Assembly (NCBI GenBank): GCA_907165135.1
Contig: OU015569.1
Coordinates: 7,936,001 to 8,000,000 of the forward strand
Source of the DNA: Oikopleura dioica
Lineage: Eukaryota > Animalia > Chordata
Reading direction: 5' to 3'
DNA: 64,000 nt
The position numbers were made by a program, and so were the translations under genes. Below the pieces are notes generated by a model that was not told the origin of the DNA, did not search any database, and saw only the letters and a program-made list of their open reading frames with translations. Positions 1-64,000 of this stretch are shown here, one piece after another (the stretch's first letter is position 1; each line of letters opens with the position of its first letter).

Positions 1-327
1 ATAATTTCTAATGATCGATTTCCAAAAATATTCAACAATTATCTGGAACTAAAGGAATATTTTTGAAAGATTTCCGACAGTTAACAAAAAATAATCAGAG
101 ACATAAAACAAGAGAGTGTTATTGAGAGCAGCGGACATTTAACTCGGTAAGAATTACTTTATAAAATTTGATTTTATTCACGAGCGATGAGGGAACTTAT
201 GCGTCGCTCAGCATCGGCTTTTAAACAAGAAATTTGTTCCATGATTGTCCTTTGTCACTTTTTTTGGTTACTTATTTGGTAAATTAAACTACATCAAAGA
301 TCTCATAATACCCATCCAAAAGCCATT

Positions 328-1992
328 TCAATTATTCAGAGGATTACTAATTAGATTCGAGTTCCGTTTAGATTCTATGTCGTTGATGGAAACTCTATTG
401 GGGTAAACACTAAGCTTCGCTCCTTCAGGAGAGTTAGTAATTAGTAGTAACCGGCTCCTTCTCGCTGACGCCTCTTCCGTGAATAAATCGGGAAGACGCC
501 TGGGACTGGGCTCGTAAGATCGACGCGACAGCGACTCTTCACCTTCTTTCAAAATGGAATAGATCGACTTAGAATTGGGCTGTTGAAATCGTGTTCGGTA
601 ACTTGATTTTAATCTCTTATTAAAATACCGTTAGAAACTCTAAAGCCCCGCCTGGAGTTCGCCCAGAAATTGTTGGTAATCAAGCTCGCGTATTTCATCT
701 TCAAACTGCCAAAGAAATTTATTTTTTAATCTGGAGCATCAAGTTTTACGTACCCCTTTATGTCAAAGTCTGAGATGCCATTCATCAAATTTCCAAGGTG
801 CCCCGCTGAGGTTGCCCAAACTGCGCACTAATAATGTTATAACTTATGAATAAAGAAAATCAATCCGTTCAAGAATCAAGCAGACAGTAGCTTCACTTTA
901 GGGCTGAAACTTATTGGTAAACATCGGTTGTTTAACGGGTTTAACTAGGATAAAGCCTCACGGACTTCCGATCAGAGCACTTTAATTCTCTTAAATTGAG
1001 GAAAAGTTTTTAAGGATGTCCGAATCATCATTCCAGTTTATGTAAAACTGAAACTAAATTTTAGGTTTCAGTAATATATTTTCTCCCAAAAATTTATTCA
1101 ATTTGTCTTACATTCTAAAATGCCCATTTTGAGGAAAATTTCAGCTGACAGATTTGCGTAGGAACGTCCAGAAATGTTGTGAAAATGAAATTTATTTCAG
1201 AGAAACTTTAGGTCTAGTGACTAGAAGACGACTTCATAAAATTAATTTTGATCGGAGAAATAAGGTCGTAACTATGTTAAGATTTGGAGAAAATGGACAT
1301 CTTCTTTTGCACGAAAAACTATACCTTGAACGAAGTCGCTGAAAATTTTAAGTTGATAGGGAAGACACTCGTGCTTAGTAATAAGATCAATCAAGTCGCG
1401 AAACCTTGAGTTTTAGATCATGGATTTAAGTGATTTGAATGGGTTTACTCTTCGTATCGCTCGGTAAACAAGGAGCGCTATTTACCTGTGCCACGATAAA
1501 GGGAAAAGCAAAGTGCATTCTTATCTCGATACTCGATGTGTTTAAGGGTGTCTTGATGTCGGCTAGAGAGCTTTATAGCTCGTCCGAGGGTGATTTGCGC
1601 CGTCGTGCGGTGATCACAAGCAGGATACGGCATTTATCTTGTAGTCGAATACATCATCGCGCCAAGGAGACTAATTTACTTGAGCTTAGTTATTATTACC
1701 TAATTAGTGAATCCTTAGCCGGATTCAGTTCCGGATGAGCCGATCACTTCCATCTGCCGCCGAGCGCCAGGAGAATGTAAATATGAGCAAACAACCTCAA
1801 TTTTCTCTCATTTCTCGTCAATAATCCATCTATAAAAGTCATTCGATCCTCCTCACTGCAAATTGCATTAAATCTAGACGAACAAATTCCGATTGAGCGT
1901 GCTCCACTCGGACCCACCAAAATAAGCACTTTCTTGTTTAGTTCGAAACTAACTGTGGTCGAGCAGACGACGAAAACGTGACGTAGCCACAA
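328..1992 (-). CDS. putative multi-exon gene of unknown function (fragments only)
   Basis: Several minus-strand open segments with plausible GT/AG ends (e.g. ...GISDFDIKG|FEDEIRELDYQQFLGELQ; ORFs 328-552 and 1744-1992). The segment AICSEEDRMTFIDGL weakly resembles a PH-domain C-terminal helix. I could not build a complete model. Confidence 0.3.
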
Positions 1993-3396
1993 ATAACTCG
2001 CTAGGAAGAGAGAAGAAGGTGTTTATCCTATACAAAACGCAAAGCCACAATCTCAGATCGTCAAGGGGCTCAAAAAAGGTAATTTCGCGAGGCGAAAAAT
2101 TTCATTTATATTGAATACATGTTCCTTGTAAAAAGACCCATTGCTCCTCGAATGTTTTGGGTAACCATTCCGGTTCGCATTATTGTTTCGTTTTCTTTAA
2201 ATACCGGGCAGCGGAATGGCTATGCTGTTATCATCCTAAATATAACAGACATTTGCTATGAAAATATAAAATGCTTTTGAAATCGGAAAATTTGAGATAT
2301 TTTTTCTTCTTCTTTGCTTAAAAGTTATCTTTTTCTTAAACGATCAATTCATATAGTGGAAAGACGTGGCCTGATGCAATTAAAATATCTCATTTCCCCT
2401 TGAGCAGTTCAAAATATAATTAGCTTATCTCTCCTTTTTTGTAAGTTAGCAAGTTTTGCGATCAATTGAAGCTTCCTTTAGCAATTAAGAAAACTAATCA
2501 GGACTCCCCTCGCTAAGATAGTTTTAGAAATGACAATGTAAAGTTCTTTAGCATCACTCTTATAAGCATAGAACAAAACAATAAGAAGAACCATGAGTAT
2601 GCAAATCACAGATGATGCCGGAAATGCGGCACTGGTCCTAATCTAACTTTGTAGATAGAAATTAATCGAGAGGTTAAACAAGTTGATGTTCAATTTAGAA
2701 TTTACTCTACTCTGGAAATTGAATTTGAGACTCTTAAATTGAGACGTGAGAAAAAAAGGGAATACTCTATTTTGCATCAATCAAGCTCACGAGTCGGTAG
2801 AAATTTTGTAAATTCAATGATCCATCCCTCGCTAAGTATTTGTATCTGAAACTGGTCAACTACTACCTGGACTAATCACGCACCGTGGATTGAATTTGAT
2901 TTTTAATTAGTGTTTGACCTTCAGGTCAGATTTCGGTTTAAAAGCAGAAGAAGAATTTTGACTACAAACTGTAATCAGCTGAGCCAAACTGCAATTACTG
3001 TAGCTGCTTGTAAATCAGAAGAAAAAACAGACAGCTATTTACACATGTTTCAGATATATCTTTCCGTTTCATTCTTTTTTATCTTATTTTTTTATCGACA
3101 TTTCGTTAACACATTTTTTAATTGCAGCGAATCGCAGAAGACAACGCGAAGAAAAATTGTAGGAATCTTCCAAGGGCGGCTGGAACAACGTAAACATTAG
3201 AGGCTCCGGTCCTCGTTGCGTTTGATGGAGCGGGAAATGTTTTTGACGATAACAGAACAACCAAGCGCTAGACTAAGCGCGCGAATGTTGATAACATAAA
3301 GAAATCCTTACTACCGCCATCTAGTTGGAAATCATATAAAAGCTTGAAAGCGATACCAAGTAGTCATCCTTTTCGTGAAGTTTTGAGCTAACTAAC

Positions 3397-4599
3397 ATGG
3401 TAAGCAAAGACAGAGAGAGAATCAATAGAAGAAAGTCATTTTTCTGTCGTCTCCGATGATAGAAACATTTGATTTCAAGAGAATAATTTGAAACAGGAAG
3501 TTAAACCGTGATTTTAAGAAACTTACTATCGCACTCTTCTCCGCCGCCAGTGCAACCTTCAAACAGACCTTCCAACACAGAGTCCAGCGAAGCGTGGCTG
3601 GTGATTGGGTCGATAACAACTTGGAGAGCGGACGATTCCGACGAGATGTTGTCGACAGCTTCAGACCGATCGCCGCCATGATTGCCTACTTGAAGGGTCT
3701 TGGGAGTGACGACCAAGATCCTTCTGCCCAAGGCTTGGAAGCAGAATTGCAACAAATTCAGGTATTCGCTCACGTGGCTAGCGGTTGTTAACATTGGAAA
3801 ATTAAGGACACCTACACATCTTACGGTTGCTACTGCTGGGCGAATGGAGTCGATAACGTCGAAGATCTCGGATCCGGAAGCCGAAATGTCGATGCCACAG
3901 ATTTTGCTTGCACTGAACTTTACAGGTAAATTTTTTATCGAAATTTAAAAGTAAACTTAATCCCGTTTAGATGCTACGCTTGTGTGAACATTGACTACGG
4001 AAGCGAGTACTCCGAGCTCTCCTACATGGCTTTCTTCGACACAGACTCCGAGGGAAACCGAGTGATCGACTGCTCAAGCAATGCTCAACAGAACGGTGAT
4101 AGTTTGTGCTCATGTGATGCCAAATTTGCTCAACGAATCGTTCAAACTCAGAACCACTGTGATGTAAGCGAAAATGGAAATAAGACTTCAATATCAACGA
4201 AACGCTGAGCGTTCTCACCAACTGAAAACAATTTTAGAGCGGCGTCATGCTTTCCGACATGGGACTAAACAACTGCATGTCCGAAATGTACAGAACAATC
4301 AGCGGCGGTGGAAGCTACCAGTGCCCAGCCGGCTCCAACGGGCACCCTTCCAACGACAAATGCTGTGGCTTCTACCCCAACCGACAGCCCTACAACGAAA
4401 ACAGAGAATGCTGTGCAACAAAGTAAGAGCTAGTAGTTTTTACAGTCAGTAACACTTTTATCCTAGTACTGTCGACGATCAGGGTTTCTTTACTACTCCA
4501 GACGTCAACATTGTTGCTGCTGACACTTGTGAAATGACGGGAGGTACAGTCGTCGTCTCCGCAGAGGGCGATCCCCATACCTACATTCCGTCTCAGTAA
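3397..4599 (+). CDS. secreted phospholipase A2-like protein, predicted catalytically inactive (6 exons)
   Basis: ATG|GT intron, then signal KLTIALFSAASA and a propeptide with RVQR/RFRR. It contains YGCYCWANG (Ca-loop-like), DATDFACTELYRCYAC, LCSCDAKFAQRI and C-terminal CCGFYPNRQPY. All introns are GT-AG and restore frame. Stop TAA at 4597-4599. Confidence 0.8.
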
Positions 4600-5498
4600 G
4601 AAGTGCGTCAACAACAGTATCCGCCCCTTTACATATATAATGCTGATGTCAGTGCATAACGTTACGACAAAATTACCAAAAAATGTTTTTTATCTCGACA
4701 ATCTGTACATATTTCTTAATCTCTCTTTTTATACTTTTACAACCATTCGTTTCTGTAAAAACCTTTCTACGATTTTGTATAAGCAAAACAAACTGTGTTA
4801 TACAAATAAACCATCACCAAAGTTAAAATCCCGCGTTCTTTATTTAGTACCAAAAGTCAATTAGCAACACAAATGAAGAAAAAGTGAAAGAGGTCCTAAT
4901 GGAACGACTCTTGTTATAAAAACAACTTGTTTTATTCGATTCGGAGCTACTCCTTGTTTAGGCTTATAATATTTAACCGAACATCACTAATGTATTGAAA
5001 TCGATGGAATTGAATGGAGAAATAATCTTAATAATAATAATAATATCAATAGCATGTTCCTAAAAAGTTTCTTCGTAAATAGTGTCACATGATATTTTAA
5101 GTCGGCTCTTTTCTTATGCATTATCATAATTAAGTTACCAAGAAAAGAGTCGTTTGTTAGTCTAACAAGCTGAAGAAGGGTTATCAAGATAAAATTTCAG
5201 CAACAGCCGTTTGGAATCTTCATATTCGTGAATAAAGATTGGGGATTTTCCGACAAAAAGGGAATAAGATAATCCTTTTTACTTGTGTATGCTCTTTTTA
5301 GAACTCCTCAGAGCTTTCTTAGCTTCTAAAGAGGTTCCACGTTACGTTTAAGGTGGTCAACGCGGTCTGTGGGCACCCCAAATTCCTTCACGCGTGAAAT
5401 TGTCATTTTCTTTCTTACAGATATAAGCCGGCAGCGGGCTCCATCAGTGCTAGAACAAGTATTTCAGTCAAAAACAATATCACAATTAATTTTTAAAA

Positions 5499-7256
5499 AT
5501 GAAGTTTTTCTATATGATAATCGCAACTGCGTACGGCCAGGAAGGATCTGGCGCAAATCAAGAGGACGAGGAGGATCGGGTTAAAATTAAAAATTGAATG
5601 TAAACAGCGAACTCGCTTATCAAGAGGATTGATATATCTATGCATCTCGATGCATAATCAGCATTAGACAAAATGCTTAATTTAACCTCACTTGGAAGCC
5701 ATCAGCAAAAACGCCAGTCGATTTGCAACCAGCTGATCCGGAGCTTCCTTCTTCGAGGACTACGTATCCTGCCGAGAATACCTCCAATTTTGTTATGAGT
5801 TTAAACGCTTTCTACATGAACGCATTAACAACGTGATCGCTTCAGATTTATTTACAGCTGCTAGTCTCGAATCATTTACAAAAATATCTTAATTCGGGGA
5901 TAGCTCATGCGCTGCCTAAAGCACAAGAACCCTAAATCATATTAATTTATAAAGCAAGGTCAAAACTCTTCAAAGATTATTATGACTACTATAATTCTTT
6001 TTACCAAAACTACATAGCCAACTACGATTCCTCTTATTACGAGGAGGCGGATTTAGGTTTTATCCAGTCGCGAAGCTCTGGCACACTTTGCAGGGTAGGC
6101 TCTTTTTCAGATAGGTCGACGGCGCTTGGTTCGGCGCCTGTATCGTGTCCCGATCAGCAAGTCTGCCAGACGACGCTAGAATATCAACGAATCCGCGGCG
6201 GTTCTGCAAAACGCTACTATAGGATTCAATGCAAAGAAGAACTTCCATGCATGGTGAGTGAATCGTAAATAGCGAACACGTTTTGACCGTGTTCAGCTAA
6301 TCGTGGGAAATCAACTGTTCCCTGAATTCAATTATAAATTTATTTATCAAGCAAACAATAGAGAGCGATTAAAAGGTTTCGAGTGCGGAAAATCTGTTTT
6401 TGACTGAGACAATTTAAACGGGCTGTTTTCGATTCATTGGTTTGATAAATAAAGAGGATAATTGTTCGGGCCATACACGGGTCGAAATAATTTAGTTAGG
6501 AATTAAGAAATAACGATAATAACGGAGTGCAATTAATCATTATTAAGAATCAACTACTTATTAGCTAAATCATCTGATAGTTTTGAATGATTAAGGCTGG
6601 ATAACTGTGAAATAAATCTGAAATAAATACCGTAGTTAAAAAAAAGATGATAATATGCATCTTCACTTTCGCTGACAGAAAACTGACAGCTTTCCGAGCT
6701 CCAGTTTTCGACGATTACGATATTACCATAATTTGCATCGTAATTCATGTCTGATTCAAAAGGGCGCACCGGATGACGCGAACCCCTCTGCCTAAGAATT
6801 TGCATATTCACTCGGTTTGAAATTTCCGGAAATCGAATTCAACTGTTCATCAATTGAATGGATTGTCGGTAGACGATCGCCTGCTTGTCGACTAGTTACC
6901 TGTATTATAATTTTGACGGGGGAAATCAGCGGATAAATATTTTCGAGAGGTTATGCAATCAGTGCGGATTAAGGGCTGAGATCCATTTGAAATCCACGCG
7001 ATTTCAATCCTTACGCGGACTTATGCGTCATTAATTTTTAGAAAGCGACCTTCTTAATTTATCAAATTCTGAACAAATCATTTAGTCAAACATGAAGTCG
7101 AATTTCAATAGATGTCGTGCTTACGCGACGAGACATTCCGTTCAATGTGTCCACTGCTGTTCTGGAAGTGGCTGCGCTTCGACCGTTCCTTACGAAGGCG
7201 CCGGCGTCGATTTCGCGGACTTTGCAGCTGACCCGATCGTGGTCTCAGTGCCGTAA
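5499..7256 (+). CDS. secreted protein with Tyr-rich acidic segment and C-terminal LU (Ly6/uPAR)-like Cys domain
   Basis: Signal-like MKFFYMIIATAYG. Exon ~5960-6252 reads KDYYDYYNSFYQNYIANYDSSYYEEAD...LCRVG...CPDQQVCQTT...RIQCKEELPCM. An 833-bp GT-AG intron (6253-7085) joins in frame to SNMKSNFNRCRAYATRHSVQCVHCCSGSGC...VP*. Middle exons are uncertain. Confidence 0.6.
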
Positions 7257-8886
7257 AGTCCCACTCACGCTTACCAACTGTTTATAACCAATCGAACACT
7301 TTTTGTACTTTTAACCAGCATCACTCAAACTCTGCTAAACCTGAAATGTCAAAATCCTTTTCTGTGACAAATTTAGGGAGAGAAAGTGAATAAACATCTA
7401 TATTACACGAAAATCACAAAATTTGGAAAAAATCAAGATTTTTGCGATCTTCTTTTTCTTCTCGTTCTTTTTCGGCGGCTTGAAGTTTTGCTCGTCGAAA
7501 GTGACGGCAATGTTGTTAATAAGCTTGATGTTTTTATTTTGCGAGGCGAGGTATCCACGGAAATCTTCTGTGAACGCAAGAGGACACTCCTCCTAAATAT
7601 CATATTGATAATTATTTGTCTCATTGAACATGATAGTCGAAGAAAATTCTTAATCGAACCTAGTAAACCTGTGGTTCAAAAACATGCTCAGCGGACCTCA
7701 GGAGGTGCTCGAGCGACCACATTCAACATCTTCTCCTGCCTACTGTCTACCTGTCACTTCATGAGCTGAAGGGGTTTTCTAAGTACCTTGAGCTACCGCT
7801 ATCAAAAGAAGGCTACGGACAATTAAAACTTCGTCACATTTTTCATGCTATAGCAAATACTGTGTTAAAATTGAATCCCCTAGATTGAATAGAAAATGAT
7901 TGCTTGTCAATTCCGACTTACAATAATGAGTACGTGCAGGTTAGGAAAACGCTGTATGCCGTTTGCGGAGGAAATGTTCGTTTGACGCAAATCAACGTGC
8001 TCGACAAGTGGCATCCCTGGTAAGTCATCGAAGCTGTTGAAGTGGTTCTTGCTTAATAATATAGTGATGTTTAAGCTTTCGAATGAGGGGACATCAAATA
8101 AGCGTGACTTACCCAGCGTAAAATGCCCGGCATTTCGGAAACGTTACACTGCTACCGATCGAGTTTAGTGATTGCACTCGATTTGCATTGAGTCGCACAA
8201 TTGAAGCGTCCTTGAACCTGAATAAGTTTTTACATGTATTTATCATCTTACAACACCGCAAATAGGCTTATCAAGGGCCATCATGTAGAAACATAACATT
8301 AGGAGATAGCAGAGAAGTCAGGAAACAATCCTTACAATTTGAGTGACAAAGTGTAATTCGACAAGATCTTGGCCACAGAAAAGTCAATTAAGATGGGCAA
8401 CGTGGGTGAATTCCGGAGATTACGGATCAGAAAGCCTCAAGAGACATAAATTTCGACCTGGTGTGATAACCCTTTCGCATTTCGCAATTCAAATAATCAT
8501 TCATTTCGGGCAATTTAAACCCTTCTATATTTTAAGCTGGGATTTTACTTCGCTGCAAATCCTTTGCGCTGAGAAAATCAGGACTTCATCAGAAAGTGTT
8601 TAGCTAAATTGCGCCACTTAGGGAAACGAGACTTCCTCTGGCCCTGGGGTCGGCAAGCCACCGATCGCTGGTGGGTGGTGGTGGGTGGGCCACTCATAAA
8701 GTTAAATTTCCAATGGTGGTGGTGGGTGGTGGTGGGTTCCCCAAAATGGTGATGGTGGGTGGGTGGTGGGTGGGTCGATGATTTTGAATAAAATTTTTCG
8801 GGGCCCGAAAATACAAAATAGATTACTTTTATCTCAAATTCTTTGATTATATTTATTCATGATATAGAAAATAAAGTAACTAAATA

Positions 8887-9900
8887 TTAAATAGTTTTCA
8901 AATAATCTATTGCTCGTTTGAAGACTCTTGCACGAAGGATCGCTAAACATCTTTTGTACGTCAGATTCTCTCTTTGATGTCTTTTGAGACTTGATGTCTT
9001 ACTGAAAGCTCTCTCCAGACAACTTGTTGTTTGAGATGTTCCAAGAATAACCTTAATTATTTTAATATTTAATACCAAAATATCTCTTACATTTATCGCC
9101 ACTTGACTCAAAACCGGCAAACTGTATATTGCTGGCAACAATATGTTAAAATTATTCGCAGAATTTATTTAAAATTCTCTCTTTTAATAAATCCGTGACT
9201 TAAAATCCTCCCCATTCATTCGCTTACCGCCAAGGAGTTTTTAGATCTTGGCCAATAAGAGCGGAGAATTGGCTAGTGAGTAATAAACTTCGCTCAAGCG
9301 TCGCTCAAACCTCGCTCGAGCGGCGCTCAAACCTCGCTCCAACGTCGCTCAAACCTATAGATTACGGCCAAAAATCAAGGGTTGCAGAGGTAACAGCCGT
9401 CAAAAGCGCCTGCTGAGTCGTTATCACATCCAATTGTTTAGAAGAGTAGCAATTTCTGTTGGCCACCTTGTCTTGGATTGATATTGTCGGAACTTCTCGG
9501 CAGTTTTTGACGTGGTTTTCCCAATCACGTCTGTAGTACAAGCATTCTTTTTTTCGGACATTAAAAAACTAAATCTTTTCTTATTGGGGCCCCCAAAAGC
9601 GAAAATTAAAAAAATAAACGTACTGGTTTTGGTTTGTTGTGTCCACATTTAGATCTGCCACATTTTAAAAACCTGTGGATTTAGAATCGTCGAAAAATTC
9701 CAAAAATCCAGGATGATTCATCTGTCGACAGTACTCAACCACTGGAGGATGCGTGCATTTTGCCCAAACGCCATCATTGTTCCTTATTTTCTCTATGACT
9801 TTTGCTTCAACGTCAATTTTTGATTTTTAGGCGCTGACGCCATGTTTAACAAATTCTAGTGCTAATTGATGACAATAACAGTGATTCTGCTAATCTAGAA
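8887..9900 (-). pseudogene. degenerate hAT transposase remnant
   Basis: Motifs in the expected order: HCYCHQLAL (CxxH), KTRWPT (TRW) and LPVLSQVAIN|VILGTSQTTSCLERAFSK (hAT C-terminal dimerisation domain). The last is split by a 39-bp GT-AG intron (9052-9090). Stops and deletions lie between motifs. Confidence 0.65.
9285..9356. repeat. 22-bp tandem repeat, about 3.3 copies
   Basis: AAACTTCGCTCAAGCGTCGCTC / AAACCTCGCTCGAGCGGCGCTC / AAACCTCGCTCCAACGTCGCTC / AAACCT, inside the hAT element. Confidence 0.85.
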
Positions 9901-10694
9901 CAATTTATTTTCAAAATGCTCTAATTAGTAAACAACTGTTCAAGAACAAAATTTTGACTTGGGGCTCCCAAAATTTTCGGCCAAAAACCCACCATTTCCC
10001 ACCATTTTCGAATTTTGAAGAATTGTGATGGTGGGTGGTGGTGGGTGGGAAGCCCACCACCACCCACCCACCACCCACCCACCCACCACTTCCACCATTT
10101 TTTGCCGACCCCAGCTCTGGCCACATACATCGAGATTGTTGAAAACGAAATTTTGAGCATGTTATTTTGTGTCTTTCTCTAAGCCATTAAATGAGCGGGT
10201 TTAGTATCATGTCAAATGAGCGCATTATCGTATCTCGCTGGCTTTTAATTACCGCGAGATTTCCAAAATAAAACAAATTATATCAAAGATAAAAGAGAAA
10301 CTAGCCGATATCAAGATGCAATGTGTTGCGATAAAAATGTGCGTACTCGATGATAAACACAACGTGCAGCTTGCCATGCAAATCATCTTCTGTAACTGAT
10401 CATTTAAAAGTATTCACTTGTTTCCTACTACTCTCTTTTTGCTTCGATGATGCAGTACGAATTAAGTACACTAGGAAAAACTCGATATTATCGCTTCGCA
10501 CGTTAATACGAAGCTTCCGTTTGGTGAGTGATCCTATCGAAAGAAGTTTACGAAAGTCCGAAATACTTTGGAACTTGACTCTTAGGGCCCTATTATCGTA
10601 ATTGGAACTTGCAGCGCTGCAAGTTCATGCTTTTGTAAAGTCAATTGACACCCTTTGAATACTTCCTTCGAAGATGGTTCGAAATCCGAATCTT

Positions 10695-11267
10695 TTAAAA
10701 AGAAGCTCTTTCATTGTAATGACGATCCAGAAGACGAAACGTACCTTTGAAGAGCACTTTGCAGAGCGTCGCTTTGATAATTATGCTGAAGCTCTTGATA
10801 GGAAAAATTCGCCACAGCGGACTTTTCCCAGTCTTCTTGTCTAGCGATGCCAGAGGAATTTTTAAGGGGGATGTTGGAAGCCTAAATTGAAGATTACAGT
10901 TTTTGGAGTGAAGAAAAGACGCTACTTTTTTGTACTCAATCGGCGTTGCACGAACTCGCGGCGATCTGAGACTAGAACCCTGAAGAATCAATAGTTGATC
11001 ATTGGAGAAGATGAACGTCAGTCGTACCTTGGTGTCAATTCCTTTTAAGTCCGTCCATTTAAGATACTTGTAGCGGGCCGATGGAAGCTGCATCGATCCC
11101 GTTAAATCTTCATTTATTCCCACTGGCGACTTTATAAGCACTTTTACGGGTTCGATTTCGAGTATTAGGTCCGTGTCAAGAGGAGAAAATAGAACCCTGT
11201 CTTTGTCCGTCTGGACTTTGGAAATATCTGTTTCGTAATTAAATTTTCTTCGACGCGTTCCGGCCAT
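10695..11267 (-). CDS. single-exon hypothetical protein (190 aa)
   Basis: Uninterrupted ATG-initiated ORF, long for this AT-rich region, with an AG acceptor-like site about 10 nt upstream. No domain recognised. Confidence 0.5.
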   Translation of the reverse strand: MAGTRRRKFNYETDISKVQTDKDRVLFSPLDTDLILEIEPVKVLIKSPVGINEDLTGSMQLPSARYKYLKWTDLKGIDTKVRLTFIFSNDQLLILQGSSLRSPRVRATPIEYKKVASFLHSKNCNLQFRLPTSPLKIPLASLDKKTGKSPLWRIFPIKSFSIIIKATLCKVLFKGTFRLLDRHYNERASF

Positions 11268-12654
11268 ATTTGTTTCTCTTCAATTTTATGAAAAAATTGT
11301 AAAATGAACCGATAATTAAATTGAAATCTTCGTTCTGCAAATATCGAATTGTCCTTCAGAATTTTACATTTGCGTCTGAAGAATAGTGGTTGTCAAGGAA
11401 ACTGCGAGAAACATTTCTTTTGCTTTGACGTCAAGGTAGCGCAAATGAATTTTATTTTCGATATTTCATTTAGAGGATAATTTGCGATTAATTTGCCGTT
11501 AATTTCAAGTTCGAGCTGTCTTCTGGAGTACAGTTCATGCGATGGAAGCTCAGTCACCTTAGTGTCTTCAGGTGGCCAACGCTAAATGAAAATAGAATGC
11601 CGCGTTAATGACATGACACCATACATTCCTAGCCTGCTCGAGAATTTCCAGAATTCTACGGCATCGGTGAATCGAGTTTTGTCAAACTCAAGTTTCTCGA
11701 GAAGCTGGATATTTTTTCAAAGGCTGAAGTAAAACTAGTGTCTCAGATTTTTCACATTCAACCTTTGTGGTTTCAGTTATCCGCAGCTGACAGAGTGTCT
11801 CCCAAGTTTCGAAGCAATAACCCTCGATTGCTCATTATCGGGCCTATTACAAAGAAACTACGGATCTTATCATCTAACTTGAGAAACCCTTATCGTGCGT
11901 GAGAGGAAGGAGTCCATGTTGAGCAATTTCGCTCCCGTCTCCGGATTTTCAGAAACAAAAAAGAACAAGGTGGAGCTCGCGCTGGAAATTCTTAATCCTC
12001 GAGTTTCTCGCGCTGGAGTTTATTGACCCAGTAAATAAAGATATAAATAAATAGAGACCGTTGACTTTCTTGTTATATTTAGACTCCTTCTATATTGAAC
12101 CTACTAACACTTCACGAGTAAGTCGTAGGAGAATCAACGTCGAGGATTTCGTGCTTATCTAATCGACACTCACTCTTAACTTTCTTTTCGCCTAGAAAGG
12201 GATTAACTCACTCCGAGGATCTCGCTATCTCGCAAGAACGTGTTGAACGAGCTTCTACAGTAAAAACAGTAATAAAACAAAAAAACGGTTAGAGAGCCTA
12301 AATAAATCCACTAAAAATAATTTCAGACCTAAATTTTTAATCTCCTTTATATTCGCTTTAATATATACTTCACGTTTGCTTTGAAAGCATCTTTCTACAT
12401 TGGAAGCGTAAGATATAATGAAATTTACAAGATAAAGCGAGCCCATATCGCATAAGATACCTAGGTTATCCTTCCAGGCCACTGGAATAAAACGATTACA
12501 GTCAAATTGGATGCCATTTGGAAAACATGTTAGAACATAAGCCTGTATAATAAAAATTCATTAATTCAACTTCATTAATTGAGTTGCGAGAGTCATTTCC
12601 ATATTGAAGCTGAAAAATAAATTTATTTGCTCAAGGCACACTCAAGAAAAACAT

Positions 12655-13929
12655 TCAAAAAGGGTTTTCTAGATTTTCATGGGTATTATCACCATTGTCG
12701 CCGACAGTTTTATGCCTGAGGAATAAACTCAGTATTGCCAAAGTTAAAATTACTCCAATCATGCTGCAGAGTATAATCAATATGTTGAGTCTTCTTTCGT
12801 CTGGCATTGTGTCCCTTGTAACGGTGCCTCCAGATTCTGTTGTTGGGGCATTATTTGTTTGGCTAGTTCGATCGTAAGAAAGCGTTGTGGCTATGTAATC
12901 AGTCGATAGTTTAGTGTATAGACTTTGCTGCGAATTGCTTGTCGATTCTTCCATCCGCTGTGTTGAGTCTTAACATTCGTATTTTTCGAGAAAACACAAT
13001 TCGTCTAGTTACAATCATAATTGGCTTCGCTTGTGAATGCAATACCATTCGTCGTAATTTCTGGCTTTTGGATGATATCACAACTAGTTCTCTCTTCCTG
13101 TAGCACCATGCAGACGATAATCTCATAATAACTCTCACCGTCGTGATCAATGCGATCACAGCGAGTTTCTTTCCAATAACTTTCATGTGAGTAGTCGTTG
13201 TAGTCGTTATAACTGTAATCGATTCTGTATATGTTCACAAAGACTGCCGGAAAATCATCCTTAGACAGAGAAAACACGTTCCTGAGTTCTGCGCAATTTT
13301 TATCCGGAGAATTCGTAGCCTCGTCATGGAAGTGTGCTTCAACTTGGCAACTTTGATGAACGCCGTCAAAGAAGGGCTCCCAGAAGTAGCTCCCATTAGA
13401 AGATATGTCTGTGGGATAAGAATCGGCCACGTTAAGTGTACTCTCTCTTGTAATCTTAATCCCTCTTCCTTTGAACCCCGAGTAACAGTTTCACCTTCGT
13501 CGTGTTGAACGCGCCTTGAGAATATGGACCTAACCAGTCTCCAATTAGCTCTTCTTGCTCCTTGCTTGTATAAACTGACCGAGCGTTCTGAAATATTTGA
13601 AAACCGACTCGCTTTTCCTCCAAAGAGACTGATTTTTAAACGCTTGACTGGGCTGTAGCCACTTGAGAAACATAAGTCGCCATACTCATCGAACGTGAGC
13701 TTCTTATCACCAAAAGAATCGCCGGAAAAGAAGAACAGATCTGATTCGAACACTTCCCCGTCTGGCGGCAACCAATTTATACGCTAAATTTTACTAATTT
13801 TTACTACGTCAAGGACGTTTTTAACAAAAAATGATATTTCACCCAAAAAGCAAATGATACCTCATCAGCGATCTCGGCACTAATTCCAAGGCATTCCTCT
13901 AAGATAACAACTATTTTCAGAATATGCAT
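12655..13929 (-). CDS. C-type lectin-like type I membrane protein (two apparent frameshifts)
   Basis: Signal-like MHILKIVVILEECLGISA. CTLD-like Cys pattern (YGDLCFSSG...LLLGVQR...NCAEL...YWKETRC...IIVC), Ser/Thr stalk and TM LNILIILCSMIGVILTLAILSLFL. A 44-bp GT-AG intron joins the last two exons. The reading needs +1 shifts near 13635 and 13478. Confidence 0.6.
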
Positions 13930-14330
13930 GGCGTAAATGAATTCGGCGAAGTTTTTTCACAGAGTTTGAACAACGTCAAAATTCTTCCGATACTTGAAAG
14001 TATAACACCCGCCTTAATCTTGTTGACAAACCCAAGGAACCACGAAAAATTTCCGCATATTTGTACATTAAAAAAATAACCAGTATCGAGAGAAATTTCA
14101 ATAAACTTTACACTATAAAGTCAAAGTATAAGTTTTATAATAGAAGGGACTACTATTTATCGTCTTATAATTTTGTATTTATTGCCAGAGAATATTGAGA
14201 GTAGGGAAAGTTAGAGTAAGAAGAGTATTTAAGAGTATGATGCCCTTAAATTTGATAATATCAATTGTTACAGAGAATGTGTTTGTCAAACAGTTTGACA
14301 GATTGTAACCGCTGAAGTGTGATTTGTGAC

Positions 14331-16041
14331 TTATTCGTGGACTCTGATCATATCTTCGTCACAGAAGCTTGTTCGGCAGTGAGGACACTGTGCCTCCGTC
14401 TCGTGCCATCCATCCCAGCCTGGGCTCGGCAAACTGAGCTGTGTAAAAACCTGTCACAGGTCCTGTTTCCTGTTTTTGGGGAACCTGTCTGAGTACCTGT
14501 GTAAAATCGGGTAATAATTTGGGCCTGTCCTGTGTACCTGTGTAAAATTGGGGGATAAATTTTTCTTTTGCTGTCCCTGTTCCTGTTTCTGTCTTAAACA
14601 GGCCTGTGTTTCCCGCTCAGGTCCTGACCATAGACAGGTTCCTGTGTAACCAGGTCAGGAACTGCATAAGTCAGGGAAAATGTATAAAGAAATCAATAGC
14701 GAAAGACGTGAAAAAGAGTACAACAATCAAAATAACCGATAAATGCGCGTCTTTTTGTTTCTTTGTAATATTTTTTCTCAGAAATTTCCTGTTTTTTGTC
14801 CTGTATCAGGGCCTGTTTTCTGTTTTCTGACCCGCTCAGACCTGTTCAGGCAGGCCTTGACCTGTGTAACCTGTTTGATAAGCTGTGTGAAAAAACCTGT
14901 CTGAGTACCTGTCTAAAATCAGGATATTTTTGCTTCCTGACCTGTGTACCTGTGTAAAATATGGGACAGAATTTTTTTTTTCCTGTTCCTGTGTCTGTTC
15001 CTGACACAGTTTGCCGAGCCCAGATCCCAGGAGTCATCGTAACCTACGGCTTCTTCGAGAATCTGCTTCAAGCAGCCCCAACAGCTTACATGTCCGCAGT
15101 GCCTAAGAAGCCATTTACGGCTTTCGTAATCATCGCTGTATTTCTCAAAGCAAACTTGGCAAGTTGCTGCGCCTAAAACAATTTATTTTTTCTTATTGTT
15201 GTGAAAATTTTACCTGAGTTTTCTTCCTCTTCTTCTTTCTCATCGTCCTTCTTTGTGATTTCATGATACTCGTAGGACAGTTGCTTGTATCGCTTGGAGA
15301 CGATGTCCATCTCTCGATCTTTCTCTTCGAGCTTTTTCTCCATGGCTTCCTGGACTTCTCTTTTCTTTCCGAGTTTCCTGTCGATTTCCTCAATTTCCTT
15401 CAAAGTCCTCTCGATACTCACTTTTTTAAGGCGCTGGAGATTCTCCATCTGGGCATTGCTCTTTTTTACTTCTTCACATTCACGCTTTGTTCGTTTCTTT
15501 TCTCGCTCGATATCTTCATGCAGCTTCGCGATGACATCAAGTTTCTTTTTCCGGGCTTAAATTTTAATAGATATTAGATTATGATAGATCACTACCTTTA
15601 TCATTGTCTGTGAGCCACTTAGAAGCTTGCTCACAGCAAGATCCAAGGTAGAATTCGTGGAAGGATATTTTGTCGGAATTGCAGCTTCCGTCCGTAGAGA
15701 ACGCTGGGCATTTGAACACAGCATCGGATTTGTCGAATGTTTTTCCTTGAAGAGCAGCATCGCCATGTTTCTTTTTCGCGCAGATTTGGCAAAGTCTCTC
15801 CTTGTTGATTTCGATCGTCTCTGCAGGAACTCTGGAGTTATTTTGTAAGAATATAATGTTTTTTTTAATCTTACCCATCGCATTCTGTGCCTTCGCATTT
15901 TCCAAATTTTCCGATAGATGTTACTGAATCGGGATGGACAGCTTCGAAGTCGTCTGGCCTTTGAATTTTGATCTTCTTTGGTGTTGATGAAGGTGTCGCA
16001 GTGCCGAAAGTATCCTCAAAAGATCGAGATCTGAGTTTCAT
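14331..16041 (-). CDS. Zn-finger/coiled-coil/C-terminal C3HC4 RING protein, last exon interrupted by a MITE
   Basis: Start MKLRSRSFEDT, a Cys-rich segment (CQICAKKKH), a coiled coil, then CQVC...CGHVSCWAC. Removing 14420-15023 plus one TSD restores ...DDSWDGWHETEAQCPHCRTSF...HE*, completing the RING. Confidence 0.8.
14420..15023. mobile_element. hAT-type MITE (604 bp)
   Basis: 17-bp TIR CTGGGCTCGGCAAACTG and TSD ATCCCAGC/ATCCCAGG (7 of 8 match). Many CCTGT subterminal repeats, an internal direct repeat CCTGTCTGAGTACCTGT and no coding capacity. Confidence 0.9.
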
Positions 16042-16423
16042 TGTGATGTGTGCTGATTTGGAATAGGATTTGCCGATCTGAAGGCGTGTTTATGTATGGC
16101 CAGTGCAGCATTGCCCAGCATGGGTTCTATCAAAAGAGGGCGCCAGGCACATAGACTCTTGGAAGGTTGGACTCCAACCGCGCTAGTCTGTCTTGCAGAT
16201 GGATTGATGATTATCTTTTTACCAAATGGTTCTCAAAAAGATCGTTGCTTTTTCAACCAAATGGTTATCTGTGAATGAAACCATTTCATTCCCAGAAGAA
16301 AAAATCCCTCTTCTTTGTATATTCAGAAAGACAATCTCGAACTTGATAGAAATTTGTATTTGTATAAACAGATCGCTATTAACATATTTATAAGTATAAT
16401 ACAAGATACAGGATGCGCGGATT

Positions 16424-18772
16424 TCATACATAAGGTTTTAAATGACTGTGTTTTGATGAACTTCGCGAGTCTAAAAATGGAGAACTGGGCAAAACGGTGG
16501 TAGCAGCGTTCGAATTTTTTAGCTTTTGAATTTTGCAATCAAAGTTTCGCGATGAAGGGTCGTTTTTCATTGATTTTGGCTGGCGAAAACGCTTGTACGG
16601 TTTCATCATCCGTTGAAAGTGACGTCGTAAACGGCGTTTTATTCGAACTAATAAGTGAACGAAGTTGTAGAGACTAAAAATGAAATCATGGAGGATTTTA
16701 TTTAAAGATTTAAGGTCGGCAAGTATACAAGGAAAATTAAATCTTCATTAAACGTTTATTTAAAGTGCACCGTACTGTTCCTTGGTAATCACTTGTAGAA
16801 AACAATTTAGACCGAGAGACAAACCTAAGACCGAGAATCAGGCTCATAGATCCTCCCATATCGGAGAGCAATTCTGAGAGCTTGTAATCGGCTTCTTCTG
16901 TTCTGAGGATCCAATTCGGCTCATCGTTCAAACTGATCACAGTTGAGATCAGATCAATATCTTTGGTGAGATTCACTGTTTCTCGGACGAAGTTCAAGTG
17001 CTCCGAGTTCAACTCCACATGCTATGATAAAATGCAAAAGTGAAATTTTTCTGAACCTACATTCACATTTCCCTTTTCTATTGTTGTATATTGACATTTC
17101 GGATGACAGCGGATCGCTTTCAGCTCAGCTCTATGTTCTGTGTTCGTTTGCAGTGGCGCAATGCATGTGGCGTGCTGGAAAAATGAACAAGGGTCCGTGT
17201 CATTCATTTTGTCCTTCAATTCATCGCTCAAGTATCCTGGGTAACACTGGCATTTTCTCTTAAATTGAAGGTTTAAATTTGCCTCGGCCATTCAATATTG
17301 GAGTCAAGGAAGAGAATTTCGATTCAATCTCACCTTGTAGCCCTCAATTATCTTCTCATATTCGCAGGTGTTCCGTTTATAGTTTTCATCGAGGATACAT
17401 TTCTTATAAGGGTGGCCCAAGTGCGTAATTTCGACATTTTGAAGAGTTGCGATAGTCGTTAGAGTAGGAATAAGCGGAAACGAAGCCTTTTCTTCTTGAA
17501 ACATTGAACTCCGTTCCATAAAATAGACAGTCAATCCATTCATGTAACCATTCCAGCTACGAGTAAAGATTGATGAGAACGAAATACGGATTTAATCAAT
17601 TGAGCCGTCTTTCAATAAATATTCCATGCACCTACCCGTATGTCGAGTCGCTTTTGTTGTACGCAATCGTAAAGCCGAGCTGCCTTAGTTTGCGGGTTTC
17701 ATCTTTGACCCTTGGAACTGGGTCTTCTCCCCTCGCCTCGTTTATTTCACTCTGAGTTTTAACATAAAACTCTAAACAATATCCTAGAAAACAGAAGCAA
17801 TTATAAGGAGATTTATTTAATCTAGCTAAACCTTTAGAAGTCTTCACAAGGCGCCAACTTTTTCGACAATCGTACGTTTCTATCCTGCAGATAACCATTT
17901 TATACGTCGGCCTAGAGTGTTTTTTTAATGTATCTTCTATTACTACACTGTCGAGCGATAAATATTTTATTTGAAGAAGACGTGCTTCCAATGTTATTTT
18001 CATGACTATGGACTTGTCAGTGAGAGGAGACATTAACCGTCTTGCGATTAGTCTCAGCCAAACAAGTCGCGATTCTTTACTTCTTGAGAAATCTTACTGA
18101 TACAGTAGCAACAAACCTAGTTTTTTTGAAAAAATCCTCCAAGTTCACATCAACGTCTTTCCAATATTCACTGGATGAGTTTTTTAACAGGTCTTCGCTC
18201 ATGTCTTAATCAATTTAGTTTATATGAATAAATTAAATCGGGCTTGATTTAGGTGGAAATCGATGTGCAACCACTTCGATCATTTTTGTCTTATCCGTTC
18301 GCTCTCACCTAGTCCGTATAAATTATGAATCCGCTTGGCATCGACTTTTGGATAATTCAAACGCAATCGTTCTTTTTGGTAGATTCTTATTCCTTCATTC
18401 TTTCGAAATTTAATTCTATCTTTATATCAACATACATATCTTGGGTTAGGGTTAATCTTAGAGTCAAAAAGAAGACAAGAACCTTTTCCTTTAGAATGCA
18501 TTGAATTGTGACAGACGCGTATTTTCGGAAAGAAAGCAGGTGTCTTTTCATCCTCCTTTGTTATCATATGGGATCGATAAACGAAGTACTTGTTCAAATT
18601 CGTGAATATCATTCGACTATAAGAGACTCTTTTTTTGAGACAGCATTCCAGCATTACTTGTACAGACGTTTAAGCCTTTCCTGGTAAATAAAACTCCACC
18701 ACACCAAAAGATAAGCCACATAATTTGATTCGAGTTCGGTTTCGAGTTTCTGAAGATTTTGTGATGATGCAT
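16424..18772 (-). CDS. DEG/ENaC (amiloride-sensitive channel) family subunit
   Basis: TM1 IMWLIFWCGGVLFT, post-TM1 FPKIRVCHNS, Cys-rich HLGHPYKKC...NTCEYE...CQCYPGY...CHPKC, and TM2 LLSDMGGSMSLILGLSL with a GxS filter. The 5' end is uncertain. Confidence 0.8.
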
Positions 18773-20780
18773 CTTTCAACGATAAAAAGTTTACCGGAGC
18801 CACATTTTGAAAGATTTTTTCTCTGCTGCGTTTTCCTTAAGATTATTGAACATAAAAAGGAATTTTTTAATCAGATAACTTAATTCAATGAATTGAAAAT
18901 TAATATACCTGTTCTTCAGCTGTCATTCGATTCGACGATCTCGAATCAGGCCGAGGACAGATCAGCCGACTGCAGTAATGATCTCAATAAATATAAATAT
19001 CTCCCGAGCAAATTCATTTTTATAGTGACATAGAATATGATATTCTGAATGTCCATTGTATGTCGATTTTTGATCGTTTCTTGGAGAAGTCTGCTGATTT
19101 TGATCCTTTTTGAGTGGGGTCGATGTCCGACTACTCGTTGTTGTTCGCGTTTCAAAACAGAATTTTCAATTTAATCACAACTATAAAAATGGACTTTGGG
19201 GAGTTTCAGATTGAAAAATTCCTTCAAAAGTATTCGTTTCAAAACTTTCTGGAGATTGGAGATACTTTGAGGGTTGTGATTTTTCTGTTCTCAGCAAGTA
19301 AGTAGTTTTTATCAAAAGCCTTCCTTGTTATTTATTTTACTTCTGGCGGGCGTGTTCTCTGTTGGGAAAAATTGGGGAATGCGCGACCTTCCAGTTTCGG
19401 GTTTATCTTTCTTCGCTTGATTCTTAATCATTCTGACTTTGCTTCGGACGACCGCTTCGTCAAAAAACTGCAGCGATAGATTAGCGCTTTTCTCGTCCAC
19501 AAGCATACTTTCTTGCTAAATATCACATAAATCGTAGTTTAGGCTCCATGCTTCCCATCAAAAGCATGCAACAAATGTCAGAGTTCAATTATATTCGAGG
19601 ACGATTTCTCTCGATGACTAGTCCTGGCTGCAGATGAGAACGGATTGTGTTTTCGTTAATAATTCTGTGCGATTGCTCTTTGCATAATATCGTTTTATCT
19701 GACGGGTGGTTTTTGAGAATTCTCTCTACCACCATCAATGGTTCATAAGGAGGCGCCGCCGACTTAGCTAAATTGACCAGAAACATAGCTATAAACTATT
19801 ATTTAAATAAATTATTCTCCCAGATAATAGTAGCTAAGTCATCACTCAACAGAAACAAATCCTTAAAAGGATCCTATGATTTAAACATTCGATGCACGAT
19901 TAGCTTTACTTTACAATTAAACGGCTTGATTTAAACCTTAGGAATGGATGACTTCATTTCAAGTATCACTCAATGATCGTTGGATATCCTGAAGATGACG
20001 GAAGACTAGACTGCAAAAACATTTCCGTGATGGCTGGGCTTTTTCAAAGTTATCTCTGTCTATTAGCTAAAAAATCATTGAGATCGATTAAGGAGATTGA
20101 AATCATGAATCAGGATTTCTCTCCAGAAATTTTATGAAGGGGAGGGAGTCGCCATTCTTCTGCATGCAGACTAGTTTTTAAGGTTTCCCTCAGAAGACAA
20201 AATCAGTTATGATGTCTACCCGTGTTATGGGCAATACGGTTATGAACAACGACGATAAACAAAAACGAAGATTGATGCTGAGACGACGCTATTTATTTAG
20301 AGTGTACTGATACAGCAGGCAACTATATTTTTTCGTAGGGTCGAGAAGCTCTTTTTCTTCGTCATAAGCGGCGTAATATATTTTTGTATTGCTGCGTTTC
20401 GCCCGTTACTTTATTTTCCGTTTTGGAATCGTATTTTTTTGTGTTGGATGTCTTCAACACATTTCTTGTATATTTAGGCAAGTTTTAAATTAATCGAAAA
20501 ATGCTTTCTATCTGGGAATATTAACAGAATGGGAAAAGTATCTTTATGTGTAGTTGGTGTTTCGAAGCTATTTACAAGTTTATTTTATCATATTACCTGG
20601 CTTCCGGCTGTGATTCCATATTTTAAATATTCAAATATTTCTATCATTTTATAATAATAGAAAATATAATCACAACCAGAAGAAAATTTCACTTTTCTGA
20701 TAAACTTTCTCTCGCACATTTAAAATTAAGCGAGCGAAAATGGAATGCGATTTTATACGACTTTTGTCGCGAGAGTGCAC

Positions 20781-22715
20781 TTAGGACGATAGAGCGTTGT
20801 CGTAGCATTGCTTGCCATTATACTGCACGTAGCAAGTTTGTGTCGCCGTGCACCCCCCGTTTTGGTACATACACTGATCTTCTTTCCAGTAATCGACCTG
20901 AAGTACTGTTAAATAGGATTGATCAGTATGAGCTTGCACCTGGCAGATATCGTATCCGACGTCTGGTACAACCGATGCGAGTCCTGTAAAGTCAGCAACT
21001 GAGAAAACATTCTCCTCGGACGGGAGTGAGGCGATTGAAGACAACGAGGACCCATTCACATTTTCACCAATACCTACCGCGACAACCCGATAAGCCTTGT
21101 CTAAAAATGGGTTAACGAAATGTTCACAATATTGGTCGGGAAATTATTATTGCGGAATGAAAAATATATTTACTATGAACATATTGAAGATCTTCGTAGA
21201 AATCGAGAGTGTTGAGATTGTCAGTCAGGACGACGAGAACAGATGGAATTTGGTCGTTCTTTCTCCACCCGTTAACAGCATTGAATCCCTCGTCGTGAAT
21301 GGTCTTAAAGGCGCTGCCGATATTTGCACCATTGTCGGCAGGTTGCAAGATTCCTTGTTCGAGCGCGCTTCTCAACGTAGCAGAGTCAAAACTGGCAGAG
21401 TCAGATAGAGAAAACACCCTAGAACGAATTAAAATATTGAATAACGAAACGATCATACTGTGAGGCGCTATTAGCGTATTGGTAAACGCAAAATTGAAGA
21501 TCTTCGCTTCCGAAATTTCCAATGTAACTGTGAGTATCGCGGACGAAGTTTCGCATCATTCGGATGCTCTTGTTATCTGTCGCGTTGTTAACTGGAAGCA
21601 AGAAGCATACGTCGACATAATTATCTTTGCACTGTTTCTCGTCGCAATCTTGAATTCTCGTTTAATACTCTTTCATGATTATTATTGATATTATTTATTT
21701 GCAAACAAAAATAACCTTGCGTATTGCAATATTCGACATCTTCAGCGAAGCCTTCACATCCGGGGGCATTCATGTCGCCAGTAGGATTTCTATATCGATT
21801 GCGCTGTCCACCACCGCAGGTCTCAGAACATTTATCCCATTCAGTCCACTCGGTCCACTCACATGTTGGCCCTTCTGTCGTCGTAGGTGCCTCCGTGGTC
21901 GTAGGTGCTGGCGGAAACTCAGTTACGAAACCGATGTCAAGCGAGGTTGTTTCTGCTTCACCGTCTGACGGACTCGTCACTGCCGGTGTCGTTGTTGTTG
22001 TCGTTGTGGCTGATGTTGTTGTCAATGAAACAGGCGTCGTTGTGTTCGTCGGTGGCGACTTGATTATTTAATTTAGGAAGCTTATTTCTTGTAAGCTAGA
22101 TTTTACCTCTGTCGATGTCTTCCAAAAAGCCATGCCCTTGCAACCAGCGTATTCTTTACCATTGCAGTAGTTCCAAGTGCAACAACAACGGCAGACGGAG
22201 TTTTCTGGGTGCGTAAAAGGTTGACATTGTGTGTCCTTCCAAGCGGCTCGGGGATTCTGTATGTGATTGTTAACACAAGCATGCCTAAATCATTTATATT
22301 GATTGAAGAAATTGAAAATTTACTCACTTTTGTTTGCACCGCTGGGTGATTGACATGAATTTCCCACCTGGGCCCCAGGTTCTGATTTCTTGCTGACAGG
22401 AATTCTCATTTTCGTTGCACCTAGAAAAGTTTTCATTTTTTTATCGAGAGATTTCCCCGGGCAATTCAAAATATTGCCATGTGCAGTTACGTCGCATTGG
22501 CCGCTCCGTTTTTATCAAATACGATAAGTCTCGAAACGTGAAAAGTAATTTACTACAGTAGCTTCCGAAAATTTTTCTAGCTTTAAGATTTTCCGTCTTC
22601 ATCGCTGTTTGTTTTCCGAACATGGCGTTTACTTACTCTCTTGGTTTTCTTTGTGCCTTGCATTCATCCATGTTTTTTGCATTGTCGCATTCATAGCATA
22701 TCAGCGCGTCTAAAA
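20781..22715 (-). CDS. secreted LU + Thr-rich mucin + TSP1 + VWA + EGF-like protein (signal exon not located)
   Basis: LU: LICYEC...CNENENSCQQ...CKQKHAC...CRCCCTWNYCN. Then a poly-Thr linker, TSP1 WTEWTEWDKCSETCGGGQRNR, VWA VDVCFLL...VLVVLTD...VVAVGIG and EGF-like CMYQNGGCTATQTC. Confidence 0.8.
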
Positions 22716-25700
22716 ATCGTAATTTAATTTCCAAAGAAATACAAATCTTCAATATTGTTTGTCAGTGATTGTCTATCACGTTACAAATTTCTGTTTCCTG
22801 ACAGTTCCGATTGCGAAAGGCTCGATCTCAATGGCTGCGGCTAATTACAACCGCTAGATTTGCTTATTTTTACAACAATTATTCAGCTTATCAGAAGAGA
22901 AAATTGCTACTGATGGTCGTGTCTCTAAATATTTTCCGACTTTTGTCGACTTTGAAAAAGGCGAGTCTTAGCGTCGAATTGTTTATCAGTGCTCTTGAAT
23001 CTGAGTCCCGATTATCTAATAGTTAAGCCCTAATTCAGATTGTCGCAATTGCCCTTTTAGAGTTTCTTCGAAAAGGAAAAGCCTTCTTCTTCTGATTAAT
23101 TCGATAAATATATCTACCAATTTATGATAAGAAGTGCGCCTAGCCCAAGTCTTCTACATAAATTTCAACATGTCAGTTTTTTGATTTCTCATTTCACGCT
23201 CTTGGGATTGACTATCTCAGAAAGCCGAATTGTCAAGTCAAGGGCATGTTAGTTGAACACTTTCGAATGAGTAACTCATCAACTGTTAATTAAAAGAATT
23301 AGATAAATTAAAATAAAAGAATCAAAGGGCTTAGAGTGGAAACTCCGAAAAGGGAATTTCGTTTAGTTTAAAATTTGAAATTCCATTTGCACAATATCTG
23401 TCACGATAAGAAATTCTATTCGCATTTCATTTCAAGCGCTGGTTGATCCGTACGTGGATCGAGAAAAGGGGCCTTTTATTTTTGAATATTTCTAGGATTG
23501 TTCAGTTCCTTATGTTGATTAAATGAGTCGATAAGCGATGATTTCAAGAAAACATAATTATGGAGTTGCTGGAACGAGCTTTTGGCGAATGCTCTTTAAT
23601 CGCACCGAGTGAGCCGATCCCTGGACTAGTGACTAAAATTAAAAGCTCGTGAAAAGGGTTTTCCGTCGTCTAGAGGAGTTATCCTCTGTGGAAAGCTCCA
23701 CTTAGCTCATTTCATAAAAGGAGGCCGTTATTAGCCGGACCGCCACTTAGTGGCAATGCTTTTCGTCTCTAGTTCCAGACCAAATTGCCAATGCTATTTT
23801 CTATGGCCTATTCAGATGATTCACATGCTCTTTGCAAATAAAAATGAATTTCAAATATATTTTACTTACGTGTTATGCCGACGAGAGCGAGTGATAGAAT
23901 CTTCATCTCTATGCCGCAATCAGCAGAACAGGCGAAAAATGTAAAAAAGTAAAGCTCTTGAAATCCAATCAAATAAATTGACAGATATTCCTTCGGTACT
24001 TCTTTTTCCGCGATTCCGTTTGCGACGTAGATATAGACGATTAAGCTGTGCTTTGATCCTTTTAGCTCTTCTTCTTTTTTCTCCAATTCTGTTGTTCGAA
24101 AGGTGTATTCCTTTGCGAGAAAAAAAACTAAAAATGAAGTAGAAGTACTCTCTGAATGGACTGTGAAATTTCTGTTGGCTTATTTCTCCCGTTGATGATT
24201 TTAGGGAGCGCGCGGAGCAGTGCGCGGCGCAGCGCCCCGCCGTGGTCTCTCCCTCTCTCTAGCGGCCTCCGACATCATTATTCTGGAGAAAGAAATCACT
24301 CTTCACACTAAGAGTGAGACGAAAGCTCTTTAGTTACTGACATGAAAGCCTCTACAGTTGGTGGTAACTCCTCGAGATTCAGCGTCTTTGTATTCTTGAA
24401 TTATCAACATTTGAAAAAATTCGAAGAATCTGGGTTTTTAGCGCTTCATATTTGTGTGCATATCAGGAATTCAAAATCGTGACAGAAAATCAGATTACGG
24501 AAACAAACGTGTTCACTCTAAGATGGGGAATTTTGAATTTGAAATCGTACGTAAAACTCCGTTCAATTCGTAAAAACTAGAAATGATGAGTCCTCCTGTG
24601 ATGATTAAAGAAACCTAATAGCTCAAAAAAATGAAACAAAATCTAATATGCTTGAAAATCCTTGCAAGAGGCCTTGAAAAAAGCACGTTCCTTCCGATTT
24701 TGATTTGAATCAAGTATGATGAATTACGTCTTGAAAATATATTCGCCCTTTGATTCAATCGAGAATCATCTTTGGAGAGAACAAATTTTACGTAGAGAAG
24801 GGCTCTCATTCGAGCCTATGATTCGAGCCATCCAGTATCTCTAGAATCTGGACTAGTGGTTAGGGTTAGAGACTGAAAACTCTTGACGGGGGGTCCGGCG
24901 TAGCCCCCTGGATTAGGCCTTGGGGTTAGAGACAGCTCGAATGATAAGTTATCATTGATAACCCCCTACTACCCAAATTTTATGATCAAAAAAGTGGAAT
25001 GCTAGGATGATCCACGTAACGTGCTTCAAGTAAGTGCTTCAATTTTTTAATTTGCGTATTCAAAAGTGACCGGCCCAGGATACCTCTTTCGTCTCACTTT
25101 TGCACGGTGCTTTCTTGAAAAAACATCCGTAATATTTAAACTGAGAATATGTCAATTTCTATTTCGGGGTACTTAAAATATCTACCATGATAAATGACTC
25201 ACTTTAGTTGCTGCGATTTGATAAGAAACGGCCTTGCTAATTCATGGCTGTAGAAGAAGATCGTGAATGCGTGGATATGGTGTGCGATAAAGTCAAGATT
25301 CTTGTGGTTGGCCTCTCCTGCTGCTCGAGGAGCTGGTTTAATTAGAAATTTCATCATCGCGCTTGCTCATTCGAATGAAAATACGCCTTGCTATACCAGA
25401 AAGGGAACACCTGCCACCAGTCCGGAATGTTTCCTTGCCACATGATTTATATCAAAAATCTACAAAAGCTAAGCGACCTTCTGCGAAGAATCGTGCGCTC
25501 TAAGAACACCAGTTTCTAGAACACCGATTGTTTTGATCTCACAATTCACTCTCAAGCAACCTCAACTTCTACCTACAACCCGTAAAAAGAAGACAAAAGA
25601 CAAGAGAAGAGTAGAGTCGATTGATAAAGTTGTCAAAGACGGTCTACTCTTCTCGTATGTTGTATTGAAATTGATTTTATTCAGGTAAGCTGGCTGTTTG

Positions 25701-28199
25701 CCGCTCCGTTTCGGAGAATATGTGCGCTGTCCAACTGGTTCCCAGTTTGTGTCATGAATGCTTCCATACTTGGAATGAAATCATCTTCGATTCGCGTCGA
25801 ACTAAACGTAACTTCAAGAAAGTATTACACTTTTACTAAGCTTACCTTTTTCCTGACATGTTCGGACTGTCAAGGTCATTTTCAGACTGACGCTGAAAAG
25901 TCAAAATATCCTTTTGAAAACAGATCCTCAACAACATTCTAGAAAATCTCCGAACTTATCACATGATCTGTTTTTATTTTACCTAAGCGGGGCTCGATCG
26001 AAGCTCTAGAAAATGCAAGTTCAAAATTGGAAAAGTAGCTGAATCAAGTTGAAGAACCCACCAAGCTGGCGAATTATCTCTTCACATATTCCGACGGGAG
26101 TAAATAGAATTTTAGAAATCAGCGAAATGGTAAATTGCCTGGTCAAGACTACCTTCCAATGCCCTTTAAAGTACTGTCAAGATCAATTGACAAAAAAATT
26201 TAATCCGTGCTCGTCGGAAAGATATCTCGTAAAATACAACATTCGCCGAAATTCATGAAATCGAAATATAAAAAGCGCGATCTTTGACACTGCTCGGTTT
26301 TGATGGAACGTGAGGAAGCGGCGACCTCGGCTGCCTTGAAAAAACAGAATCCTTCCGGCGCTGTGCCCTGGATCAGCCGTTTATTTTCTCGCTGCGTCTA
26401 AGGTTAACGAAGCCGCCTTTCTCGCTATTTTGAAACGTCCTGTTTCGAACACCAGTTGCTAGAAAATGACAGTGAAGTGATAGCGATAGCTATCGCCTTG
26501 TGAACCCTTGCATAATAAGTCCGCGATTCGGCTTGTCCGGTCTAAATTCCTCTTCTCTTATGAAAGCCAAAATTAAAAATAAAAATCGCCGAGCCTTCTT
26601 AAACAATTTTTTTAATTTTGCACGCTCGTTGATTTCTAAACAAAAAACTTCAGTGCCAAAAACATGCCACGTTACGAACTCTTTCTAAATCCCTTCTTTT
26701 CTTCGCAAATTTCAAAAGCAAAATTCTACATCCGGAAAATTGAACCACTAAAACCAGAGAGACAAAACGACTTTCTAGGGATCTAAGTAGTACCAAAAAC
26801 GAAATGCGGTTGCATACGTCTTCGAATACGACTGTACTTGCGATCGGCGACCTCTTCTGAATAAAATTGGGCAGTCAAAGTTGACTCACGTTGGCTATGG
26901 AAGAGCAGGCGACCAACGTCAAATTCAACGGCGACCGCTGGAAATTCATAAATCAACACCCGAGCCACATAATGGCGGAGGTAGATCAGGCTTTTATCGA
27001 TGAGCTAAGTTTGCAACGAGGGGTCTAGGTGCTCCGCGCTTTGTGTGGCAGCTGATCTATATCCAAAGTGTGATGTCTTGATGCGTGCTAAATCAGGCTC
27101 ATCAAAGCGCGTGGTGACCAATCAGTATCAAATTTTCGAGGTTATCCCCGAGTTGATGGGATGCCCAAAAAGAGCAAAGCATGTGGCCGCTGCTTTTATT
27201 GAATTTAGTGAAGTTGCAAGCGGCCCCCAATGGAGAATTCCATCCCCGAGAAGAAACTGCAAAACTATGGACGCAAACTGTCTGCGAAGAAACACCCGAG
27301 AACTCAAAAAACGCGGAAGAGTAAATCAACACACACATTCTCATTTTAAAAATTGAAATTTCAGAATCAAAAGCTGCTGCAAACAACCGAAGGAAAGATT
27401 CAATTTCAAAGATTTTGTCTTTTTTTTGGAAATTTAAAGGTTGAGCCTTGATAGACGCGCAAGGGGACGTGGAACATCAAACTAACTTTGCGTCCGCTGA
27501 TCATGTTCCCTGGCGAGGAATCGTACACATATCCCTACAGCCATCGTTATCTTAGTTCGTGTGTTTTCCGAACATGTGACATTTCCGAATTTTCATTTCG
27601 TCTAACAGCTATCTTATCTCTTCACTTCTTTGTTCACTAATCCCTCGTGTTTGCAGTCTTTCTGGTGGTTCGTTTCGGTACGAGGAGTACAGTCTCTAAA
27701 AAGTTTAATTAAAACCGGGTTCAAATGATTGAGTGACAAACTAGCGCAGGGCTCTGGAATTCGTTGATGCTTTTTCAATCTTCAGGAGGCTAAAGGTTGC
27801 GTTCAGAGGACGTTTTCACAGTCGCACAGAAGAGCTCCAATTCTATTTTCAAAGAAACAAAAAGAAAGAATCGCCGCAGAAAGAAACAAACTCCGAAATC
27901 TGCTACGCTAAAGGTTATTTGAAATTTAGTAACCTTTTCTTTGTCTGCTAGCCGTTTGGAAGCTTTTTCTAAAACATACTAGAACAGTTGACTATAAACG
28001 TGCATAGGACGTAACTTAAAGGGATCAAAAGCGGATAATCGGTTGCCCAGGAGTCGGGCCTCACCTCAGCCTATTTTCCACCAGTTTCTTCAGTTTTCTT
28101 AAGAAAAAAGCTAAACAAAAGTATTTTTTCTGAAGCTCACGTTTTCTCATTTCGTAATTATAAGTAAGCATGCGATAATTTTTTTCTCAAATTTGTATG

Positions 28200-31100
28200 A
28201 GTAAATTCGCGGCCTTAATTTGGCGAGCGAAGCTTATTCTTTTGGTGAAGCGTTTGCTAAAGCTGGGAGTTCATTTCACGAAAATCTTGATCCATTATTA
28301 TCGAAATTGAATATTCAAAGCTAAGCTTGATTTTGAAATGAATGAGCAACTGGCAATCGAATGCCAAGACGATTTCTAAGGTTGAACGAAAACACGTAAA
28401 ACGCGTTAGGTCGAGCTTGATGAATCTTCGTCAATTGAGTACACGTAACACTCATTTATCAACTTTTAGAACATTTACGAGCTGCACAGAACTAACTTCG
28501 AGGAAAGGTTCAACTAGCTGCTTACTCAGATTTAAAAATATCTTGGACGGGCGCATCGTGGCCCAAACTTCTATTTGCGGATAAACCAACTATTTTTAAC
28601 GCGAATTAATCTGGGGGAAACATAACGTAATGAAAGGTGCCTAACGTGTTCGATATTCCAAGCTATAAAAATAAACCGACAAAAGAGAAGCCATCTGATC
28701 TCATCTGCTGCTGCCCAGCAAGGACCCCTTACTCATGTTATCAGCCGAATCAATCGATGGTAAGCCAACATTTTTGATATTTTTGATAAAATATGTTTCA
28801 GCGACATCTTCCCTGTTATTATTGGGCCAGTTTCATCGTACTCACTCAATCGAGTGATCCCTTTCACCTCCTTGTTTTTGGATTTGCGAATTATTAGAGC
28901 GACTAACATATCCTTAAATTATACACATGAGCGCGAAACAACGTGCGCTCTCCTGCAGGAGCTTCGGAAAATTTCTCGATTGAAGCAAAGCCTGACTATT
29001 AACCACTCGAGTCATTTCTCAAACTTGGCATGAGATAGATCGACTTCATTATTTGATATAATTTGCAAAGCCAGACTTAGTTTAACATCCTCACGATCAG
29101 CCCCGGTGGAATGTCTTCCCAACTTCGCAACGTAAGTGCAAGTGATCGTCTTTAAGACCGTCTTACTAATAGTAATAATCATTTGGGTAGAATGCGGATG
29201 TAATAGATGAAGACCGCGACATCGGACATTTGGTACGAGTAGGAGTCAGCGCTCAGAAATATGGGATCGCACTCTTTCACGTTACGCAGAAGTACAACTG
29301 GACGAAGAACTTTGTGCTAAACACATTGCAGGGGCCTGGAGTAAGTCACTTTCTCCGTTATCAGGCCATTCGAGAGTCGAGCTCAGCTGCCCATTTCAGT
29401 AAGCAACACTTTTCAGATCGACTACCGAGAGACTAACGAGGTGTCTGATTTCCTGGCTCAAGGAATTTACGACGGCATGGCCGACCAGTTTAGCTATACA
29501 AATCTTACCTTCAAACATATACGCTTTTACAACAGCCAGGCAATTGACGACGAGAAACACCGTCTTTACTGCGATCCTGCAAACTGCCCCCAGTCAGAAG
29601 AACAGTGCATGAAAAAGTGCTGCGAATCATTCGACTATAAGGATGAGCTCGATATCTTGCTATTTGTAATCATATTAAATGGTTCATAGCAATTTTAGAA
29701 CAGCTTAGTAGAAAGTATATCGAACCCTTGAGAATAGAAGTACCTAGAAAGAATCAGAAGTGAAGGTCGTATTATCATCATCACAGGTCCGGGCTACTTC
29801 AGTATCCTTTCAAAAAGATTACTCAAAGCCTCGCCAAGAAAATGCGTTATTTTCTTGATCCACGTAGATGATTATTTTGAATTTATATGTGATTATGAGT
29901 TTTTCTAAAGCCCCTTTCTTAGCTGACTACGGACTTGAGAAATGTGACTATCTTGGCGATTTCTTCGAAGCTGCATGGCAGGCGTGGCTTTTCTCGATTT
30001 TTCCAGTACAGTCTGTAGTCGAGACTCTTGAGTCAAGAAACAAGGGTTTGTATTTTGTTTCGATGTTTCTCATCGAACAAATTGCACCAGATCGCCTCTG
30101 TAAGCATAAACTTGCTCATAATCATCAGTCATATACTCATTAATAATGAAGAAAGATTAATCAAGTCAAACTTACGGAAAGCCGCGAAAAGGAAGGATTC
30201 TGGGACGAGGATGGCCACTCCGAGTTTGTTTTCATCCTTATTGATTTCCAAGAGCTCGACATTGACAGACTCCAAGAAAAGCTGCCAGTAAGCCAGGCAC
30301 GCAGTTTTCGTTTTGTGGAGTGTCGCAACTTTCGCTAATGTTTCTTCAGTAAATACAATGAACGTGATCGGACCGACGTTATCGCCGATCACTGATAATA
30401 ATTATACCATCGCGCACTTCTTAGCATGAACATAGACTGTTGATTTCAGCACTAACTGCTTGTGTGGCATTTCTTGAACAGAGTTTTTGACTGTATTTTG
30501 GCGTGGCCTAACGCGAGGCGACTCCCTCGATTAACGAACATACCGCGCGGTTTAATTTCGACAAAAGGATTTCTTCTAGCTCGAGTCACCTATTCGAACG
30601 CTAGGAATGAGCCGCGAGGCCCGAAAGTGGTCACACATATTCCAGTCGATGGTTATTCTGCGGCCACAGAGACCCTCTGGGCCGAAATTTGACAAATTCG
30701 CGAAAGTAAGTATAGCCAAGCTAGAATTCTTACTCAGCCCATTATCATAACAAGGGAGCCCCTCGTAGTCTCCAAACAGTAAGGTTCTTTTGCTTATATT
30801 GCCTTGAAGACTTATCAAGATATTATTTTTCGGGACGTGGTGAAGCCACAGCGCGCTTGCTTATCAAAAGAAAGCTTTTAATCGAAAGAACTAAACCAGC
30901 GCGATTTGCATTTCGATCAGCTAAAGATCGCCACGTTTCCTAATACCTCACTTCCGCGCTTAGCTAATACTACATGCCAAAAGTAATACTGTAATCGGTT
31001 CAAAGAAACACGTTTTTTTAGGAATTGTGGGAATTTACCAAGAAACGCAAACACAAGATCGAGTCTCATGCGCGCTACTTCAACGACAGCCACACAATCG

Positions 31101-34100
31101 AAAAGCTCGAGGAGTTTAATGCTTTCGAGAGCTACTTCGACCCGCGAAGGAATCTCTATCTCGGATACACCTATGATTCCATTAAACTTTACGAGACTGT
31201 TCTCAAGCGCTTCTTCGACTCCAGTGATTCAACCATAGCTGACGTTTTCCTAAACACAAACGGTTTCATGGTGGCACCTAGGGGTAAGACTAGTCTTTTC
31301 GTGAATACTAGCTTTCGTAGCTTAATTAATTAATAATACAAAAACAATTAAGGTCTTGCTGCGGTCAAGCAATACATTCGCGGCAAGAAATTTCCTTCCG
31401 TCATGAGCGAGAGCGACTTCCGAATCGATGAACATGGAGGAATGTTGTCGTAAATATCGCGTCCCAAAGTCAACTTGCGCCTTCTTGCGCCTTGACAGTG
31501 CCAATTTTCGAATTTCGCATGAATTTCGTGCTCCAAAGAAAGACTACTTTCATTCAAATCTCGGTTTGATTAAGATGCACCTTATCGATATTAGAGGTGG
31601 TCTAGAATTTAGTTTTTCATGATGCAACGGAAAGCTGATAAGTGGCTTATTATCTTCAAGTAAAAATTCAGTTAATGACACAACTTCCTGAATCTTTTTA
31701 CTAGTAGAGATCATTTTGCGAGAAGAAGCCAGTTCATTTTTTCGAAATTATTCTTAAATTTGACTATCAATCATAAACATGCATAAATGAGCACGGCCCG
31801 ATCGGAGTATCGCAATATTCAAACATTTCAATATTCTTGAAAAGACAGAGACATCGACTTCGAGTTTCTGAGCTTCAATGGTGGCCATTTTGAGCGATCA
31901 GGCATTTTCATCGGCGAGATGAGCAAGTACGAGATCCAAAGGCATATTCGATTCAACACCAAAGACGGTCTGCCTCCTTTGGACACGCCGAAATGCGGTT
32001 TTCTGGGAGAGAAGTGCAAGAAACTCTGTAAGTCAGCGCCGTTTCCTGTAATTAGCTCCGATTGCATCAGAGCAGTTGTTTACTTTAAAAGAAACGAAAG
32101 GGTCTCTTTCCATTTTCGGGAAAGGAAGAGACTGGCCTCGTTGGAGACTCTCACGGTCCCGCGGTCACATTCCGGGTCCTCTGAGGCGTCTTTTTCAAAC
32201 GTTCTCTTTTGACGTCACGTGATGCCACTATTTGTGCATTGAATCTCGCTAGACACCTTTTCCTCTTATGCATTCCAAGCATTTCTTATAAACAGAGTCG
32301 CTTACCAACATTCTCAGTAACCAAGACGCAACTCATGTTGATCGTTACTGGCTGCGTAATACTGGTGCTCCTGTTGACTGTTGCCTACATCACCCGACTG
32401 TATATTCACGAGAAGCAATTGTCCAACGAGTGGTGGCGCATTCATTGGCACGATCTCGAAATGGAGAACGAAATTAATGACTACGACAGGCAGCTCCAGA
32501 ACAAGTCTTTCAAGGAAGGGTGACTTTTGATTACTCTCACTCTTGAGTTTACTTATACTGAACCGCAGCGTAAATCTTGCGTAATGCTAGAGTATGCGAC
32601 ACTGAATAGGCGCATAAATCTTGATTGCATGAGCTTGGCCGCTTATTCGGCTTTATTGCAATGCATGAGGGAAACCAGTATAAGGTTTAGGGTTGGGGGC
32701 AGCTCGAATGATTACCCCTACTAGCATTTAGATTTCGCAAGTGATGGAGCTTTTCATTCTTAATTATGACATAAGGGATTGTGGACTTTCTGGAAAATAA
32801 ATGAAATGCACGTCGAGTTCCGCTGAGCTGCCAATTTGGGTGGCTGATAAAAGGTTTTGTCGGTTTTCATTGACCTCGGGGATAACGTCATCCCGCAACT
32901 CGCAACCTACCAGGTGTGTTTGGCTTACCGATCCCCTCGCTTGAAGGGTATAATACAGGCACTCCATTTACTAATTCTATTCCTCGTCTGTCCCACTTTA
33001 GCGTTTTGAGCTTCTGCCGGCTTGTCCTTGACGCTAGTCCTCAGTTATTGCTGTTTTTATACATAAAATGTCCTCAGGAGGCCATATTGGAAGTAGAAGT
33101 ATCCTTGCTTATAATTACACGTAGCTTCGGAAAAACGCTGTCCAAACTTTCAAAGAGAGACTTCTAATCGTTTGTTAAAATAGTCTTAAAATGTGAAAAC
33201 AAGATTTTTCTAGCGTGCGAATGATTCGAAAAGATTGAAAAATAATTTTAAAAACTTATGAAAATTGGCGTTTCTTTTTCCTTTCTGATAATCGTTGTGA
33301 AATTACAAAATTAAAACAGGTCCCAAAGTGGCGGAGTGTATTTTTACCGAGTCTGAGCAGCTTAATCGGCCAAAAATCATTTGCCAAGGTGTTTTTTATT
33401 GGGTCGCTTAGCCGCCGACTCAAGAAGGTTTTACTGGAGCTTTAAATTTGGTCCAAGAACGGACGTCATCCTTTTCAGCAAATGGACTTTTACGGTGGAG
33501 ACGAAATTAGCCAACGATTTGGAAACTTTTACGCCTTCAGGGTTGGGTTCTTAATCCATCAAATTATTTAATGAGGATTGTATACTTCTAAACATAATCA
33601 ACTTTTGAACTCAAATCTCAGCGGGTCAATGACAGGCCTCGGTAAGATTGCGTTCGCGGCCGGATACGCAAGACGAAATATTTCCTTCAGACTCGCGCTA
33701 TCGACTGACCGATTACTTGCCAAGTTCCAAAGCTCAAACGCTGGTTTGTCGCTTCCGGGACAAAAACACAGCCGTCAAAATGCTCCCTTATCTTCAAAAG
33801 GTCGAGCTTTCTCGTCAGCAGCAGCTAGAATTCAAGGCGGTAAGTAAATGGAGTAAGAACCATTAGAAATATCAATTACTCTTCTGACAGCGCTTGTGAA
33901 CGGCATTTTTAAGAGTGTTAATTTGGGGATACAACTCATTCTGGGCATTCTTTTTCTCAGCCAAATTTGAAGTTAGCTTTAAAAATTTCAACCAGAAGTA
34001 ATTCTTCTAGGCGAAAGCGATGCTCTTTATTTAGAGGGACGTGAAGAAAGCAAAAGGCTTACATAATAAAGCCTCTGAGATACATAAAGTAGCCAGAAAA

Positions 34101-36924
34101 TAGGCATCGAAGGTGCTGGATTCTCAACCGAGCTGCCAAATTGACACGAGCCCTTGCTCACTGACTCGTAATTAGCATATTCTCACAGCATGGGGCTCTA
34201 AACAGAGCGTCACTTGCCGGTTCCCACCGCCCATTTTCGCCTGAAAGTGACGAGCAGTTAGCGGCATTGCCCAGCAGATGAGTCCGGGCGGTTCCTTAAA
34301 CCAGCTTCTTTCTTGCGTCAGCTTCTGGGGCGGACACTTTGTGTAGCGGTCTCTCAGCTGCTGGAAAACACGCACCGCTCCATGAGTACACTACCTAATT
34401 TCAGTTCAGATCAAAGACATCTACAGTGAACATCTCGTGCATTTTATCGGCGTCTGTATTGACTCCCCGAACGTGTGCATCCTCAGCGAGCATTGCAAGG
34501 AACGCCGGTTGCGCAATTCGAACTCACTTTTAACACTTAATACGAAACCGGTTATAGTGGGGCTCTTTGTACGATATTCTTGAATGTTCCGACTTTCGAT
34601 TCGATCTTGTTTTCCAGCTCTCATTGATAGGGGACTTGGTTGCTGGAATGAGCTACCTGCATCAGAGCGAAATCGGCGTTCACGGCTATTTGAAGTCAAA
34701 AACTGTCTCGTAGACATCCGATTTTGTCTCAAAATTGGTGATTACGGACTTCCAAGGTGACAAGATTTTTCATCTTTTGAATCAAAAGTTTTGATTAATC
34801 AAATTAAAGTCTTCGAAACGCTAAGAAGTACTGGGATCATCCAGTTGATGCACAGAGTCTTCTATGGACAGCTCCGGAGATTCTGAGAAAGCTTGTTGGC
34901 GAAAACGACAAAAAATCACAATTTTATGGGACGCAAAAAGGAGACGTCTACAGTTTTGGCATAATTCTTCACGAAATCCTTTTCCGCAAAGGTAAGACAA
35001 ACCAACGATATTCGAGCTAAATTTATCCAAGGCCCATTCTATTTGGAAGATGAAGAAGCCCAGCCAAGAACACTAGAATTGAGCCACATTCTAGCCCAAG
35101 TGGCGCAAGTGAAGAGCTGGCCTCAGCCTCATGGTGAGAATTAAACTAGATTACCTATTAACCTAAACGTATTCTAATCAGCTGATTCAGATTGTGAAGA
35201 GATTGAACCGCTCAGACCCAGCTTTATTCAAGAGATCGATATTGACGACGAGTTAAAAAATATTATCACACAATGCTGGGAAGAAGATGAAGAGGCTAGA
35301 CCAACTTTTAGTCAGCTTAGCTAGGGATCTGATAAATAGAGTCATTTTTAGATAATAATTCAAACATTAATAGGATATTTGGTGAAGAAAAGAAACCAGT
35401 TTTGCTTTGACCCCTTTAAAGCTCACTCGTGAAAAAATATCGCTCAAAGAAGACTGGAAGTGCCTCCGGAAATCTAGTCACTGATTTGGTGGAACGTTTA
35501 GGGCAGTGGTCTTCAAACTTAGAAGCAATCGTAGAGGAAAGAACACAGGGCTATCTTCAGGAAAAGGAAAAAACAGAGAATCTTCTGAATGAGATTTTAC
35601 CTCGGCCAGTTGCCACCAAGGTAAACTCCTTCGTTGCGAGAGAAGTTCTCTCGAGGAGCCATAACCGTTGAAAACTTATCAAGCTTAAATTTTTAGCTTA
35701 TCAATGGCGAGCCCGTTCAACCCGAGGCATTTGGCTGTGTGACGATCTTCTTCTCTGGTAGAGACAACGTCGGCTCGGCGCTTATCGAATGTTATTCTGA
35801 ATTCTAGATATCGTCGGCTTCACGGCGCTTGCCAGCGCGTCCAAACCGCACGAGGTCTGCCAAATGCTCAATGATCTATACACGCTCTTCGACGCCATTA
35901 TTGACGGCTTCGATGTTTATAAGGAGAGGCTCCATCGAATTAATGTATCTTAAATATTGGAAATAGTGGAATAAACTAAGCTGGAATCAGAATAGTAAAC
36001 GATACTCGGAAGGGTCAGCTTCCCCACAAGAGTTGTTGTTTTTTGCAATTAAGATGCTGATTCGCCTCGCGAAGATGTTTAGACTAGTCCGAAGAGGCTT
36101 GTTTTCATAGACGCCAGCTCTGTTGCCTTTTCCATCAGATGCAATCACCTAAGAGAGGCAAGATGAGCTCACGTTCGAAATGCCGATCCAAAAGAACATT
36201 TTTTGAGTAAACCGAGGATTAGATAGCCTTTTGCAGGCTATAAATAAGCAAAAGCGTTTTTGACATAAAATTGAGCCCATGAAAAGGTGGAGACCATTGG
36301 AGATGCGTACATGCTTGTGTCAGGTCTTCCAACGCGTAATGGAGATCACCACGTCGAGCAAATTTGTCTATGTGCTCTTGCGCTCTTACAGAATGTTCAA
36401 GGAAATTTTAAAATTCATCATCGACCACAAGAGCAACTAAAGGATGCGGTTCAGACACTCAGACCACTTTTCGAGAGTATTTCCAGCTGTAAAGTCCTCA
36501 AAAATCATAATGCTGCATGGTATAGTCTCAGCCGAGAAAAGCTCCGAATCGGCATTCATTCAGGCCCATGTGTAGCCGGCGTAGTTGGAAAGAAGATGCC
36601 ACGCTACTGTCTCTTTGGTGATACGGTCAACACTTCTAACAGAATGGAATCGAGCGGCTTACGTAAAATAGTCAAGTTTATCTTTAACAATTTTTTCTAG
36701 CTTTGAAAATTCATCTCTCGCCCAAGTCCCATGATATACTAGAGAATTCATTCCCGTCGAAGTTTATTACTGAGCTGCGTGGCCCTGTTGAAATGAAAGG
36801 CAAAGGGAAGGTGACGACGTATTGGCTGCTGGGAACTGATTCTGGACCATTTGATGAACCGAAATGGGAAAATAAGCAGGATGGCGAGCAATTCGTCGAT
36901 CATCCAAAGTTTGACTCAGGTTAA
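28200..36924 (+). CDS. receptor (membrane) guanylyl cyclase, NPR-like
   Basis: ANF-receptor-like ectodomain ([13 protein letters not shown]; [11 protein letters not shown]), [22 protein letters not shown], kinase-homology domain (HGYLKSKNCLVD; KIGDYGL), helical linker [10 protein letters not shown] and cyclase SDIVGF...VETIGDAY...GIHSG...[11 protein letters not shown]. The start is unresolved and an extra 3' exon (~37080-37212) is possible. Confidence 0.92.
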
Positions 36925-37713
36925 AAAATATCACCTTTAGTCTCACTAAACTAATCTCGCAAGAAGTACAAGATAAGTTTTCTGGCTCTTATTTAAAAGG
37001 AAGAGTTTCGATAAAACTCGCCCTATCAAGTTTCCGAGATAAACAGGAATACTACTTACCTCAATAAAGTAGGTAATTTAGCGATATCGATGACTCCTAT
37101 CCCTCACCGAGCGGTGACAAATCTCATGCGCAACAGAATATCAAAGAGCGGCTCTCCTCAAGTCACCCGTTCTCCTCGGCTCAAAGACATAGTTTCACAT
37201 TCCTTTTCTTAAACTCAAACATCTTCTGTACAAGGCCTCAATGATTAGGATATTTTCTGAGAAAAGATAAACCTGTATGCATAAAATAAATCAATCACGG
37301 ATGCGGTATAACGAGATATGACGCTATAAACTTTGATAATTATCCAGCTTATGGTGACACTATGTATGTTGTAATCACGGTGCCGTTTTTACCCATTAAA
37401 AAACAGAGATATTGACAACATCGAAAGCAAGCTTCTTTTCTTTCAATTGAATTTATCTTTATATTTAATAATTTATTGTCTGTTTGAACAACTGTAATAA
37501 TTTCTTTAAATTGCATATTTACAAGTATGAAAGTGGTTTAATGAGATAGGTAAACTTCCGATTTACGTACGAGGTCTTTGGCGAGTACCCACTGAGTATG
37601 AATTATCGGGCAAAGAGTATTTGGTGGTGGAGGTGGAGCGAAAGAAACAAACAAAAAATGGTGAAATAAGAGAGGTAAGATTTCGGAAAGTAACATGTCA
37701 CTTGAAAATGAAG

Positions 37714-39552
37714 TCATCTGTCGTCCTGTTCTTGAAGAAACTGGTCTAGCACTTGTTGAATTATTGCGACCTTTTCGAGATCACCTTTCTTGCGAGCTCT
37801 CTCTACAAATAAATATCTTTGATAAGTTCTAAGAGGCACTTACCAATATCTTTGAGAAGGAACTCGATTTGCACATCCTTCTCGTCCTTTTCGACTTCGA
37901 AAATGTTCTCGATTCGGGGAGACATTTGAATCTTGTCGCTTTTCTCGGAAACGTTTGAGGAAGAGTCGTTTGCGAAGGGATTGAGCTCGTTGTCGTAATT
38001 GTCGTTTTCATCTTCGAAGGGATTCGCAGGAGGATCCTCGCTTTTGCGGCTAGGGATTCGGAAAGGATCCGTTCCGGAGCTTTTATGGCTGTTTACGTTT
38101 ACTACATTGATACGATTTGCCGCAGGCTCAGGCGAAGCGGTCCGTATCGGGGAAGATGAGTGTGCTGGCGTCGACGGAACAGATGAGAAGGGGGAGTTGC
38201 GTGGGGAAGACTGAGACTCGTTTGTAAGTATTAAACTTTTAAAGTTTACCTTCGAAGAAGCGACACTAGAATTAGTTTTGGATGATAGATCGAGCTGGGC
38301 GCGTCTTGAAATCATTTCCAGCTTCGTATCGTGAAGAATGAGCGAAGTTACGCGCTGCAAGCCACGAACGAGTCGATCGTCGGCGTCGATAATGTTGCCA
38401 ATTTGCTGACTCAACCGTTCCAACTTACGCATTTCCGTTTCAAGCTTGGAAACAAGTTCCTAAAAGTCTTATTAAATAATAATAATAATAATTTATAATA
38501 ATTATAAATATTGCATTTGAAAACTAGTCTATGTGAAATTCGAACAGTTCGACTGATTATTAGTGATTAAAATTTTTAAAGAGGCTCCCCACCTTGAAGT
38601 AAATTGGCTCTCTGGTGTGATACTGCAATTCGCTTGTCAGCCTGCCAATTTCTGACTTGACTTTGGCCCACCTGGCATACACTTTGAAAATGATAGATTC
38701 GGATTCTTTGTGACTTGTCTTCGTGCCAATTTTAGCGATTTCTAGAAAGCAGAACTCGCAAACTCTAACCGCCGCGTTTGGATCCACAAGCTCTGAATTT
38801 AACTCAGCTGAGATCGCCTCCGCCAGCGCGTCGTAACGGAGCTGTTGGCAGCAATCTGTGCACACCAAAGCTCCACAGGTTCTACAGTGATGACGCCTAA
38901 CACGCATTTGAGAATCGATCGTATAGCCCATAAAATACCTTGAAAGAAGAAGGGCAGATTGAATGCCGAAACTCAAGCCACAGTTCATACAAATTGGAAC
39001 GTCGGAGTCAGGAACCCAAAATACGATTTTCTGTTCCTCGACGCGACGCTCAGCTTCAGGAATGTGTGCAATCGAAATCAAGTTTGAGAGCTTCGTCGAC
39101 AAAGAACTTGGCCGAGATGAAACAGTACTTTAAAGAATAGATTGACTTGATCACCACTAACAAAATTACCTCTGCATTGAAGAACGCTTTCGATGAAATA
39201 AGCTAGTAAGGTCGTTTGATAAAACGGGCTCCTGCCGAGTCCAGAGCGAGGGATCGACGCCGCCAGTCCTTGTGAGCAGAGAATTGTCATCGAGAATTCG
39301 TTTTCGCTCTTCTTCTTCGCGTGTTACTGCTTTCGCCGAAAGTAGCTCCGAGTTTTCTCGCTTGAATAACTTCTTGATATTGTTCAGGGGCTTTTCCTTC
39401 ACGTGGATTTTCTGGGACAGGAATTTTTAAAGTGAAGCGAAAAAAGTAAAAATTCTTTATGAGATAAAAATTCGATCCTGAAAATGCTGAACGAGGCCAT
39501 CAACTGAACCCAAATCGATTCGACATTCTGGACAGATGAATCCAGCATCCAT
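37714..39552 (-). CDS. RBSN: rabenosyn-5 (C2H2, FYVE, NPF motifs, Rab-binding domain)
   Basis: GFICPEC...HFQKIH zinc finger, FYVE WVPD...RRHHCRTCG...RVCEFC, NPF motifs and C-terminal QIEFLLKDIERARKKGDLEKV. Confidence 0.85.
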
Positions 39553-39679
39553 CTGAAACCATCAGTTTATGTGCTTTATGAGTATTTATTTGAATTCAGC
39601 AGGTTAGATTGACATGTAAATGAAAAAAAAGACTGTAATATCACAAGAACACGCGAGGTGGAAAAATATGTCGACGTGT

Positions 39680-40366
39680 TTAGCTGGATGGTTTGGGATC
39701 ACCGTTCTCGGTTATTAGATCTTCCTCTTTAAGGTACTGGATGTACTGCTCCTCGGTCATCAAAGAAGAGACTTCTGAGTCATCTGAATACTTCGTCAAT
39801 TTGGACAGAGAAAAGAAAAACTCACCGTTTACAATCATTTTCAAGATCCAGCCTTTTCCAAAGGGATCTCTGTTGATCAGTTGGGGCTTTCCTGAGTCCG
39901 GGCAAATGGCTTTTTGCGAGTTTTACAATAAAAAAGCTCTAATCATTAATGAAGAGCGTGCCCTGATGGTAGAACTAGTTCCCTTTGTTAACTTCGTGAA
40001 CGGTGCCAGAAAGGGGCGCGTAAATTGTAGCTACTGATTTGACGGATTCGACCGTTCCGATTTCGTCTAGAAGCAAATTTTAGTTTCCTTGAAAAAGCTC
40101 AAAGCAACGAACCATCTTTAACAACCTCCTCATTAAGTCTATCGATCTCGACCATCACGAAGTCGCCATACGAGTCCTGCGCATAGTCAGAAAGACCTAC
40201 TTTGAAGTGCGTCGCGTTCTTCGTTTCTTTTTGGACCCAGTAATGATCTCTCGTGTATAATATGGAAGTCAGTCTAAAGATGAAATTAATTTTAGCAAAA
40301 GGATAACAACTATCACCTGTACTGAGATTTCAAATGAGCGGAAGTTCTCAAGGCCGTCCGCAACAT
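39680..40366 (-). CDS. GCSH: glycine cleavage system H protein
   Basis: Transit-like MLRTALRTS, then YTRDHYWV...VGLSDYAQDSYGD, lipoyl motif GTVESVKSVATIYAPLSG, INRDPFGKGWILKM and LMTEEQY. Confidence 0.92.
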
Positions 40367-40613
40367 TTTCTTAAAACGCAAGATGAGGTCTTTGTTGTTT
40401 TAAATGCTTAGATAAATACAGAATAAAGGAAATTGAACACGATCTGCGGGCTCTGAAAAAAATCATAGTCGATTCAAATCAGCCACCGAAATACTACCGA
40501 TAGATAACAAAACCTTTCATGAATGGGCAATCGAAAGAGTTTTCGGCATCTTTGGTGAGTTCGAGAATGTTGAAGTGTGTAAATGAAGATTTCAAAGAGG
40601 GTTCTGTAGTTAA

Positions 40614-42261
40614 TTACGAGTCCCGTAACGAGTAAAAGAAAAGAAAGCCGTCTCGCGAAGTAGTCCAGATCCCATTAGAACGATTGAATATCTGCTGAAT
40701 TGGCTCGCAGTCTGCTCCTGTCAGTTCATTGTGCATAGGTCGGAGAGGCTTTTCGTCAGGGTCGTCTATTTCCAGGTCTTCTTCATGTTCGACGATGCGA
40801 AAAAGCGCAACGCCTGTAGCACCAAAGCTGATGTAGAGATCCCCTTTGAAGATACCTTCTTGAGACTGAGCTAATTGCGCAGACATGGCGTAGACAGGAT
40901 GAGGATAGAAGTACGATACCATGAAGCTAAATCCAACATTCCATTCCTCACTTTTATTCGGCTTTCGCCAAAACGTATAGATCCGTCCATCTCTACAACC
41001 TGCAATCAGGCGATCTGGCAACAACTCCATTGAGAGAACCGCTTAATCAGAATGAGCAAAAAGGACATTGAAAGACAAAACTACCGGATCGACAGAACAT
41101 TCCTGCAACGAGTTTGCCAGTAGGAAGCGATATACATTGAACGTATCCTTCCTCTGTTCCGTAAAGAGCAAAAGTAGTTTTCTTCCAAAAGTATTTTTTC
41201 GCTTCTTCGGCGGAGAATTCTGTTTCCTCGTCGTGTTGGTAAACATATAAGCAGTTGATTGAACCTACCGAAATCGTAAAAATCCCATATTCTGTAAAGA
41301 AATTACCTCTTGGGACTAATTCACTTTCCCATTCAGAAACTTGTTCGCCACTGGAACATTCCCACAGGCGTATGGTTCCATCAGTAGAAGAGCTTACGAA
41401 GTTTCTGCCGGCCTCGATGAATTCGATTTGGGTGACGCTTTCGCTGTGTCCCTTGAATCTTCTTACGATCTGACCGTCTTTGAGTCCGGCGAGGCAGATC
41501 TCATTGTGCAAAGCGAAGATGATAACTTCGCCAGACGGAAAAAATCTACCCAGATGTGGCGTTGGCTCGATGGATAGAGAAAGCTTGATTTCCCTGCTCT
41601 TTATATCGATGACTTGAATTTTCGAGAGTCCATCGGGTCCTACGTCGGAGTCGCTCGCCAGCGCAAGACTCTGAAAACATGTTTTAATAACAAAGTCAAA
41701 TTCTGCCGACCCCAATAAAAAGATCCAGCAACGCCGGTTTTAATTGGAAAGCAAGAGACCTTGGATTTGTTTCTTTAGACTAAAGGGGTAAATTGCTACT
41801 CTCGCGAAGGTTATCAGATGGTGAGAAAACGCGGAGCTGTCATCTCAAGCGTTTTCTATGATCTTGAAGAAGCAATTCGTTCCCCTTCGCAAAGTCTTAT
41901 AATTTCTCGAACTTACCTCACCAGGAGACACGTCTAGGAATCGCGCTTTGAACTGCCCATTTCCAGCTTGCAACCTTTTATCGTGGTAAATAAACGTAGC
42001 CCCCAAGTTATCGTCGAGTTCAACAGTAAGCTCGCGTCCATCTTTCGACACGTTTTCAAACTCTTGAGAAAAGAGGGTGAGCGATTCAGCTCCTCCATGC
42101 GCCCGAACACTCCCGTGGATCGAGGCCGGATCTGCTTTATCTTCTCCATAGTAAGAGACCCAGAACTTCTTGCAGGTGTCATCTTCGAGAGCTGGAAGCC
42201 AGTCGTGTTGAATACAAAATCTCGGTGCCCAGGACCAGTCCGGAAGTTTCTTTCGAGTCAT
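40614..42261 (-). CDS. PAAF1: proteasomal ATPase-associated factor 1 (WD40, Rpn14-like)
   Basis: N-terminal IQHDWLPAL (cf. IQSDW), WD40 repeats (GHSESVTQI...SSSTDGTIRLWE) and C-terminal ELTGADCEPI...WTTSRDG, matching the PAAF1 tail. Confidence 0.85.
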
Positions 42262-42319
42262 TCTGAATTCAAGTTTTTCAGATAAAGATTCTCCTCACAA
42301 TATTCCTGTATAACAGTTA

Positions 42320-43799
42320 TTATTTAAAGTCATTGTCATTTAATTCTAGCTGGTCTTCGTCTACTAGTTCTTCCTTCTTTTTATTAGCGGAGCCTACATT
42401 TATGTACATCAGGGGCTCTTTCAGAGTGACCCGATATTTGTAAGGTCGTGTGTTTTCAAACATAAACGGATATCTTTGACGGAAGAACTCGTCCACAGAC
42501 AAATCTTTGCTGGGCGAGCTGTAGACTTTGAGAGCGGCGGCTAAGAGAGAAGAAGTCGAGTTCGAGTTCTTGTCGAAGAGTGGTTCAGACGAGGTGATTC
42601 GTCGCAACGTTGGATGGAAAAGGGCTACCTCCGTGCATCCTCGGACAATCATGTAGAGAAAAATGTAGTAAGATACAACAGCAGGAATAGCAAAATAACT
42701 CTGAAAAGAGACGACGCTAGCAGCGGCTAATGAAGCCACGCTGAACGATAATATTTGTGCTGGCTGTGGTCGTAGCTGATGGGAGAGGAAGAGTCCATCT
42801 CTGATGAAATCACGGGAACGGGGCTAAACCAGATCTTACTTTCTGAAAGGGCAATAATAAACTTACTTTGACGAACTGTATTTTGACATCGCCAACGGGA
42901 TTGAAAAATATATTCTGGCAATCTTTTAAATATGCCTGTTTGGTTGTTATTCTACGGCGTATTCCGCAAGAGGAAAGTCGAAAGGCGAAAAAGTGCTGAT
43001 GCCAGCGAGAGCGCTCATTCCAAGGTCAAACGTTGCCAGTGAATCCATCCAAAGAAACGAGGAGTCGCGCATCCACGCACCACCCCCAATATCGGATTCA
43101 AGAGTCATCGCTGCCTGGCGCATCGTATAGCCTCCGATAACGAAGAGCGGAATAGGATACAAATTAGGTGCAATAATCTTTCCCGTTGTTAGTGGACCTT
43201 TGTACGCGCTTCGAAGCGTTTTTCGTCGTACTTTTTCGTCTATTGCCAGCGGGGCTGAATAAATCGTCATGTAGAAACTTTTCTGCCATCTTGAGCGCCT
43301 TTGGGTCCGTTGTTGCTTCCTTGTCATAAAAGGGATGTTTCGCGTTTTGGTGAAAAAATCGCGAGCGATAGAACAGTGAGAATATCTCATTCTTGCGATA
43401 GTCGTAATTTTGCCAGTGCAGCTGATCTCGCAGAAAGGACTCTTTTCTTCGAAGTTCTTCGTTTTCTCGGCGATAAGACAAAACAACGGCAGATGATGCT
43501 AGAAATCGGCTGCCTTATCATCCGGGTTTGTATCGCAAATCTCGTCGATGAACAAAAAGACTAAAAACCCGTTCCGATCGCGAAAAGAGCAACTCCGCCG
43601 CCAACGCCGAAGTTTGTAATGAGATTCTCGAGGACTCTTTTAGGGCTTAATTTTCTAGAGATAGACTCTGATCGAGTCAACAACAGGACCCGCGAAAAGT
43701 AGCTGCGCTATGAATAAGTATTCTAGTGATAATCGTCGAAACCCGTCTCAACCTGACAAGACTTTTGTCGCGAATCTCCCCGCGAATAAGCTTTGACAT
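42320..43799 (-). CDS. OXA1/COX18 (YidC)-like mitochondrial insertase
   Basis: Basic N-terminus, TM1 GVALFAIGTGSRFL followed by a helical region, IPLFVIGGYTMRQ...GGGAW...WMDSLATFD, and later TM segments (IPAVVSYYIFLY...FHPTLRR). It needs one frameshift near 43235, and some splice sites are tentative. Confidence 0.5.
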
Positions 43800-44169
43800 T
43801 TTTGATTCAAAAATTTAAATTTGCGAATGAGCATAATTTCATGTTTGGGAATGTCCCCTTTCCTGGAGATGTGAGATTTTGATAAAACGGTTCAAAAATG
43901 GAAACAGTCTGGAAGGCAGTCGGTGCGGTCGGGGAGCTTATCACCTCCAAACTTGAGGCAAGACAGCGCTTTCGTATAATCGAGCTGCTCGAAATTCGAA
44001 TCATCGTCTATCTCTCGGACTTGGACGCGCCTCGGCCAATCAGCGCGCCTCAACGCTGAAAGATTTCCTTTCTTCCAGCATCCATTTTCCCCTGAGATTA
44101 TCCCTGCCATGATTGTTTGAAATTCAAACTTTGAATTATCAATCGAGGAAATTTATAATTTCAGAGAAT

Positions 44170-44941
44170 ATGAATGGTTCTGTTGCGTTCGAAGACATCG
44201 AGTTTCTAAGCGAAGATGAGCTTCTCAAGATTACTCCTAAGTTTCGAGAAGCGCGACTACAAATGATCAGCGGCGAGTTCGGCCCGTTTACTCCCGGCGT
44301 CCCGCTCAAGGTCCCAGCCTGGATGGCGATCAATCTAGGTACAGTCATTAGTAGTGATCCTAGTCATTGGAAGTGCTTTAGTTCAGCGAAACTTGTGCAT
44401 TGTTCATCAACCAGCGTGGCTTAGCGTAGCCGAGCTCCAAAAGTGGTACGAGGCGGAGAAGAACGAAGAGCAGAACGCGGTGAACCCTGTTCACTACAAT
44501 TACAGGTATGTTTCGGGAGTGCCATACGTTTCTGACACAATTTCAGAGAACTGTCTCGTCTCCTGCTTCGTCATTGCCGCGACGGTTTCAAAGACGTTGA
44601 CCAGCTGGATCAGCTGATTGAAGACCTTTGGAACATTCGCGTCGCCAAGTTGCGAGTTTCCTGCCAAAACGTTCTCAAGACCCGCTGGCAGATGGAAATC
44701 GCTGACCACGGAGGAGTTTACAAGATCTCCAACTTCACCCAGTTGGAAGTCAACTTCATTCGGTAGTAACTCATAAAATCTCTTTTCGTCTCTCATCCCC
44801 GTTTTCAGACAGGCATTCCTTCACTCCCTCAAAGTCAGTTTCACGATCTCGAACAAGATCACCGACTTGGAGCAGAAATCGGCCCAGCACTTCGACGCGA
44901 CAACTATCACGAGCACTACTCTTTCTCAGAAAACTATCTAG
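44170..44941 (+). CDS. GINS2: GINS complex subunit PSF2
   Basis: IEFLSEDELLKITPKF...ISGEFGPFTPGVPLKVPAWMAINL...PAWLSV...LIEDLWNIRVAKL...NFTQLEVNFIR, with GT-AG introns. Confidence 0.93.
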
Positions 44942-45441
44942 TCTATCATTTAGCTGCCAAAATCTTTGTTCACTTGTTTCCCTACTTCAACACTTCTTCT
45001 GTATAAGTTTACCTTCCGGACAATAATCTTTAATCTTTTCAGGAATGTTTTTTCGAACTCAAACGGCGTGATTTAGATCGCGGCTTCCAACTAGTACCAA
45101 TTCATTGGATTATCGTTTGCACTCGGACTCGGGAAGTTTTCGATTGAAACGGGCTCAGCGGGAAATAAATAGATAATTATATATACCCTTTGAATGTAAG
45201 AATTCGATAATCATGAAAAATTCTAAAGTTTTTGACTGATCGCTTTTGAAGAGCAAATTTCAAAGCCTGTGAAACTGTGTGAGTTGAAAATGATCGTTGA
45301 AAAATCATCTGCGAAATGATTTTTGCGAAATTTTCGCGATTTGGGAAAGCACCGAAATTGTCTGGATGACACCTTTTTGTTCCCAGCGTGTGTCCAATGA
45401 AGTTAGACCGCCCGCGCTCTAAAAATAGAAAAGTCGGTTAG

Positions 45442-45449
45442 TTTCGCGC
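45442..45449 (+). promoter_or_regulatory. candidate E2F-binding site TTTCGCGC upstream of the chromodomain gene
   Basis: Exact TTTSSCGC consensus about 125 bp upstream of the ATG, in a GC-richer patch. Short motif, could be chance. Confidence 0.35.
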
Positions 45450-45574
45450 TCGAGCGCCACCTGTAGGCGCCTACATAAATCTCGCCTACCTATAAGAATA
45501 GTTAAAAGTTTTCTTATCTACTTTTGTTTATCGTAAAACGGACACAACGTGCGAGTGAAAGAACAATTAAAGAA

Positions 45575-46968
45575 ATGACTGAAGAAAAGAAACGCGGAAG
45601 AGGACGACCAAAGAAAACTGATATTCAAGCCTCTCAGTCAGAGGGAGAGCTCGAGTCCAACAATACCGAGCGACGTGGACGAGGAAGACCAAGGAAGTCA
45701 GATGGTCCAGGAAAGCCAAGAAGAAGCTCAACTCCAGTATCGCGATCTTCGAGCCGGGCCCCAAAGCGCGCCCCAAAGCGCAAGTCTGCGCCGGCGGACC
45801 ATGATGCTCCAAAGCGAGTGTAAGCCTCTAAAGTTTAAACAATTACTCTATCGTTAATACAGACAATCTCTAAAATTCTATTAGCCTTCGACAGCGAGAA
45901 GCCGACAAGATCGTCGAAATCGTGGACGAGAGGAAGTCGCGCGGCAACGTCCAATTCAAAGTCGTCTGGGGCGATGAGAACAAATCTCCAAGTTGGGAGC
46001 CAGAAGATAAAATTCCAGAAGAGCTGATCGAAGCCTTCCGAGAAGAGCCCGACTCCGATATCGAGTACGAAGTCGAGAAAATACTCGATACGCGCAAAAT
46101 GAAAGGCTCGATCGAGTATCTCGTACGATGGGCTGGATTCACCAGGTAAAAACTCGCTCTCGAGTCCAAATATCATTAATCGTGTCAAGTGAACACGATA
46201 CATGGGAGCCAGAGGCGAACATGCCGAAGAAAAAGGTGAAGGAGTTCAAAAAACGACAAAACAACTCTGACGAAGAAGCAGACTCCGACGATCCAGACAA
46301 GGAATATATGGTCGAGGTGATTGTCATTAATCTTTTCACAAGACGTTCACCGCTAGTTTTCAGAAAATCATCATGCGCAAAGGAGTTGGAAAGCGACGCC
46401 TCTACCGCGTGCGCTGGCTAGGTTACAGCGAGTAAGTTGATTTCAGTTGCCTCAAACTCAACCTAACGATTAAATTTAGCAAACACAACTCTTGGGAACC
46501 CGAGGAAAACCTGGCTGGCGCGAAGAGAATGCTTCGCGAATTCAATAAGGTCCAAGATGAGCGCGAGGCGAAGCAGGCCGAAAAAGAGTACGAGGTAGAG
46601 AAAATCGTCGACGAGAAGCTCATGTACAAGCGACCACACTTCCTAGTCAAGTGGAAAAACTACCATTCTGGGTGAGTCAATTTACCAACATTTCACTATT
46701 TAGAAATGCCAAGTCCACATCAAAGAGCGTGAACGCAGTTAACTTGTAATTTAGACACAACACATGGCAAGACGAGAAATCGCTTGCCGACTGCCAAGAC
46801 GCGCTGGAGAAGTGGGCAATCACCAAAGAGAAGCGCGTGGTTAGAAAGAAGGAGAACGCCGAACGTCGAGAGAAGAAGAAAATCGAGGAGAAAGCGAAAC
46901 GCGAAGAATCAAAACTCGCCAAAGCTGCTGAAAAGGCAGCGAAGAAATCCAAGACCACCACTGCCTAA
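45575..46968 (+). CDS. chromatin protein with two AT-hooks and four tandem chromodomains
   Basis: KKRGRGRPKK and RRGRGRPRK, then a degenerate chromodomain 1 and EYEVEKILD...LVRWAGF...DTWEPEANM, EYMVEKII...VRWLGY...NSWEPEENL, EYEVEKIVD...VKWKNY...NTWQDEKSL, and a K/E-rich tail. Five GT-AG introns, all frame-consistent. Confidence 0.9.
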
Positions 46969-47799
46969 AATGATGACTTCAGCGAATCGCATAACTCCAA
47001 GATTTATCCATATTATTCTTCCCTGAACGTTTTCCTTGTGGATTGCCCGGGTCGCGCCGTTAAACAAGGCACAAGTCTGCAATTTTTGATTGGGCGCGAC
47101 CCGTGCAAACTACTGTAGATAATCCTATCTCGGGTAGCGCACAGAATCCGAAAATGGGTTCCGGCGCGCCGATTCTCTCGAGGGAAACAATAGATTCCCT
47201 GTTATTAACGATCTGAAGGTGAATCCCATTATGGACGCTTTAAAGTGATCTACCCAAGAGAGGATTATCCACAGTGTGTTTCGTTTTATTCCCCCTCATG
47301 AGCCTGTCACCGTCTTTACCTTCGCGACGTGATGCCACCCGTTATCTCAATGTTGAAATATTGGGCGATACTTTTTATATTCGTTAAACTGACTGAAACA
47401 TATTCCCTGGCTGTATACCGATGATTTTTGGCATTTACCCCGACAGAAAAAGAATGATAAGCATGATATATAGTACTGATCATACTTTTGGCCCAGCCAG
47501 TCAAATTTCTCGAGAGACGTGGTGATGGCGTTCTTGGGAAAAGAGAAAAATCATCGGTACTCTTTTTCATTGCCCTTTTGAAGCAAATCAGAAGGGCCAG
47601 TCAAGTGTCAACAGTTTTGTACACTTGCTCTTTTTGCCTGAACTCTTTTTATTCCCCCGAAATAAAAGAAAAAGCTTAAAAAAGTTGCCTTTTCGATTCT
47701 CTGCATATCAGACATGCATATACAGTATATGATATACTGCATAAGAAGACGTCAATTGTCAGTTTATTCGGTTTATTTTCAATCGTTTTTATTGATTAT

Positions 47800-49064
47800 C
47801 TAAGCTTGACAGAAAGTTTCCTCGCAATTGTCGTCTTCGAAGCACAGTTCGTTATCTCCGTTGCAATAGTTGACGTTGATCTCGAGTGATTCTGTGAACT
47901 GGTCGAAGCGCTCAGAAATAGAAGCCAGGATCTGTTCCTGGTAGTACGCTAAAAAAGTATAAACTGGTGCGTATTACCAGAGAGCTCACCATTGCAGGCA
48001 TAGTGCATCAACTTCTCGGTGTACTTGTTGTACTGCTCGAGAATGAACTCGTAGTAGAAGGTCTGGACGTCAACTTCACTCTTTATGTCCATCATCGCGC
48101 AGTAAAGGCAGTCCATTCGCCAGGCGTTGCGGTTCGCGTGGTTCTTCACAATCTTCAGTTCATCGTTCATATTGTTGTTGATTGCACTCAAACCAGCAAT
48201 TTCAATGTCGATTACTTCGGGAGTCGACCGTTCTGCATCTCGCGCAATTCTAAATTTAATTTAAGACGAGGACATTATGGAGAGTGACACCTTGGATTGA
48301 CAGGATGGGCAAACTTGGGATTGTTGCTGATTTCAATCCAAGGACTCGACTCGACCAAATCGCAGTAGCACTCCTTCAGGTCATTATTACTGTCACCGAA
48401 TCTTGGGTCACCGCATTCGCTTTTGTCAGTTTCTCCGTTGTAAAATCGCGTTGCTTGTAATAGTAACATTCTCGCCATTTTGTCTGTACTTACTTTGCGT
48501 CGCTCTGTCGTCGTAACCTGCATCATAAAAATACTGACTCTGAAGCTGGATTTTAAAATCACAGCCAGTCACTTCTGCGCCAAACCATTCATCGTAAGGC
48601 TTGAAGACGGACTCACCACCATTGTTACAATTTTTAAATTGATCTTTATCGTTGAAGTCTGGTCGCGAATTCTCTTCTCGATCTAGGTATTCGACCTCGA
48701 ACTTCTCATAGTCGGCGAGCAAATCCAACATATCTGTGGGATTATCATAGGGATTCGAGAAGCAGTCCTCAAATCCGTTAGAACCAGGTCAATCTACAGA
48801 GCTTACTTTTGAATTGATTTGTGGCCATGTACACGAGTTTGCCCCACAATTGTCTGCAGCCCACAATTTTACGTCATTTGCGTCTTGCCAAGCATCCCAG
48901 CAAGTTCCTCCATAAATAGGCGCATTAGCATCAGAGTCAAGAGGAAGGCATGAATCCTGTGACACATGTTCGATTCTAGTACTTTCGTTTCTCTCTTTTA
49001 AGTTCCTAATTCGAACAAGTTCCTTAGCTGCAAAAGCTGCACCGACGAGAGCGAAACTCTTCAT
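47800..49064 (-). CDS. secreted acidic Cys-containing protein of unknown function
   Basis: Signal MKSFALVGAAFAA and consecutive exons with GT-AG introns, ending NYCNGDNELCFEDDNCEETFCQA*. Confidence 0.7.
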
Positions 49065-49368
49065 CTCGGATATCAGGAGAAAATCAAGAGAATTGGGAAA
49101 AAGAAACTATCATCCCGATCATAGGGAAGGCACAGCTGGCCACCTTCCCACACAATGCAAATAGCTTCAACGATATATTTTCCTTTAGCGTGCTCATCCG
49201 GTTAACAACTGCCCTCCTGATACCTATCAATCTTTGAAAATATCATGGAGGATATTATTGGTAAGCGATTTATTTAATAATCGTATTCGGGTAAGGTGAA
49301 GTTGAGAACAGCTTGCAATAAGGTGATAGATGCTGTGTGTCAAAAAGAATACTTGGAAAACAGCTATT

Positions 49369-50169
49369 TCAGTTTCTCTTCGACTTCTTCGTGCGATAAA
49401 GGACTTTTGAACTGTCTATGTACTTTTCAAAGTGGTCTGAATCGAAGTCAGAGGCGTCACTGAATTCAAATAACGGGTGATCTCCGGACGGGTCGTGTAT
49501 GCATGGACCTTTCTCTTTGTCCTCTGCGTCTCTACCAGCGGTTCTATTTTAGTAAAGACAAGAGATGAAACTAGATATTGGAGAAAAATTTAACCGCTCC
49601 TGCCCGGCTTCTCTGGCGGGGTAATTTCTTCTAGAGTTTCTACTTCACTTTCTTCCAAGAGGAAAGTTTCTTCTTCCTCCTCCTCACTCTCTTCGGAAGG
49701 AGACGAAGAAGAATTGTCAAAGGACGGAAGGGGCTTTGTGCTCTTTCTTTGAAGTTTCTTGAGTTTCTTGTCAAGTTTGTTTTTCAGCTCCTTCATTTTT
49801 TCCTGCATTTCATCTCCTCCGCCTCTTTGTTTACCTCGGAGAGTTTTATCATATCCACGAATTCCTTAACGGCTTTCTTGTGCATTTTCTTCTGCGTTTC
49901 AAAGATTTCCTCGAACTCTTTACGCTCTTCTTCCAGTGTTCTCATTTTGGCATGAGAAAAGCAGTTTTCAAAAGAAAGAAGGAAATATAGATTCTATAAT
50001 ATCGAAGAAATGCTCACGCTTTCCTTATGCATTTAAGGCCGGTTTCGTATTCACAGAATTCGAAAACTCTTCCGTCCGAAAGATTCCGTCCAGCTCTAAG
50101 ATTTTCTTTCATCACAGCTCGGCTTTCGTAACAGCTTCTGGACTTACAGCGATTGTTGTTTCTTGACAT
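49369..50169 (-). CDS. orphan coiled-coil protein, paralogue B
   Basis: TTTAAG|T-ATG start MSRNNNRCKSRSCYESRAVMKE, a coiled coil, an acidic patch and C-terminal GPCIHDPSGDHPLFEFSDASDFDS. It needs one frameshift at an A6 run (49796-49801). Confidence 0.6.
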
Positions 50170-50273
50170 ACTTAAATTTACATAACTGTTAGCGTGTGTA
50201 TCGTAAAAGGAGCTCAGATGATAAATGGATGTTGCAGTTAGCTAGAGTAAAATAAGGCGCACGCGAAAAGACA

Positions 50274-51151
50274 CTACTTTGTCTTCTTCTTTGTTTGTGA
50301 CTTTGTCTTTCGTTTAGGCGGCTGCTCATTTTGCTTCTTCTCCTTTTTCTTCTGCTTCTCCTCTTCCCGTTTCTTCTCCTCCCGTTCCTTGAGCTTCTGC
50401 TGCTTGCTCTCAAAAGATCTTCGACGGTAGAGAGTTTTCTCCTCGGCTTCGAAGGATTCTAGTTCAGCCGAGTCGAAGGAATCGGCTTCACTGAACTCGA
50501 AGTGAGGGTGGTCTCCATCTGCGCTGTGAATGCAAGGGCCAATTTCGCTGGTTCTTGTTAATCAAAAAATTCGATAAGTTTGTCAATTGTGAAAAAACTC
50601 TTAAGAATTGTTAACGTTTCCTGAGGTCGACAGATCCTTCATTTATTGAGTTACTTTCTTCGACACTTTTATCTCCATCCTTTGGGATCCCGTGGTCTGC
50701 GAGCGCTTGTTCCAAGGCGGCTAATTCGGATTTTAGTGAGGCGATTTTCTTCTTGTATCGAGCGTTCTCGTCCTCCCGTCTCTTCTCTGAGATTTTGAGT
50801 TCTCGAATATAACTATTCCTGTACTGTTCATACGTGGTTCTCTGTGTCTCGGTCATTTGATTCAACCTGTCCCTCTCCTCTGAGAGCACACTTTTTCGAG
50901 TGACAAGATTGAGCGCTTACAAAACCAATACAAATGATAGCTCTCTTCACTCCTTCCTGCGAAGACGTTGTGCGTTGTTCAACTCATTTTGAGTGTCGAG
51001 GCTAACCAAGATTCTGCCAGCTTCTGCCTTTTCAGAGTTCCGAATCCGGCAAACAATGATAGATAAAACTAGGGATTTCGAACTACGGATCCTGTTCTCG
51101 TAACATTGCTCTGGCACACCATTGGTTACAAGGTGCTTCTCTCGGCGCCAT
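50274..51151 (-). CDS. orphan coiled-coil protein, paralogue A
   Basis: TTCAG|ACT-ATG start MAPREAPCNQWCARAMLRE, a coiled coil (ORF 50611-50889) and GPCIHSADGDHPHFEFSEADSFDS followed by a K/E-rich tail. Confidence 0.6.
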
Positions 51152-52897
51152 AGTCTGAATATAACAAAGGATAATAAAACTGAGTTTGTTCGATATGCTA
51201 GAGTTCTCTGTGATAGAAATAGTAAACCATTTTTTTTAATAAGGAAAAGTGAAAATATCACACAGCGCGGCAATTACGGACTTGTCAGATCGCGAGTGCA
51301 GATTTTTCACACATCGTAGGCGGGTCAATTTGAATTTTCATAGGTTTTCTCGACAATGTTTGATTATTCTACGACTCGTAGCTAATAGCTCTTAGAATTT
51401 GCAATAATAGCTCTTTCAAAATCCGGCCATTAGTTCGCTGCACTCGTCTATGTAGTCAATTTCTTATTGGCGGAATAGTCTCATGTGCTCGATAAATTGT
51501 AATCCGATTGGCTGACAGCCACAGTATTTCACTTTTGCTGAAGTTGCATCTCTAATTCTCATTCGAACCGGCATTGTAGCGACAAAAATGGCGATAGGCA
51601 ACGGAGGAGCGATATGAATTGCGTCGACAGTTTCCCACGGAGTGGGCGTCCTCTGATCGGCAGCGCCCTCATTGCGCCGGCCTCTCGCTCTTTCTTCCAC
51701 AATGCTTCAGTCAGAGAGTTTGAGGTTTAGCTGAAAGGTAAAAATTAATATCTTCGTTTTCGTTAATCATGTCTCAAGTCCCCTAAATGTCCGATGTCAA
51801 TGGTACCGATGCTCATATCAGATCTCTTGGAGTTCGTCCTTCGTTTGGATTACTAATATTATGACTTTACCTAATTATTATCAGTTTTTGTCAATAACAT
51901 AGAAGTGGAAAGTAATCCCTATCTTGAGCCGTCCTGGTTACACGATGACCAGCAAAATTTCAGCGATCCGGCGAACAACATCCACGGTACCACTAACACG
52001 ACGACATAATTTCATAAGGGGCGCCTATTCTTCAAGTAATTTTCAGTACTCTTTTACAGTGCTAATGTTTAATTTAGATTCAAGAACCCCGATTTGGCAA
52101 TCCAAATTTATTATAACGATTCCCCGCACCACCAGGCAACCGCACCATTTGGAGTGGTTCCCTGAGGACCCGACTTTAGGGTGGCCCGGTTAGACTCCGT
52201 GGCACTTTTTGCATCCTATCTTTTTGATGGGATGTAGTTGACTCTCAGGCGTTTTGCGATTTTAACGATGAAACACAGCAAACGAATCAAACATTAATCC
52301 GCTCTATCAACAAACAAATGAAGTCTTCAAGTCTACACTGCACAACTACCTCAGCAATCAAACTTCTCGCAAAAACCTCTGAACTCAGCAAAACGTTTAC
52401 AAAAGACAAAACCTGCAAACAAGGAAAGGTTTTCAATGAGAACTTAAAGACTTCTGCAAACTTGCTTGCAAGGAACCTTCTCTAAGACCCTTTCCTGTAC
52501 AACATACAGCGTCTCTCCCCATAGAAGTTCTGTGGGGCAAGCTTCAAAGGCAAATCCTCAGCCGAATTCTGTTTCGACAAGAAGATTCAAGATTTCCATG
52601 GCTGATGCAAAATTCAAGTCTGTCCGTCTTCATTTTATTCTGCATCTTTAGCTTGATTTCGATCTAGTTCAATTCCTGTACCTGACATAGCAGAATAAAG
52701 TTAAGTAATCAAGTATAAATAGTATTTAGTAGCACACTAACAATGTGACACTATCCGTGTAATAACTTTACTCTCTTGCAGGATGTTTTATTCATTTGAG
52801 ATTCATAAAAAGCAGGGCAGAATACAAGCTCGTCTTTAAACAGTTACTGAACAACTGAAATTTTTGGCAAACTGATACTATTTACTGAAAAAATATC

Positions 52898-55800
52898 TCA
52901 TGACAAAAGCATCTTTTCCAAATTCATTAGCGGCGCTTCAACCACAACATGAAACAAAAAGCTCGCAAGGAAGGTCATCATAAAGAATCCAAGAAATAAA
53001 AGAGTGGACATGTAGTCGCCCATATGAGGTGGACTCACCAGCTGATTACCGTAAAATGACGTCTGTAATATAGGATGAAGAAGATACATAACATAGCTCA
53101 GTTTGGAGATGACAACAAATCCTCTCCATTCCAAAATCGATTTTATTGGACCGGCTGATTTCTAAAAGGAATTTTCGAAATAAAAAGTTAGAAAAAGTTT
53201 ACCATTTCGCAGGCAAAAAGAACAAAGTAAACAGCTGCTGCCCATATTATCCTGTCGAAAACTATATACATGACGTCTCTAGGTGAGTTCATGTATTTTT
53301 CTGGGTCTTTTTCCATTGGTATTTTCCCGTAAATTAAGCCTAAAGAGCATCCAGCAAAGAAAATCCAAAGCCCAAACATAAGCCATCTATTTACTTTTCT
53401 ACTTGTTTTGCGGTAATAAATCAAGAACCAACCGCCGATAACACCAACGGCGTATGGCCCTACTCGTGACCAAGGCGGCTAGGAACTTTTCTTCTATTAG
53501 AATGAACGAAAAACTTACGTTGTAGTATAAATTCCAGTAAGCCGTATAGACTGGTCCTGATAGAGCCACGTAGGAGCTTTGGATAGTCGTCACATCTTTT
53601 GCGACTGCAACCCAAATCTGTAAAGATGTGTAAATTAAAATTATCGCTCTAACTTACTAAATAGGAAATGTTCGTCAAAAGGATCCCTATCCAAACTCCG
53701 AGTCCAACACGCGGAAATTTCGACAGGATGTAAATCAGCGGCACCCCGAAAACAAAGAACTGCATGTCGTTTGACAAATACCAAGAATGACCCAAGCAAC
53801 TACTGACACGGCAATCACCTTTTTCGTCGCAATTTCGCTATTAATTTTAAGTTTTTGCAGTGGCAAATATTTGAAAACATACGATTAAGTTTGTAACATA
53901 AAGAATATTCCTCCACCACCAGTCCTCACATTGTTTAACGAGTTTGTCACTCCTCCAATGAACTCTCGCGCCGATGCCATATCTGCCGAGCAAGCCCATA
54001 TAGAGAAGGATGATAATAAGATAGACCAAAGTTATACGAAAGTATCGGTGGGCATAAAGCTGTACGAAGAACCCGCAGCTTGAATTCTTCTCAAATTTCT
54101 TGATTAGCAGATACGCGGTTAAAAAACCAGAGAGCATAAAGAAAGAATCCACCGCGAAAATTGCATTACTTATGTGCTGATAAAACGGGTCAACAAAAGC
54201 ACTCTCAAGAAAAAGCAAGTTGTCCCACTCTCCAGCGGCATAGTAAATCGAGTGGCCCCAAATGACCCAACTTAGGGAGAAGGCCCTTATTCCATCGATT
54301 GACTTGATGACTCTCGGTCCTCGATTTGTATCCAGCAGCTTGGCAGTATTTTTGAAAAAAGAGAAAAATCCTACGAAGTGACGATAAAAAGGTATCTTCG
54401 GTGCTTTTAGCGGTGGCGGTGGTGTCGCCTTCACCTCAGGTCTCTCGATGACAGAATGTTTGTCTTTTCTTCGTTGTCTCAGCCCCTCGCTTGAGAACGC
54501 AGGGTTCTCTTCTCCCTGCAAATGATCGTCAGGCCTTTTCGACGGGTTTCTGCTTATTTCGATTGGACTTGCAGTAAGTGGCATAAAGAAATCGAAAAAT
54601 AAGTCCACTAGAGTGCAGCTGATACACAGGATACTAAATATGCATACAATCGCTATCGCAAGAGACCAAAGAGGATCGTTTTTTGTCCTTTCCTTGCGAG
54701 TTGACCGCTCATGACACCGAAAATACTCTTTCATGATTTCATAATAAGGCGCTTATTTTAAATAGTACTTGATACGAAATCTTTCCTTTAGGTTCTGCAG
54801 GAACGGCGATTGTCCTGTTTATTTCAGCAAAAGGCGTGATAAGTTGGTCAATAGAGAAGAGAAGATCTTCTACAAATTCAAGCCCATTATGAATTATTTG
54901 ATTGAGGTCAACGTCGGAGCATGTATCTGGAACGCAGACTCCTAGCTCGATGGGCAACACAACGCCCATAAGTGCGACGGGAAATGTGCCCAAGCAGTAT
55001 TCGCCGTGTATGTTCTCAATTAACACCTCTAAGCATTCATCAGCACGTCCCCAAAGTTTCGTGTTGCCCTAAACTAAGTTCCTCCAAAAGCAAAATTCAT
55101 GTCTTACCTGCAACAAGCCGGAGGGTGGCTTTCCCCATGCATCAATAAGTTGAATAACGGGTAATCGTGAAGACGGGTTTATCAAAAATACCAAAGCATT
55201 TTTGAATCATCTATACACTCTTGAGTTACATTTTTAGTTAATTCCTGCGTCAAGTTCTGAAAAAGCATTGCGAGATCAGGAGCTTTGAAGGTAAGTTGAT
55301 GATCTGGATTGCAATTGCCGGTCATGCTGCACAGGACATCATTCACGTTTCGGGTAATAAAAATTAATTCAACGTCAAAGAACTCGGATAAATCTTCAAA
55401 TAAGGTGTCCAAGAAAAAAGCATCGTTTGAAAGCTTTTTAGAGGTTTTGTTTTGAGTTTTTGATAAGTCATCTCAGAGTTCGAAATCCCGCGTTTGCCCG
55501 GGGAAGATACGGGCACGGGCAAGAAAGTGAAGATTCCCGAGGGCAAAAGCGGTCACGGGCAAAAACGAATTTTCCCGCGGGCCAAGCGGGCACGGGCACA
55601 ATAAAAATATTCCCGCGGGCAAATTCGGGCACGGGCAAGATTCCCGCGAGCTTAAACGGGCACGGGCAGATTCAATGCACCTTATGAAAAAGTGTTTAAA
55701 CTATTTAAATAGCGTGGAAATAGACACCAAATACTTGAGGGAGTATATTGAAAACTAATCTGCATACAGAACTGTTATGACGTGCTTTTTTAAGGTTAAC

Positions 55801-58800
55801 GAAGTTTTCCAGCCCATTTCCGCCTTATAGACCCCCGAACATTATACCTTTACAAATCAGCAGAAAATTTTAAGAACTTTAACGGTTCAAAATTCTAGAA
55901 AACTCCACTTCCGGTCGGTTCTAGAGCCGGAAGTTGACGTAATTTAGGTGTTATGGTGAAGGGTTAGCCTAACCCTATCAAATTGATGCTCAGACGATTT
56001 CCTATCATTTTAGACCAAGAATCAAGACCAACCGCGGTAAAATAAACCGGAAAAAGTGAAAAAATTCATCACTTTATGCCTTTTTTACATAATTTTAACG
56101 GTCGGTTTGACCAGGTTCGGGACTGTTTCTTCTGAAATATTGATTTTAGGATGACTCGAAATCTTCTGAGCATCAATTTGATAGGTCACACTCTACCATT
56201 TTATCTAAATTTCGTCAACTTCCGGCTCTAGAATCGACCGGAAGTGGAGTTCTCTAGAATTTTAAACCGTCAAAAATTTTGAAATTTTCTGCTGATTCTA
56301 AAAAAGTATGGTGTTCGGGGGTCTATAAGGCGGAAGTGGGTTGGAAAACTTCGTCAACCTTAAAAAGCACGTCTATATGCAAAAATAAACTCATAGACGA
56401 TGTACAATGCACATTGTGCATGCAGAATAGTTCTGCAAAATGCGGAATTGTTTCGATCAGAAATCGGAGTGGTCTCCGTTTGCCCAAGTCGCCGTTTGCC
56501 CAACTTGGAGAAACGGAGATCTTGGGCAAACGGCGATCTGAAAAAGTTTATCTGAATTGATCATTAGACATTATTTGGCTTTTTAATGTCAATCATGGCT
56601 TCTTCAACGGCAATCCTGGCTTCACAAACATCAATCATGTTTTCTCCAATATCATCGACACTATATCAATTATGGCTTCTCCATCGCCAATTCTCGCTTC
56701 ACCGACTTCAAATATGGCTTCTCCAATGTCCATCCCGGGTTCTTCGACGTCAATCCCGATTTCTCAATCGTCGATCCCGACTTCTCCAACGTCGATCCCG
56801 GCTTCATCCATCTCCATCTCGGCTTTTTCAACGCCAATTTTATCTTGAAGAAGCCATGATCGACATTCGAGAAGCGATGATTGACAACTGAGAAGCCGGG
56901 AGTGACGTTTGAGAAGCTAGGATTGAAGTAAGTGACGCCCGGATCAGCATTGAAGAAGCCGGGATTGACGCTGGAGATGCCAGGATTCAAGTTTGAGCCA
57001 CCAAGATTGACGTCTGAAAAGCTAGGATCGAAGTTTTTGAAGCCGGGATTGAAATAAGTGAAGCCGGGATTGACTGTGAAGAAGACAATAAAAGTTATAT
57101 GATCAATCAATTAAATTAATTCACATCGCCGTTTGCCCAAGTCGCCGTTTCCCCAAGTTGGGCAAACGGAGATCTCGGGCATATATATAATTATATAATT
57201 ATATGATAATTTATATCAATTATGGTTTTTCCAACGTCAATTCTGGGTCTACATCGTCAATCCTAGCTTCACCGACTTCAATCATGGCTTCTCTAATGTC
57301 AGTCCCGAGTTCTTCGACGTCAATCACGACTTCTCCAACGCGAATCCCGTTGACGTTTGAGCCACCATCATTGATTTCTGAAAAGCTTGGATCGAAGTTG
57401 TTGAAGCCGGGACTGAAGTTGGTGAAGCCGGGATTGACTGTGGAGAAGCGAGTACAAAAAAGTTATATGATCAATCAATTTAATTAATTCACATCGCCGT
57501 TTGCCCAAGTCGCCGTTTGCCCAACTTGGGGAAACGGAGACCATTCGGTCGTAGTTTCTAACTAGCTCCTAAAACTTGCGATTTAAAAATCCGAATTGAT
57601 TCAGGGTCGTTTTTATTTTATTTTCTTATTTTGAAAAATAGGCTTGAGATTAAGCAGTAGAAAAAATGTTCCCCGGGCTGCCCTCGGGAATATTTCGTGC
57701 GGGAACGCGGGCAAACCGCCCGTGCCCGTTTATGCCCGCGGGAATCTTCTCATTCATGCCCGTGCCCGTATCTGCCCGCGGGAAAATTTGTTATAGTGCC
57801 CGTGCCCGCTTGGCTCGCGGGAAAATTCGTTTTTGTGCCCGTGACCGTTTTTGCCCCCGGGAATCTTAAATATTCTGCCCGTGCCCGCCCGCCCGCCGCC
57901 CCCTTGCCCGGGAGCCGCAAAAATTTCGAACTCTGAGTCATCTACAAAATAATAGTATAGTTGCCAAACATTAAAACGTATTTCCTTAACGTCGAGTTCC
58001 AAGTTTGAAGCTCCCATTGGTTTTGAAAGTCTTGGGAACAAATAAGCAGAGAAGTATTTTCGAATTGTGAAATAAATTTAGGTAAAACAACCGTGCACAA
58101 GACTTTTGGGAATTCAAGTGTCGCGTTTCCACTGATACTACTGATCTGAAGCTGGGCGAGTTCTTCTGATAACAATGAAGTAGGAGTAAAATAAAATTCC
58201 TGTATTCCAGCAGATATTTCAAAAACTAAAACAGTTAATACTATCCGATGAAAATAAGTTTTTTTTACCTGAAGCCATAGATGCGGAAGTTATGATGAGG
58301 TAATTATATTCTGGCAATAGTTTTAGAGAAACTTCAATCCATTCTATGAGTGAAGTTCTTTTCACTGCATTAGAAAAGTTCTCCCATAGTTGTGGAAAGT
58401 TTTCTTTGTTGGTAAGAAAGAGGAGGCTTCCGGTCAACAAGACGTCTTTTGGTAAAAAACTGAGGGCCTCGTTAATTGTGACATTTGGTGAGCTCAAAGA
58501 AAATAGAATCGCATTTGCGTAGCCTGTCAGAGTTTCTTGTGGCAAAGAAAGACCGACGGACTCCGTGATGCCGATGAGTCCACCAGTTACGATTTCAGCT
58601 GAGAAAGAGCTTCACAAAACAGTCTTTCAGAACAAATGAAACACCTCTCTTAGAAAAAAGGACAATGATTAATTCAGAACATTGAAATAATATTTGCAAA
58701 GCCTTCCTGCGTAGACCGCTATTGTGTTGGAATCGGAATCGTTGATGTCACTATTTATTGCGTCTCTAAGGGCGTTGAACTCTGCGAATTGGAAAGAATT

Positions 58801-59702
58801 TGTGTCGTTGAAGACTAACGAGATGAATGCTGCGGACAAAGGATTTCCCATGCAATATGACGAGATCGCTTCGGCGTAATCGACGTTGCCTAGTTGAGCT
58901 AGAATCTCGAATAGAGTGAATGATTGAATCTCATTCACTGCAGCAGTCACGGCGCCGATTTCTAAATATGCCACCAGTCTCTTGATGCGTCCGTAAAAGC
59001 CTGATAAATTCCAAATCTTTCCAGCAGTACTTCTTCCAAGCCATGTCATCACTCCATTGATGTCAACAACGACTTCAGGAGTGAACAAAGACTCCCATGT
59101 TCCTAAAAAATTAGAGAATGATAACAAACATAAAGAATACCATTGAAATTAGAAAATTTGATTGTCTCTGTTGATAAGTATTCAACAAGATATTGGAGTT
59201 GTCCTAAATCTGAAAACGGCCAATTTTCTGAAGTCGGTGAATTGCCAGAGCCGGCACTGTTGACCTGATTCAGATTATAAATAGGATCTAAACTAGGAAC
59301 GAAATTTCGCTTTGCAAGATCTTTTTAGGGGTCTATGATAAATCACTTTATAAAACAACAGTTGTTAGTTGTCAGTTATACCCCCTGCCTTCGCCGTTTT
59401 GATTCTTGAATAAACAAGTATAAGTTTCAAAAAGATCACTTTTTCAAAGGTTTTCATCATATTATCAAGGTTCAGTTTTTCTTTTTCTCGAAAAAAATAA
59501 CACTTTTACTGTCATTAATAAAAAAACTCTTTCTTGGAGATATAACATTTCTGTCTTTTTGGAGGGCGTCAACAAGGCATCGAATATGTGATTGATCTTC
59601 CCAAAACTCAACGGTTCCAAGCTTTTCTAGGTCCAAAAAGACTCTTTCTGGATCGACGGCTTCGATGCGAAAAAAAGTGAAAAAGAACACAGGGACTCGC
59701 AT
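52898..59702 (-). CDS. NRF-6/OACYL-type membrane O-acyltransferase (NRF domain + Acyl_transf_3) with long luminal N-terminus
   Basis: NRF domain IDAWGKPPSGLLQGN...WGRADECL...LGVCVPDTCS. Acyltransferase core IDGIRAFSLSWVIWGH...AVDSFFMLSGFL...HRYFRIT...HSWYLSND...SKLSYVMYLLHP. Upstream exons at 57978-59702 join in frame across the TE-containing intron. Confidence 0.8.
55779..56373. mobile_element. long-TIR MITE nested in the hAT element
   Basis: About 220-bp imperfect inverted repeats beginning GACGTGCTTTTT...AAGGT, flanked by TAT on both sides (possible 3-bp TSD). Confidence 0.8.
56470..57543. repeat. foldback-like element: three palindromic ~55-bp cassettes separated by inverted arrays of degenerate 21-mers
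   Basis: Terminal inverted TGGTCTCCGTTT(G/C)CCCAAGT. The cassette GCCGTTTGCCCAAGT...TGGGCAAACGGAGA occurs at ~56470, ~57125 and ~57490. The 21-bp unit TCAATCCCGGCTTCTCCAACG flips orientation mid-array. No TSD found. Confidence 0.75.
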
Positions 59703-60029
59703 TAGCGAAAACTACGAGTTGAATGGATTCGATTCTAAATTCTTGATTTGAATTGTTGACGGATAGTCATTGTTTCCAAGCAGACCGGAATCGTATTGTA
59801 AGGCAAGGCAAATTTGAACGAAAGTTTTTTTGACTTGTTCACCTGAATGATTCGTCATTTTTACAGAGTTGATACTTCTTCAAGATATTTTTACTGTTTT
59901 TATATGGCTGCATTTTCATATCCTGCTCGTTCGAAAATAAGACATTATAATTTATAGAATGACTATGTTGATGTTTAAACCCGATATTTATTCATTTGAG
60001 TGTTGTGAATCAATGATGAAGTCAAGGTT

Positions 60030-60899
60030 TCAGGTGCCGATTCGCTGAACGACCCAGGTCTGCTGGCAAAGCGGGCACCGCGGAGTCGTAGCTACCCATC
60101 GCGACATGCAACAGTTGTGGTAGCTGTGATTGCACTCGCCCCAAACCACGGCGCATTCGTCGGCGCCCTTTCCGCTGCTTTGGCACTTAACAGTTTCAAC
60201 TTGAAACATTAGCTTCTTACTTATCACAAATTACCTTGAGGCAGGGTTCAGTTACAACAACTCTGCATATCGCACAAATATCACAATCGACGTCCCACTT
60301 CCACAGTGAGACATGATTCCAAGTCTTTAACTTGAAAATCTCCGCGCACTCCTCAAACTCAGCATCGTTTTCTTCGAGCGAGAGTTTTTCAAGTTCCGCC
60401 AGCGAAATATATAGTTCTTTCTTTTTCTTTTCAGGGTCTTTCTTCAATTCCATCGCATTTTGAGGCAACACTTCCAGTAGCTCTGGTTCTGATGCGTTGG
60501 TACTTCCGCGCAGGAACTCAAAATGTTCACAGTCTTCAGGAATATCAAGATAAGCTGTTTCCAACGCTAAATTTCCCCATCAAATGAGTATGTTCTAAGT
60601 TTTCATACCTGAAGTAGCTGATGCAGAATTGTAATTGCTTGTAGAACTGGTCAGGATATCTTCTCCGAAGCACTCGTTTATGTCATCAGATTTTCGCTGT
60701 TTCATTATGCTTTTATTTGGATTATACAAATGATAATTGGATTGTGTTACCTGAAGAACTCGATTTCATTTCTCTCGTCAAATGTGTCAAAGACATCGTC
60801 AGACCCATTACTCTCGTCTGAAGAAGAACTAACATATTCAGGTATCAAGTCTTCAGCGATCAAGTTCGGCAATGAAATAGCCTGACGCTCATAACTCAT
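60030..60899 (-). CDS. RNF7: RING-box protein 2 (SAG/RBX2) with long acidic N-terminal extension
   Basis: FKLKTWNHVSLWKWDVDCDICAICRV...CLK|CQSS...VVWGECNHSYHNCCMSRWV...RCPLCQQTWVVQRIG. The CNHSxHNCCMS and QRIG signature fits RNF7. Upstream exons join in frame by GT-AG introns. Confidence 0.85.
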
Positions 60900-61454
60900 T
60901 TTCAAAAAATAACGTGTATTGTCGATATACGCGCAATGACAACTGCAAAATAAAAATTCCCCGCGCCGTATTTACGGTTAGATGGCACAGATTTTCATCT
61001 TCGAACCGCTGTCGTTTGCTTTTTGAAAACAAGTTTTGAGCAGCTGATAGATTTTTTGGAAATAATAGAAAGAGTCAAGCTAAAATTTTGATTATTTTCG
61101 TACAGCTACACATAAAGGAATTAATCCCTGTACTCAAGATCATACCCTAACCTCACATATAAATTGCATTGGGGGACTAATAAAACTAATTTGGATAAAG
61201 TATTCACTATTGAAGCTTATCTTTGTCTATTCAGGCAGAAAGTTTGGCGTCTGTCGTGATCATCAGGCGAGATCTGAACAGGTGCACCTGAAAGTATTTC
61301 CGGCGCAAGCATCAAAGGCATCTAACGCGGTAGCGCTATTTTCGCTGAGCGCCTCTGCCGCTCTTTTCGCGGTGCTGCCCTAGTGTCTCCTTCCTCAGAT
61401 GCAAAACTACTAAAATTTTTGAGAGAATAACTTATTTAAACGAAATTAATAAAG

Positions 61455-62594
61455 ATGCTCTTAGCAGCGTTACTTGTGCTCGCACAGTCAGAGATAATTC
61501 GATACCTGCCCAGGTATACGGTCAAGCTCAAAGGAGGAGAACAAGAGGCACGCGAGCTGGCTAAGGCAAGGTTCCTTTATGTTCCCCTCGCATATTCTGC
61601 AGGCGGAAACATAAAGAACCTTACAAGAACCTAAACTTAGAACTGGAAGAAACTGAATTTGAAAACATATACATATTTTATAAAAACACAACGAATTCAA
61701 GATTGTCAAGAAGAACAACAAATTCAAGGTAAAGATGCTTTTCTTTATTTTGTGCAAAAGTTGATAAGACGGGCCAGCATTGGAACTGTGACAAGAATAT
61801 CTTCATTCTCTTCGGTGGTCGATCGAGTAGAACAGCAGATCGTTCGGTCGCGATCTAAAAGAGACATGGTCACCCCGCGAACAACGGGCTATAGGTCAGG
61901 AGTCCGCTATGGGACGAATAGCCACAACGAAGAAAAGGAAGCAAGAAGGCAACACAGGCTCGCATCTTCCATAAATCGCCAAACGAGCTATAAACCTTCT
62001 TTCAACGACCCTGAGTGGAAGAACCAGTGGTATCTTAATGGCGAAATCTGGAAAAATCAGGCAGGGACTCTTCATCCAAATTTCTGATCTTTATTTGAAA
62101 TCAATGAAGACTCCTTTCAGCGCCTTTCAATGCGCGTCTTGGACGCATGGGCAGCAGGATATACTGGCAAAAACGTGACTGTTTCGATTCTTGATGATGG
62201 CGTGGAGTATACTCATCCTGATCTGAGGAAAGAGATCTCAACTACAAAACAAGAAATTATGATAATTATTTCGTTAATAACAAAGAAAACTCAATCAAAG
62301 AGATAATTACAATGCCCAAGCGTCCACGGATATCAATGATAATGACAATGACCCAGTACCACGATACGATGCCAACCACGAAAATAAGCATGGAACTCGC
62401 TGCGCGGGAGTTATTTCGGCCGTTGCCAACAACAAGAACTGTGTGGTGGGAGCTGCGTTCGACGCAAAAGGAAATGTTCTCGAATCAAAGAGTCTAATTA
62501 ATTGGCCTCGGAGATTTTATAACAATTTGAAAGTGGCAGGAGTACGCATGCTTGATGGCGATGTGACGGACGAAGTGGAAGCTAACTCTCTCAA
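61455..62594 (+). CDS. proprotein convertase (furin/PC5-like subtilase), 5' part only
   Basis: Signal [12 protein letters not shown], prodomain end [23 protein letters not shown], catalytic Asp (ILDDG) and His (HGTRCAG), and [14 protein letters not shown]. It ends at a GT donor (62595). Confidence 0.9.
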
Positions 62595-64000
62595 GTAAGA
62601 ACAGTTATTTATAGCTATGACGTAAGAAACGACACGTAACCTTTCATTCTGGAGCTAAATGCCATGTTATCTCCAAAATGCGAGAATATAAACAATTCAC
62701 AAGTTTGACGTACTTCAAGCGTAATATTTATTGCCGCTCTGCCAGATTATTAATACGCGTTAAAATCGCACATTTTTTACGTTTTGCAATAAACGTAATT
62801 AGCGACAGATGGAAAATTAGGGTGCATTATTACGTTACTTTTGACGGCCGGCTGTCTGTGAGCGCACTCCACAGACCTTGCGACGCCCGGTTATTATCTT
62901 CTGGTGTTGAAATTATTTTCTGGGCTAATTGATCGACAAAACCGACCCAGAGAAGATACTCAAGCATTGCCAATGCTGCATTGGCGATTCTTAACTAGAG
63001 TTTTTATTAAACCAAAATGAAGATTTTTTTCACACCCTTGATATGACAACATTTTCTCAAAATATTATTTGTTTTGATGGTTGCAAAACTAAATACTTTC
63101 GCGAAGAATATTGATTATCCAAATACAAATTTCTTGCTAATGAGCTGTCGAAGAGTGTGGGAAAGATTAGTGCGAAGAGTTGCACGCATAATTGTTTCGG
63201 ATGGATTCATCTTCGGCTTCCTTTTTCGGAATTCTATATTACACAAGTTTTCGTCATGCCCTTTGACTTTAGCCTGTCCGTTCTTCCCTTTCTCATGCAG
63301 CTCAAAGATTTAAAGACTCCCATTTTGTTTAAAACTTATCCCCACTAAGAGTAGCTGTCTATCATGAAACGTATCTGAATGTTTGGAAAGAGTCTGTCCT
63401 TAAATGACGCATGAAATAATATCGAACACCTGGCAAGCACTTGAAAGAACAAGAATTCTTTCAGATTAAGGAATTTTCACGGAATTGTTAGCCACTTAAT
63501 TCGCGTTGTGAAGCATTTAGCGAATACACCTGGGCTGCAAGCCGGTCGATTTGATCACAAGATTTAACCAGATCAACTCAAGTGTCGGGAATAAACACTA
63601 TCATACTGAAGGATTCGTCTCAATATCACTGAAGCGAAATTTGATAGCTGATTCTTGAGCACTATCAGTTCCCGAACACAGTAAACCAGAATATAATTGT
63701 TCCACTTCCGAGTAAAATAGCGTTCGGAAAACAAGATAGCATCATGCCGATGCAATCACCGTGTGTAGCCATCGATGAAGGAATGATTGAAATCTAGCTA
63801 GGGAAAGGATGCTTTCCGTTGTGGATTTTTACCATATCGCTTTCTCTGAGCTGTGGATAGGCGATGAAGATCTTGGCGCCCATCTTGGGCTAAGTCGGCG
63901 TTAATCCGGCTGACCGACCAGTTGTCGAATACACACAAACTAATTAGAAACGCCAAGTCGCCTCCTCAAGCCTCGATAGGTTAAACAGGCCTTATTTATT

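Follow-up and report, generated by a model that had tools for sequence, protein, structure and literature searches.

The stretch of DNA analysed here (the window) comprises 64,000 nucleotides of Oikopleura dioica, positions 7,936,001 to 8,000,000 of contig OU015569.1, and at 45575-46968 it contains a single real, expressed O. dioica gene. The product of this gene joins two putative AT-hooks to four tandem chromodomains (CDs) and ends in a conserved helix. The features discussed below, numbered by position in the window and by amino acid (aa) in the protein, are as follows:

44170..44940, + strand: GINS subunit PSF2, the upstream neighbour and synteny anchor (PSF2_N, E 2.9e-19; Sld5, E 9.6e-6)
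45575..46968, + strand: window gene, whole coding region (six exons, 368 codons, frame-consistent GT..AG model)
45575..45819, + strand: exon 1, a basic Ser/Pro-rich N-terminal region with both AT-hooks (translation, Pfam)
45590..45616, + strand: AT-hook 1, aa 6-14, an RGRP core between basic residues (sequence; best Pfam stretch aa 6-15, below cutoff)
45671..45697, + strand: AT-hook 2, aa 33-41, also an RGRP core between basic residues (sequence; the one hook of the Atlantic orthologue falls here in the alignment)
45820..45884, + strand: intron 1, 65 nt, GTAAGC..TTAG, with an intron at the same position in the orthologue
45901..46044, + strand: CD1, aa 88-135, cage-less and without an intron (second Chromo stretch in exon 2)
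46060..46259, + strand: CD2, aa 141-192, cage Y143/W164/F167 (Pfam), interrupted by intron 2 (46146-46189)
46299..46552, + strand: CD3, aa 206-258, cage Y208/W229/Y232, interrupted by introns 3 (46317-46363) and 4 (46432-46479)
46583..46821, + strand: CD4, aa 269-320, cage Y271/W292/Y295 (Pfam), interrupted by intron 5 (46672-46754)
46822..46965, + strand: C-terminal Lys/Glu/Arg-rich helix with a conserved Ala-rich end, K-L-x-K-A-A-E-x-A-A-K-K (orthologue AF2 model, alignment)

The extent originally predicted for the gene, 45575-46968, is exact from ATG to TAA. Translation starts at the ATG at 45575 and stops at the TAA at 46966-46968, and the frame stays open over 368 codons across six exons (45575-45819, 45885-46145, 46190-46316, 46364-46431, 46480-46671 and 46755-46968) separated by five introns of 44-83 nt, all GT..AG. 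Marine polyA metatranscriptome contigs (X1) that match the window at 100% confirm three of the five junctions, E1/E2, E3/E4 and E4/E5: one begins at 45885 with an 11-nt overhang that is the end of exon 1, marking the intron 1 junction, and another (record 2) carries both junctions within CD3, those of introns 3 and 4. Intron 2 lies outside the RNA coverage from the gene's own lineage and has a counterpart at the same position in the orthologue; so does intron 5, across which reads from a sister lineage connect 46620 to 46756. RNA reads labelled O. dioica (X9-X11) scarcely map to the gene, reaching 90-95% identity only near 46580-46620. Since their overhangs, when translated, match the Atlantic orthologue and a type-C paralogue, we take these reads to come from another cryptic lineage; they are uninformative about where the window gene begins and ends and how strongly it is expressed. 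Finally, the complete reading frame of the Atlantic orthologue lies on an intron-less RNA contig of 1264 nt, which shows one gene rather than several. The original prediction had named cDNA revealing separate genes as a finding that would overturn it; instead, the splicing seen in the RNA contigs and an orthologue transcript free of introns together rule out separate genes or a chimeric model for 45575-46968.

The orthologue in Atlantic O. dioica is a 320-aa protein deposited as CBY38819.1 (UniProt E4YTN0; P0152 in our sequence set) under the name 'Chromo domain-containing protein'. Orthology is established by colinearity, introns and synteny: the window exons align with P0152 in order at 43-86% identity, all five intron positions are common to both genes, and both sit in the same four-gene arrangement with PSF2 upstream and the same two outer neighbours. 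The window gene has diverged faster than those neighbours (about 64% against 77-82% amino acid identity). The order of cage-less CD1, CD2, CD3, CD4 and tail is the same in the two proteins, P0152 differing in its shorter N-terminus and in having one hook-like GRGQP in place of two RGRP hooks. As this uncharacterised O. dioica entry is the only clear orthologue, the second anticipated objection, orthology to a known multi-chromodomain protein, does not apply.

Domain searches were run with single window exons or with P0152, and the joined 368-aa model served only for checking the frame and aligning the units. At the N-terminus, the two RGRP motifs agree with the two AT-hooks that had been predicted; Pfam AT_hook (PF02178) scores exon 1 at 13.4 bits, which is sub-threshold against a cutoff of 17.4, and exceeds the cutoff in a type-C paralogue (21.3 and 17.7 bits). 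In alignment the hook motif occupies the same N-terminal place in orthologues, and in type-B paralogues it is degenerate or missing. Exon 1 is the least conserved part of the gene: its residues 33-69 align with residues 4-31 of P0152 at 43% identity over 37 alignable residues, and the corresponding region of the orthologue (residues 1-37) is predicted to be disordered, with AF2 pLDDT below 50.

The four predicted chromodomains are borne out by Pfam Chromo (PF00385) matches in exon 2 (E 1.1e-12, two stretches), exon 3 (E 1.1e-4), exon 4 (E 0.027) and exon 5 (E 1.6e-12, two stretches), and against the same profile the orthologue scores E 1.9e-40, three of its stretches passing the threshold. CD2 matches CBX2, CBX5 and MPP8 at E ~1e-7, and CD4 matches Drosophila HP1 at E 1.5e-10. 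The best conserved unit is CD3, where exons 4 and 5 are 86% and 73% identical to the orthologue, whose own CD3 matches CBX5 at E 5e-11. For every orthologue CD the top PDB matches are chromodomains of HP1, MPP8, Clr4 or Rhino, and CD2-CD4 are 33-44% identical to domains solved bound to H3K9me3. Read from the translation against HP1 alignments, the aromatic cage triads of CD2-CD4 are intact, and they are kept across the family apart from exchanges between Tyr and Phe and a single His, which occupies the third cage position in CD2 of P0014.

The first unit is degenerate, as predicted. Its cage positions are K90, W110 and D112, of which only W110 is an aromatic retained, and alignments place this loss in all family members; CD1 therefore cannot cage a methyl-lysine, and the valency for such residues is at most three. 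It is still recognised by the family HMM (E 7e-3 to 6e-5). A chromoshadow identity for CD1 can be set aside: the Chromo_shadow match of this part of exon 2 falls below cutoff (18.5 against 22.4 bits), the S-W-E-P chromodomain turn is kept, and the best PDB match of the orthologue's CD1 is the HP1beta chromodomain (E 4e-4). Acidic spacers had been proposed throughout, which holds for the CD1-CD2 and CD2-CD3 linkers, whereas CD3 and CD4 are joined by a charged helix that is not simply acidic.

Beyond CD4 the protein has 48 more residues. This tail has no Pfam match, and its Ala-rich motif is invariant in the nine sequences of alignment A2; in the orthologue, residues 266-319 are modelled as one long helix (AF2 pLDDT 85-92). 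In keeping with the original prediction, no chromoshadow domain (PF01393), Pc box or enzyme domain, including SNF2 and Helicase_C in Pfam, was detected in the window exons or the full-length orthologue; in both, Chromo is the sole Pfam family with a significant match. The AF2 model of the orthologue repeats a beta-beta-beta-alpha pattern four times, with block pLDDT of about 75-87 and CD1 at 83-87. Searched as single domains with Foldseek, it matches MPP8 (3r93; TM 0.85, rmsd 0.7 Å, 43% identity) and CBX1 with H3K9me3 (6d07; TM 0.84). With a pTM of 0.30, the model is uninformative on how the domains are arranged. An Atlas feature search returned generic chromodomain clusters only, every score being below 0.9.

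On one point the original prediction needs correcting: the window gene has relatives in O. dioica, and the AT-hook/chromodomain-array family that they form, as we define it here, comprises no fewer than three paralogue types (A, B and C). All family members with organism names are from O. dioica, and the annotation of the Okinawa assembly places one paralogue in its X-specific region. Three sequences considered as orthologues from distant species (P0014, P0009 and P0018) are type-B paralogues, since a protein of Okinawa O. dioica, P0188, is of the same type. In a tree of individual domains, each of the four CD positions forms one clade across paralogues and lineages. Judged by this tree, which has only 60 columns and weak deep forks, the four positions are old and distinct. 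An origin of the array through recent tandem duplication of a single chromodomain exon is contradicted by this pattern of one clade per position, by pairwise amino acid identities of only 20-41% between the units of the window gene, and by the DNA that they share, which is confined to short motif-encoding stretches.

Beyond O. dioica, proteins consisting of 3-9 chromodomains alone are common among the database matches, including those from springtail, mosquito, krill, tardigrade and many plankton transcripts, which tempers the predicted distinctiveness of the architecture. The tree indicates, however, that these arrays have an independent origin, those of springtail, mosquito and krill through internal duplications of their own; it contradicts orthology of the arthropod proteins with the window gene, with the same caution about its 60 columns and deep forks. 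Literature on Oikopleura chromodomain and HP1 proteins and on four-chromodomain proteins yielded no study of the window protein. The gene is thus already catalogued yet unstudied, and it is an unusual form of a known multi-chromodomain kind, not a new kind.

We propose, with a probability of roughly 60%, that the window gene encodes a chromatin-binding protein that acts as a multivalent reader of methylated histone lysines. Most likely, we infer, it is an HP1-type methyl-lysine reader that would not need chromoshadow dimerisation. The caged, HP1-type domains CD2-CD4 would each bind a methyl-lysine of an ARKS-type histone tail, with H3K9me2/3 as the most likely mark. As the CDs share one chain with short acidic or helical spacers, weak individual affinities would add up across adjacent tails or nucleosomes, and this summed affinity could stand in for the dimerisation and oligomerisation that HP1 owes to its chromoshadow domain. 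The N-terminal AT-hook or hooks may contribute minor-groove contacts to AT-rich DNA, and a partner-binding or structural role may fall to CD1, which has no cage, and to the conserved helix at the C-terminus. As for the marks themselves, O. dioica has both H3K9me2/3 and H3K27me3, and their distributions overlap in heterochromatin (PMC5240408). A role in reading methyl-lysines on AT-rich DNA and in silencing heterochromatin or transposons, as first suggested for this gene, is one that we infer throughout and consider reasonable.

Which mark is read bears on the strongest alternative, namely that the protein is a multivalent reader of H3K27me3, or of chromatin carrying both H3K9me3 and H3K27me3, and stands in for a CBX subunit where canonical PRC1 parts are reported missing. 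O. dioica is reported to have duplicated EZH2 and EED, with no RNF1, PCGF, SCMH1 or SUZ12 homologue identified, and the overlap of H3K27me3 with H3K9me3 on heterochromatin also fits such a role (PMC5240408). CBX2 is moreover among the best PDB matches for the C-terminal half of CD3 and for the orthologue's CD2. The HP1 class is marked by polar fingers, a Glu before the cage aromatic ('top') and an Asp after the WEPE turn ('bottom'), and in the Pc class a Val or Leu of the hydrophobic clasp replaces the top-finger Glu (PMC3013012). All three caged CDs have Glu, not the clasp Val, before the cage Tyr, which argues against the Pc class. The bottom-finger position, which is Pro in CD2 and Ala in CD3, speaks for the alternative in these two domains, whereas CD4 has an Asp one residue further on; as this Asp is missing from two domains and arguable in the third, selectivity for H3K9 over H3K27 is not readable from the sequence. 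For CD3 and CD4, HP1, MPP8, Clr4 and Rhino outscore Pc-class chromodomains, and neither the window exons nor the orthologue contain a Pc box. On balance we consider an H3K27me3 or dual-mark reader unlikely.

Binding by chromodomains is not limited to histones, as chloroplast cpSRP43 shows, and a second alternative, which we judge less probable still, is a non-histone scaffold whose CDs bind proteins or RNA in the manner of cpSRP43 or chromoshadow domains, with the basic N-terminus serving for nuclear localisation or as a nucleic-acid tail. The top Foldseek match of the multi-domain model is indeed CD2-CD3 of cpSRP43 (5e4w), CD1 is conserved family-wide despite lacking a cage, and the conservation of the C-terminal motif points to a dedicated partner. 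Against this, two-domain superpositions on cpSRP43 and CHD have rmsd values of 7.5-23 Å, so the fold repeats and the arrangement is not shared; Pfam finds no ankyrin or other partner domains in the orthologue; and the CD2-CD4 cages are complete across paralogues, in domains that resemble those of H3K9me3 complexes. Tf2-type chromodomains do occur among the structural neighbours (Foldseek, ESM Atlas), but descent from a transposon or decay of the sequence, for instance as a chromovirus integrase CD array or a pseudogene, or a chimera of separate genes, is very improbable and effectively refuted by the six-exon open frame, the spliced mRNA, the orthologue frame on a single RNA contig, the conserved introns and synteny, the absence of Pfam integrase, RT and SH3_Tf2 matches in the window exons and orthologue, and best matches to host HP1-class chromodomains.

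A multivalent HP1-type methyl-lysine reader is the reading that we prefer, and multivalency of this kind is plausible, as in fission yeast four engineered chromodomains are necessary and sufficient for the H3K9me targeting of Swi6 without chromoshadow oligomerisation (PMC9269880). We would extend this reading only tentatively. It is possible, if doubtful, that the O. dioica family is a natural, oligomerisation-free surrogate of HP1, with this rule of about four CDs hard-wired into single polypeptides in a chordate lineage that has little heterochromatin and only a reduced set of Polycomb components. The diverged CDs might then differ in the mark that they read, H3K9me or H3K27me, on the dual-marked chromatin reported for O. 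dioica, and the fast divergence and three paralogue types might stem from transposon or sex-chromosome conflict.

HP1-type readers bind weakly to single methylated tails and normally gain specificity through dimerisation or oligomerisation. A conserved natural family with four CDs would make it possible to test what valency, the length of the spacers, a module without a cage and an AT-hook contribute to heterochromatin recognition, and it would do so in a tunicate, a member of the closest invertebrate relatives of vertebrates. It would also provide a candidate reader for the unusual chromatin states of O. dioica, in which H3K9me3 and H3K27me3 overlap and canonical PRC1 subunits are reported missing. 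As chromodomain arrays are no rarity in databases, the value of the family lies in its specific architecture and evolutionary stability and not in a new principle.

Several known systems offer points of comparison. One is HP1 (CBX1, CBX3, CBX5, Swi6 and Drosophila HP1a), whose class of chromodomains all four units of the window protein and its orthologue most resemble. The caged units carry the Glu of the top polar finger, the acidic and Ser-rich linkers probably resemble those of HP1, and the probable task, H3K9me reading aided by nucleic-acid contacts, would be the same. HP1, however, has a chromoshadow domain, whereas the window protein has neither a chromoshadow dimer nor a PxVxL platform; its valency would come from three or four CDs per chain, and its putative DNA contact from an AT-hook rather than a hinge. 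The engineered Swi6 2xCD-GST, with four CDs per complex (PMC9269880), follows the logic that this natural array would have built in, but it is artificial, with identical CDs dimerised by GST, whereas the window protein has diverged CDs, one of them cage-less. CBX2 likewise combines an HP1/Pc-type chromodomain with an AT-hook, and the C-terminal half of CD3 is closely CBX2-like; in CBX2, though, a single N-terminal CD comes before the hook and a Pc box lies at the C-terminus, whereas in the window protein the hooks precede four CDs, and from the Polycomb class as a whole (CBX2/4/6/7/8) it differs in lacking a Pc box and in having Glu instead of the clasp Val. The multi-CD proteins of Orchesella cincta (ODM89351.1), Aedes aegypti (XP_011493091.2) and the krill Meganyctiphanes (partial) have 3-5 Pfam Chromo domains and no other significant domain. 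Their CDs, often near-identical, cluster within each protein, which points to separate and more recent duplications, and they lack the AT-hook, cage-less first unit and shared tail of the O. dioica family; they, too, are apparently uncharacterised. Finally, CHD1/CHD4 and cpSRP43, the top multi-domain Foldseek matches, also carry tandem chromodomains on one chain, but CHD adds an SNF2 helicase and cpSRP43 ankyrin repeats, whereas the window protein has neither.

The chromodomain gene reads on the forward strand as six exons, joined in a single frame of 368 open codons with a TAA stop at 46966-46968; the originally predicted coordinates, 45575-46968, coincide exactly at both ends with the start and stop codons. 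Its five introns (65, 44, 47, 48 and 83 nt, in order) are all bounded by GT..AG. The strongly positive AT skew of the surrounding region (0.25-0.41) is in keeping with a Lys/Glu-rich coding sequence on this strand. Chromodomains (CDs) are numbered from the N terminus.

Features of the gene, its protein and its neighbours (exons from three-frame reading; protein features from translation)
45575-45819, + strand: exon 1 (E1)
45885-46145, + strand: exon 2 (E2)
46190-46316, + strand: exon 3 (E3)
46364-46431, + strand: exon 4 (E4)
46480-46671, + strand: exon 5 (E5)
46755-46968, + strand: exon 6 (E6)
aa 6-14 and 33-41, + strand: two putative AT-hook motifs, RGRP core between basic residues
aa 88-135, + strand: CD1, cage position W110 kept, K90 and D112 at the other two
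Y143/W164/F167, + strand: cage of CD2
Y208/W229/Y232, + strand: cage of CD3
Y271/W292/Y295, + strand: cage of CD4
44170-44940, + strand: PSF2 (GINS subunit), PSF2_N E 2.9e-19, Sld5 domain
47800-48770, - strand: downstream gene, 69-88% identity by piece to the Atlantic assembly

The locus is one expressed gene. Contigs from a marine-plankton polyA metatranscriptome match the window without mismatch, the only exception being a single odd letter in one of the pieces. The contigs contain the E3/E4 and E4/E5 junctions, and one contig begins at 45885 with an 11-nt overhang that is the end of E1, so that RNA from the window's own lineage directly covers three of the five junctions, those of introns 1, 3 and 4. 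The possibility that the region comprises separate genes is ruled out by cDNA, as a 1264-nt intron-less RNA contig encodes the entire 320-aa Atlantic orthologue. Three RNA runs labelled O. dioica (X9-X11) behave differently: their raw reads align only around 46580-46620, the most conserved 40 nt, at 90-95% identity, and their overhangs translate to the Atlantic orthologue and a paralogue. This RNA derives from a cryptic lineage of O. dioica other than the window's, and runs so labelled are unsuitable for measuring expression from this genome. Some of the reads splice 46620 to 46756, consistent with E5/E6 splicing in that other lineage. The poor match also illustrates the large distance between cryptic O. 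dioica lineages.

Database searches used single window exons or the orthologue's protein identifier as query. Pfam Chromo was found in E2 (E-value 1.1e-12, two stretches), E3 (1.1e-4), E4 (0.027) and E5 (1.6e-12, two stretches), and E6 had no significant Pfam match. Together with the translation, these matches bear out the predicted four tandem chromodomains, three with a full aromatic cage and the first degenerate. The translation also has the two predicted AT-hook motifs, as RGRP cores flanked by basic residues. Equally, the expected lack of a chromoshadow domain, Pc box or enzyme domain holds, as scans of the exons and the full-length orthologue returned none of these, no helicase and no further domain. 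The RGRP motifs score 13.4 bits against Pfam AT_hook, under its cutoff of 17.4; relatives nevertheless have the motif at the equivalent position, and in type-C paralogues it exceeds the cutoff. The acidic spacers of the original prediction apply to the CD1-CD2 and CD2-CD3 linkers, which are acidic and Ser-rich, but not to the CD3-CD4 linker, which, like the final 48 residues, is a charged helix. Pairwise identity between the units is just 20-41%, and DNA-level repeats are confined to short motif-encoding stretches, arguing that the array is old.

Exon 2, searched against 1.84 billion cluster representatives, led by way of a cluster look-up to the orthologue, P0152 (CBY38819.1 / E4YTN0), a 320-aa 'Chromo domain-containing protein' from O. 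dioica assembly GCA_000209555.1; the gene is already public as an unnamed chromodomain protein. The window exons are colinear on it, with identities of 43% for E1 (partial) and 61, 58, 86, 73 and 67% for E2-E6, and the five introns lie at identical codon positions in its genomic locus. Introns are much longer there (the gene spans 1918 nt in the Atlantic copy, 1394 nt in the window). Synteny extends over four genes, an upstream gene (-), PSF2 (+), the chromodomain gene (+) and the downstream gene (-), between window 42731-48770 and L001 1-8213, the Atlantic locus on record FN655333.1. About 630 nt separate the chromodomain gene from PSF2 upstream, which has the same orientation, and the Atlantic assembly has this pairing too; no RNA spans the gap, and the two genes may share a transcript, as an operon with trans-splicing. 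The 279-aa Atlantic product of the downstream gene has no Pfam match on record. Amino-acid identity to the Atlantic lineage, estimated from aligned pieces, is ~77-82% for the three neighbours and ~64% for the chromodomain gene, a rough comparison against three genes rather than a selection test. The N terminus, CD1, CD2 and the linkers have diverged most and CD3 least.

Word-based and profile searches followed by alignments place the gene in a family of at least three types, which have in common a C-terminal helix with an Ala-rich motif at its end. In type A (the window gene, P0152, P0161 and P0162), one or two AT-hooks are followed by a cage-less CD1 and by CD2, CD3 and CD4. Type B (P0014, P0009, P0018, P0177-P0187 and P0188) has a cage-less CD1, CD2 in some members, an extra cage-less chromo-like unit, CD3 and CD4, with a weak or absent AT-hook except in P0014, which keeps GRGRP. 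P0188 is g15730 of the O. dioica OKI2018_I69 annotation, on the record named XSR; it lies in the X-specific region of this Okinawa assembly and has the type-B layout with the family tail and without CD2. Type C (P0164-P0167 and P0084) combines two to four AT-hooks with a CD2-like and a CD4-like unit and ends in the shared C-terminal motif. Its mRNA is present among the O. dioica read overhangs (window 46595 and 46784, runs X10/X11), which shows expression in this species. Across the types, hook number rises as chromodomain number falls. The extra type-B unit is a conserved ~45-residue segment between CD2 and CD3 (residues ~160-215 in P0014, with equivalents in P0009, P0018 and P0188), on which Pfam makes no call; its pattern, V-x-Y-K/E-V/I-K-hydrophobic-G and then P-I/L-Y/H-E/K-I/L, suggests a fifth unit, chromo- or barrel-like and without a cage. 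In a tree of 53 domains, each CD position is a separate clade that spans the types, in most cases with starred support, although deep forks are weak with just 60 columns. The family is small and evolves fast, with domains specific to their position in the chain. Its named members are all from O. dioica and the others come from run assemblies and marine metatranscriptomes, so restriction to appendicularians is a reasonable guess.

The architecture is less singular than first implied. Most of the best 150 matches carry 2-9 chromodomains, often with no other domain, although the exon 2 query, spanning one and a half chromodomains, biases the ranking toward arrays. Examples include five-CD proteins from Orchesella cincta (ODM89351.1) and Aedes aegypti (XP_011493091.2, P0157), a partial multi-chromodomain protein from the krill Meganyctiphanes and a match in the tardigrade Hypsibius. 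The repeats of P0157 are near-identical, and its RefSeq name, 'ABC transporter F family member 4', is probably a misnomer arising from charged low-complexity regions. In the domain tree, the chromodomains of these proteins group within their own protein, often nearly identical, and the AT-hooks, cage-less first unit and tail are absent, which argues that the same layout was invented independently. We found no functional study of them in the literature. Weaker matches include fusions of chromodomains to a linker-histone H1/H5 domain (PF00538) and to a BTB domain (PF00651), these two kinds comprising P0197, P0201 and P0202 (JGI metatranscriptomes, ~630 aa) and P0065 (ENA, 633 aa).

By sequence, CD2-4 appear HP1-like in class, which does not settle the mark that they read. 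When the orthologue's chromodomains were searched against the PDB, HP1-class or other H3K9me-reading chromodomains came first: HP1beta for CD1 (E 4e-4), CBX2, CBX5 and MPP8 for CD2 (about 1e-7), CBX5 for CD3 (5e-11), and Drosophila HP1 (1.5e-10) and Clr4 for CD4. For the orthologue, AF2 with a nine-sequence alignment (mean pLDDT 72.7, pTM 0.30) predicts a disordered N terminus, four beta-beta-beta-alpha units (pLDDT roughly 75-87), a helix from CD3 into CD4 and a 54-residue C-terminal helix (pLDDT 85-92). In Foldseek, single units superpose with TM 0.8-0.85 and rmsd 0.6-1.3 A on MPP8, CBX1 and Rhino chromodomains from structures with bound H3K9me3, whereas two-domain matches to cpSRP43, CHD1 and CHD4 have rmsd of 7.5-23 A and hence no fixed tandem arrangement in common. 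In HP1-class chromodomains, selectivity depends on a pair of acidic 'polar fingers', Glu in front of the cage aromatic and Asp following the WEPE turn; these positions are occupied by Val and Leu in Pc-class chromodomains (PMC3013012). CD2, CD3 and CD4 have the Glu; where the Asp would stand, CD2 has Pro and CD3 has Ala, and the Asp of CD4 comes one residue later.

The protein may instead read H3K27me, or a dual mark. In O. dioica, H3K9me2/3 and H3K27me3 exist and overlap in heterochromatin, and homologues of RNF1, PCGF, SCMH1 and SUZ12 are reported missing (PMC5240408), which keeps such reading possible; chromodomain readers are not treated in that study or its supplements. A reader function is plausible, and the protein is best filed as a putative HP1-type reader gaining valency in cis. 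CD2, CD3 and CD4 would each bind a methylated ARKS-type tail, linkage in one chain would turn weak one-site binding into avid binding on marked nucleosome arrays, and the AT-hooks would add minor-groove contacts. Conservation of the cage-less CD1 in types A and B, and of the terminal helix motif in all types, points to an extra partner-binding or structural role. The closest experimental analogue is an engineered Swi6 with two chromodomains, dimerised through GST, in which four chromodomains per complex proved 'necessary and sufficient' for localisation to H3K9me, independently of chromoshadow oligomerisation (PMC9269880).
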